This document shows positions 1 to 31,548 of a stretch of DNA of 31,548 nucleotides, one piece after another. Under the pieces are notes generated by a model. It did not search any database. It was given only the letters and a program-made list of their open reading frames with translations, and was not told where the DNA came from. Made by a program: the position numbers and the translations under genes. Origin of the DNA: Candidatus Dormibacterales bacterium (GTDB taxonomy: Bacteria > Chloroflexota > Dormibacteria > Dormibacterales > Dormibacteraceae); NCBI GenBank assembly GCA_038253595.1, contig JBBSHA010000001.1:1-31548 (forward strand). Direction: 5' to 3'. Numbering within the stretch: the first letter of the stretch is position 1; each line of letters opens with the position of its first letter.

Positions 1-99
1 CTCGCCCTCGCCGAGCGAGGTCCACAGCCCCTCCCAGCCGCCGAGCACCCGGACCCCGCCCGAACCCTGGCGGAGGGGCAGGCTGAGGCAGTCGTTCAC
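1..99 (-). CDS. Partial CDS (5' end only) running off the window start; product unknown, probably in the gal operon
   Basis: GTG at 99-97 overlaps the galK stop (GTGA). The frame stays open to base 1 (MNDCLSLPLRQGSGGVRVLGGWEGLWTSLGEGE) with GC-rich third positions. Confidence 0.5.
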   Translation of the reverse strand, partial: MNDCLSLPLRQGSGGVRVLGGWEGLWTSLGEGE

Positions 100-1007
100 C
101 CGGCGCCGGCCACGAAGGCGCCGTCGGCCGTCTCGCAGAAGAGGACCGGGACGGGCGCCATGAAGGCTGCGAAGCCCGCCTCCGAGCCCGCTCCGAGAAG
201 GGCCAGCACGCTGCCCCCGAACCCGGCCCCCATGATCCGGGCACCCAGGCAGCCGGGGGCCGCGCAGGCCCGCTCGACCAGCGCGTCCACCTCCGGGGTC
301 GAGACCTCGAAGTCGTCCCGGAGGCTGGCGTGGGAGGCCTTCAGCAGGCCTCCCAGCAGGTCGACCCGGCCCTCCTCCAGGGCGGCCGCGAACCGGCGCA
401 CGCGCTCGATCTCGGAGTCGACGTGGCGGCGGCGGCTGGGCATCCCGGCCTCGGCCTCGCGGCGGCGCTGGTTGTACGGGGTGCCGGCCAGCGAGCGCCG
501 GATGCCCGAGTCCAGCACCGCGATCCGGAGCTCGGCCGGGAGCGGGACGGGGCGGTGCGCGAGAGTCCGGCAGTCGATCAGGAGGGCATGGCCGCGGCGC
601 CCGAGGGCGGCCGCCAGGGGGTCCATGACGCCGACCTGCACCCCCGTCGCCCGCTGCTCCGCGCGCTGGCAGGCGAGGGCGGCGGCCACCCCGCCCAGGC
701 CGGGCCGCAGGCCGGCCGCCGCCGCCACCAGCAGCGCCGCCGAGGAGCTGAGACCGGCCCCGGGCGGGACCTCCGACTCGATCTCCACGGCCTGCGCCCC
801 CACCTCCAATTCGGTGGCCAGGGCCCGCAGGTAGCTCTCGCCGCCGGCCACCCGGCTGCTCACCGCCCACTCCCGGCTGGGCCGCCCGCGGACCGTGACC
901 CGGCGGTCGACCGCAGCCGGCAGCACCTGGCCGCCCAGGTAGTCCACGTGCTCACCGATGAGGTTGACGCGCCCCGGGGCCGATCCCAGCCACGCGTCAG
1001 AGCTCAC
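96..1007 (-). CDS. galK: Galactokinase, compact GHMP kinase (~303 aa)
   Basis: Motifs PGRVNLIGEHVDY (GalK signature), PPGAGLSSSAA (GHMP ATP loop) and GARIMGAGFGG. Start moved from 1061 to the GTG at 1007, which has GAGG 7 nt upstream and overlaps the end of galT. Confidence 0.9.
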   Translation of the reverse strand: MSSDAWLGSAPGRVNLIGEHVDYLGGQVLPAAVDRRVTVRGRPSREWAVSSRVAGGESYLRALATELEVGAQAVEIESEVPPGAGLSSSAALLVAAAAGLRPGLGGVAAALACQRAEQRATGVQVGVMDPLAAALGRRGHALLIDCRTLAHRPVPLPAELRIAVLDSGIRRSLAGTPYNQRRREAEAGMPSRRRHVDSEIERVRRFAAALEEGRVDLLGGLLKASHASLRDDFEVSTPEVDALVERACAAPGCLGARIMGAGFGGSVLALLGAGSEAGFAAFMAPVPVLFCETADGAFVAGAG

Positions 1008-1905
1008 GCAGCCGCCTCGCGGTGTCCTCGGACCGGGCGTCGAGGATGAAGGCGCCGGCACCCAGCTCCGAGCCGGCCAGGTGCTTGAGCTTGTCGGCGG
1101 TGCGGTTGGGCGGGTAGAACTCGACGCGGAAGTGGTGCTGGCGGTGGCCGCGACCGGGCGGCCGCTGGTGCATCGCCATCACGTAGGGCAGGGGGCGGTC
1201 GAACAGCCGGTCGTAGCGTTGGAGCAGGTCCTTCAGCATCGCCGCCAGCGAGTCGGCCTGGGCGGCCGTGAGGTCGAGCAGGCCGCCGGCGTGCGCCCGC
1301 GGCGCCAGGTGGACCTCGTAGGGCCAGCGGTTGAAGGGTGGTACGAACGCGATGAAGTTGGCGTCCGCACTCACCGTACGCTCGCCGCCCGACTCGGCTG
1401 CGAGGACCTCGCAGTAGAGGCAGCGCCCCGTCAGCCGGTTGTGGGCGGCGGACAGGCTCAGCTCCCGGGCCACCACCGGCGGCAGGAAGGGGTAGGCGTA
1501 GATCTGGCCGTGGGGATGGCTGAGCGTGACCCCGATCGCCTCCCCCCGGTTCTCGAAGACATAGACGTAGCGGACGCCGGGCAGCCGGCCCAGCTCGGCC
1601 GTCCGCTCCTGCCACACGGCGACCAGGTCGCGGATGTGGTCCACCGACTGGGCGGCCAGGGAGGAATCGTGCTCCGCGGTGTAGCAGACCACCTCGCAGC
1701 GGCCCTGCTCCCCGCTGTATGGAGGAAACCGGTTCTCGAAGACGGCGATGTGGTAACCGGGCTCCGAGATCTCGGTGGCCGGCGCCCCGGGGCGGGTCGG
1801 GCAGAGCGGGCAGTCGCCGGCCGCCGGCAGGTGGGTTCGGTCCTGACGCCAGGGGGCGACCGTCACCCATTCCCCGCGCAGCGGGTGCCATCGCAGCTCG
1901 CTCAA
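997..1905 (-). CDS. galT: Galactose-1-phosphate uridylyltransferase (main body)
   Basis: LRWHPLRGEW, RQDRT, CPLCP, FENRF, VFENRGEAIGVTLSHPHGQIY (HPH nucleophile motif). Adjacent to galK. TTG start. Confidence 0.92.
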   Translation of the reverse strand: MSELRWHPLRGEWVTVAPWRQDRTHLPAAGDCPLCPTRPGAPATEISEPGYHIAVFENRFPPYSGEQGRCEVVCYTAEHDSSLAAQSVDHIRDLVAVWQERTAELGRLPGVRYVYVFENRGEAIGVTLSHPHGQIYAYPFLPPVVARELSLSAAHNRLTGRCLYCEVLAAESGGERTVSADANFIAFVPPFNRWPYEVHLAPRAHAGGLLDLTAAQADSLAAMLKDLLQRYDRLFDRPLPYVMAMHQRPPGRGHRQHHFRVEFYPPNRTADKLKHLAGSELGAGAFILDARSEDTARRLREL

Positions 1906-1930
1906 GCCGGAGGGCTCGGGGTCAAGCCGG
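1902..1930. repeat. 9-bp direct repeat TCAAGCCGG with 20-bp period at the galT split point
   Basis: Copies at 1902-1910 and 1922-1930. Confidence 0.85.
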
Positions 1931-2051
1931 CCGGGGCCGGGTCTGGACGCGGGCCGTAGAGGAGCAGGTAGCGGCCGTCCGGCTTCACAACGACTCGTCT
2001 GGCGAGCCGGCGAAGGTCGGGCGCGGGCGCGGCTTCACGGCGGCGGGGCAC
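1902..2051 (-). CDS. 49-aa ORF resembling the N-terminal segment of long-form GalT (not in the ORF track)
   Basis: Translates as MPRRREAAPAPDLRRLARRVVVKPDGRYLLLYGPRPDPAPAGLTPSPPA*. Its TGA overlaps the galT TTG (TTGA). I recall KPDGRxLxLY as the start of long-form GalT proteins. Confidence 0.6.
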   Translation of the reverse strand: MPRRREAAPAPDLRRLARRVVVKPDGRYLLLYGPRPDPAPAGLTPSPPA

Positions 2052-2061
2052 GACGGGCTGG

Positions 2062-2071
2062 AGTCTATACT
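2062..2071. promoter_or_regulatory. Overlapping divergent -10 hexamers: TATACT (+, 2066-2071) and TAGACT (-, 2067-2062)
   Basis: Sequence AGTCTATACT lies in a short AT-richer patch between the gal unit and the structured RNA. No clear -35 on either side. Confidence 0.5.
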
Positions 2072-2077
2072 GGCTCT

Positions 2078-2261
2078 AAAGTTCACTGCCGTGAGGCTAA
2101 GGAGGTGAGGCCGAGTTGGATCAACCTAATCGTGGAGCCGACCGCCTCGTTCGCCAGCCGGGGGCGCCGGAGGACATCCTCTAAGCGCTGCCGACATTCC
2201 TCTTCGGCTCCCGGAGTCGGAGGTGGAGAGCTCCGCGAGAATCAGCGTTCGTCTGTGAATT
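2078..2261 (+). ncRNA. Candidate structured RNA with 6S (SsrS)-like geometry, ~184 nt
   Basis: Begins 6 nt after TATACT. AGUUCAC (2080-86) pairs with GUGAAUU (2255-61); GAGUU (2113-17) with AGCUC (2229-33); GGAGCCGA (2134-41) with UCGGCUCC (2204-11). An unpaired stretch 2118-2133 and a strong hairpin follow. Folded by hand, no covariance model run. Confidence 0.45.
2116..2184 (+). CDS. Putative 22-aa peptide MDQPNRGADRLVRQPGAPEDIL inside the RNA candidate
   Basis: Perfect SD AAGGAGGTGA (2099-2108), 7 nt, TTG, then TAA at 2182-84. Confidence 0.3.
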   Translation: MDQPNRGADRLVRQPGAPEDIL

Positions 2262-2262
2262 G

Positions 2263-2287
2263 CGGCCGGGGCCCCTGGCCCCGGCCG
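2263..2287 (+). terminator. GC hairpin (11-bp stem, 3-nt loop), candidate terminator or processing stem
   Basis: CGGCCGGGGCC-CCT-GGCCCCGGCCG followed by TAGTCTT (weak U tract). Confidence 0.5.
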
Positions 2288-2294
2288 TAGTCTT

Positions 2295-2747
2295 GTGGAG
2301 CGGATGGCGGCCCTGGACAAGATCATCAACAGCCTCCCCACCGGGTGGGTGAGGGAGATGGGCATCCGCATCACCAAGGCCGGCCCGGACGAGGTCTGCG
2401 CCGAGTTCGAGGTGACCGAGAAGCATCACCAGGGCTACGGGATCGTCCACGGCGGCGTCCACTGCGGGGTGGTCGAGACCCTGGCCTCGATCGGCGCGGC
2501 CGCCGTGGCCCTGCCCCGGGGCCAGGCGGTGGCCGGCCTCGAGAACAGCACCTCGTTTCTCCGGGCCGTCCGCTCGGGCCGTCTCCACGCCACCGCCAAG
2601 CCGGTCAACACCGGGCGCACCGTCCAGGTCTGGGAGGCCTGGATCTGGGACCAGGAGGAGCGGCTGGTGGCCACCGGCCGGGTGCGGCTGATCTGCATCG
2701 ACCAGGCCCGGCCGCTGGCCGGGGAGACGGCCCGAACCCCGGCTTAG
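2295..2747 (+). CDS. PaaI-family hot-dog-fold thioesterase
   Basis: HHQGYGIVHGGVHCGVVETLAS, GLENSTSFLRAV, GRTVQVWE. The start may instead be the ATG at 2304. Confidence 0.88.
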   Translation: MERMAALDKIINSLPTGWVREMGIRITKAGPDEVCAEFEVTEKHHQGYGIVHGGVHCGVVETLASIGAAAVALPRGQAVAGLENSTSFLRAVRSGRLHATAKPVNTGRTVQVWEAWIWDQEERLVATGRVRLICIDQARPLAGETARTPA

Positions 2748-2766
2748 CCTCAGCGCCCGTTGCTGT

Positions 2767-4290
2767 TCAGCGCCCGGAAACGTAGCCCAGGATGATCTCG
2801 TCGATCAGGCGCTCGACCGGGGCCAGATCGTCGGTGTAGACCTGCGAGTGGTAGGGCGAGAGGCGGAGGTCACCCTCGCCCTCGGCGCTGGCACCGACCT
2901 GGCGCAGCAGCGGCCCGCTGGCGCTGTCCAAGTGGGAGCGGACCTGCTCAAGTGACACCGGGGCGGTCGTCCCGTAGATCAGCGTGTTGCTGAACCTGGG
3001 CACGTCCACCAGGTAGGTCTGGCCAAAGACGGCCGACATGGTGCTGGCGAGGGCGTCAACGAGCCGGAAGTCGCGGGCAGTGCGGCCGGCGTTGACCACC
3101 GCCACCCCGCCCGGCTTCAGGTGCCGGCGCACCAGCTGAAAGAACTCCCGGGTGGTCAGGTGGAAGGGGATGTACGGCTGCCGGTAGGCGTCCATGATGA
3201 TGACGTCGTACTGGTGGTGGTCCCCGGCCAGCCAGTAGCGGGCATCCTGTACCACCTCGTGGACGTGGGCGTCCTCGAGGTGGAAGTAGCGCCGGGCGGC
3301 ATCCAGGATGGCGGGGTCGATCTCGACCCCGGTCAGATCCACTGCCGAGCCGTAGGCGTCCCGGTACTGGGCGGCCGCGGTCCCTCCCGCCAGCCCCAGG
3401 ATCGCCACGTCGCGGTGGACGGCCGGGTCCGGCGTCGCGGGCGAGAAGTCGGGCGCCAGGGCGAAGTAGTCCCACGGGCCCCCGGTCGTCTTGGACGCGC
3501 TGTCGTAGATCGAGTGGACCGCCTCCCCCTCGTTCAGCACCAGCTCGGTCCGCGTCCCCTGCTGCACCACCTGGATGTAGCCGTAGGCGGAGTCCCTCTC
3601 GAAGAGCAGGCGCCCGGAGGCCGGGGGCTTGATCCCACGCGGGAGCACCGCGGCCCCGGCCAGGACCACGACCAGGAACAGCGCGTAGGCGCGGCGCCGG
3701 TTCCAGAGCCCGGCCACCGAGAGCAGGAGCAGGGCGGCGCTGAAGAAGACCATGGTCGGCCGGGTGCCGAAGGTCGGGATCAGCCAGAAGACCGGCACGA
3801 AGGTGCCCACGATGCTTCCGAACGTGGAGAGGGCGTACACCGCCCCGGCGGTGTTACCCCCGGTCCGCACGTCGGTCAGGAGCAGCCGGATCGCAAATGG
3901 CGACACGCAGCCGAGCAGCAGCACCGGCACCGCGAACAGGGCCATGACGGCGAGGAGGGTGCCGAGCACGATGCCCACCGAGAGCGAGGTGAACCCCTGC
4001 TGGGAGAGGAGCAGGATCGGGTAGGAGACGAGCGGGATGAGACCGATCCAGAGGCCCGCCCAGGCGGTCAGCTGGAAGAGCAGGGCCGGCTCCGGGCGGC
4101 GGTCGGCCAGCCGGCCGCCGATCACGTAGCCGGCGCTGAGGTAGATTAGGACCAGCCCGATCAGCACGCCCCAGACGTAGAGACTGGTGCCGAAGTAGGG
4201 GGCGAGCAGGCGCGAGGCGGCGAATTCGACCCCCAGCGAGGACATCCCGGACACGAAGACGAGCGGCAGCAGCAGGCGGCGGGGATCCAC
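2767..4290 (-). CDS. Membrane domain fused to a spermidine-synthase-like SAM-binding domain (~507 aa)
   Basis: N-terminal hydrophobic helices (SGMSSLGVEFAASRLLAPYFGTSLYVW; AGAVYALSTFGSIVGTF). C-terminal ILGLAGGT, GVEID, QDAR, MDAY, PFHLTTREF. Start trimmed to the GTG at 4290, which has a -10 element 7 nt upstream. Confidence 0.85.
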   Translation of the reverse strand: MDPRRLLLPLVFVSGMSSLGVEFAASRLLAPYFGTSLYVWGVLIGLVLIYLSAGYVIGGRLADRRPEPALLFQLTAWAGLWIGLIPLVSYPILLLSQQGFTSLSVGIVLGTLLAVMALFAVPVLLLGCVSPFAIRLLLTDVRTGGNTAGAVYALSTFGSIVGTFVPVFWLIPTFGTRPTMVFFSAALLLLSVAGLWNRRRAYALFLVVVLAGAAVLPRGIKPPASGRLLFERDSAYGYIQVVQQGTRTELVLNEGEAVHSIYDSASKTTGGPWDYFALAPDFSPATPDPAVHRDVAILGLAGGTAAAQYRDAYGSAVDLTGVEIDPAILDAARRYFHLEDAHVHEVVQDARYWLAGDHHQYDVIIMDAYRQPYIPFHLTTREFFQLVRRHLKPGGVAVVNAGRTARDFRLVDALASTMSAVFGQTYLVDVPRFSNTLIYGTTAPVSLEQVRSHLDSASGPLLRQVGASAEGEGDLRLSPYHSQVYTDDLAPVERLIDEIILGYVSGR

Positions 4291-4315
4291 GGGCCGAAGC
4301 GTAGCCGGGATCCAC
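4282..4315. repeat. 9-bp direct repeat GGGATCCAC with 25-bp period, duplicating the start codon context
   Basis: Copies at 4282-4290 and 4307-4315 flank the -10 element. On the minus strand each reads GTGGATCCC. Confidence 0.7.
4298..4303 (-). promoter_or_regulatory. -10 hexamer TACGCT, leaderless promoter candidate
   Basis: TANNNT 7 nt upstream of the GTG at 4290, no SD. Confidence 0.5.
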
Positions 4316-4375
4316 CGCCACCCGGCGGCGCCCGCTTCGCCCTGCCTCTCACGGGGGCGGCGGCCGGGCAGCCGG

Positions 4376-5248
4376 CTATGCGGAGCCGGGCAGCTCCTGG
4401 GCCCAGCGCCGGGTGCGCTCGTCGAGCGGCAGGGGCAGGCTGACCTTGACCTCGGCGTAGAGGTCGCCGGCCGCGCCGGCACCGGCGCCCGGCATCCCCA
4501 GCCCCCTGAGGCGGAGCCGGGTGCCATTCTGGGTCTCGGCCGGGACCCGCAGGTTGACCCGCCCCCCCTTCAAGATCGGGACCTCGACCTCGCCCCCGAG
4601 CAGGGCGGTCGCCAGCGGCACGCTGACCACCGTGCGCAGGTCCCGACCCTCGCGCGCGAACGTGGTGTCGGCCGCCACCTCCACCCGCGCCAGCAGGCCG
4701 GGCACCCGGAGCACGGTGCCATCCACCACTCCGGCCGGGACCCTGACCTCCACCCGCCTGCCGTCCGGCATCTCGAAGCGCCGGATGGCACCGGTGAAGG
4801 CCTCCTGGAGCGTGACCTGGATCACGCCCTCCGCCTCCATGGTGACCGGCCCGGACCGGCCCCGGCCGCCGCCCCCGAAGAGGTTGCCGAAGAGGTCCGA
4901 GAGGGGCTGGCCGTCACCACCCCCGAACAAATCCCTGAGGTTCTCGGAATCGACTCGAGCGCGCGCCCCCTGGCGTCCGGCCGAGCCGGCCCCGGGGCGG
5001 TCGGCGCCGGCGGCCGACGCCTGCTCCCAGTTCTTCCCGAAGCGGTCGTAGAGCTTGCGCTTGCGGGGGTCGGAGAGGACCTCCTGGGCCTGGTTCAGGT
5101 CCTTGAAACGCTGCTCGGCCGCCTTGTCGCCCCGGTTCATGTCCGGGTGGTGCTGGCGGGCGAGCTTGCGGAAGGCGCTCTGGATCTCCTTCTGACCGGC
5201 CCCCCGGGCCACGCCCAGGATCTCGTAATAGTCCTTGGTTTCAGGCAT
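4376..5248 (-). CDS. Class-B DnaJ (CbpA-like) co-chaperone
   Basis: J domain (KDYYEILGV...HPD), G/F-rich linker, DnaJ C-terminal domain, no CXXCXGXG zinc fingers. Confidence 0.9.
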   Translation of the reverse strand: MPETKDYYEILGVARGAGQKEIQSAFRKLARQHHPDMNRGDKAAEQRFKDLNQAQEVLSDPRKRKLYDRFGKNWEQASAAGADRPGAGSAGRQGARARVDSENLRDLFGGGDGQPLSDLFGNLFGGGGRGRSGPVTMEAEGVIQVTLQEAFTGAIRRFEMPDGRRVEVRVPAGVVDGTVLRVPGLLARVEVAADTTFAREGRDLRTVVSVPLATALLGGEVEVPILKGGRVNLRVPAETQNGTRLRLRGLGMPGAGAGAAGDLYAEVKVSLPLPLDERTRRWAQELPGSA

Positions 5249-5282
5249 CGGCAGGGATGTTCATACCAACTGCCGGTCCGTC

Positions 5283-5921
5283 CTAACCGGCTTCGGCCAG
5301 CGGGAGCACCCTGGCTCGTGTCCGCTCTCCGTCCAGTTCGAGCACGCCGACGCTGGCGACCTGGCGGTCCCGGCGGTGGCGGACCACCTGCAGCCACGAC
5401 CACTCGAACCACCCCGGCTTCAGCCCCAGCCGCCGCCGCGCCTCCTGGGGGGTCACCAGGTAGACCGCGCCCGGGTTGAAGAGCAGGGCCCCCGACGCCG
5501 TCTCGACGCGGGCCTGGTGGGTGTGTCCGTAGAGGATCACATCGGCGCGCGGGAACTGCCGGCGCAGCCAGCGCGTGAGGCCGGCCCGGGGCCAGAGCCG
5601 GCCCAGGGTCAGCGTCCAGATCAACGTGATCGGCTCCTCCAGGAGGCGGGTCCGGTTGCCGTGGACGACCGCGATCCGGTGCCCCCCGACGTCCATCTCC
5701 AAGCGCTCCGGCAGGCCGCCCAGGCCGGCATCGTGATCGCCGCGGACCGCGTGCACGGGGGCGATCAGGCGCAGCGCGGCCAGCGTCGCCTCCCCGCCGG
5801 GGCCCCCGACGTCGCCGCAATGGAGGATCAGCGCCACCCCCCGCAGCCGCTCCAGCACCGGGCCCGGCAGCTCACCCGCGTACTCGGGGCAGTGGGTGTC
5901 CGAGACGACGCCGATGCGCAT
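5283..5921 (-). CDS. Calcineurin-like metallophosphoesterase (YfcE/Vps29-like)
   Basis: SDTH, HCGD, RGDHD, VHGN, YGHTH and FNPGA motifs. Confidence 0.88.
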   Translation of the reverse strand: MRIGVVSDTHCPEYAGELPGPVLERLRGVALILHCGDVGGPGGEATLAALRLIAPVHAVRGDHDAGLGGLPERLEMDVGGHRIAVVHGNRTRLLEEPITLIWTLTLGRLWPRAGLTRWLRRQFPRADVILYGHTHQARVETASGALLFNPGAVYLVTPQEARRRLGLKPGWFEWSWLQVVRHRRDRQVASVGVLELDGERTRARVLPLAEAG

Positions 5922-5927
5922 GCGCTC

Positions 5928-5933
5928 ATTGTG
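5928..5933 (-). promoter_or_regulatory. -10-like hexamer CACAAT, leaderless promoter candidate
   Basis: 6 nt upstream of the ATG at 5921, no SD. Confidence 0.4.
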
Positions 5934-5970
5934 GGGCCGGCCCTCCCGGTGGCCGGCCCCGGCCGCGCTC

Positions 5971-6972
5971 TCAGCTCGCGGCGAACACGTGCCGGCCGAG
6001 GTCCTCGGCCCTCGGCTGCGGCTGGGCTTCGGCCCAGTCGGCCGCCTCTCCCGCCTCCCGGTCCAGCTCCTCCCGGATCGCCTTGGAGCGGGCGCCGCTC
6101 AGCCGGCCGCGGGCGATCAGCCAGTCCTCGAAACGGAGAAGCGGGTCGTGGCGGGAGGCGTCCTCCAGCTCCTCGGGGCTGCGGTACTTGGCCTGGTTGT
6201 CCTCCGAGGTGTGGGAGTTGATGCGCCAGATCCGGGCCTCGATCAGCGTCGGCCCGGCGCCCGAGCGGGCCCGGGCCACCGCCTCCCGGGCCGCCGTGTG
6301 GCAGGCGGGCACGTCGGTCCCGTCGACCGTCACTCCGACCATGCCGTAGCCCTCGGCGCGCTCGGCCAGGTGCACGTTGCCCGCCTGCAGCCGGAGCGGC
6401 ACCGAGATCGCGTAGCCGTTGTTCTCGCAGACGAAGATCACCGGCAGCCGGTGCACGCCCGCGAAGTTGAGGCCCTCGTGGAAGCCGGTCGACGAGGTCG
6501 AGCCGTCGCCGAACGTGCACAGGGTCACCTCGTCCAGGCCGCGCAGGCGGCTGGCGTAGGCGATTCCCGCCGCCTTGGGGATCCAGGTCCCGATCACCTG
6601 GGAGACGGACGCGACCCGGAGCCGGGGCAGGGAGAAGCAGCCGCCGGGGATGTTGCGGCCTCCCGACAGGGGGTCGGCGGCACGCGCGAACACCGCCAGC
6701 ATCCACTCCCGGGCCGTCAGGCCGCGGGTGACGGCGTTGCCGAGACCCCGGTAGTGGGGCACCAGCCAGTCCGTGGGCCGCAGCGCCGCCGTGCTGGCGA
6801 CCTGGATCCCCTCGTGGCCGCGGGAGGAGCCGACGAACGGTGCCCGGCCCTGCTTGACCAGAATGTGCATCCGGTCGTCGAGGGCCTTGGCCATGACCAT
6901 CGCGCGATGGATCTGGAGGTACTCCTCCGGAGTCGCCGGGGGCGCCTCCTCAGTGTCCAGCGATCTGTCCAC
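5971..6972 (-). CDS. TPP-dependent 2-oxoacid dehydrogenase E1 alpha subunit (branched-chain type likely)
   Basis: GHEGIQVA, TPP motif FGDGSTS...CENNGYAIS, SHTSEDN...YRS loop. Overlaps the upstream synthase by 23 nt. No beta or E2 gene follows. Confidence 0.88.
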   Translation of the reverse strand: MDRSLDTEEAPPATPEEYLQIHRAMVMAKALDDRMHILVKQGRAPFVGSSRGHEGIQVASTAALRPTDWLVPHYRGLGNAVTRGLTAREWMLAVFARAADPLSGGRNIPGGCFSLPRLRVASVSQVIGTWIPKAAGIAYASRLRGLDEVTLCTFGDGSTSSTGFHEGLNFAGVHRLPVIFVCENNGYAISVPLRLQAGNVHLAERAEGYGMVGVTVDGTDVPACHTAAREAVARARSGAGPTLIEARIWRINSHTSEDNQAKYRSPEELEDASRHDPLLRFEDWLIARGRLSGARSKAIREELDREAGEAADWAEAQPQPRAEDLGRHVFAAS

Positions 6973-8341
6973 GCAGGGCGGCGGCGATCTCGACCACCTC
7001 CTCGGAGCTGACCCCCATCCCCTGCAGGTGGTCGTGGTAGCGGCGCTGGAAGTCGGCGAAGTCAGCCGTCTCGGCGCGCTCCTCGCGGAGCCGCTTCACC
7101 TCCTCCATGACGCGGCCCACCAGCGCCGGCTCGGGATCCATGCCCGCCCCCCGCAACGCGTGCTCGATGGCCAGCGTGCCCGAGTGCTTGCCGTACACGT
7201 AGCGCACCTCGCCCCCCAGGTCGGCGGGCGGGATGAACTGGTAGATGGCGGGGTGGATGAGCATTCCCGCGGTGTGAATGCCCGACTCGTGGCTGAACAC
7301 GTTGAGGCCGATCCCCGGCTCGGTGGGCGAGACCGGGATCCCGCTGACCCGCTCCATGTGCTGGGCGAGCCGGCGCAGCCGCTCGTAGCGGAAGCCGGGC
7401 AGCTCGATGCCGAACAGATAGCGGAGCTGGAGCAGGACCTGGTGCATCGGGGCGTTGCCGGTGCGCTCGCCGATCCCGTTGACGCTGGTGGTGAAGACGT
7501 CGGCACCCGAACCCAGCGCGACCACCGTGTTCCAGGCCCCCAGGCCGAGGTCGTTGTGGAAGTGGACAACCAGCGGGGCGCCCGGGCTGGCCGCCCGCAA
7601 CGCTCCCACGTACTCGCGGACCGCGAACGGCGAGTAGCAGCCGACGGTGTCCGGGGTCGAGGGCCGGCTGCCCCCCGCCTCGAGACCGACAGCGTGGATC
7701 CGCTTGATGTACTCGACGTCGGCGCGGGAGCCGTCCTCGCCCCCGAACTCGATCACGGCCGCGCCCTGCTCGCGAGCGTAGCGGATGGCGGCGGCCAGCA
7801 TCCTGAGGTTGGCCTCCCGGTAGAACTCCAGCGGCAGCTCCAGCCACTCGCCGGCCGGCACGCCCTCCCGGGCCAGCAGCGTCCGGCCCAGCTTGTACTT
7901 GAGGTGGAGGTCGGAGGCCGAGGTGAATATGAAGTAGCTGACCTCGTCGCGGCGACGGCCGAGCCCGTCCATGACGCGCATCGTGGCGTCGATGTCGGCC
8001 GGATTGCTGCGCATCATGCAGAGCACCTCCAGGTCCTCTCGCAGCTCGCCCCGGCGGCGCCCCTCCAGAACCAGCCGCAGGGTCTCCCGCTCGCTCTCCG
8101 ACACCGCCGGGAAGCCGACGTCCATGATGTGGACTCCGATCTCGCTCAGCTCGCGGGCCAGCTCGTACTTGACCGCCGGCGAGAACGCCACGCCCGGCAT
8201 CTGCTCGCCGTCGCGGAGCGTGTCGTCGTAGACCCGGATCGCGCCCGGCTCGGGGAACCGGAGGTCGTGACCGAACCGGGTCGGGTCGCGGATCAGCTCG
8301 GCCAGCGGCTCCTGGAGCTGCACCGGCTCAACCCCGTCCAC
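6950..8341 (-). CDS. LeuA/homocitrate/citramalate-synthase-family (DRE-TIM) 2-oxoacid:acyl-CoA condensing enzyme without the regulatory domain
   Basis: DDTLRDGEQ, PDTVG, HFHNDLG, GIGERTGNA, HESGIH, GKHSG. Ends soon after subdomain II. Substrate cannot be assigned from sequence. Confidence 0.85.
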   Translation of the reverse strand: MDGVEPVQLQEPLAELIRDPTRFGHDLRFPEPGAIRVYDDTLRDGEQMPGVAFSPAVKYELARELSEIGVHIMDVGFPAVSESERETLRLVLEGRRRGELREDLEVLCMMRSNPADIDATMRVMDGLGRRRDEVSYFIFTSASDLHLKYKLGRTLLAREGVPAGEWLELPLEFYREANLRMLAAAIRYAREQGAAVIEFGGEDGSRADVEYIKRIHAVGLEAGGSRPSTPDTVGCYSPFAVREYVGALRAASPGAPLVVHFHNDLGLGAWNTVVALGSGADVFTTSVNGIGERTGNAPMHQVLLQLRYLFGIELPGFRYERLRRLAQHMERVSGIPVSPTEPGIGLNVFSHESGIHTAGMLIHPAIYQFIPPADLGGEVRYVYGKHSGTLAIEHALRGAGMDPEPALVGRVMEEVKRLREERAETADFADFQRRYHDHLQGMGVSSEEVVEIAAALRGQIAGH

Positions 8342-8346
8342 GCGGC

Positions 8347-8886
8347 TCAGCGCGCCCCCGATGGCTCTTGGCTAGCGTCCTCTTGGAGCCGGCGGCGGAC
8401 CCAGGGCACCAGGCCCCCCATCCGCATCAGCTCGTTCATGAAGGGTGGGTAGGCCTCGCACTCGTACTGGTCGCCCCGGGTCAGGTTGCGGATCACGCCC
8501 GCGTCCGGGTCCACCTCCAGCTGGTCGCCCGGCTCGATGGCCGCGGCCGCCGGCGGCGACTGCAGCACGGGGTAGGCCAGGTTGATGGCGTTGCGAAAGA
8601 AGATCCGGGCGTAGGAGTTGGCGATGACGCAGGCCACGCCGGCCCCCCGGATCGCGATCGGGGCGATCTCACGCGACGAGCCGCAGCCGAAGTTGGCGCC
8701 GGTGACCACGATGTCACCGGCTTGGATATGCTGCGACCAGCCCTCCTCGTTGCCGGGCACCCCCTCGAACACGTGCTCGCCCAGCTTCTTCTCGTCCAGC
8801 GAGTAGATGGCGTACTTGGCGGGGATGATCTGGTCGGTGTCGACGTTGTCCCCGAAGCGCCAGGCGGCCCCTCGGAGCACGCTCAT
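8347..8886 (-). CDS. leuD: Isopropylmalate/homoaconitate-type isomerase small subunit
   Basis: FGDNVDTDQIIPAKY, GANFGCGSSREIA, SYARIFFRNAIN. Confidence 0.9.
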   Translation of the reverse strand: MSVLRGAAWRFGDNVDTDQIIPAKYAIYSLDEKKLGEHVFEGVPGNEEGWSQHIQAGDIVVTGANFGCGSSREIAPIAIRGAGVACVIANSYARIFFRNAINLAYPVLQSPPAAAAIEPGDQLEVDPDAGVIRNLTRGDQYECEAYPPFMNELMRMGGLVPWVRRRLQEDASQEPSGAR

Positions 8887-10169
8887 ACGGCCACCGGCGC
8901 ACGGTCAAGGAGTTCCCGGGGGTGGATGATCTGGCCGGCCACCGCGCTGGCGGCGGCCACCACCGGGTTGCTCAGGTAGACCTGGGCCTTGGGGTCGCCC
9001 ATCCGGCCCGGGAAGTTGCGGTTGGAGGTGCTGAGGCAGACCTCGCCCGCCCCGACCACACCCATGTGGCCGCCCAGGCAGGCGCCGCACGTGGAGGCCG
9101 TCCACGCCGCCCCGGCGTCCATGAAGATCCCGATCAGGCCCTCGCGCTCGCACTGGCGGGCGACCTCGGCGGAGGAGGGCGTGATGATCAGGCGCAGCCC
9201 GGGGGCCACGTGGCGACCCTGCAGCACCTGGGCCGCCTTGCGCAGGTCGGAGATCCTGGAGTTGGTGCAGGAGCCGATGAACACCTGGTCGAGCCGGGTG
9301 CCGGCGACCTGGTCGATGCTGGCCATGTTGTCGGGCGAGTTGGGGCAGGCGAGCGTGATCCCCACCTTCTCGGCGTCGAAATCGAAGGTCTTCTCGTAGA
9401 CCGCGTCGGGATCGGAGGCGACGGGCGTGTACGCGCGCTGGGCGCGGCCGCGCAGGTACTCCTCGGTGATCTGGTCGCAGGCCATGATTCCGTTCTTGGC
9501 GCCGGCCTCGATGGCCATGTTGGTCATCGTCAGGCGGCCCTCCATGTCGATCGCCTCGAGGGCGGCGCCGGAGTGCTCCATGGCCTTGGAGCGGGCCCCG
9601 TCGACGCCGATGGTGCCGATCACGTGGAGGATCAGGTCCTTGGCCTCGACCCACTCCGGGAGTTGGTTGTGATAGACGAAATGGAGTGACTCCGGGACCC
9701 TGAACCACAGCTCGCCCAGCGCCAGCACGCAGGCCAGGTCGGTGGAGCCGATGCCGGTTGCGAAGTTGTTGAGCGCGCCGTAGGTGCAGGAGTGGGAATC
9801 GGCCCCCACCACCAGCTCGCCGGGCAGGACCAGCCCGCGTTCGGGCAGCACCGTGTGGCAGATGCCACCCTGGCCGACCTCGAAGTACCACCTGATGCCC
9901 ATGTCCCGAGCGAACTCGCGGGTGAGCCGGCCCAGGGTGGCGCTGGCGGCGTCCTTGGCGGGCTGGAAGTGGTCCTGGACCACCGCCACCCGCTCCGCGT
10001 CCCACACCTGCTGGGCGCCCATCTGCTCGCGCATGATCCGGCCGGCGGGCGGGATGGTCAGGTCGTGACCCATCGCGAAGTCGACCCGGGCCATAAGCAG
10101 GTCGCCGGGGCGGACGCTCTCCCGGCCGGCGGCGCGGGCCAGAATCTTCTCCGACATCGTCATGCCCAT
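8883..10169 (-). CDS. leuC: Isopropylmalate/homoaconitate-type isomerase large subunit (short Hac/LeuC2 type)
   Basis: EKILAR, QDH, GADSHSCTYG, GSCTN, CGACLG (the three Fe-S cysteines), STSNRNFPGRMG. Confidence 0.92.
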   Translation of the reverse strand: MGMTMSEKILARAAGRESVRPGDLLMARVDFAMGHDLTIPPAGRIMREQMGAQQVWDAERVAVVQDHFQPAKDAASATLGRLTREFARDMGIRWYFEVGQGGICHTVLPERGLVLPGELVVGADSHSCTYGALNNFATGIGSTDLACVLALGELWFRVPESLHFVYHNQLPEWVEAKDLILHVIGTIGVDGARSKAMEHSGAALEAIDMEGRLTMTNMAIEAGAKNGIMACDQITEEYLRGRAQRAYTPVASDPDAVYEKTFDFDAEKVGITLACPNSPDNMASIDQVAGTRLDQVFIGSCTNSRISDLRKAAQVLQGRHVAPGLRLIITPSSAEVARQCEREGLIGIFMDAGAAWTASTCGACLGGHMGVVGAGEVCLSTSNRNFPGRMGDPKAQVYLSNPVVAAASAVAGQIIHPRELLDRAPVAV

Positions 10170-10181
10170 GGCGTCCTAAGA

Positions 10182-10233
10182 CCTCCTCACGACGGCGTCC
10201 GCATTGACTCTAGAGCCTCCTCACGACGGCGTC
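10182..10233. repeat. 18-bp perfect direct repeat CCTCCTCACGACGGCGTC with 34-bp period, duplicating the leuB 3' end
   Basis: Copies at 10182-10199 and 10216-10233. Confidence 0.9.
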
Positions 10234-11235
10234 ACCGGCCGCGCCAGTGTGGAGCGAGCCGCCGAGGTCGCGGGTGCAGTCGCCGGCCGCGATCGCCTCC
10301 ACGACAGCGGCTTCGATCCTCCGCGCCGTCTCCTCGTCACCGAGGTGCTCGACCATCATAGCCGCGCTGAGGATCGCCCCGAAGGGGTTGGCGATGCCCT
10401 GCCCGGCGATGTTGGGCGCGCTCCCGTGGACCGGTTCGAAAAGCCCCCGCCCGGACTCCGGGTTGACGTTGCCGGAGGGGGCCACGCCCATCCCGCCGAT
10501 CAGCGCCGCGGCCAGATCGCTGAGGATGTCGCCGAACAGGTTGCCGGTCACCAGCACCTCGAACTGGGTCGGATCGCGGACCAGTTCCATGGCCGCCGCG
10601 TCCACGTAGAGGTGGCGGGTCTCGATGGCCGGGTGGGACTCCCGGATCTCCGCCCAGCGGTCCTGCCAGAGACCGCCCGCGTGACTCATGGCGTTCGACT
10701 TGTCGACCATGCATAGCTTCCGCTGCGCCCGCTGGAAGCCGTACTCGATGATCCGGCTGACCCCGTGATGGGTGTTCAGGTCCTCCTGGATCGCCACCTC
10801 GTGCCCGGTCCCCTTGCGAAAGCGGCCCCCGGCGCCCACGTAGGCGCCCTCGGTGTTCTCGCGGATGATGAGCATCTCGATCGGGCGCCGGGCGGGGTCG
10901 CGGAGCGGGCTCAGGCGGTCGTGGTAGAGCCGGGCCGGGCGCAGGTTGGCGTAGAGGTCGAGCTCGAAGCGCAGGCGCAGCAGCACCTGGGCCGGGTAGC
11001 CGACGTCGGGGATCCGAGGGTCGCCGATCGCCCCGAAGAGGATGGCGTCGGCGCCCGAGACGGCCTGGAAGGTGGCCTCCGACATCGCCGGCTCACCGCG
11101 CAGAATGGGCCCGGCCCCCACCTCGAAGTCCTCGAACTCGTAGCCGAGGCCGGCCGCCTCCAGCACCCTCACCGCCTCGGGCACGACCTCCCGGCCGGCC
11201 AGGTCGCCGGCCATCACGGCGATGTGCTTGCTCAC
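10210..11235 (-). CDS. leuB: Beta-decarboxylating dehydrogenase, 3-isopropylmalate dehydrogenase type
   Basis: [47 protein letters not shown]. Confidence 0.88.
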
Positions 11236-11241
11236 CTCGGG

Positions 11242-11247
11242 AGCGTA
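11242..11247 (-). promoter_or_regulatory. -10 hexamer TACGCT, leaderless promoter candidate for leuB
   Basis: Exactly 6 nt upstream of the GTG at 11235. Confidence 0.55.
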
Positions 11248-11284
11248 TCCGAAGCGCCGTCCGCTCCTCGGTCGGCTGGGGTCG

Positions 11285-11386
11285 GTGAAGGTCGTAGTCT
11301 TTTCGGACGTGAGCGGGGCCGAAGAAGCCGTGGAGATCTACATCCGCCACCACCCGCAGGTCGGGCTGACCCGCGCCCAACCCTGA
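11285..11386 (+). CDS. Putative 33-aa ORF MKVVVFSDVSGAEEAVEIYIRHHPQVGLTRAQP (alternative start GTG 11309)
   Basis: About 28 of 33 codons end in G/C. It fills an otherwise empty intergenic gap. No strong SD. Confidence 0.3.
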   Translation: MKVVVFSDVSGAEEAVEIYIRHHPQVGLTRAQP

Positions 11387-11433
11387 ACGCGGCGGCGGGG
11401 GCGGGCCTCCAACTACGGCGCCGCCACCCCGGC

Positions 11434-12990
11434 TCAGCGGAGCTTGTAGCGCTGGATCTTGCCGGTCGCGGTCTTGGGCAGGTCGGGCACGAAGTGGAAG
11501 GCGCGGGGACACTTGAAATGGGCCACGGTGGCGCGGACGTGCTCGCGCAGCGCGAGCTCCAGATCGGGGCCCGGCTCGCGGCCGGGCTGGAGCACCACGA
11601 AGGCCTCGGGGCGCACCAGCTGCTCGGAGCCGGTCACGCCGACCACCGCGCACTCCAGCACCGCCTCGTGCTCGTTGATCACCCTTTCCACCTCCGTCGG
11701 GCTGACCCAGATCCCGCTCACCTTGAGCATGTCGTCGGTGCGCCCCTGGTAGCTGAGGTAGCCGCCGGCGTCGCGCCGGTACTTGTCCCCGGTGTTGATC
11801 CACTCGCCCTGGATCGATTGCTTGGTCCGTTCGTGCTGGTTCCAGTAGTGGGAACACGTGGAATCGCCCTTCACCCACAGCGTGCCCACCTCGTCCGCCG
11901 CCACCTCGACCCCCTCCTCGTCCACCACCCGCGCCTCGTAGCCGGGGACGGGCAGGCCGCTGCAGTTGGGGCGCACGTCGCCGAGGCGGTTGGACACGAA
12001 GATGTGGCAGATCTCGGTGGACCCGATGCCGTCCAGGATGTCGCTCCCCGTGCGCGCCCGCCAGCGCTCCAGGATGGCTGCCGAGAGCGGCTCCCCGGCG
12101 CTGACCGAGACCCGGACCGACGAGAAGTCGGCGGCCGCCCAGAGGGCGGGGTCGGCGGCCAGCGTGCCGGCGTAGCTGGTGGGGACGGCGAAGTAGATCG
12201 TGGGCCGCAGCCGGCGCACCAGCTCGATCACGGTGGCGGGCGCGGGGGCCCCGCTCAGCAGCACCGAGGTTGCCCCCACCGAGAACGGGAAGTAGAGACC
12301 GTTGCCCAGTCCGTAGGCGAAGTAGAGCTTGGCCACCGAGTAGGTGACGTCGCGCTCGCCGATGCCCAGGATCGGCTTGGCGTACAGCTCGGTGCACACC
12401 CGCATGTCGTGCTGGAGGTGGATCACGCCCTTGGGAAACCCGGTCGTCCCCGAGCTGTACAGCCAGAACCCCATGTCGTCCCGGCTGGTGTCGGCCGCCT
12501 CCAGCCGCACGGCGGCGGCCGACCCCCGTGCGGCCACGCTCACCTCGCCTGGGCCTGCCGCCCCCACCACCACCAGATGGCGGAGGTGGCGAAGCTCGCC
12601 CCGGATCTCCCGGAAGGCGTCGGCCAGCGGTTCCGAGACGACAGCCACCCGGGCCCGGCTGTCGTTCAGGAAATGGGCGTAGTCGCGGGCCTTGAGGTTG
12701 GTGTTGACGGGGATCGGCACCGCGCCGGCCTTGATCGCCCCGAAGAACGTGGAGGCGAACTCGGGGCCGTCCAGGACCGCCATCAGGACCCGGTTCTCCT
12801 GCTCCACCCCCAGCTCGCGGAGCCCGTTGCCGGCCCGGTTGGCAGCGGCCGCCACCTCCGCGTAGGTCAGCTCGCGGCCGTCCGCGGTGCGGATCGCGAC
12901 CCGGTTCCCGCGGCCCGCCTCGAGGTTGCCGTCCAGGATGTCGACGGCGGCGTTGTATCGCTCGGGGAGGTGCACGGCCGCCCAGCTCAT
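11434..12990 (-). CDS. Benzoate-CoA ligase family acyl-CoA synthetase
   Basis: YSSGTTGFPKG, AKLYFAYGLGN, DGIGSTEICHIFVSN, GDKY, GRTDDMLKVSG, PKTATGKIQR. Confidence 0.9.
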   Translation of the reverse strand: MSWAAVHLPERYNAAVDILDGNLEAGRGNRVAIRTADGRELTYAEVAAAANRAGNGLRELGVEQENRVLMAVLDGPEFASTFFGAIKAGAVPIPVNTNLKARDYAHFLNDSRARVAVVSEPLADAFREIRGELRHLRHLVVVGAAGPGEVSVAARGSAAAVRLEAADTSRDDMGFWLYSSGTTGFPKGVIHLQHDMRVCTELYAKPILGIGERDVTYSVAKLYFAYGLGNGLYFPFSVGATSVLLSGAPAPATVIELVRRLRPTIYFAVPTSYAGTLAADPALWAAADFSSVRVSVSAGEPLSAAILERWRARTGSDILDGIGSTEICHIFVSNRLGDVRPNCSGLPVPGYEARVVDEEGVEVAADEVGTLWVKGDSTCSHYWNQHERTKQSIQGEWINTGDKYRRDAGGYLSYQGRTDDMLKVSGIWVSPTEVERVINEHEAVLECAVVGVTGSEQLVRPEAFVVLQPGREPGPDLELALREHVRATVAHFKCPRAFHFVPDLPKTATGKIQRYKLR

Positions 12991-12996
12991 CGCCGA

Positions 12997-13002
12997 AGTC
13001 TA
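12997..13002 (-). promoter_or_regulatory. -10 hexamer TAGACT, leaderless promoter candidate
   Basis: Exactly 6 nt upstream of the ATG at 12990, no SD. Confidence 0.6.
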
Positions 13003-13019
13003 GATCGCAGCCTGCCGGC

Positions 13020-13388
13020 TCAGCCGGCGAGCAGGGACTCGAAGTCGGTGTCGCGGATCTCGCCGATGAAGGACTGCGGGGCCTCCACCGGCAGCTCCAC
13101 CGAGGTCTCGAAGACGAAGGCGTAGACGTTCTCCAGGGTCCAGGGTCCGAACCCGCGGAGGGCCAGGCGGTGGCGCAGCTCGGGGTTCGCCCGCCCCGCC
13201 TCCAGGAGCGTGGTCGCCTGCCGGTAGAGCGCCCTCAGCACCCCCAGCTGAAGCCTCAGGTCCGAGATCTCCTGGGGGTCCTCCCGGGCCTCCTCGAGCG
13301 CGCTGATCTGGGAGTCGAGGTCGCTGATCTCGATCGCGTAGTCGTCCAGTGCCGGCGCCACCGTCTCCTGCGGGCCGGTGCGGTCCAC
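13020..13388 (-). CDS. Hypothetical acidic protein (122 aa)
   Basis: Normal-complexity ORF 11 nt downstream of the PPase stop, with GC3-biased codons and a heptad-like N-terminal half. Family not recognised. Confidence 0.75.
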   Translation of the reverse strand: MDRTGPQETVAPALDDYAIEISDLDSQISALEEAREDPQEISDLRLQLGVLRALYRQATTLLEAGRANPELRHRLALRGFGPWTLENVYAFVFETSVELPVEAPQSFIGEIRDTDFESLLAG

Positions 13389-13399
13389 CCAGCAGCCTG

Positions 13400-15433
13400 C
13401 TAGTGCAGCAGCGAGTGTGCGGCCACGCTCGAGGCGACCAGGATGGCGATGATGTTGATGACCTTGATCATGGGGTTGATGGCCGGGCCGGCGGTGTCCT
13501 TGTAGGGGTCACCCACGGTGTCACCGGTGACCGAGGCCTTGTGAGCCTCCGACCCCTTGCCGCCCAGGTTGCCCTCCTCGATGAACTTCTTGGCGTTGTC
13601 CCAGGCGGCGCCCCCGGAGGTCATGAAGAGGGCCACGAAGAGGCCGGTGACGATGGCCCCGATCAGCATCCCGCCCAGGGCCTTGGGGCCGAGGATGAAA
13701 CCGACGGCCAGGGGGGCGATCACGGGGATGATGCCGGGCAGGATCATCTCCCGCTGGGCGGCGGCGGTCACGATCGCCACGGCCGGTCCGTACTCGGGCT
13801 TGGCGGTGCCGGCCATGATCCCCGGGATCTCCCGGAACTGGCGGCGCACCTCCTCGACCACCAGGCCGCCGGCCCGGCCCACGGCGAGCATCGCCAGCGA
13901 CCCGAACAGGAAGGGCAGGATGCCGCCCAGGAAGAGGCCGACGATGACTGGTGGATCGGAGAGGTCGAAGCGCTGGGGATGGCCGGCCCGGGCCAGCTCC
14001 TGCGTGTAGGAGGCGAACAGAACCAGCGCGGCCAGCCCCGCCGAGCCGATCGCATAGCCCTTGGTGACCGCCTTGGTGGTGTTGCCGACGGCATCGAGCG
14101 GGTCGGTGATGTTGCGGACCGCCTCCGGCAGGTCGGCCATCTCGGCGATGCCCCCCGCGTTGTCCGTGATCGGCCCGTAGGCATCGATGGCGACCACGAT
14201 GCCGGTCATTGAGAGCAGGGAGACGGCCGCGATCGCGATCCCGTAGAGGCCGCCCAGGTTGTAGCTGAACAGGATGCCGACGCCGATCGTCACCACCGGC
14301 AGCGCGGTGGCCATCATCCCGATCGCCGAGCCGGCGATGATGTTGGTCGCGTGCCCGGTCACCGACTGCTCGGCGATCAGGCGCACGGGCCGGTAGCGCG
14401 TCTCGGTGAAGTACTCGGTGATAGCCACGATCAGGAGTGTGATCACGACACCGACCACCCCGCAGTAGAAGAGGTTGCGGGGATCGTTGACCCCGCCCCC
14501 GGGCTTGAGGAAGCCGCCGTCCACGAATGCGTTGGTGACCACGTAGAAGCCGACCAGGGCGATCAGCCCGGCGGCGATCAGGCCCACGTAGAGGCCACCC
14601 ATGATCCAGCGCGGGAAGTAGACCCGGACCGCCAGGGTGCCGGCCACCGAGCCCACGATGGAGACCGCGCCCAGGATCAGCGGGTACACCACCCAGGCCA
14701 CGTTGCTCTTGAAGAGGAGCGAGCCCAGGAGCATGGCGGCGACCATCGTCACGGCGTAGGTCTCGAAGAGGTCGGCCGCCATGCCCGCGCAGTCGCCGAC
14801 GTTGTCACCCACGTTGTCCGCGATCACGGCCGGGTTGCGGGGATCGTCCTCGGGGATGCCGGCCTCCACCTTGCCGACCAGGTCGGCGCCGACGTCGGCG
14901 GCCTTGGTGAAGATGCCGCCGCCCAGCCGGGCGAACACGGACACCAGCGAGGCTCCGAAGCCGAGGCCCACCAGGGCGTCCAGGTTGCCGGTGGCGTAGT
15001 AGGCGATTGCCACGCCCAGGAGACCGAGGCCGACCACCATGAACCCGGTCACGGCCCCGCCCCGGAAGGCGACCGAGAGCGCCGGGCCCAGGCCGCCCCG
15101 GGCCGCCTCGGCGGTGCGCAGGTTGGCCCGCACGGAAACGTTCATGCCCACGTAGCCGGCCGCGGCGGAGAGGCCGGCGCCGACCAGGTAGAGGATGGCG
15201 GTGGTGGGGTTGAGGAAGATCCCGATCACGATCGCGAAAACCACCCCGATGATGCCGATCACCAGGTACTGCCGGTTCAGGTAGGCCGAGGCCCCCTCCT
15301 GGATGGCGGCCGCGATCTCCCGCATCCGCTCGTTGCCCTGGGGCTTGCGGAGCACCAGGAAGATCAGCAGGACGGCGAAGAGGACGGCGAGCGCGCCCCC
15401 GGCGACCGCATAGAGCACCACGCTCGAATCCAT
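13400..15433 (-). CDS. hppA: Membrane-bound proton-translocating pyrophosphatase, K+-independent type
   Basis: [50 protein letters not shown] (Lys at the K+-determinant position), [17 protein letters not shown] at 15433 follows the SD-like GAGGGTGA. Confidence 0.95.
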
Positions 15434-15472
15434 CAACTCACCCTCTTCAAGTTTGCCTGGCCCCGAACAGGC

Positions 15473-16009
15473 CTATGGCGTCGGACTGGGGGCCGGCTTC
15501 ACCGGAGGCGTGGCCAGCGAACGGTCGACCTGGTCGACCTCGACGCTGGAGATCACGTAGACCCGGCTGTCGCCAGACTTCTGGGCGTAATAGCCGGAAC
15601 TGTCGAAGCTCTGGCTGCCGATGGCTAGGGTATATGACGAACCGCCTTTGACGCGACAGGTCACCGTCTCCCTGGGGTGGTCCAACCCGTAGCCGGCCGC
15701 GTCCCCCGGGGCCCTGATCGTGTTCTGGACCTTGAGGGCGTCGAGGGCGTTGACCAGGTAGCCGATCTCGGCGGCGTCTCCGGCCACCCGTTGGGGCTGC
15801 AGCAGCTGCCAGTCGGCGCCCTGGGCCGGCCGTTCGAACTCGAGGGTGCGCTGGGGGCCCTCGATCCGGACCGCCAGCGCCGTCAGTGTTCCGCACGGAA
15901 AGAAAGCGGGCGCCGGGGCGGGCGCGGGGCGGTTGCGGGTCTGGTAGGCGTACCCGCCCAGCGCCGCCAGCACCACCAGGAGGACCAGGACCCCCTTCCA
16001 GCCGACCAG
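15473..16009 (-). CDS. DUF4340-like secreted or membrane-anchored accessory protein of the Gld-like ABC system
   Basis: N-terminal hydrophobic stretch (WKGVLVLLVVLAALGGYAY), YGLDHP, TLAIG, GYYAQK, RVYVI. Start proposed at a CTG (16009) with GGAGG 7 nt upstream; the ORF track's GTG at 15976 cuts the anchor. Confidence 0.75.
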   Translation of the reverse strand: MVGWKGVLVLLVVLAALGGYAYQTRNRPAPAPAPAFFPCGTLTALAVRIEGPQRTLEFERPAQGADWQLLQPQRVAGDAAEIGYLVNALDALKVQNTIRAPGDAAGYGLDHPRETVTCRVKGGSSYTLAIGSQSFDSSGYYAQKSGDSRVYVISSVEVDQVDRSLATPPVKPAPSPTP

Positions 16010-16024
16010 CTGCCGACCTCCCTC

Positions 16025-17581
16025 TCAGGCGTACGTGGAGCGGCGCCGCAGCCACACGGCCAGGTAGCCGAGCAGGAAGAGCAGCGGCACCCCCACGACG
16101 GTGGTGAGGAACGTGAAGCGGGCCTGCTGGTCGGTGAGCGCCAGGGGCGCTGCGCTCGGCGGCTTGGGGCTGATGCCGATCAGTCCCTCCTGTTCCGAGA
16201 GGTAGTCCAGAGAGCCCAGCAGCAGGTCGGAGTTGGCGCCGGCCGCGCTCGGGGGAAGGGTCCGGTTCTCCGCGATCGCCGAGGTCCCGAACAGCACCAG
16301 CCGGGTCTCCCGGCCGCTCGACTGCTTCAGGCTCAGGGTGTCCATGAGCACGAAGGGGCCGCCCTTGTCCGCCCCCTCGCGGCCGAAGCTCTGGCGCGGC
16401 TGGGCGATCTCGTAGGCCTTGTCGGTGCTCCGGACCACCTGGCTCTCGGTGGCGCTGGTGGCCTGGCCGGTGATCCGGGTGGTCTGCGGGAAGAAGACGT
16501 ACTTGCCCTGCAGGTCCTTGACGATCGGGGATGAGCCGTAGTCGAAGGCGACCGGGGTGGTGGGGTCGTTGGAGGCGGAGTGGGCGGCGTCGCCCTCGAC
16601 CACAAGGCCGCCGCTGAAGCTGACGCCGTAGGGCGCCAGGACGCTGTTGACCGAGGCCAGGGGCTGAAAATTCCAGGGGTCCAGGGCCAGCATCAGCTTG
16701 CCGCCGCCTCCCAGGTAGTCGGTCAGCGCCTTCACCGCGTTCTCGTTGAGCGCGGTCCGGAGCCCGATCAGCGCCACCACGTCGCAGTCGGCCGGCACCT
16801 GTCCCTGCTGGGAGAGCAGGAGCTCCCGGGTCTGGTAGTTGTTGGACTTGATCTCCTCCGCCGCCACCGAATAGCCGTGGACCTGGTCGGAGTCGGTCAG
16901 CCCGCGCTCCCCCTCGCCGGCCGCCCAGCAGACGGTCGGGGTCCGGTTGGACTCCAGGCGGAGAATGGCGCCGGTCACGTCCGATTCGGTCTGCGAGGCC
17001 AGGGTCAGGACCAGGGGCGGCTTGCCCCGATACTGGAGGACCAGGCTGCCCGGGATCGTCACGCCCAGCTGGCGGGCCTGGAGGGCGTTCAGGTCGGGGT
17101 CCAGGTAGTGCACCTTGACGTGGCCGCTCTGCTGCTGGTAGAGGCTGAGCAGGCCCTGGACCCGGCGCTGGGAATCCTGCTGGTCGGGCCGGAAGAAGCC
17201 GGTGACGGCGAGGTCGGCGCCCAGCCGCCGGGTGATCAGGGTCGATTTCTCGGAGAGGGTGTAGAGGCGCGCCTTGGTCAGGTCCACAGAGGCCGTGGAG
17301 CGCGAGGCCAGCACGTTGAAGGTGACCAGAATGCCGATCGCCACCGCGGTCACGATCACGCTCAGGGAGCCGAAACGCGCCTGCCGGCTGCGGACCAGGT
17401 CCATGGCCGCGGCCGGGTCAAGCACGGCGTATCCGATCAGGAGGGCGATCCCGGCGAGCAGCGTGTAGGACACCGCCGGCGACATGTGGCCCTCCACCAG
17501 CAGCAGGCTGGCGGCGATGAAGACCAGCAGCACCCCGGCGGCCGCGCATAGCAGCGCCAGCCGGCGCTCGAGGTGCCTCAA
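16025..17581 (-). CDS. GldG-like ABC-transporter auxiliary component
   Basis: Three N-terminal TM segments, DLTKARLYTLS, YLDPD, GEGER, YLGGGGKLMLALDP, NSDLLLGSLDYL, C-terminal TM followed by WLRRR. Confidence 0.85.
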   Translation of the reverse strand: MRHLERRLALLCAAAGVLLVFIAASLLLVEGHMSPAVSYTLLAGIALLIGYAVLDPAAAMDLVRSRQARFGSLSVIVTAVAIGILVTFNVLASRSTASVDLTKARLYTLSEKSTLITRRLGADLAVTGFFRPDQQDSQRRVQGLLSLYQQQSGHVKVHYLDPDLNALQARQLGVTIPGSLVLQYRGKPPLVLTLASQTESDVTGAILRLESNRTPTVCWAAGEGERGLTDSDQVHGYSVAAEEIKSNNYQTRELLLSQQGQVPADCDVVALIGLRTALNENAVKALTDYLGGGGKLMLALDPWNFQPLASVNSVLAPYGVSFSGGLVVEGDAAHSASNDPTTPVAFDYGSSPIVKDLQGKYVFFPQTTRITGQATSATESQVVRSTDKAYEIAQPRQSFGREGADKGGPFVLMDTLSLKQSSGRETRLVLFGTSAIAENRTLPPSAAGANSDLLLGSLDYLSEQEGLIGISPKPPSAAPLALTDQQARFTFLTTVVGVPLLFLLGYLAVWLRRRSTYA

Positions 17582-17585
17582 CTCC

Positions 17586-18464
17586 TCAGCGCCACTTGCG
17601 CGACTCGAGGACGCGTGTGGTCAGGAAGAGGGCCGCCGCGCTGAGGGTTAGGAAGTAGACGAAGTCGCTCAGCACCAGCCGACCCTCGTTGAAGGAGGCG
17701 GCCCGGTTGGTGGCGTTGAGGTAGTCGAGGAGGCTGCCGTAGGGCGCGATCACGACGTGGGAGAGGACCCCGAGCACGTAGTCCAGCCCCAGCAGCAGCC
17801 CGATCCCGAGGATGGCGGCGATGATCTGGTTGGAGGTCAGGCTGGATGCCAGCAGGCCGATGGCGACCCAGGCCGAGCCCACCAGCACCACCCCGATGTA
17901 GGCGGTGAGGATTGACCCGTAGTCGAGGTTGGGCACCGAGAGGGTGTGGCCGAAGACGTGGACGCCCACCCGGGTCGGGGTGAGGGCGACGATGAAGGCG
18001 AGCAGGACCAGCGTCGAGGCCAGGGTGGCGAGGTAGAAGACCAGGCAGCCCAGCCACTTGCCGACCACCACCTCCCAGTCGCGGACCGGCGAGGTCAGCA
18101 TCATCTCCAGCGTGCCCGAGCGACGCTCCTCGGCGAGCAGGCGCATGGTGTAGAGCGGGGTCACGAACACCATCAGGAAGGAGGCCAGGGCCAGCACCTG
18201 TTGGCCGAAGTTGATCGGCTGGCCGAGCCCCACCGGCCCGATGAACCCGATACCGGCGATCATCAGGGCCAGCACCGCGCCCACCACGTAGCCGATCGGC
18301 GAGATGAAGTAGCCGCTCAGCTCGCGGCGCGCGATGGCCGCCGCGTTGGGGAGGCCGGAGGCCCAGACCCGGTCGTAGAGCGTGACCGCCGGCGTCTCCC
18401 GCTCCCGGGGCGTGCCCGCGTCCGGCTCGGCCGGGCCCGGCGTGGCGGGCGGCCCTGTCAGCAC
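17586..18464 (-). CDS. ABC-2 type permease (GldF-like); N-terminus uncertain
   Basis: IARRELSGYFISPIGYVV, TMRLLAEERRSGTLEMMLTSPVRDWEVVVGKW, ASSLTSNQIIAA. Confidence 0.9.
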   Translation of the reverse strand: MLTGPPATPGPAEPDAGTPRERETPAVTLYDRVWASGLPNAAAIARRELSGYFISPIGYVVGAVLALMIAGIGFIGPVGLGQPINFGQQVLALASFLMVFVTPLYTMRLLAEERRSGTLEMMLTSPVRDWEVVVGKWLGCLVFYLATLASTLVLLAFIVALTPTRVGVHVFGHTLSVPNLDYGSILTAYIGVVLVGSAWVAIGLLASSLTSNQIIAAILGIGLLLGLDYVLGVLSHVVIAPYGSLLDYLNATNRAASFNEGRLVLSDFVYFLTLSAAALFLTTRVLESRKWR

Positions 18465-18649
18465 GGCCGGGCCCGGGCGCGGACCGGCCGGGGTCGTGGC
18501 CCGGGGCCGGCGGGACCGGCCGAGGTGTTGGCCGGGACCTCGCCGGCGTCCAGTCCCAGCTCCGGCTCCAGCGGGTCGGGGGCGGGCTCCGGGGCTCGGC
18601 GCGGGCCGGGCCGGCCCGCGTGCTTCTCCGGCGGCTGGTTCTCGGCCAT
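18458..18649 (-). CDS. Pro/Gly/Ala-rich ORF, probably the frameshifted N-terminal extension of the permease
   Basis: ATG overlaps the ATPase stop (TGATG). One extra base at 18500-18502 would join it to the permease. Confidence 0.45.
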   Translation of the reverse strand: MAENQPPEKHAGRPGPRRAPEPAPDPLEPELGLDAGEVPANTSAGPAGPGPRPRPVRARARPC

Positions 18650-19590
18650 CACTCGGTCTCCTCCGTGGTCAGCTCCAGGAAGACGTCCTCTAGGGACAGA
18701 ACCCGGGAGCGCAGCTCGCGGAGGCCGAGGTCGGCCTTGACCACCGCCCGGGCGACCGCGTCCTGGAGATCGGAGCGGCCCCCGGTCACCACGACCTGGC
18801 TCTCGCCGTCGCCCAGTGGCCTGACGTCGACGCGGTCCACGCCCTCCAGGCTGCGCAGGTGCCTCTCCACCTCGATCGGATCGCCGCGGACGATCGCCTC
18901 CACCTCCTGGTCGCGGCCCTCACCCAGCCGGCGGCTGAGGTTGGCCGGGGTGTCGTCGGCGACCAGCCGGCCCTGGTTGATGATCACCACCCGCTCGCAG
19001 GTGGCCTGGACCTCGGGCAGGATGTGGCTGGAGAGGATCACCGTGTGCAGGCGGCCGAGGGCCGAGATCAGGCCTCGCGTCTCCCGGACCTGGCCCGGAT
19101 CGAGGCCGGAGGTGGGCTCGTCGAGGATCAGCACGTCGGGGTCGTGAACCACGGCCTGGGCCAGGCCCACCCGCTGGCGGAGGCCCTTGGACAGCCGGCC
19201 GATGATCTCCCGGCGCCGCTCACCCAGGCCGCAGGCCTCGATCGCGTAGTCGATCCGGGAGCGGCGCCGGCTCCGCGCCACGCCCCGCAGCCGACACATC
19301 AGGTCCAGGTAGGGCTGGACGCGCATGTCGGTGTAGAGGGGGTTCAGCTCAGGCAGGTAGCCGACCCTGCGGCGGACGTCGAGCGAGCAGGCGAAGATGT
19401 CGAAGCCGGCGATCGAGGCGGTCCCCGCGCTGGCGCTGAGGTAGCCCGTGAGGATGCGCATCGTCGTCGACTTGCCGGCGCCGTTGGGGCCGAGAAAGCC
19501 GAGAACCTGCCCGCGGGGAACGGAGAAGGTCATGTCGACGACCGCCGGGCGCTCGTCGTAGAACTTGGTCAGACCCTGAACTTCGATCAA
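18649..19590 (-). CDS. ABC transporter ATP-binding protein (GldA-like)
   Basis: Walker A GPNGAGKST, signature LSKGLRQR, Walker B LILDEP, H-loop SSHIL, C-terminal SLEDVFLELT. Confidence 0.95.
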   Translation of the reverse strand: MIEVQGLTKFYDERPAVVDMTFSVPRGQVLGFLGPNGAGKSTTMRILTGYLSASAGTASIAGFDIFACSLDVRRRVGYLPELNPLYTDMRVQPYLDLMCRLRGVARSRRRSRIDYAIEACGLGERRREIIGRLSKGLRQRVGLAQAVVHDPDVLILDEPTSGLDPGQVRETRGLISALGRLHTVILSSHILPEVQATCERVVIINQGRLVADDTPANLSRRLGEGRDQEVEAIVRGDPIEVERHLRSLEGVDRVDVRPLGDGESQVVVTGGRSDLQDAVARAVVKADLGLRELRSRVLSLEDVFLELTTEETE

Positions 19591-19602
19591 AGAACAGCGG
19601 CC

Positions 19603-19608
19603 ATTCTA
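19603..19608 (-). promoter_or_regulatory. -10 hexamer TAGAAT for the ABC operon
   Basis: 12 nt upstream of the TTG at 19590. Confidence 0.5.
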
Positions 19609-19827
19609 GGCATATGGGTGTGAGGCGTTGGTAAGCGCTATAACCAACTGATGATTGATTCCGAAGCGGCGAGAAATTCGGTTCCCAGGTGCCCCAGATC
19701 GTGGTCGGGCGCCGAGGACCGGAGGAAGCGCACCGACGGTGCGTGATAAGAGGACTGCAGACGCCTGGCCGCGAGATGGGGTGCATGGGGGCCAAAGATC
19801 CGCTGTGGGTCTGGAATTATTCATCTA

Positions 19828-20607
19828 GTGCCCTCCGCCATCATCGCCATCGGGGACGAGCTGCTGGCCGGCTTCACCCTCGACACCAACTCCCACTGGC
19901 TGGCCGAGCGGCTGCGCCTGCTGGGCCACCCGTTGAAGCGGATCACCACCATCAAGGACCGCCGGGAGCACATCGTGGAGCAGATCCGGCGCGACCTCGC
20001 CGACCCCGATGTGGAGGTCCTGCTCTGCATGGGGGGCCTCGGACCCACCCCCGACGACCGCACCTTCGAGGCCGTCGCCGCCGCCCTCGAGCGGCCACTT
20101 CGGATCGAGCCCGAGGTGCTGGCCCGGATCGAGCGCCGGGTCCGACGCCTGCACGAGGCGGGTCTGGTCGACTCCGCCCAGGTCAGCGAGGGCAACCGTC
20201 GGATGGCCGACATCCCGGCCGCCCCGGCCCGCGTTCTCCGCAACCGGCGGGGGATGGCGCCGGCGCTGATGTACGAAGCTGGGGGCACCCGGCTGTTCGT
20301 ACTGCCCGGCGTGCCCGCCGAGCTGAAGGCCATCTTCACCGAGGAGATCGAGCCCGAGCACCTGGCCGGGCGCTCGGCCGCCACGGTCCGCGAGCTGAGG
20401 TTCGCATTCGCCGTGGAGGCGCGCTTCTACCCGGTGATGCGAGAGCTGGAGGAGTCGCACCCGGACGTCTCGGTGGGCTCCTACCCCCACCAGGAGAGCC
20501 GAGAGCTGGTCATCCGCTGCCTGGGCGACGATGTAGTCCGGGTCGACCAGGCGATCGCGCTGATCCGGCAGCGGGTCGCCGCCATGGGCCTGACCCCGGT
20601 ACCCTGA
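19828..20607 (+). CDS. CinA N-terminal / molybdopterin-binding-fold protein (COG1058-like) without the NMN-deamidase domain
   Basis: IGDELLAG, DTNS, GGLGPTPDDRT, GMAP, LPGVPAE. At 259 aa it lacks the PncC domain. Confidence 0.88.
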   Translation: MPSAIIAIGDELLAGFTLDTNSHWLAERLRLLGHPLKRITTIKDRREHIVEQIRRDLADPDVEVLLCMGGLGPTPDDRTFEAVAAALERPLRIEPEVLARIERRVRRLHEAGLVDSAQVSEGNRRMADIPAAPARVLRNRRGMAPALMYEAGGTRLFVLPGVPAELKAIFTEEIEPEHLAGRSAATVRELRFAFAVEARFYPVMRELEESHPDVSVGSYPHQESRELVIRCLGDDVVRVDQAIALIRQRVAAMGLTPVP

Positions 20608-20627
20608 ACCGGCCGCGTACCTCCCCC

Positions 20628-20683
20628 GCCGCAAAGCGGCCCAATAGACACCCGAGTCGTCGTAAGGGCCGGCTCCGCCGGCC
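20628..20683. terminator. Two small GC hairpins between convergent genes
   Basis: GCCGC-AAA-GCGGC (20628-40) and GGCCGGC-TCC-GCCGGCC (20667-83). No U tracts. Confidence 0.35.
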
Positions 20684-20692
20684 TGGAGCGCC

Positions 20693-21496
20693 TCAGCGGC
20701 CCCTGAACTCAGGTTCCTGCTTCTGCAGGAAGCTGATCACCCCAATCACTGCGTCCTCGCTGAGCGCCGCCCGGGCGAAGTTGCGGGCCTCGATCCGCAT
20801 CCCCTCCGCGAGGGATACGTCGAGGCCCCGGTTGACCGAGTCCTTGGCCAGCCCCAGCGCCAGCGTCGCCGACCCCGCCAGCCGGGCGGCCAGCTCGTCC
20901 ACTGCGGCGTCCAGCTGCTCGGGAACCAGCGCCCGGTTGACCAGCCCGATCGCCTCCGCCTCGCCGGCCAAGAGCCGGGTCGCCTCCAGGATCAGGGGCA
21001 GCGCCCGGGCCTTGCCGATCAGCCGGGGCAGCCGGAGCGTGCCCCCGGCGCCCGGGATGATGCCGAGCGCCGTCTCGCTCTGGCCGATCCGGGAGCGGCC
21101 GTCCTCGACCATCAGCCGGTAGTCGCAGCACAGCGCCAGCTCGCAGCCGCCGCCCAGGGTGTGGCCGCCGAGGGCGGCGATCACCGGCTTGGGGCAGCGC
21201 TCGATGGCCGTGAAGTCCTCAGCCAGGCCCAGGATCATCTCGGCCATCCGGTCCTCGGCCCCGGCCGCCTCCCGGTCCACGCCGTCCGCCATGGCGGTCA
21301 GGTCGGCGCCCACGCTGAAGTACCGCTCGTACCCGCTCTGGAGCACGATTACCCGGGTCTGGGGGTCCCGGCCCAACTTCTCGAAGGCCTCCCGCAGCTC
21401 GCCGGTGAGGTCGGGCGCGATCGAGTTGTTGCCCTTGCGGTGCATGACCACGCGGGCGATCCCCCCCTCCAGCCGGACGTCCACGCACTCGCCCAT
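20693..21496 (-). CDS. Enoyl-CoA hydratase/isomerase (crotonase)
   Basis: FSVGADL, GHTLGGGCELALCCD, GQSETALGIIPGAGGT (both catalytic Glu positions present). Confidence 0.92.
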   Translation of the reverse strand: MGECVDVRLEGGIARVVMHRKGNNSIAPDLTGELREAFEKLGRDPQTRVIVLQSGYERYFSVGADLTAMADGVDREAAGAEDRMAEMILGLAEDFTAIERCPKPVIAALGGHTLGGGCELALCCDYRLMVEDGRSRIGQSETALGIIPGAGGTLRLPRLIGKARALPLILEATRLLAGEAEAIGLVNRALVPEQLDAAVDELAARLAGSATLALGLAKDSVNRGLDVSLAEGMRIEARNFARAALSEDAVIGVISFLQKQEPEFRGR

Positions 21497-21503
21497 TGAC
21501 GAC

Positions 21504-22340
21504 CTAGGCGGTGAAGAGGTTGATGCCGCCGGCCACCTCGAGCGTGCTGCCGGTGATGTAGCCGGCCTCGTCGGAGCACAGGAAGGCGATCGCCGCCGCG
21601 ATGTCGGAGGGCTCGCCGAAACGCTTGAAGACGGTCCGCTGCTTGAACCGCTGATAGATGGGGCTGCCCTCGGCCGCCCTGGCGGCCTCGCTCCGGATGA
21701 TGCCCGGAACGATCGCGTTGGCGGTGATCCCGTGCCTGCCCCCCTCCAGAGCGCAGGTCTTGGCGAGGCCGATGACGCCCGCCTTGGTGGCCGAGTAGCT
21801 GGCCTGGCCGAAGCCGCCGATGGTGCCCGCCACCGAGGCCATGAAGATGAGCCGGCCGAAGCCGGCCTCCTCCATGTAGGGCCAGACCTCCTTGGTGCAG
21901 TTGAAGGACCCGGTCAGGTTGACCAGAACGTCGCGGTCCCACAGCCGGTAGTCCATCCTGGCCACCTGGGCGGTGTTGTCGAGGGTGGCGGCGTTGTTGA
22001 CCAGGATGTCGATCCGCCCGAACTCGGCCTTGACCTGGGCGAACACCTCGCGCACCCGCTCACGGTCGGTCACGTCCATCTTGATGGCGGTCGAGCGGCG
22101 GCCCAGGCCGCGGATTTCCTCGGCCGTCGCGTTGGAGTAGACCCAACCCGAGGCGGTGGCGACCTGGGCGAGGACGGCGTTGGCGCCCTCGGCCGTGGTC
22201 TGGAGGTCGGGATCGTCCTCGATCAGGATGACGGTGATGACGACGTCGGCGCCCATCCGGGCCAGCGTCAGGGCGTCCTCGCGGCCCAGCCCACGGGAGG
22301 CACCGGTGACCACGGCGACCCGGCCCGAGAGATCGAACAA
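21504..22340 (-). CDS. SDR oxidoreductase, FabG/PhaB-like 3-oxoacyl reductase
   Basis: TGASRGLG, NNAA, MASVAG, YSATK, PGII. Start set at TTG 22340 (MFDLSGRVAVV). Confidence 0.88.
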   Translation of the reverse strand: MFDLSGRVAVVTGASRGLGREDALTLARMGADVVITVILIEDDPDLQTTAEGANAVLAQVATASGWVYSNATAEEIRGLGRRSTAIKMDVTDRERVREVFAQVKAEFGRIDILVNNAATLDNTAQVARMDYRLWDRDVLVNLTGSFNCTKEVWPYMEEAGFGRLIFMASVAGTIGGFGQASYSATKAGVIGLAKTCALEGGRHGITANAIVPGIIRSEAARAAEGSPIYQRFKQRTVFKRFGEPSDIAAAIAFLCSDEAGYITGSTLEVAGGINLFTA

Positions 22341-22395
22341 GCGGCTCAGACCTTCGAGGAGGGGCCTGGGAGGGGCCCGATCATGACGCGATGCA

Positions 22396-22737
22396 TTAAC
22401 CCAACTCCAGCTCGGCGGACGCCCTGGTGAGGACCTGGCGCCCAGCGCCATCGACCGCCGACAGCGCCACCCGGCCCTCCTGCTCGCTGGCCGAAAACGT
22501 CACCGTCTCGCCCGGCTGGACCATGCCCGCGAAGCGGCAGCTGAGCCGGCGCAGGCGCCGGGGATCGCCCGCCACCCGGGCCAGCAGGCCCATCTGGAGC
22601 AGCCCGTGGGCGATCACGCCGGGCAGCCCCACCGATCTCGCGAACGCGTCGTCCAGGTGGATCGGGTTGCGGTCGCCGGAGGCATCCGCGTAGGCGGCGA
22701 TCTGCTCCCGGGTGAACGTCACCTCGAGCCCGCTCAC
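22396..22737 (-). CDS. MaoC/HadB-like (R)-specific hydratase catalytic subunit
   Basis: YADASGDRNPIH and IAHG motifs. The GTG start overlaps the upstream TAG. Confidence 0.88.
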   Translation of the reverse strand: MSGLEVTFTREQIAAYADASGDRNPIHLDDAFARSVGLPGVIAHGLLQMGLLARVAGDPRRLRRLSCRFAGMVQPGETVTFSASEQEGRVALSAVDGAGRQVLTRASAELELG

Positions 22738-23126
22738 TATCCGGCGGCCCCGATCACGAAGCGGGCCCGGGAGCGGCACAGGGGATGGCCCGCCGCCGTC
22801 ACCTCGGTCTCGAACCCGAGCAGGCGGACGCCCCGCCTCTCCACGTCAGAGGTGACACGGCCGCGGGCCGTCACCGTCTCCCCGGGCTCGGGGTGGCGGT
22901 CCCACTCGAACTCCTGCTCGGCATGGAGCAGGCGGGCGAAATCGATGGCGGCCTCGGGGTCCTCCAGGAGCTGGGGCGCGGTGGCGCCGAGCGCATACAC
23001 GGCGGCGTACGTGGGGGGCACACCGGCGGCCGGGTCGACGCCCAGGGCCCGGGCGAAGGCCGCCACCCGGCCGGGGTCGAGGGTGAGCTCGATCGGCGGG
23101 TACTCCCGGCCCTGGACCGAGCTCAC
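22737..23126 (-). CDS. MaoC N-terminal / HadA-like non-catalytic hot-dog subunit
   Basis: AFARAL, VPPTY, LLHAEQEFEW..P..GETV. The GTG overlaps the upstream stop. Confidence 0.85.
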   Translation of the reverse strand: MSSVQGREYPPIELTLDPGRVAAFARALGVDPAAGVPPTYAAVYALGATAPQLLEDPEAAIDFARLLHAEQEFEWDRHPEPGETVTARGRVTSDVERRGVRLLGFETEVTAAGHPLCRSRARFVIGAAG

Positions 23127-23323
23127 GGGCGCGGGCCCCCGAAGCCTCGGAAGACCTCCAGCTCGTGGCGCTTGCGCTCCGCCGCCTCCAGGTCCTCGCA
23201 GAGGATGAAGTGGCCCTGGCCGTGCACGTAGTAGCCGCCGCCCTGGTCCCGGGTGACCTTGATGTCAACCAGTTCGGCATCGTAGACCTGCCCCGAAGGG
23301 GAGACCTTGAGCAGAGTCACCAC
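23123..23323 (-). CDS. Small hypothetical protein (~66 aa)
   Basis: VTLLKVSPSGQVYDAELVDIKVTRDQGGGYYVHGQGHFILCEDLEAAERKRHELEVFRG...; GC3-biased. Stop overlaps the next start. TAGAGT -10 lies 5 nt upstream. The longer 118-aa ORF start is unlikely. Confidence 0.7.
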   Translation of the reverse strand: MVTLLKVSPSGQVYDAELVDIKVTRDQGGGYYVHGQGHFILCEDLEAAERKRHELEVFRGFGGPRP

Positions 23324-23355
23324 CAAAAACTCTAATGGAACAGGCATGGCGGGAA

Positions 23356-23374
23356 GGGGCGGGTCCCCCGCCCC
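23356..23374. other. GC hairpin
   Basis: GGGGCGGG-TCC-CCCGCCCC. Confidence 0.6.
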
Positions 23375-23414
23375 GTCAGGGTGGTCAATCCCTAAGACAC
23401 AAGACGTCGCACGT

Positions 23415-23489
23415 AGCGGAGGGGGCCCATGGGGGGAGGCCTGCCTCCCCCATGCAGCGGAGCGCCAGCGGAGCGCCAAGCGAAGCGCC
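23415..23489. repeat. REP-like element: 12-bp hairpin plus AGCG(G/A)AGCGCC tandem units
   Basis: Hairpin CATGGGGG(G)AGGC-CT-GCCTCCCCCATG at 23428-54. Units at 23456-66, 23467-77 and 23479-89, plus AGCGGAG at 23415. Confidence 0.6.
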
Positions 23490-23491
23490 GG

Positions 23492-25846
23492 TCAGGTGGC
23501 GAAGCGGAGGCGGCCCTGGACCCGGCGCAGCAGCAGGGGTCGGAGCTGCTCCCAGGCTTCCAGGACCGCCTCCCGGCTGGTCACGGCCACCTCGCGGGGG
23601 GCGTAGGCGGCGACGGTGAAGCGGTCGGCCAGTGCGCCCGCCGGGGCGGCCGCCTCCGGGATCTCCCGGCCCAGGCGGGATCCGAACTCGAGCGGGGTCT
23701 CCCCCGGCAGGCCGGCCACGCCGGCCAGCCGGGCCAGCAGCGCCGTCCGCCGCCAGACTCCGCCCACGGAGCCCGGCCGCAGGTAGCGGGAGATCGCCAG
23801 CCCGGCGCCGGCAGCCAGGAGGAGCAGGATCGCCGCCAGCCCGGCGATGCCGTTGGCGGGCACCGGAAAGTGGAAGCCCCGGTTGCCGAGCCCGCCCGCG
23901 TCGCCGGGGTCGAGCTCGCCCTTGATCGGCTTGGGCGCGGTCTGGGCGCCGGAGGTGTCGGGCACCGCGTTGGGGTCGCAGGCCGTGCTGTCGCGGGCGC
24001 AGGCGGTGCTCAGGCTGGCGCGCGCGATCGGGAAGTAGGTGCCGTCGGCCGTCGGCTCGTAGGGCACCCAGCCGTACCTGGGGAAGTAGGCCTCGACCCA
24101 GGTGTGGGCGTCCGACTCGCGGACGACGTAGCGACCCAGACGCTCCTCGTAGGTGCCCGGGCCGTAGCCGTTGACGAGGCGGGTGGGAATGCCCAGCGAG
24201 CGCAGCATGTCCCCCATCGCGGTGGCGAAGTACTCGCAGTAGCCGGCCTTGCTGGTGAACAGGAAGTACTCGATCGGGTCGAGGTCGGCCGGCGGCGGCG
24301 GCGGGCTCAGAGTGTACGTGTAGTTGGAGCGCAGGTAGGTCTCGATCGACTGCGCCTTGGCGTACGGCGTGGCGTCCCCCTCGGTCACCTTGAGCGCCAG
24401 GTCGCGCACCCGCTGCAGCGTCGCCCGCGAGCGGTAGTTGTTGCCCGACAGCGGGGCGGCTACCGTCCCGACCGCCTGCGGGTTGCTGAGGTTGGAGAAG
24501 TTGGTGTAGGGCACCACCCAGGCCGGGTAGTCGGTGCCGGCCTGGAGCAGCTGGTCCTCGGTTGGGTTCGGGTAGGCGACGTTCACCTTGTACGTCCCCG
24601 CGCCCCCCTGCCGGCCGGCCCCCGACAGGCGGTCCACGGTCAGCAGCCTGTCCGCCGCCGGCGCCGCGGAGCGGGCCACGGCGGGGCGGTCGATCCGGGT
24701 CACGCTGCCGGGATAGAAGAGGACGTCGGCCGCCCCCTCCGGCGGCTTCAGCATCTGGATCTTGAAGGCGCCGGTGCCCTGCGCGTCATACGTCTCGGCG
24801 TACGCCAGCCCGGAGTCCTTGGGCAGGGGCTGGGTGGCCGCCGTCCGGTCCCCATAGCGCCATTCCGGACCCCCGCGGCCGTTGGCGGTGCGGACCATGT
24901 TGAGGCCTCTGAAGTAGCGGGGACCGCCATACGTGCCCTCGATCGTGTACGTCATCACGATGCCACCGGTCTTGTGGATGGGGCCGCCGAGGGGAACGTC
25001 CGCGGAGAAGCCGATCGAGGTCCCGCTGCTGGCGCCGCGCCCGAAGGCGACCGGATGGTTGAGGCGCTGCTGCAGCTCCGCCCACCCCCGGAAGCTGCCG
25101 TTCTCGATGTCGACCGTGCTGTCGGAGCGGGACAGCGGGGGCAGGAAGATGCCCAGGATGATCACGCCCACCATGACGGCCACGCCCGTCTCCCAAAAGT
25201 CCCAGCGGGCGTCGGAGCTGAGCTTGACGCGGCGCCGGGAGGCGCTCTCCAGCGAGCGCAGGTACGTCGTCCAGAGCAGCAGCCCCAGTGTCAGCCCCAG
25301 GAAGACGAACGTGTAGCCGTTCTGGTCGGCCGGGAAGTTGAGCACGGTGGTGGCGAACGCGGCAGCGCCCGGGACCAGGCCCAGGAGCGGCTGCCGCCAG
25401 CGCAGCACGCACCAGCTGAGCCAGCCCCCGACCACCCAGAAGAGGCTGCAGAGGACCCAGAGGAAGAAGGACACGTCGGCGGCGGTCTCGCCGCTCAGGA
25501 GGTGCGAGGACCAGGTCGCCAGCACGGCCAGCGGGTCGCCGGCCGGGCCGGGATGGGCGTGCTGGATGGCGCCCGACGCGGCCAGGTAGCCGGCCCCGGG
25601 GGCGGCCAGCAGGCCCGCCCCGAGGGCCGGCGGCCAGGGCACCGGGCGGATCACGGCCAGGATGCCCATCGTCACGGCCGCGACCATCGTGACGCCGCCC
25701 ACGGCCTGGGAGCCGGGCACCCAGGCGGCGGTGGTCGTGGAGTTGGCGATGCACAGGGCCAGCGGCAGCGTCATCGCGGCGGCCGGCAGCGTCCCGTCTG
25801 GCAGCCGGCCCCGGAGCGGGCGGGTCCTAGACCAGGCGGACAGCAT
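23492..25846 (-). CDS. Membrane-anchored transglutaminase-like protein (TgpA type)
   Basis: Several N-terminal TM helices; GYCEYFATAM (Cys), GIPTRLVNGY, AHTWVE (His), GWVPYEPT; C-terminal DUF4129-like GETPLEF. Confidence 0.9.
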   Translation of the reverse strand: MLSAWSRTRPLRGRLPDGTLPAAAMTLPLALCIANSTTTAAWVPGSQAVGGVTMVAAVTMGILAVIRPVPWPPALGAGLLAAPGAGYLAASGAIQHAHPGPAGDPLAVLATWSSHLLSGETAADVSFFLWVLCSLFWVVGGWLSWCVLRWRQPLLGLVPGAAAFATTVLNFPADQNGYTFVFLGLTLGLLLWTTYLRSLESASRRRVKLSSDARWDFWETGVAVMVGVIILGIFLPPLSRSDSTVDIENGSFRGWAELQQRLNHPVAFGRGASSGTSIGFSADVPLGGPIHKTGGIVMTYTIEGTYGGPRYFRGLNMVRTANGRGGPEWRYGDRTAATQPLPKDSGLAYAETYDAQGTGAFKIQMLKPPEGAADVLFYPGSVTRIDRPAVARSAAPAADRLLTVDRLSGAGRQGGAGTYKVNVAYPNPTEDQLLQAGTDYPAWVVPYTNFSNLSNPQAVGTVAAPLSGNNYRSRATLQRVRDLALKVTEGDATPYAKAQSIETYLRSNYTYTLSPPPPPADLDPIEYFLFTSKAGYCEYFATAMGDMLRSLGIPTRLVNGYGPGTYEERLGRYVVRESDAHTWVEAYFPRYGWVPYEPTADGTYFPIARASLSTACARDSTACDPNAVPDTSGAQTAPKPIKGELDPGDAGGLGNRGFHFPVPANGIAGLAAILLLLAAGAGLAISRYLRPGSVGGVWRRTALLARLAGVAGLPGETPLEFGSRLGREIPEAAAPAGALADRFTVAAYAPREVAVTSREAVLEAWEQLRPLLLRRVQGRLRFAT

Positions 25847-27017
25847 CGCGCGTCCTCATCAGGCGGCCGAAGTCGTCGCCGCGGCGGACCACGTAGAGGT
25901 CGACGTCGGAACCCAAATCGAAGCTGAGGTTGGGTTCCGGGGCGCCGAAGCTGGAGGCGTCGATGTAGAAGGCGAGCAGGGGGTCGTTGCGGCCCCGCAC
26001 GGCCTGCATCGCCGGCACCCAGCCGGGGTCGGGGCTGGGCGTGACCACGGCGATCGCGCGCCGAGGCAGGCGGCGGATCCGCTCCCACGCCATCGCCCCG
26101 GCCAGGTTCTGGACGCCGTCGGCCTGGGCCAGGGCCAGGTAGTCGAGGATGACGCGGTCCTGGCGAGCCGCCCGGTGCGGCTCGAGCAGGGTGGCCCGGG
26201 CGTCGTTGGCGATCAGACCGACCTTGCGGCCGCGGCCGTGGACGTGGATCGCGATCGACGCGGCCAGGCTGATCGCGTACTCCACCGTGGACTCCTCGCC
26301 CTCGCCGTGGTGCACGCCGCGGTCGAGGTCGAGGACCAGCCAGATGTCGGCGGTGAGCGGCTGCTCGAAGGTCTTGCTCATGAGCCGCCGGTGCTTCTGG
26401 GAGAGCGCCCAGTGGATGCGGCCGAACGAATCGCCGGCCGCGTACTCGCGCACCCCGCCGGTCTCGGGCGGGTAGTCGGCCCAGTTGCCGAAGCGCTGAG
26501 CGACGCCCGCGTGCTGGGTGGCCGGCATCAGGAGGTCGGGCAGCTGGCGCACCCGGGGGTAGACAAGCACCTCGTTCTTCTGGTTGAGCCGCAGCGTCCG
26601 GCTGAACAGCCCGAACGGCTCGCTGACCCGGACCCGGGTCGGTCCGAACCCGACCCAGCCTCTCTGGTGGTAGACGCCGCGCGCGGCCCAGCTGACCTTC
26701 TGCTTGCCCAGCGAGACGATCCGCCCGGGCTGGTAGTCGCGCAGCCGGCTGACGTCCACCACCTCGACCCAGGGCGCGGGGACGCCGCCTCGCTTGCGAA
26801 CGGTGAACGTCTCCTCGAACGACTCGCCCACGGTCGGGGTGCCGGCATCCAGCGAGCGCTCGATGCTGATGCCCCGGGCCGACAGCCGCGGCCACAGCCA
26901 GGCCAGGACGAAGAGCAGGCCGAGTGCGTAGGCGAGGGCGAAGGCCGGCCGGATGGCGGTCAGATAGGCGAAGAAGAGGAGCAGGAGCAGGCTGAGACCG
27001 AGCAGGGCCCGGGTCAT
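25827..27017 (-). CDS. DUF58 domain protein (MoxR partner)
   Basis: EPFGLF, VLVYPRV, GVREYAAGDSFGRIHWALS, LMSKTFE, VLDLD. Confidence 0.9.
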   Translation of the reverse strand: MTRALLGLSLLLLLFFAYLTAIRPAFALAYALGLLFVLAWLWPRLSARGISIERSLDAGTPTVGESFEETFTVRKRGGVPAPWVEVVDVSRLRDYQPGRIVSLGKQKVSWAARGVYHQRGWVGFGPTRVRVSEPFGLFSRTLRLNQKNEVLVYPRVRQLPDLLMPATQHAGVAQRFGNWADYPPETGGVREYAAGDSFGRIHWALSQKHRRLMSKTFEQPLTADIWLVLDLDRGVHHGEGEESTVEYAISLAASIAIHVHGRGRKVGLIANDARATLLEPHRAARQDRVILDYLALAQADGVQNLAGAMAWERIRRLPRRAIAVVTPSPDPGWVPAMQAVRGRNDPLLAFYIDASSFGAPEPNLSFDLGSDVDLYVVRRGDDFGRLMRTRDAVRLV

Positions 27018-27023
27018 CGCCGG

Positions 27024-27029
27024 AGTGTA
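27024..27029 (-). promoter_or_regulatory. -10 hexamer TACACT, leaderless internal promoter candidate
   Basis: Exactly 6 nt upstream of the ATG at 27017, in the 21-nt gap after moxR. Confidence 0.55.
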
Positions 27030-27038
27030 TGCACCCTG

Positions 27039-28016
27039 CTAACTGTCGTAGCTGAGCTGGGGCACGGGTTCCCGCTCGATCAGCTGGGCCAGAATCCGGG
27101 AGGTGCTGGAGCCCTGCATCTCGGCGTTGGGCCGCAGGATGATGCGGTGGCCGAGGATGGGTTCGGCCAGGCCCTTGATGTCATCGGGGAGCACGTACTC
27201 GCGGCCGGCGATGGCGGCCCGGGCCTGGGCGGCGCGGAAGAGGTTGAGCGTGCCCCGGGTGCTGGCGCCGAGTGCGATCTCGGGGTGGGTCCGGGTCTTC
27301 CCCACCAGGCGGGCGATGTACTCCTTCAGCTCGGGCTTGACGAAGACGTCGGCGACGGCACGTTGGGCCGCCTGCAGCTCGCCGTGGGACACCACCGGCT
27401 GCAGCTCCTCGAAGGGGGATTCCACCTTGCGCGAGTCGAGCAGCCGGACCTCGGCCTGGGCGCTCAGGTAGCCCAGCCGGACCTTCATGAAGAAGCGGTC
27501 GAGCTGCGCCTCGGGTAGGGGGAAGGTGCCGGCGTACTCGATCGGGTTCTGGGTCGCCATCACCATGAAGGGCCGGGGCAGCGGGTGGGTGTCGCCGTCC
27601 ACGGTGACGGTGCGCTCCTCCATGGCCTCCAGGAGCGCGGCCTGGGTCTTGGGGGTGGCCCGGTTGATCTCGTCGGCGAGCAGGATCTGGGCGAAGACGG
27701 GGCCCGGCCGGAACTCGAAGTCGGCCAGCTTCTGGTTGAACGCCTGCACCCCGGTGACGTCGGACGGGAGCAGGTCGGGGGTGAACTGGATTCGCCGGAA
27801 GCTGCAGTCCAGTGAGCGGGCCAGCGACTTGGCCAGCATGGTCTTGCCCACGCCGGGCACGTCCTCGATGAGCAGGTGGCCCTGGCAGAGCAGTGTGGCG
27901 AGGCAGAGCCTCACCTCGTCCTCCTTGTCGACGATGGCGCGGGCGACGTTCGCGATCACCGGGTCGGCGACCCTGCGAACCTCGTCGAGCGAGACCCGGT
28001 CGGCCTGACGGCTCAT
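27039..28016 (-). CDS. moxR: MoxR-family AAA+ ATPase
   Basis: [63 protein letters not shown] 28016 has AGGAGG 9 nt upstream. Confidence 0.95.
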
Positions 28017-28115
28017 AGACACACGCCTCCTGGCTTGCCGTTACTGGTCGGATCACCACCGCCGCTGCGGCTGGACTGCTCGACGAACATACCTTCTCTT
28101 TACGCACGAGGGGCG

Positions 28116-28145
28116 TTGACACGTTGGAAAGGCCTCTGCTAGCCT
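28116..28145 (+). promoter_or_regulatory. Sigma70-type promoter TTGACA-N18-TAGCCT with extended -10 TG
   Basis: TTGACA 28116-21, TG 28137-38, TAGCCT 28140-45. Confidence 0.65.
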
Positions 28146-28241
28146 CCCGGGGTTGTTCGCTCCACCCGACTGAGGGTGGGTGTTTGGGGGTAGAGAGTTC
28201 TGGCGCTTCTGAGCCGGTACTTCGCGCACGCCATCGTCCTG

Positions 28242-29111
28242 GTGATCGCGATTACGTTCTCGGGTTACGCGACCCTGAGCCGGGACCTGCCGGCCTCCGC
28301 CCGGCTCCGGCTGGGCGTGGTCAACGCCGAGGGGCTGGCCCTCGGCCAGGGCGGCACGTCCGGCGACATCACGCTGGGGCGGGCGGGCACCATCATCAAG
28401 CCGATCGCGCTCCCCAGCGGCCCCCGCTCGACGCACCAGCCGACCGCGTACACGGTGCTGGCGGGCGAGGACGTGCCGGGCGTTGCCGCCAAGTTCAACA
28501 TCAGCCCCGACCAGCTGCGCTGGTCGAACGCCCAGCTCACCGCCAGCGACCGCATCAGCTCCGGCGACCACCTGACGATCCCGCCCGTCCCCGGCGTGGT
28601 GGTGCCGGCCCGGGAAGGTGAGACCGCCGCTGCGATCGCCGAGGCCTACCGCGTGGACCTGCAATCTGTGATCGACTTCAACTACCTGCGCGACCCCCAG
28701 CACCTGGCCCCCGGCCAGTTGCTGGTGGTGCCGGATGGGCGCGGGCCCGACCTGTGGCCGCGGCGGGTGTCCTCGGAGCCTCCCCACCTGGGCCGCTTCG
28801 CCAAGGAGCGGTTCGCCTACGGTTACTGCACCTGGTACGTCGCGAGCCGCCGCAGCGTGCCCTGGAGCGGAGACGCCTGGGCCTGGTTCGGGGGTGCTCA
28901 GGCGATGGGCTTCCCAACCGGCCGGACGCCGCAGCCGGGCGCCATCATGGTGACCTGGGAGAGCTGGGTCGGGCACGTCGCCTATGTCGAGCAGGTCAAC
29001 GCCGACGGCAGCTTCCAGGTCTCGGAGATGAACTACCAGGGCTGGGGCGTGATCTCGACCCGGACCCTGCGCTCGCCGGGCTCGGTGCCGCTGATCGGCT
29101 TCATCTACTGA
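28242..29111 (+). CDS. LysM-LysM-CHAP cell-wall hydrolase (start possibly CTG 28200)
   Basis: Two LysM-like repeats (YTVLAGED...GDHLTIP; EGETAAAIA...GQLLVVP). CHAP motifs GYCTWYV, GHVAYVE, SEMNY. Confidence 0.9.
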   Translation: MIAITFSGYATLSRDLPASARLRLGVVNAEGLALGQGGTSGDITLGRAGTIIKPIALPSGPRSTHQPTAYTVLAGEDVPGVAAKFNISPDQLRWSNAQLTASDRISSGDHLTIPPVPGVVVPAREGETAAAIAEAYRVDLQSVIDFNYLRDPQHLAPGQLLVVPDGRGPDLWPRRVSSEPPHLGRFAKERFAYGYCTWYVASRRSVPWSGDAWAWFGGAQAMGFPTGRTPQPGAIMVTWESWVGHVAYVEQVNADGSFQVSEMNYQGWGVISTRTLRSPGSVPLIGFIY

Positions 29112-29139
29112 CCCCGGTCGGCGCCCAGGCTGGGTCCGG

Positions 29140-29364
29140 TCAGCTCCGGCCGCCGGCCACGCCCGCGATGAAGGCGTAGACCACGGCGGCGGTGACCACG
29201 AGCAGGAACACCCGCAGGGCCCAGAGCGCGGCGACCACGCGCGGCTGCAGCCGGCGGCGGGGCACCGGCCGGTACATGGCGCTGACCAGTTGGTCGGGTT
29301 CCAGGCCCTCGATCAGGTCCTCGTCCGGCTCGCCCTGGTAGATGTGGCGCTGGTGCTCGTCCAT
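29140..29364 (-). CDS. Small membrane protein (74 aa) with one C-terminal TM helix
   Basis: Acidic N-terminus, RPVPRRRL, then ALWALRVFLLVVTAAVVYAFIAGV. GC3-biased; directly downstream of the transporter. Confidence 0.75.
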   Translation of the reverse strand: MDEHQRHIYQGEPDEDLIEGLEPDQLVSAMYRPVPRRRLQPRVVAALWALRVFLLVVTAAVVYAFIAGVAGGRS

Positions 29365-29369
29365 GCCGG

Positions 29370-29417
29370 TCAGCCTGCCAGAAGTGTGACGAAGGCGGTC
29401 GGCGAGAGCTCATTCAT
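29370..29417 (-). CDS. Putative 15-aa peptide MNELSPTAFVTLLAG
   Basis: ATG overlaps the transporter stop (TGATG). Its stop is 5 nt before the next ATG. Confidence 0.35.
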   Translation of the reverse strand: MNELSPTAFVTLLAG

Positions 29418-30766
29418 CAGCCTGCTGAGTGGCCGGTGAGGGCGTTGAAGGCGGCGAGCAGCGCGTACGAGGTGCCGGCCAGCGCCACCACCGCGCCCAC
29501 CGCGGCGCCGAGGATGTTCAGCCAGCGCGGGTTGGAGCGGGTGCCCATGAGCTCGCGGTCGTTGGCCAGCATCATCAGGAAGACCAGGGCAGCGGGCATC
29601 AGCACCACCGCCAGCAGGTTGGCATTGAGAGAGATCGCCAACAGGGGCGCCCCCGGGATCAGCACCACCGCCGCCGCCAGGACTGAAATGCCGACGTTGA
29701 AGGCGTAGAAGCCGGGCGCCTCCCCGAACTTGCGGTTGAAGCTGTGGGGACCGGACATGGCCTCCCCCAGCGCGTACGCCGTGCTGGCCGAGATCGTCAG
29801 CATTGCCAGGGCGCCGGCCTCGACCAGGCCCAGCGAAAAGATCGCCGCGCCCGGGTAGCCGATGAACGGCTGCAGGGCCTGGGCGAAGCCGGCCCCACCC
29901 TGGAGCCGGCCGGGGCCCAGGTGGTGCTGGAAGAGTAGCGAGGCGACCACCAGGGCGCCCACCGCGCAGATGGCGGCGAGCACCCCGCCGAGCACGGTGT
30001 CGGCCCGGCTCTGGCCGATGTCGCGGGGGGTCACGCCCTTGTCGGCCACCGCACTCTGCTGGAAGAAGATCATCCAAGGAGTCACCGTGGCCCCGATGTT
30101 GGAGGCAACCAGGAGCAGGAACACCTGCAGCGAGCCCCCCGGGAGCGGGGACCACGTGGCTATGGCCCGGCCCAGCGCGGCCGGGTCGGGCCGGCTCATC
30201 AGGGCCCCCACCACAAAGAGCAGGTTGAGGGCGGCCATCCCGAGCGCGATCCGCTCCCAGTGCCGGTAGCGGCCCCCGGCCACGCTGACCACAACCAGCA
30301 GCACCCCGGCCGGCACCGAGAGGGCGGGCGGCACCCCGAAAAACGACATCCCGACCCGGATCGCGATCAGTTCGGTGATCAGCGTGACCAGGTTGGTGAC
30401 CACCAGGTCGCCCGTCGAGACCCAGCCCCAGAAGCGGCCGAAGCGCTCGAAGATGAGCTGGCCGTAGCCCCGGTGGGTCACCGCGCCGACCCGCATCGCC
30501 ATCTCCTGGACGACGATCGCCGCCATGAAGGTGACAAGGATGAAGGGCACGAAGAAGCCGATCCCGTAGGTGGCTCCGCTGGCCGCGTAGGAGAGCATGC
30601 TCGGGCCGTCGTTCTCGCCCAGCATGACCAGGATCCCGGGCCCGACCAGCATCGCCAGCAGACTCACCCGGTGGCGGCCGTGGCGGGCCTCCAGGACCCG
30701 CCGCCGGTCGTCGGCTCGACGCCGGTCCTCCGGGGTCAGCAGATCGGCAGCCGTCGCGTCAGCCAC
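29417..30766 (-). CDS. NRAMP-family divalent cation transporter with non-canonical metal-site motifs
   Basis: GPG..VMLGENDGPS (TM1), QEMAMRVGAVT, GATVTPWMIFFQQS (TM6), about 11 hydrophobic segments. Confidence 0.85.
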   Translation of the reverse strand: MADATAADLLTPEDRRRADDRRRVLEARHGRHRVSLLAMLVGPGILVMLGENDGPSMLSYAASGATYGIGFFVPFILVTFMAAIVVQEMAMRVGAVTHRGYGQLIFERFGRFWGWVSTGDLVVTNLVTLITELIAIRVGMSFFGVPPALSVPAGVLLVVVSVAGGRYRHWERIALGMAALNLLFVVGALMSRPDPAALGRAIATWSPLPGGSLQVFLLLVASNIGATVTPWMIFFQQSAVADKGVTPRDIGQSRADTVLGGVLAAICAVGALVVASLLFQHHLGPGRLQGGAGFAQALQPFIGYPGAAIFSLGLVEAGALAMLTISASTAYALGEAMSGPHSFNRKFGEAPGFYAFNVGISVLAAAVVLIPGAPLLAISLNANLLAVVLMPAALVFLMMLANDRELMGTRSNPRWLNILGAAVGAVVALAGTSYALLAAFNALTGHSAG

Positions 30767-31445
30767 CGATCTCCTCCACGAAGATGACGCGGGCCAGACC
30801 CAGCGGAACGGCGGCCTGGGTACCGGCCACGACCAGCGTCACTGGGCCCTCCCAGCGGCTCACCTCGAGCACGGTCAGCAGCGTGCCCGGCAGCAGTCCC
30901 AGGCGCTCGATGGCGCGCAGCTTGTCGGGGTCGCGGTCGGAGATGCGGCTGACGCGCAGGCGGGCGTTGGCCGGCGCCTCCGGCAGGGGGTGCCCGGGCG
31001 TGGCCGGCAGGGTGCCGTCGACGCTCGGGATGGGGTCCCCGTGGGGGTCCGCCGCGGGCCGGCCGAGCGCCTCCCACATCCGCTGCTCCAGCTTCTCGGA
31101 GATTGCGTGCTCGAGCCGCTCGGCCTCCTCGTGGACCTCGTCCCAGCTGTAGCCGAGGGCCCGGACCAGGTAGGTCTCCAGCACACGGTGGTGGCGGACC
31201 ATCTCCACCGCGATCGCCAGACCGCGGCCGGTGAGCGTGGCGCCCCGGTGATGGTCGTGGCTGATCAGGTCGCGGGCGGCGAGCTTGGTCAGCATCTCGC
31301 TGACCGAGGCGGAGGTGACGCCGAGCGCCCCGGCCAGGGCCGACGTGGGCACGGGGTCGCGGTCTCCCTCCAGCGCGTGGAGGACCTTCAGGTAGTCCTC
31401 CTGGGCGGCCGAGGTGGCGCGCCCTTCCGCCGCTTCCTTAGGCAT
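30759..31445 (-). CDS. mntR: DtxR/MntR-family metal-dependent repressor with FeoA-like C-terminal domain
   Basis: EDYLK, SVSEMLTKL, RHHRVLETYL, VHEEAERLEH (Glu at the DtxR Cys102-equivalent position, Mn-type), DPHGDPIP. Confidence 0.88.
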   Translation of the reverse strand: MPKEAAEGRATSAAQEDYLKVLHALEGDRDPVPTSALAGALGVTSASVSEMLTKLAARDLISHDHHRGATLTGRGLAIAVEMVRHHRVLETYLVRALGYSWDEVHEEAERLEHAISEKLEQRMWEALGRPAADPHGDPIPSVDGTLPATPGHPLPEAPANARLRVSRISDRDPDKLRAIERLGLLPGTLLTVLEVSRWEGPVTLVVAGTQAAVPLGLARVIFVEEIGG

Positions 31446-31451
31446 GCCGAC

Positions 31452-31457
31452 AGCCTA
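31452..31457 (-). promoter_or_regulatory. -10 hexamer TAGGCT, leaderless promoter candidate for mntR
   Basis: Exactly 6 nt upstream of the ATG at 31445. Confidence 0.6.
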
Positions 31458-31460
31458 GCA

Positions 31461-31495
31461 CGGGCATACCTAGCCGCTGGCCTAGGTGCGCCTAA
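31461..31495. promoter_or_regulatory. Candidate DtxR/MntR operators
   Basis: Dyad TAGG-TGCG-CCTA at 31483-94. Degenerate copy TAGG-TATG-CCCG (minus strand) at 31461-72 in the promoter spacer. Confidence 0.5.
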
Positions 31496-31507
31496 AACAG
31501 CTCCGGG

Positions 31508-31548
31508 TCAGGAGACCTCCTCGTCCTCTCCCACCAGCCGCAGCTGTC
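31508..31548 (-). CDS. 3' end of an upstream gene (partial)
   Basis: Reads ...QLRLVGEDEEVS* with TGA at 31510-08. Confidence 0.55.
   Translation of the reverse strand, partial: QLRLVGEDEEVS

Follow-up and report, generated by a model that had tools for sequence, protein, structure and literature searches.

Positions 2078-2287 on the forward strand of the window, that is the whole 31,548-nt stretch of a Candidatus Dormibacterales contig analysed here (GenBank assembly GCA_038253595.1, contig JBBSHA010000001.1), probably constitute the gene for a folded small mRNA with a predicted transcript of about 210 nt. Our moderate confidence applies to this reading as a whole, namely that of a folded mini-mRNA which would act at the ribosome, would be bistable, would resemble in kind the rre mRNAs of Alphaproteobacteria and is distinct from 6S RNA. 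The free-standing gene comprises a putative promoter, an extended Shine-Dalgarno (SD) sequence, a UUG start, a mini-frame, a rod-like fold and a terminator, and its conserved core of about 163-165 nt (2078-2240) is matched by our covariance model R1 with 156.6 bits. Dormibacteria (formerly AD3) are abundant in soil and have never been cultured. A literature search for RNAs of this lineage found nothing, and to our knowledge no regulatory RNA of Dormibacteria has been described.

Searches with blastn recovered the core, far above chance, from 23 of the 24 genera of the family at 72-84% nucleotide identity, which makes the RNA more conserved than the adjacent protein genes (52-76% amino-acid identity for PaaI). 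With the covariance model a single copy is detected in 137 of the order's 151 genomes, including 50 of the 52 of high quality; the 102 genomes from sister families and the 146 other genomes of the phylum sample gave no match. The RNA therefore appears to be specific to one order, with its single family, of Candidatus Dormibacteria, and its presence as one copy in nearly every genome of that order means that it probably does something important. Weak second matches within genomes, which were considered as paralogous copies, proved to be the same RNA split by contig ends. Scans with all 4227 Rfam models gave no match for the RNA, either at gathering score in the window or at permissive E-values (E ≤ 10 on 1950-2350), and 12 homologous loci compared with all Rfam models yielded nothing relevant at E ≤ 5; RF01867 (CC2171) and RF02471 (Ms_IGR-5) were likewise without a match at these thresholds, both at the locus and in the 12 homologues. 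SRP RNA and tmRNA lie at other loci in five out of five relatives, and identity with either was rejected. In a search of RNA runs, the two runs listed matched flanking parts only and came from unrelated organisms, and a query with the RNA alone returned no run.

The RNA gene has its own -10 box and its own intrinsic terminator, both of them predicted. The initial annotation had described a TATACT box 6 nt before 2078, and this hexamer is present at 2066-2071, giving a predicted transcription start at about 2078-2079, and is conserved in relatives. In 60 of 79 homologues the SD is preceded, at a distance of 34-36 nt, by a TAnnnT hexamer (TACACT, TATACT, TAGACT or TAGAAT), often with a TG before it. 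A generic sigma-70 scan of the window returned no full -35/-10 pair at the RNA gene. The 11-bp hairpin described immediately after the RNA is equally present, at 2263-2287, as a GC-rich terminator-type structure with a U-tract that is poor in the window genome; it was missed by a generic terminator scan because the T-run is weak there. Downstream of the core, 81 of 82 homologues have a stable GC-rich hairpin, which is of 11 bp or more in 76 of these 81, is succeeded by at least four U within 9 nt in 66 of them, and starts only 5-9 nt past the core in most relatives.

The putative ribosome-loading site is an extended SD, AAGGAGGUGA, which occupies 10 nt at 2099-2108 (reading AAGGAGGTGA in the window) and has 11 nt in most relatives, AAAGGAGGUGA. 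Across the family AAGGAGGUGAGG is invariant, and AAGGAGGTGAGG is the same in each of the 79 full-length homologues; the SD sequence had played no part in the retrieval of about half of these. The 3' tail of 16S rRNA, read from two genomes of the family, is GGAUCACCUCCUUU; the SD is complementary to it over 11 nt (10 in the window), followed by a mismatch at GG, and the predicted 11-bp duplex has an energy of about -18 to -19 kcal/mol. Only seven such SD 10-mers exist in the whole 2.07-Mb assembly. In a pattern search of the class for the full-length complement of the 16S tail, the one match that was checked (in genome G008) lay on the 16S gene itself, so that this search is probably dominated by 16S genes.

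The SD is followed by a 22-codon frame at 2116-2184, with TTG at 2116 and TAA at 2182-2184. A perfect SD before a TTG that opens a 22-codon frame had already been recognized in the window, and the arrangement is kept in all homologues. The start is the weak codon UUG in all 159 distinct copies (79 from genomes and 80 from metagenomes), and in each of them the frame is open for 19-25 codons; in one lineage the usual UUG is missing and is replaced by an in-frame UUG 3 nt upstream. The spacer between SD and UUG measures 7-9 nt (4-5 nt in a few homologues), variable in sequence yet in length only by ±1 nt and within the functional range. In the 79 genome copies the frame is only ever 69, 72 or 75 nt long, so that its indels are multiples of three, a pattern resting on about three events, whereas the flanks vary freely, with all lengths between 24 and 34 nt represented in the spacer that follows the stop; in two of the 80 metagenome copies the end of the frame is altered, giving 19 and 25 codons. 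The frame gave no sign of purifying selection at the amino-acid level, neither in pN/pS (0.88, the other two frames having 1.37 and 0.59) nor in the codon-position entropies of 0.35, 0.55 and 0.48, the second position being the most variable. The frame is thus always open and its peptide unselected, and therefore ribosome loading, rather than the peptide, seems to be what matters.

The region folds better than its shuffled counterparts (-103 kcal/mol, z = -3.1), and covariation shows that from codon 5 onwards the putative frame is the 5' strand of a three-way-junction rod closed with the non-coding 3' part of the RNA. The 5' strand (2130-2167, codons 5-17) and the 3' strand (2207-2238, which contains a second purine tract, GGAGUCGGAGG) are held together by the helices 2130-2138:2230-2238, 2142-2148:2220-2227, 2153-2154:2216-2217 and 2158-2165:2207-2214. 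Over 80 sequences 97.9% of the cells in these helices are paired and 14 pairs are changed on both sides; none of 500 shuffles reached as high a value, and the pairing collapses in all slid registers. Conservation of the non-coding 3' strand matches that of the coding strand, with which it covaries. The rod carries an apical hairpin (2169-2182 in the MFE fold, helix 8 of the model), which runs on its 3' side into the stop codon and has 99.7% of its cells paired with two pairs changed on both sides; the frame changes its length only in the loop of this hairpin (18 versus 21 nt). The third arm of the junction, at 2190-2208 in the MFE fold, is variable in sequence and length, with many indels. A small 5' hairpin with a GCC/GGC stem (2088-2097) precedes the SD and consists of three invariant G-C pairs and a variable fourth, with 90% of cells paired and almost no covariation.

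Inside the frame, a pyrimidine-rich, anti-SD-like tract at 2142-2155 is proposed to be a switch element. It has two partners, the 3' strand of the rod and the SD region at 2095-2107. The 12-bp helix with the latter, which also takes in the 3' arm of the small 5' hairpin, would bury the SD and is 99.2% paired in 80 sequences. It shows no compensatory double changes because both strands are nearly invariant, and all changes seen in the tract keep its pairing with the invariant SD. This helix is predicted in all 12 of the nascent 5' parts that were folded. Of 79 homologues, 59 adopt it in the single-sequence MFE fold and 20 adopt the rod. The predicted energies of the two folds lie close together, with a difference of -4.5 ± 2.9 kcal/mol out of about -75. 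In the alternative fold the 3' strand is able to form a hairpin of its own, 94% paired. From this conservation and the thermodynamic prediction we infer a closed state in which the SD is buried. We rejected helix 1 of our first consensus, in which a 5' segment, CACUGCC, would bury the SD, since it is only 88% paired, with one pair broken in 32 of 80 sequences and no compensation. The neighbouring register GAGGCG:CGCCUC is possible, but a double change occurs in it just once, in one sequence, and its pairing cannot be told apart from that of shuffles; RNAfold favours the register that buries the SD itself.

We propose that the RNA is bistable, the tract at 2142-2155 pairing either with the SD, which would give the closed state, or with the 3' purine strand, which would give the rod with the SD exposed. 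The closed state could form first, during transcription. The RNA would then act at the ribosome, where docking of the 30S subunit and initiation would matter rather than the peptide, and translation of the frame by a ribosome would open the rod and release its 3' strand. One alternative put forward in the initial annotation, a small-peptide mRNA with a sequestered ribosome-binding site that is translated only after refolding, fits these data quite well in that SD, UUG and frame are kept and an SD-burying helix exists. More tentatively, mini-mRNAs of the rre kind might form a phylum-spanning class of ribosome-gated switches rather than a peculiarity of Alphaproteobacteria. If this were true, the 30S subunit would compete for the SD of the Dormibacteria version with an internal anti-SD mimic, and initiation on the tiny frame, or its translation, would unzip the rod and set free a second SD-like purine strand, GGAGUCGGAGG. 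The RNA would then report or tune the pool of free ribosomes, or would expose a regulatory strand only as long as ribosomes are active. Taken jointly, such a class, the competition, the strand release and one or other of these roles are possible, but we regard the combination as doubtful.

The terminator and the neighbouring gene suggest a different reading, that of a cis-acting leader, either a leader-peptide attenuator or riboswitch-like, which would control the PaaI-family thioesterase gene through the hairpin at 2263-2287. In 74 of the 79 loci that could be assessed, a paaI-like gene is found 50-280 nt downstream of the core in the same orientation, and the RNA is linked more tightly to this gene than to galT on its upstream side; an effect by read-through or promoter occlusion would be compatible with this position. 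The layout also recalls the trpL, thrL and ermC-type attenuators, with a short frame that pairs with downstream RNA in a hairpin, two competing pairings per tract, and a terminator before a same-strand gene. However, in 55 of the 74 loci a -10 hexamer (TAGGAT or TACGAT) precedes the start of paaI by 6-10 nt, which points to a leaderless-type promoter of its own, predicted to be placed after the terminator, a feature that sets the locus apart from those attenuators. The peptide has no run of regulatory codons, again unlike the classical cases, and antiterminator complementarity gave no signal: pairing of the 3' strand with the terminator arm averaged -13.9 kcal/mol in 77 homologues against -12.4 for shuffled arms, the terminator itself being at -25.3. 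Furthermore, the RNA persists where the gene has moved away. It is intact at three loci (L005, L010 and L133) that have convergent genes in place of paaI, the one at L010 being GalE-like (E = 1.7e-58), and it is also kept in a genome whose paaI orthologue is on another contig (G011). In the sister families no copy was found beside paaI homologues even with filters off. Control of paaI in cis is on these grounds an unlikely function for the RNA.

The constancy of the frame might instead reflect an ordinary small-protein gene, in which the peptide of 22-24 residues would be the effector and the fold would only tune expression or stability. SD, start, frame and stop occur in every copy, and the peptide has the consensus M-D-x-P-S/N-R-G-A-x-R-L-V-C-x-P-G..., in which D, P, R-G-A, R-L-V-C and P-G hardly vary; changes in the unpaired Pro codon are mainly at its third position. 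Against this stand the pN/pS value given above and the variability of the codons, which is highest at second positions. The conserved residues all fall within stems or the switch tract, unpaired third positions show no variation, and conservation is as strong in the non-coding 3' strand as in the frame. Compensatory changes in the stems freely alter residues (R to H, G to K), while the C-terminal half is unconstrained and has shifted ends in two copies. We accordingly consider a peptide effector improbable.

The same absence of a coding signature in an RNA that is conserved at the nucleotide level over its whole length could be accounted for by an untranslated sRNA acting in trans, by base-pairing or by protein binding. 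The SD-like tract would then be a helix strand or a seed, and the frame a by-product of overall sequence conservation. The conserved internal partner of the SD tract would agree with this, as would a promoter and terminator belonging to the RNA itself, as in classical sRNAs. On the other hand, perfect complementarity to the 16S tail over 11 nt, positioned 7-9 nt before a start, is very unlikely to arise by chance, and the spacer that changes in sequence within functional length, the in-frame replacement UUG in the lineage without the usual one and the frame-preserving indels of the genome copies all argue for translation. We therefore give an untranslated sRNA little credence, about as little as a peptide effector. 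Dual-function RNAs such as SgrS/SgrT, RNAIII/hld and SR1/SR1P likewise combine a structured small RNA with a translatable short frame; their peptides, however, are conserved, functional and apart from the base-pairing domain, whereas here the peptide appears unselected and the main helix includes the frame.

6S RNAs are rods of about 180-200 nt with a central bubble near nt 41-58 that templates short pRNAs, and the initial annotation had favoured a divergent 6S RNA at this locus. A divergent or second 6S RNA, sequestering RNA polymerase and templating pRNAs, would agree with the length of the RNA, its largely helical fold, its own promoter as an abundant-type small RNA gene and its unpaired stretch near nt 31-52. 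The RF00013 (SsrS) model, however, has no match at E ≤ 10 on 1950-2350, does not reach its cut-off of 46.4 bits anywhere in the window and has no match at E ≤ 5 in the 12 homologous loci. A better 6S candidate is found in the same genomes: G000:C46:1510-1689 is a full-length match to the 6S model at 33.5 bits, with homologues at 42.9 (G007) and 31.6 bits (G008), all three scores being below the Rfam cut-off, and blastn finds this separate 6S-matching locus in 15 of 18 genomes of the family. Since that locus matches 6S from end to end, the identification proposed for 2078-2287 is essentially refuted in the very way that its proponent had foreseen, by a different 6S candidate elsewhere in the genome.

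The 6S-like architecture of closing stem, apical stem and bubble is, moreover, not kept in relatives, even if parts of it can be drawn in the window. The proposed end-to-end pairing 2080-86:2255-61 is possible (six Watson-Crick pairs and one G-U) but not conserved, its 3' partner lying outside the conserved core in a linker that cannot be aligned among relatives. The proposed apical stem 2134-41:2204-11 is a perfect complement in the window, yet in 80 homologues only 72.7% of its cells are paired, a value reached by 476 of 500 shuffles, and the covarying partner of 2130-2138 is 2230-2238. The segment said to be unpaired at about nt 41-56 does lie in a genuinely unpaired stretch, 2108-2129; this is the ribosome-loading region 5' of the rod, however, and the rod itself has small internal loops only and no central bubble. 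By all the comparative evidence, and given that it carries a ribosome-binding site and a frame, the RNA is not a 6S RNA, and we attach almost no weight to that reading. No more credible is a CsrB/RsmZ-type sponge titrating a CsrA-like protein, the protein-sequestering RNA of the initial annotation, which had correctly counted eight GGA triplets in 2101-2227 (about 2.4 would be expected per 127 nt from the window average): CsrA (PF02599) was not found in the genome itself or in four high-quality relatives, in which positive controls were detected, and most of the triplets lie in covarying stems or the SD and not in hairpin loops.

The closest analogues in kind appear to be two alphaproteobacterial mini-mRNAs, rreB from Bradyrhizobiaceae and rreR from Rhodobacterales. 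These small mRNAs have an extended SD, bind the 30S subunit strongly and are weakly translated from a start codon other than AUG; no cellular role is known for them (Hahn et al. 2016, RNA Biol 14:1353; PMC5711450). [quoted passage not shown] Like them, the Dormibacteria RNA is predicted to be a small transcript that stands alone, is found throughout its clade and has a promoter and a terminator of its own. It also shares with them complementarity to the 16S tail that is unusually long and does not vary, a conserved start codon other than AUG, a tiny frame open in all relatives and a conserved fold able to bury part of the SD region. It differs in that the complement is of 10-11 nt followed by a 7-9-nt spacer rather than 16-17 nt reaching the start codon, in its UUG start and 22-24 codons instead of GUG and 14 or 18, in the lack of amino-acid-level selection on its peptide and in having its frame as one strand of a long covarying rod. 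Nor is there any sequence or Rfam similarity between the two, which belong to Chloroflexota/Dormibacteria and Alphaproteobacteria respectively.

For annotators, the covariance model provides a new RNA family, and, as a lineage marker, it also reveals Dormibacteria contigs that have been assigned to other phyla. In the rre-type design, a very strong ribosome-docking site and a weak start are combined with a tiny frame in a folded RNA. The RNA described here would extend this enigmatic design, in altered form, to another phylum, and such a recurrence would strengthen the case that RNAs of the rre type represent a general, as yet unexplained mode of interaction with the ribosome.

A covariance model of the RNA core (R1; window 2078-2240), built from 19 sequences, finds one full-length copy of the RNA per genome in 137 of the 151 genomes of the order, which comprises one single family, and the RNA is present in 50 of the 52 high-quality genomes among them. 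The same search returned no copy from the class's other four families (102 genomes) or from 146 further genomes sampled from the phylum, and its weak second matches are this RNA again, cut off where contigs end. By blastn, 23 of 24 genera of the same family retain 72-84% identity to the RNA stretch, a conservation exceeding that of the flanking proteins (52-76% amino-acid identity for PaaI), and the RNA also occurs on more than 120 soil metagenome contigs; it could serve as an order-specific lineage marker. The R1 tally for the order includes the unpublished genomes G121, G138, G147 and G154, the first of which supplies locus L023, one row of alignment A2 and of the frame counts, while unpublished G013 and G207 were counted in the blastn tally of the 6S locus and in a pattern search for full-length 16S-tail complements respectively; the conclusions are independent of all these genomes. 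Among the RNA-bearing contigs are L079, L083, L089, L101, L120, L128, L133 and L135, most with an adjacent paaI, from MAGs assigned by their NCBI titles to other groups (Limnocylindrales, Verrucomicrobiia, Bacillota, Sulfotelmatobacter, Terriglobales and Actinomycetes); such titles are either submitter labels or the result of mis-binned contigs. The RNA often lies exactly at MAG contig ends (G049:C63:1-164, G085:C111:4-168, G083:C105:5-149 and L143-L147), and, as with rRNA genes, metagenome assemblies may break at it because co-occurring strains share so conserved a sequence.

The features that the initial annotation listed were all found in the window sequence, on the forward strand: the -10 hexamer TATACT (2066-2071), the extended Shine-Dalgarno sequence (SD) AAGGAGGTGA (2099-2108), a TTG-initiated frame of 22 codons (start 2116, stop 2182-2184) and a GC hairpin of 11 bp (2263-2287). 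Of 79 homologues, 60 have a TAnnnT hexamer 34-36 nt upstream of the SD, often with TG in front of it, and a stable GC-rich hairpin lies downstream of the core in 81 of 82, with at least 11 bp in 76 of these 81 and at least four U within the 9 nt that follow in 66; the sequence of this terminator hairpin is itself not conserved. The RNA stretch folds more stably than its shuffles (z = -3.1), and the consensus fold is a rod on the forward strand, with helices 2130-2138:2230-2238, 2142-2148:2220-2227, 2153-2154:2216-2217 and 2158-2165:2207-2214, capped by a three-way junction. Across 80 sequences the rod is paired in 97.9% of cells and 14 pairs show changes on both sides, values matched by no shuffle, and slid registers all fall to about 45% paired. 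The SD through codon 4 is unpaired in the rod fold.

The 3' tail of 16S rRNA, read from two family genomes, is GGAUCACCUCCUUU, to which AAAGGAGGUGA, found in most homologues, provides an 11-nt perfect complement (10 nt in the window); the duplex is predicted to form at -18 to -19 kcal/mol, and the 2.07-Mb assembly holds only seven 10-mers of this SD type. A UUG start follows AAGGAGGTGA in 79/79 full-length genome copies and 80/80 distinct metagenome copies, none of which has an AUG or GUG start, with a spacer usually of 7-9 nt (4-5 nt in a few copies); one lineage that has lost the usual UUG uses another that lies in frame, 3 nt further upstream. The frame has 22-24 codons and ends in UAG or UAA, two metagenome copies having 19 and 25 codons. 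Frame lengths of 69, 72 and 75 nt are the only ones seen in the 79 genome copies, against the full range of 24-34 nt, with no value missing, for the segment that follows the stop; mapped onto a PaaI tree, the frame-length pattern amounts to only about three length events. The frame has a pN/pS ratio of 0.88, the two alternative frames give 1.37 and 0.59, the codon-position entropies are 0.35, 0.55 and 0.48, compensatory changes in stems alter residues, and the coding and the non-coding 3' strands are equally conserved. Judged from these comparisons the amino acids of the frame are not under selection, and we conclude from the sequences that selection would act on ribosome loading at the frame rather than on the peptide. 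The transcript ends, ribosome binding and translation of the RNA are predictions.

When the nascent 5' part, from the RNA start to the stop codon, is folded alone, 12 of 12 diverse homologues give an identical structure, in which the SD region (2095-2107) is predicted to pair with an in-frame pyrimidine tract (2143-2155) through a 12-bp helix containing a single mismatch. This helix is 99.2% paired across 80 sequences; it shows no double changes because both strands are almost invariant, every observed change in the pyrimidine tract retains pairing with the fixed SD, and rod positions able to change on both strands did so. When full-length cores are folded singly, the minimum-free-energy structure buries the SD in 59 of 79 homologues and is the rod in the other 20; the two folds differ in energy by a mean of -4.5 +/- 2.9 kcal/mol, in totals of about -75. 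The 3' strand bears another purine tract like that of the SD, and two purine tracts would thus compete for one pyrimidine tract. From these folds we infer a bistable RNA, which would switch between the SD-buried form and the rod.

The nearest alternative, that the RNA is a cis-acting leader of paaI, has in its favour that 74 of 79 assessable loci have a PaaI-family thioesterase gene (Pfam 4HBT) downstream in the same orientation. We argue against it, however, since in 55 of 74 loci a -10 hexamer belonging to paaI itself (TAGGAT or TACGAT) precedes the start codon by 6-10 nt, and intact copies are followed by convergent genes, namely a GalE-like epimerase (L010), an AlkZ-related gene (L133) and an ORF (L005). 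The RNA is also intact in genome G011 although the paaI orthologue sits on another contig, antiterminator complementarity does not exceed chance, and paaI homologues in sister families have no adjoining copy. On the sequence evidence the paaI mRNA is probably leaderless or nearly so, with its promoter immediately behind the terminator of the RNA. In the window the paaI hexamer is TAGTCT (within 2288-2306), and across loci ATG or GTG starts lie 6-10 nt beyond the hexamer. Galactose genes surround the RNA: galT is divergent upstream (window 997-2051, reverse strand), galK follows the RNA at locus L009, and the epimerase of L010 converges on it. According to a separate remark of the initial annotation, galT looks split at 1902-2051.

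The initial annotation favoured a divergent 6S RNA, and both pairings that it quoted are possible in the window sequence, but the 3' half of the proposed closing stem falls in a variable linker and is not conserved, and the proposed apical stem, with 72.7% of cells paired, does no better than shuffled sequences. An Rfam scan of the RNA stretch yielded no family, whether the gathering scores were applied or E <= 10 was allowed, whereas RF00013 matches a different locus of the same genome, outside the window, over its full length (G000:C46:1510-1689, forward strand, equivalent to L001:1501-1680; 33.5 bits). Homologous loci score 42.9 bits in G007 and 31.6 bits in G008; all three values lie below the Rfam 6S cut-off, the matches nonetheless running end to end, and blastn places this locus in 15 of 18 family genomes. 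It is likely, on sequence grounds, to be the true 6S RNA of this genome, and the Rfam model seems to under-score Dormibacteria. SRP RNA and tmRNA are rejected as identities, both being encoded elsewhere in 5/5 relatives. The count of eight GGA triplets in 2101-2227 was borne out; the reading as a CsrA sponge is dismissed, no CsrA gene being found in any of five genomes examined.

A closer parallel is rreB, a free-standing 165-nt mRNA of Bradyrhizobiaceae without known function, in which a 17-nt complement of the 16S tail extends to the GUG start of a 14-codon frame; it binds 30S subunits strongly, is weakly translated and shows start-codon-dependent turnover (PMC5711450). The Dormibacteria RNA has the same design. 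In contrast to rreB/rreR, however, it lacks the hallmark complementarity of 16-17 nt up to the start codon and resembles them neither in sequence nor by Rfam, and its peptide does not share the conservation of RreB. We file the Dormibacteria RNA, by analogy, as a variant of the rreB/rreR design rather than as a member of that family.

Follow-up and report, generated by a model that had tools for sequence, protein, structure and literature searches.

A four-gene cassette behind leuB in Dormibacteria: a candidate third alkylmalate-type pathway leading to a 2-oxoacid dehydrogenase E1

The genes that follow leuB on a contig of a Candidatus Dormibacterota MAG (about 60% complete) form a four-gene cassette, in the order isomerase large subunit (LSU), isomerase small subunit (SSU), LeuA-type synthase and E1 alpha subunit (E1alpha). 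We give roughly even odds (about 0.5) to the reading that this cassette encodes a third pathway of the alkylmalate type, distinct from the leucine route and from the citramalate/isoleucine route and ending via E1 in an acyl-CoA. The window, by which we mean the whole 31,548-nucleotide stretch of DNA that was analysed, holds the following genes at this locus:

5283-5921: YfcE-type metallophosphoesterase, the next gene after E1alpha
5971-6972, minus strand: E1alpha (E1_dh), 333 aa
6950-8341, minus strand: synthase (HMGL-like + HCS_D2), 463 aa
8347-8886, minus strand: Aconitase_C small subunit (SSU), 179 aa
8883-10169, minus strand: aconitase-type large subunit (LSU), 428 aa
10210-11235, minus strand: leuB (Iso_dh), 341 aa
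11434-12990, minus strand: benzoate-CoA-ligase-family acyl-CoA ligase, upstream of leuB (TIGR02262, 619 against a cut-off of 375)

The five ORFs from leuB to E1alpha share the minus strand and a high GC3, as expected of coding DNA, and the contiguity and spacing described in the first-pass annotation were borne out, with a gap of 40 nt, an overlap of 4 nt, a gap of 5 nt and an overlap of 23 nt. Upstream of the conserved N-terminus of E1alpha, the sole canonical start is the GTG at 6972, and in most relatives the start of E1alpha likewise lies within tens of nucleotides of the synthase gene. No E1beta, E2 or E3 gene comes after E1alpha, as the same annotation had noted; the metallophosphoesterase gene comes next, and in 18 relatives too E1alpha is followed by no E1beta, E2 or E3 gene. 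The leaderless promoter proposed in the first-pass annotation found no confirmation: a consensus promoter scan gave no sigma-70-like site, and a TACGCT hexamer is present about 6 nt ahead of the leuB GTG. Since only a few tens of nucleotides or less separate the end of the CoA-ligase gene from leuB in most relatives examined, the two may often be co-transcribed. A copy of this ligase (44-49% or 71-74% identity) lies upstream of leuB in most relatives; it is absent from G027, which has the cassette, and from G003 and G083, which do not. As a neighbour it is frequent rather than constant, and it is an uncertain member of the unit.

The synthase is predicted to be a third LeuA-family 2-oxoacid:acetyl-CoA condensing enzyme. 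It carries PF00682 (169 bits) and PF22617, and the RDGEQ, HFHND and ESGIH motifs of the DRE-TIM metallolyase/LeuA superfamily are conserved, yet it reaches none of the NCBIfam equivalog cut-offs. Against the LeuA models it scores 285.9 for a cut-off of 517 (NF002085), 193 for 599 (TIGR00973) and 47 for 697 (TIGR00970), and against the citramalate models 120.9 for 450 (TIGR00977) and 90 for 950 (NF042433); its matches to the homocitrate synthase models nifV and LysS also fall below their cut-offs. The C-terminal leucine-binding regulatory domain of LeuA is missing, the protein consisting of the HMGL-like and HCS_D2 domains only, and an insertion of about 20 aa is common to the distinct subfamily to which the synthase belongs. 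The nearest solved structures are those of Brassica methylthioalkylmalate synthase (6e1j) and Sulfolobus homocitrate synthase (6ktq).

We read the substrate pocket from an alignment to the canonical LeuA of the same family, rather than from a ligand-bound structure. Relative to that enzyme, the synthase has Met for Leu, Phe for His, Gly for Ser, Ser for Asn and Thr for Glu. These positions are reported to govern which substrate is taken by isopropylmalate synthase, by homocitrate synthase and by HphA (PMC12961565), and likewise by methylthioalkylmalate synthase (PMC8468904), and the changes S139G, N167A and H97A open E. coli LeuA to larger 2-oxoacids (PMC3370425). Homocitrate synthase holds the distal carboxylate of 2-oxoglutarate with a His and an Arg, for which the window synthase has Met and Glu. 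A synthase specific for isopropylmalate, which the first-pass annotation named among the findings that would count against its reading, finds no footing in this pocket, which is not isopropylmalate-like; a 2-oxoacid that is larger and uncharged is the most likely substrate. By these tests the synthase does not qualify as isopropylmalate synthase (equivalog scores missed, pocket residues changed, regulatory domain absent), homocitrate synthase (carboxylate-binding His and Arg absent, nifV and LysS below cut-off) or citramalate synthase (cut-offs of TIGR00977 and NF042433 missed).

LSU and SSU are the predicted subunits of an archaeal-type alkylmalate isomerase of the isopropylmalate/homoaconitate family. 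LSU carries PF00330 and scores above cut-off for both NF001614 (579) and TIGR01343 (hacA_fam, 533), but stays below it for the LEU2 equivalog (555.8 against 610.65); SSU carries PF00694 and the GSSRE motif, and passes TIGR02087 (LEUD_arch) with 166.6 over a cut-off of 108.95. With the paired subunits, these are the features of the archaeal-type isopropylmalate isomerases and homoaconitases. The small-subunit loop of homoaconitase contains an Arg, as in the YLRT of M. jannaschii; the corresponding loop of SSU, KYAIYS, has none, and SSU thus lacks this homoaconitase feature (YAIYS). This loop has a role in substrate recognition (PMC7308503).

The dehydrogenase step is another matter. The leuB product (PF00180, 317 bits) has LeuB itself as its best NCBIfam match (NF002898, 354.8 bits against a cut-off of 393), and each of the 36 family genomes has an orthologue at the same locus, even G003 and G083, in which the cassette is missing. 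Orthologues of the window gene are also the strongest LeuB candidates in G007, G071 and G023, the remaining Iso_dh genes of these genomes being ICDH-like or tartrate-dehydrogenase-like. By these comparisons leuB is the housekeeping 3-isopropylmalate dehydrogenase and the only good one of the family, which the cassette presumably uses as a common dehydrogenase. The earlier description of a complete leuB-C-D-A module thus holds for the contiguity of the genes, but not for leuB as a private member, since it stays where the cassette is absent.

These are not the only leu genes. A search for further copies, which the first-pass annotation had proposed, showed that other contigs of the source genome carry a further leuA and leuCD; there the other LeuA passes TIGR00970 and a canonical LeuC is present (TIGR00170, 689 bits). 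In the relative G007 (96% complete), a gene for isopropylmalate synthase (NF002086, 597 against 532) adjoins ilvBNC and leuCD, and the genome also has a canonical leuC and a separate citramalate synthase (TIGR00977, 638 against a cut-off of 450). With a second leuA and leuCD here, and separate synthases and leuCD in G007, the window genes do not form an ordinary leu operon. Of the three observations that the first-pass annotation gave as refuting its reading (no leu genes beyond these, an isopropylmalate-specific synthase, and an E1alpha not syntenic with the leu genes in relatives), none was made.

Across the family, synthase, LSU (75-88% identity) and E1alpha (65-74%) co-occur exactly, in the same 34 of 36 genomes, with E1alpha adjoining the synthase in each. 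SSU adjoins in the 18 loci examined, and E1alpha and synthase are syntenic in all 18. The synteny alone is nevertheless weak evidence, because gene order is conserved throughout the family over the whole region between the H+-pyrophosphatase gene and galK. The cassette is gone as a block from two sister genera: in G003 the phosphoesterase gene directly abuts leuB, and in G083 the two genes are separated by a pair of unrelated minus-strand ORFs. In the leuB tree these two are sisters nested among cassette-bearing genomes, and their shared absence is probably a single deletion event; one deletion would remove adjacent genes whether functionally linked or not, which tempers the support that the joint loss gives to the cassette as a unit.

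E1alpha is predicted to be the alpha subunit of a heterotetrameric 2-oxoacid dehydrogenase E1, an alpha2beta2 enzyme whose beta subunit is usually encoded beside alpha. It carries PF00676 (250 bits), does not reach the cut-off for pyruvate dehydrogenase E1 alpha (TIGR03181, 304.6 against 411.35), and aligns end to end with chain A of 1um9 (E 4e-62); branched-chain E1 alpha subunits are the solved structures most like it. The ThDP motif (GDGSTS...ENNGYAIS) and the loop His (in SHTSED) are kept in alignment with 1um9 and 1dtw, and the subunit looks catalytically intact. In a tree, the cassette alphas form a clade of their own (99/99 support) on a stem of 0.48 substitutions per site.

A candidate for the missing beta lies at the whiA locus, where the ancestral order is whiA followed divergently by a second alpha (alpha'), beta and an M24 peptidase. 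Identity between the cassette alpha and alpha' is only 47-56%. In the source genome the alpha'-beta arrangement is split across contigs C95 and C173, with the candidate beta on C173. In 4 of 4 complete genomes checked, every alpha but the cassette alpha has a beta next to it. In G007, G071 and G023, which have lost alpha', every beta but the whiA-locus one (86-94% identical within this sub-clade) has an alpha next to it. In the tree, G007, G071, G077 and G107 group together by their cassette alphas (100/100 support). The earlier suggestion that the alpha subunit borrows its beta from elsewhere thereby gains comparative support, one sub-clade leaving just these two subunits unpaired, and from the gene inventories alone we infer that they pair. 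If, however, the cassette alpha was able to stand in for alpha' in that sub-clade, the two may be similar in specificity, a point against the proposed pathway. As a tentative proposal, which we consider possible rather than probable, one E1beta could serve two alphas, a general one encoded next to it and the cassette alpha, the latter retargeting the E1 core and its docked E2 to the product of a private elongation pathway and being the sole partner in one sub-clade, where the general alpha was lost; we know of no previous description of alpha-subunit swapping as a way of changing E1 specificity.

In the pathway that we envisage, the synthase would condense acetyl-CoA with a 2-oxoacid other than 2-oxoisovalerate, pyruvate or 2-oxoglutarate, the dedicated isomerase would move the hydroxyl group, and the common LeuB would oxidise and decarboxylate the product to a 2-oxoacid one carbon longer. 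The cassette E1alpha would then pair with the whiA-locus E1beta, which here also has its own alpha, and this E1, with E2 and E3 encoded elsewhere, would turn the elongated 2-oxoacid into an acyl-CoA. The gene content, the additional LeuA-family and isomerase paralogues, the altered pocket, the presence or absence of the block and the inventories of alphas and betas are observations; from them we infer the class of substrate, the pairing of alpha with beta, the passage of the elongated acid to E1 and what becomes of the product.

One could alternatively argue that E1alpha is a mere neighbour, a duplicated or relocated alpha of a general pyruvate/branched-chain E1 that works with the whiA-locus beta on ordinary substrates and has no metabolic link to the synthase and isomerase. 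The broad collinearity of the family genomes at this locus would allow for this, and the apparent replacement of alpha' by the cassette alpha in one sub-clade suggests overlapping function. A sister family carries an alpha-beta pair at a distance of two genes from leuB and a leuD-leuC fusion, so dehydrogenase and leu genes tend to neighbour each other in this class anyway. Outside the Dormibacteria family, moreover, E1alpha is never found beside the synthase subfamily at the loci examined: the synthase stands alone in Eremiobacterota, lies beside an enoyl-CoA-hydratase-family gene at three other MAG loci (one of Calditrichaeota), and in Streptomyces blastmyceticus adjoins a PKS module and an aminotransferase. 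We nonetheless regard a mere neighbour as rather unlikely, given the long-stemmed clade of cassette alphas and its distance from alpha', the exact co-occurrence in 34 of 36 genomes with a joint absence in the other two, of which G003 was confirmed to keep alpha'-beta, and the start of E1alpha 23 nt inside the synthase gene, or within tens of nucleotides of it in most relatives.

Distinctly less likely is a second, feedback-insensitive leucine branch, in which isopropylmalate made by the synthase leads to 2-oxoisocaproate and the E1 turns this into isovaleryl-CoA, for instance to prime iso-branched lipids. Such a branch would fit the lack of a leucine-binding regulatory domain, the common leuB, the scores of LSU and SSU near the LEU2 and leud equivalogs and the likeness of E1alpha to branched-chain E1 alpha subunits, but four residues of the isopropyl pocket (His, Ser, Asn and Glu) are changed, the synthase falls far under all isopropylmalate synthase cut-offs, and isopropylmalate synthase and leuCD are already present in these genomes. 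An amino-acid role, with the module making 2-oxoadipate via homocitrate or 2-oxobutyrate via citramalate, is largely refuted and in our view very improbable. The homocitrate version could appeal to the hacA_fam score of LSU and the sub-threshold NifV and LysS matches, and is opposed by the Glu and Met in place of the distal-carboxylate Arg and His, by the Arg-less SSU loop and by lysA of the diaminopimelate route, a gene that 4 of 4 complete relatives possess. As for citramalate, the regulatory domain of IlvA, the biosynthetic threonine dehydratase, turned up in no more than 6 of the 36 family genomes, and a citramalate route is therefore needed; however, the relative checked, G007, has a true citramalate synthase (638 bits with TIGR00977), where the window enzyme scores only 121 against 450.

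Dormibacteria are a widespread uncultured soil lineage whose metabolism is known from genomes only. If the third-pathway reading is true, the cassette would be a natural counterpart of the engineered "+1" LeuA pathways, with pocket-opening changes in a wild-type enzyme wired to an acyl-CoA-forming step, and would point to an as yet unrecognised acyl-CoA or lipid precursor in this lineage. It would also mean that a 2-oxoacid dehydrogenase E1 can change specificity through exchange of its alpha subunit, as the alpha/beta inventories suggest.

A close parallel in gene content is offered by the elongation sets of methanogens (LeuA/CimA/AksA; LeuCD and HacAB; LeuB and AksF), which likewise comprise three LeuA-family synthases and two archaeal-type isomerases per genome, with one set serving a non-amino-acid product, and whose isomerase subunits belong with LSU and SSU to the same NCBIfam subfamilies. 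They differ in that here there is one dehydrogenase only, the common LeuB, and the window synthase lacks the dicarboxylate-binding residues. To our knowledge, no E1alpha is part of the methanogen pathway, whereas the Dormibacteria cassette ends in one.

Among solved structures, the best match to the synthase is Brassica juncea MAM1-A (6e1j, E 2e-62), which also lacks the regulatory domain and, like the engineered E. coli LeuA (S139G/N167A/H97A), resembles the window enzyme in having Gly in place of the pocket Ser and a small residue in place of the pocket Asn. The window enzyme is however bacterial, about 38% identical at most, with a 20-aa insertion missing from 6e1j and a Phe in place of Val182 of MAM1; the Glu retained by both MAM and isopropylmalate synthase is Thr here. 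The cyanobacterial HphA–D pathway to homophenylalanine/homotyrosine similarly joins a LeuA-like synthase without regulatory domain to LeuCD-like and LeuB-like steps, and HphA has small residues at two of five selector positions (Ala and Ser, here Gly and Thr). The other three differ (Met, Glu and Ser here; Ala, Asp and Met in HphA), and the cassette has no aminotransferase; the elongated acid appears bound for E1 rather than for an amino acid. E1alpha itself resembles the heterotetrameric E1 of Thermus thermophilus (1um9) and Geobacillus (pdhAB) in its alignment, ThDP motif and loop His. In known E1 operons alpha, beta and E2 are adjacent and mutually dedicated; here alpha lies apart from beta, and the cassette alpha apparently either shares this beta with another alpha or has replaced that alpha as its partner.

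The genes under study lie on the minus strand of the window, which is contig C1 of a 2.07 Mb metagenome-assembled genome in 266 contigs (about 60% complete), whose close homologues carry the name Candidatus Dormibacterota. In transcription order, the locus reads as follows.

11434-12990, minus strand: benzoate-CoA-ligase-family gene, first in transcription order
10210-11235, minus strand: Iso_dh gene (leuB)
8883-10169, minus strand: aconitase-type large subunit (LSU)
8347-8886, minus strand: aconitase-type small subunit (SSU)
6950-8341, minus strand: synthase of 463 aa with HMGL-like and HCS_D2 domains, without the LeuA regulatory domain
5971-6972, minus strand: E1_dh alpha subunit (E1alpha), last of the five genes from leuB onwards

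The spacings given by the first-pass annotation (a gap of 40 nt, an overlap of 4, a gap of 5 and an overlap of 23) were confirmed, and the GTG at 6972 is the sole canonical start 5' of the conserved part of E1alpha. On the 3' side follow a YfcE-type phosphoesterase gene and a DnaJ gene. An Rfam scan of the window returned neither leader nor riboswitch, and a promoter and terminator scan of it gave nothing exceeding chance. The spacer between the CoA ligase gene and leuB (11236-11433, 198 nt) measures a few tens of nucleotides at most in most relatives; in the window a GC-rich inverted repeat (GGCGGCG...CGCCGCC) lies within it, with no T-run. Neither E1beta nor E2 was found in the variable DNA past E1alpha of relatives, which holds only MFS transporters, DUF4097/SHOCT proteins and one unassigned high-GC ORF. 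Several relatives have a very GC-rich stretch (about 75%) of 1.6-2.2 kb after E1alpha (e.g. 11591-13237 of locus L058), absent from the window, which holds a 548-aa ORF with zero Pfam matches. A literature search combining Dormibacter and isopropylmalate found no paper.

An ordinary leu operon, the simple alternative of the first-pass annotation, can be rejected, since a search for second copies placed a canonical long LeuA (TIGR00970, 801 against a cut-off of 697), LeuC (TIGR00170) and LeuD (TIGR00171) on other contigs of the source genome. In G007, a 96%-complete relative, the isopropylmalate synthase passes NF002086 (597 against 532) and sits beside ilvB, ilvN and ilvC, divergent from leuCD, and a citramalate synthase of 550 aa scores 638 with TIGR00977 (cut-off 450). 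All four complete relatives have lysA, so that lysine is made via the diaminopimelate route, and the biosynthetic threonine dehydratase regulatory domain occurs in only 6/36 family genomes, a scarcity that fits a citramalate route to isoleucine. With isopropylmalate synthase, citramalate synthase, leuCD and lysA all encoded separately, the window synthase is thus a third LeuA-family enzyme and, given the canonical leuCD elsewhere, LSU and SSU form a second isomerase. In genus g10, where the cluster region forms a wider branched-chain amino-acid neighbourhood, the cluster is closely preceded by genes for a biosynthetic threonine dehydratase and a long canonical LeuA (TIGR00970, 830 bits; L051, contig G056:C13, 13857-16896).

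The proposal of a complete private leuB-C-D-A module was not borne out, because leuB of this locus is a housekeeping gene, kept where the downstream genes are missing. Its orthologues were found in 36/36 family genomes searched, and complete relatives have only three Iso_dh genes each, of which the one at the leuB locus scores highest with the LeuB model in G007, G071 and G023 (373-388 bits, cut-off 393), the others being isocitrate-dehydrogenase-like or, as on source contig C53, tartrate-dehydrogenase-like. The C53 paralogue (1635-2678), which has a counterpart on G027:C31 and occurs in some family genomes only, was rejected as a second leuB, being of the tartrate-dehydrogenase type (TIGR02089 above cut-off).

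The true unit is a four-gene cassette, LSU-SSU-synthase-E1alpha. Orthologues of synthase and LSU occur in an identical set of 34/36 family genomes, and those of E1alpha (65-74% identity) in the same set, counts that take in two genomes flagged unpublished (G089 and G101), which entered the analysis through these counts only. At the thresholds used, 84 genomes from four sister families yielded no member of these three orthologue groups; those families hold only remoter homologues (LSU 43-48% identity, E1alpha at most 57%). A synteny survey found the order CoA ligase-leuB-LSU-SSU-synthase-E1alpha in 17/18 loci from at least 13 genera; the eighteenth (G027) has the cassette without the ligase, which is a looser neighbour. 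The two genomes without the cassette, G003 and G083, jointly lack LSU, SSU, synthase and E1alpha. G003 retains every flanking gene, and its phosphoesterase gene abuts leuB, while in G083 two unrelated ORFs separate these two genes. In the leuB tree the two genomes are sisters (SH-aLRT 89) inside a well-supported (98) clade of cassette-bearing genomes. The simplest history, as read from this one single-gene tree and one event, would be a single block deletion. Genus g7 (G031, G086, G104, G095, G047, G098) has synthase and E1alpha in one frame with a single TAG between them, giving stop-to-stop frames of 809-823 aa. In sister family f3, locus L165 (G010:C15, 1982-9388) reads E1alpha-E1beta-M55 D-aminopeptidase-TrpD-like phosphoribosyltransferase-leuB, after which comes a fusion of 684 aa whose small-subunit domain precedes the large one (LeuD-LeuC order).

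The cassette E1alpha aligns end to end with the Thermus and human branched-chain E1alpha; its ThDP motif is conserved, as is the loop His, a residue with a role in lipoyl acylation. Inventories of Transket_pyr and E1_dh domains in four complete relatives show that it has no adjacent beta, whereas all other alphas have one. Across the class, a conserved E1beta lies next to GAPDH-whiA, from which an alpha (alpha'), beta and an M24 peptidase gene follow divergently; in the source genome this layout is divided, with one part at the end of contig C95 and the other on contig C173. Alpha' and cassette alpha share 47-56% identity, and in the alpha tree all cassette alphas form one clade on a long stem (99/99), with alpha' in a separate clade (99/98). 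In G007, G071 and G023, alpha' is cleanly gone (in G071 some 95 nt separate whiA from beta), and the whiA-locus beta is the only beta lacking an alpha. The cassette alphas from G007, G071, G077 and G107 group together as a clade with 100/100 support, and the betas of this group are 86-94% identical. On the simplest reading, the cassette alpha may work with the whiA-locus beta, which it would share where alpha' exists and have as sole partner where alpha' has been lost. No E2 adjoins either gene; one E2 lies next to lipA, outside any operon, and is on contig C3 in the source genome. This E2 and those of the complete operons are the candidate partners of beta. Outside the family, the nearest alpha (57% identity; L152, G002:C6, 780-3203) likewise has no beta beside it; it comes after a gene for dihydrolipoamide dehydrogenase (E3) at the end of an FtsX-M23-S41 peptidase gene row.

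By exhaustive profile search, the synthase falls into a small, distinct, insertion-bearing subfamily (about 465-485 aa, 43-59% identity), which a genome scan found scattered across Dormibacterota, many Eremiobacterota/Vulcanimicrobiota, Acidobacteriota, Nitrospirota, Firestonebacteria, Calditrichaeota and Streptomyces blastmyceticus; one representative is named as a Myxococcales MAG. Only Dormibacterota copies adjoin an E1alpha. In Eremiobacterota the synthase is a lone gene following an NDH-2-like one; in Eremiobacterota/Vulcanimicrobiota loci L089-L132 it is directly 3' of this pyridine-nucleotide-disulphide oxidoreductase, and the surrounding genes encode M55 peptidases, peptide-binding proteins and a GT87 glycosyltransferase. 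In three further MAG loci (one from Calditrichaeota), the gene 3' of the synthase belongs to the enoyl-CoA-hydratase family. In the cultured strain S. blastmyceticus JCM 4565 (L072, 45-17942), the synthase (48% identity) neighbours a PKS KR-ACP-TE module, two aconitase-type large and small subunit sets, a class I/II aminotransferase and an Fe-S assembly protein, which looks like a secondary-metabolite homologation cluster.

A published table lists substrate-selecting positions in isopropylmalate synthase, homocitrate synthase and HphA (PMC12961565). Aligned to the canonical LeuA of G007, the window synthase conserves the catalytic motifs and differs at the residues reported to determine substrate choice.

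Leu in canonical LeuA: Met in the window synthase
His in canonical LeuA: Phe in the window synthase
Ser in canonical LeuA: Gly in the window synthase
Asn in canonical LeuA: Ser in the window synthase
Glu in canonical LeuA: Thr in the window synthase

SSU retains GSSRE, and its specificity loop, an element whose role has been described (PMC7308503), reads YAIYS, without Arg. Pocket and loop together point to an uncharged substrate that would be larger than 2-oxoisovalerate.

We give a probability of roughly one half to a coupled pathway, in which E1alpha is functionally linked to the elongation genes. This link is drawn from the exact co-occurrence of E1alpha with synthase and LSU, its apparent deletion in one block with LSU, SSU and synthase, the tight spacing and the divergent alpha lineage, all of which also weigh against E1alpha being a neighbour only, without such a link. 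The latter is doubtful, though it deserves consideration, as the region is generally collinear, the cassette loss is a single event, the synthase-E1alpha link is missing in other phyla, and dehydrogenase and leu genes adjoin elsewhere in the class, with an alpha-beta pair two genes from leuB in a sister family.

One could also speculate that a synthase without the regulatory domain serves a feedback-free leucine branch to isovaleryl-CoA; we consider this unlikely, and the predicted substrate is larger than 2-oxoisovalerate. Lysine and isoleucine readings are, even jointly, highly improbable: an alpha-aminoadipate route was rejected because lysA is present and the window synthase, as aligned, lacks the His and Arg of homocitrate synthase, and a role as citramalate synthase because a true CimA is encoded elsewhere in G007.

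Comparison with characterized enzymes bears on the coupled pathway's elongation step. The substitutions S139G, N167A and H97A have been introduced into E. coli LeuA so that it takes longer 2-oxoacids (PMC3370425), a numbering to which we infer the match of our pocket sites from motifs. The closest solved structures are the Brassica methylthioalkylmalate synthase (6e1j) and the Sulfolobus homocitrate synthase (6ktq), both of which lack the insertion of about 20 residues found in the window synthase. Three of the five pocket positions correspond to Val182, Ala253 and Pro255 of the Brassica enzyme, which are listed as guiding chain length there (PMC8468904), and Gly225 of 6e1j occupies the Ser-to-Gly site.
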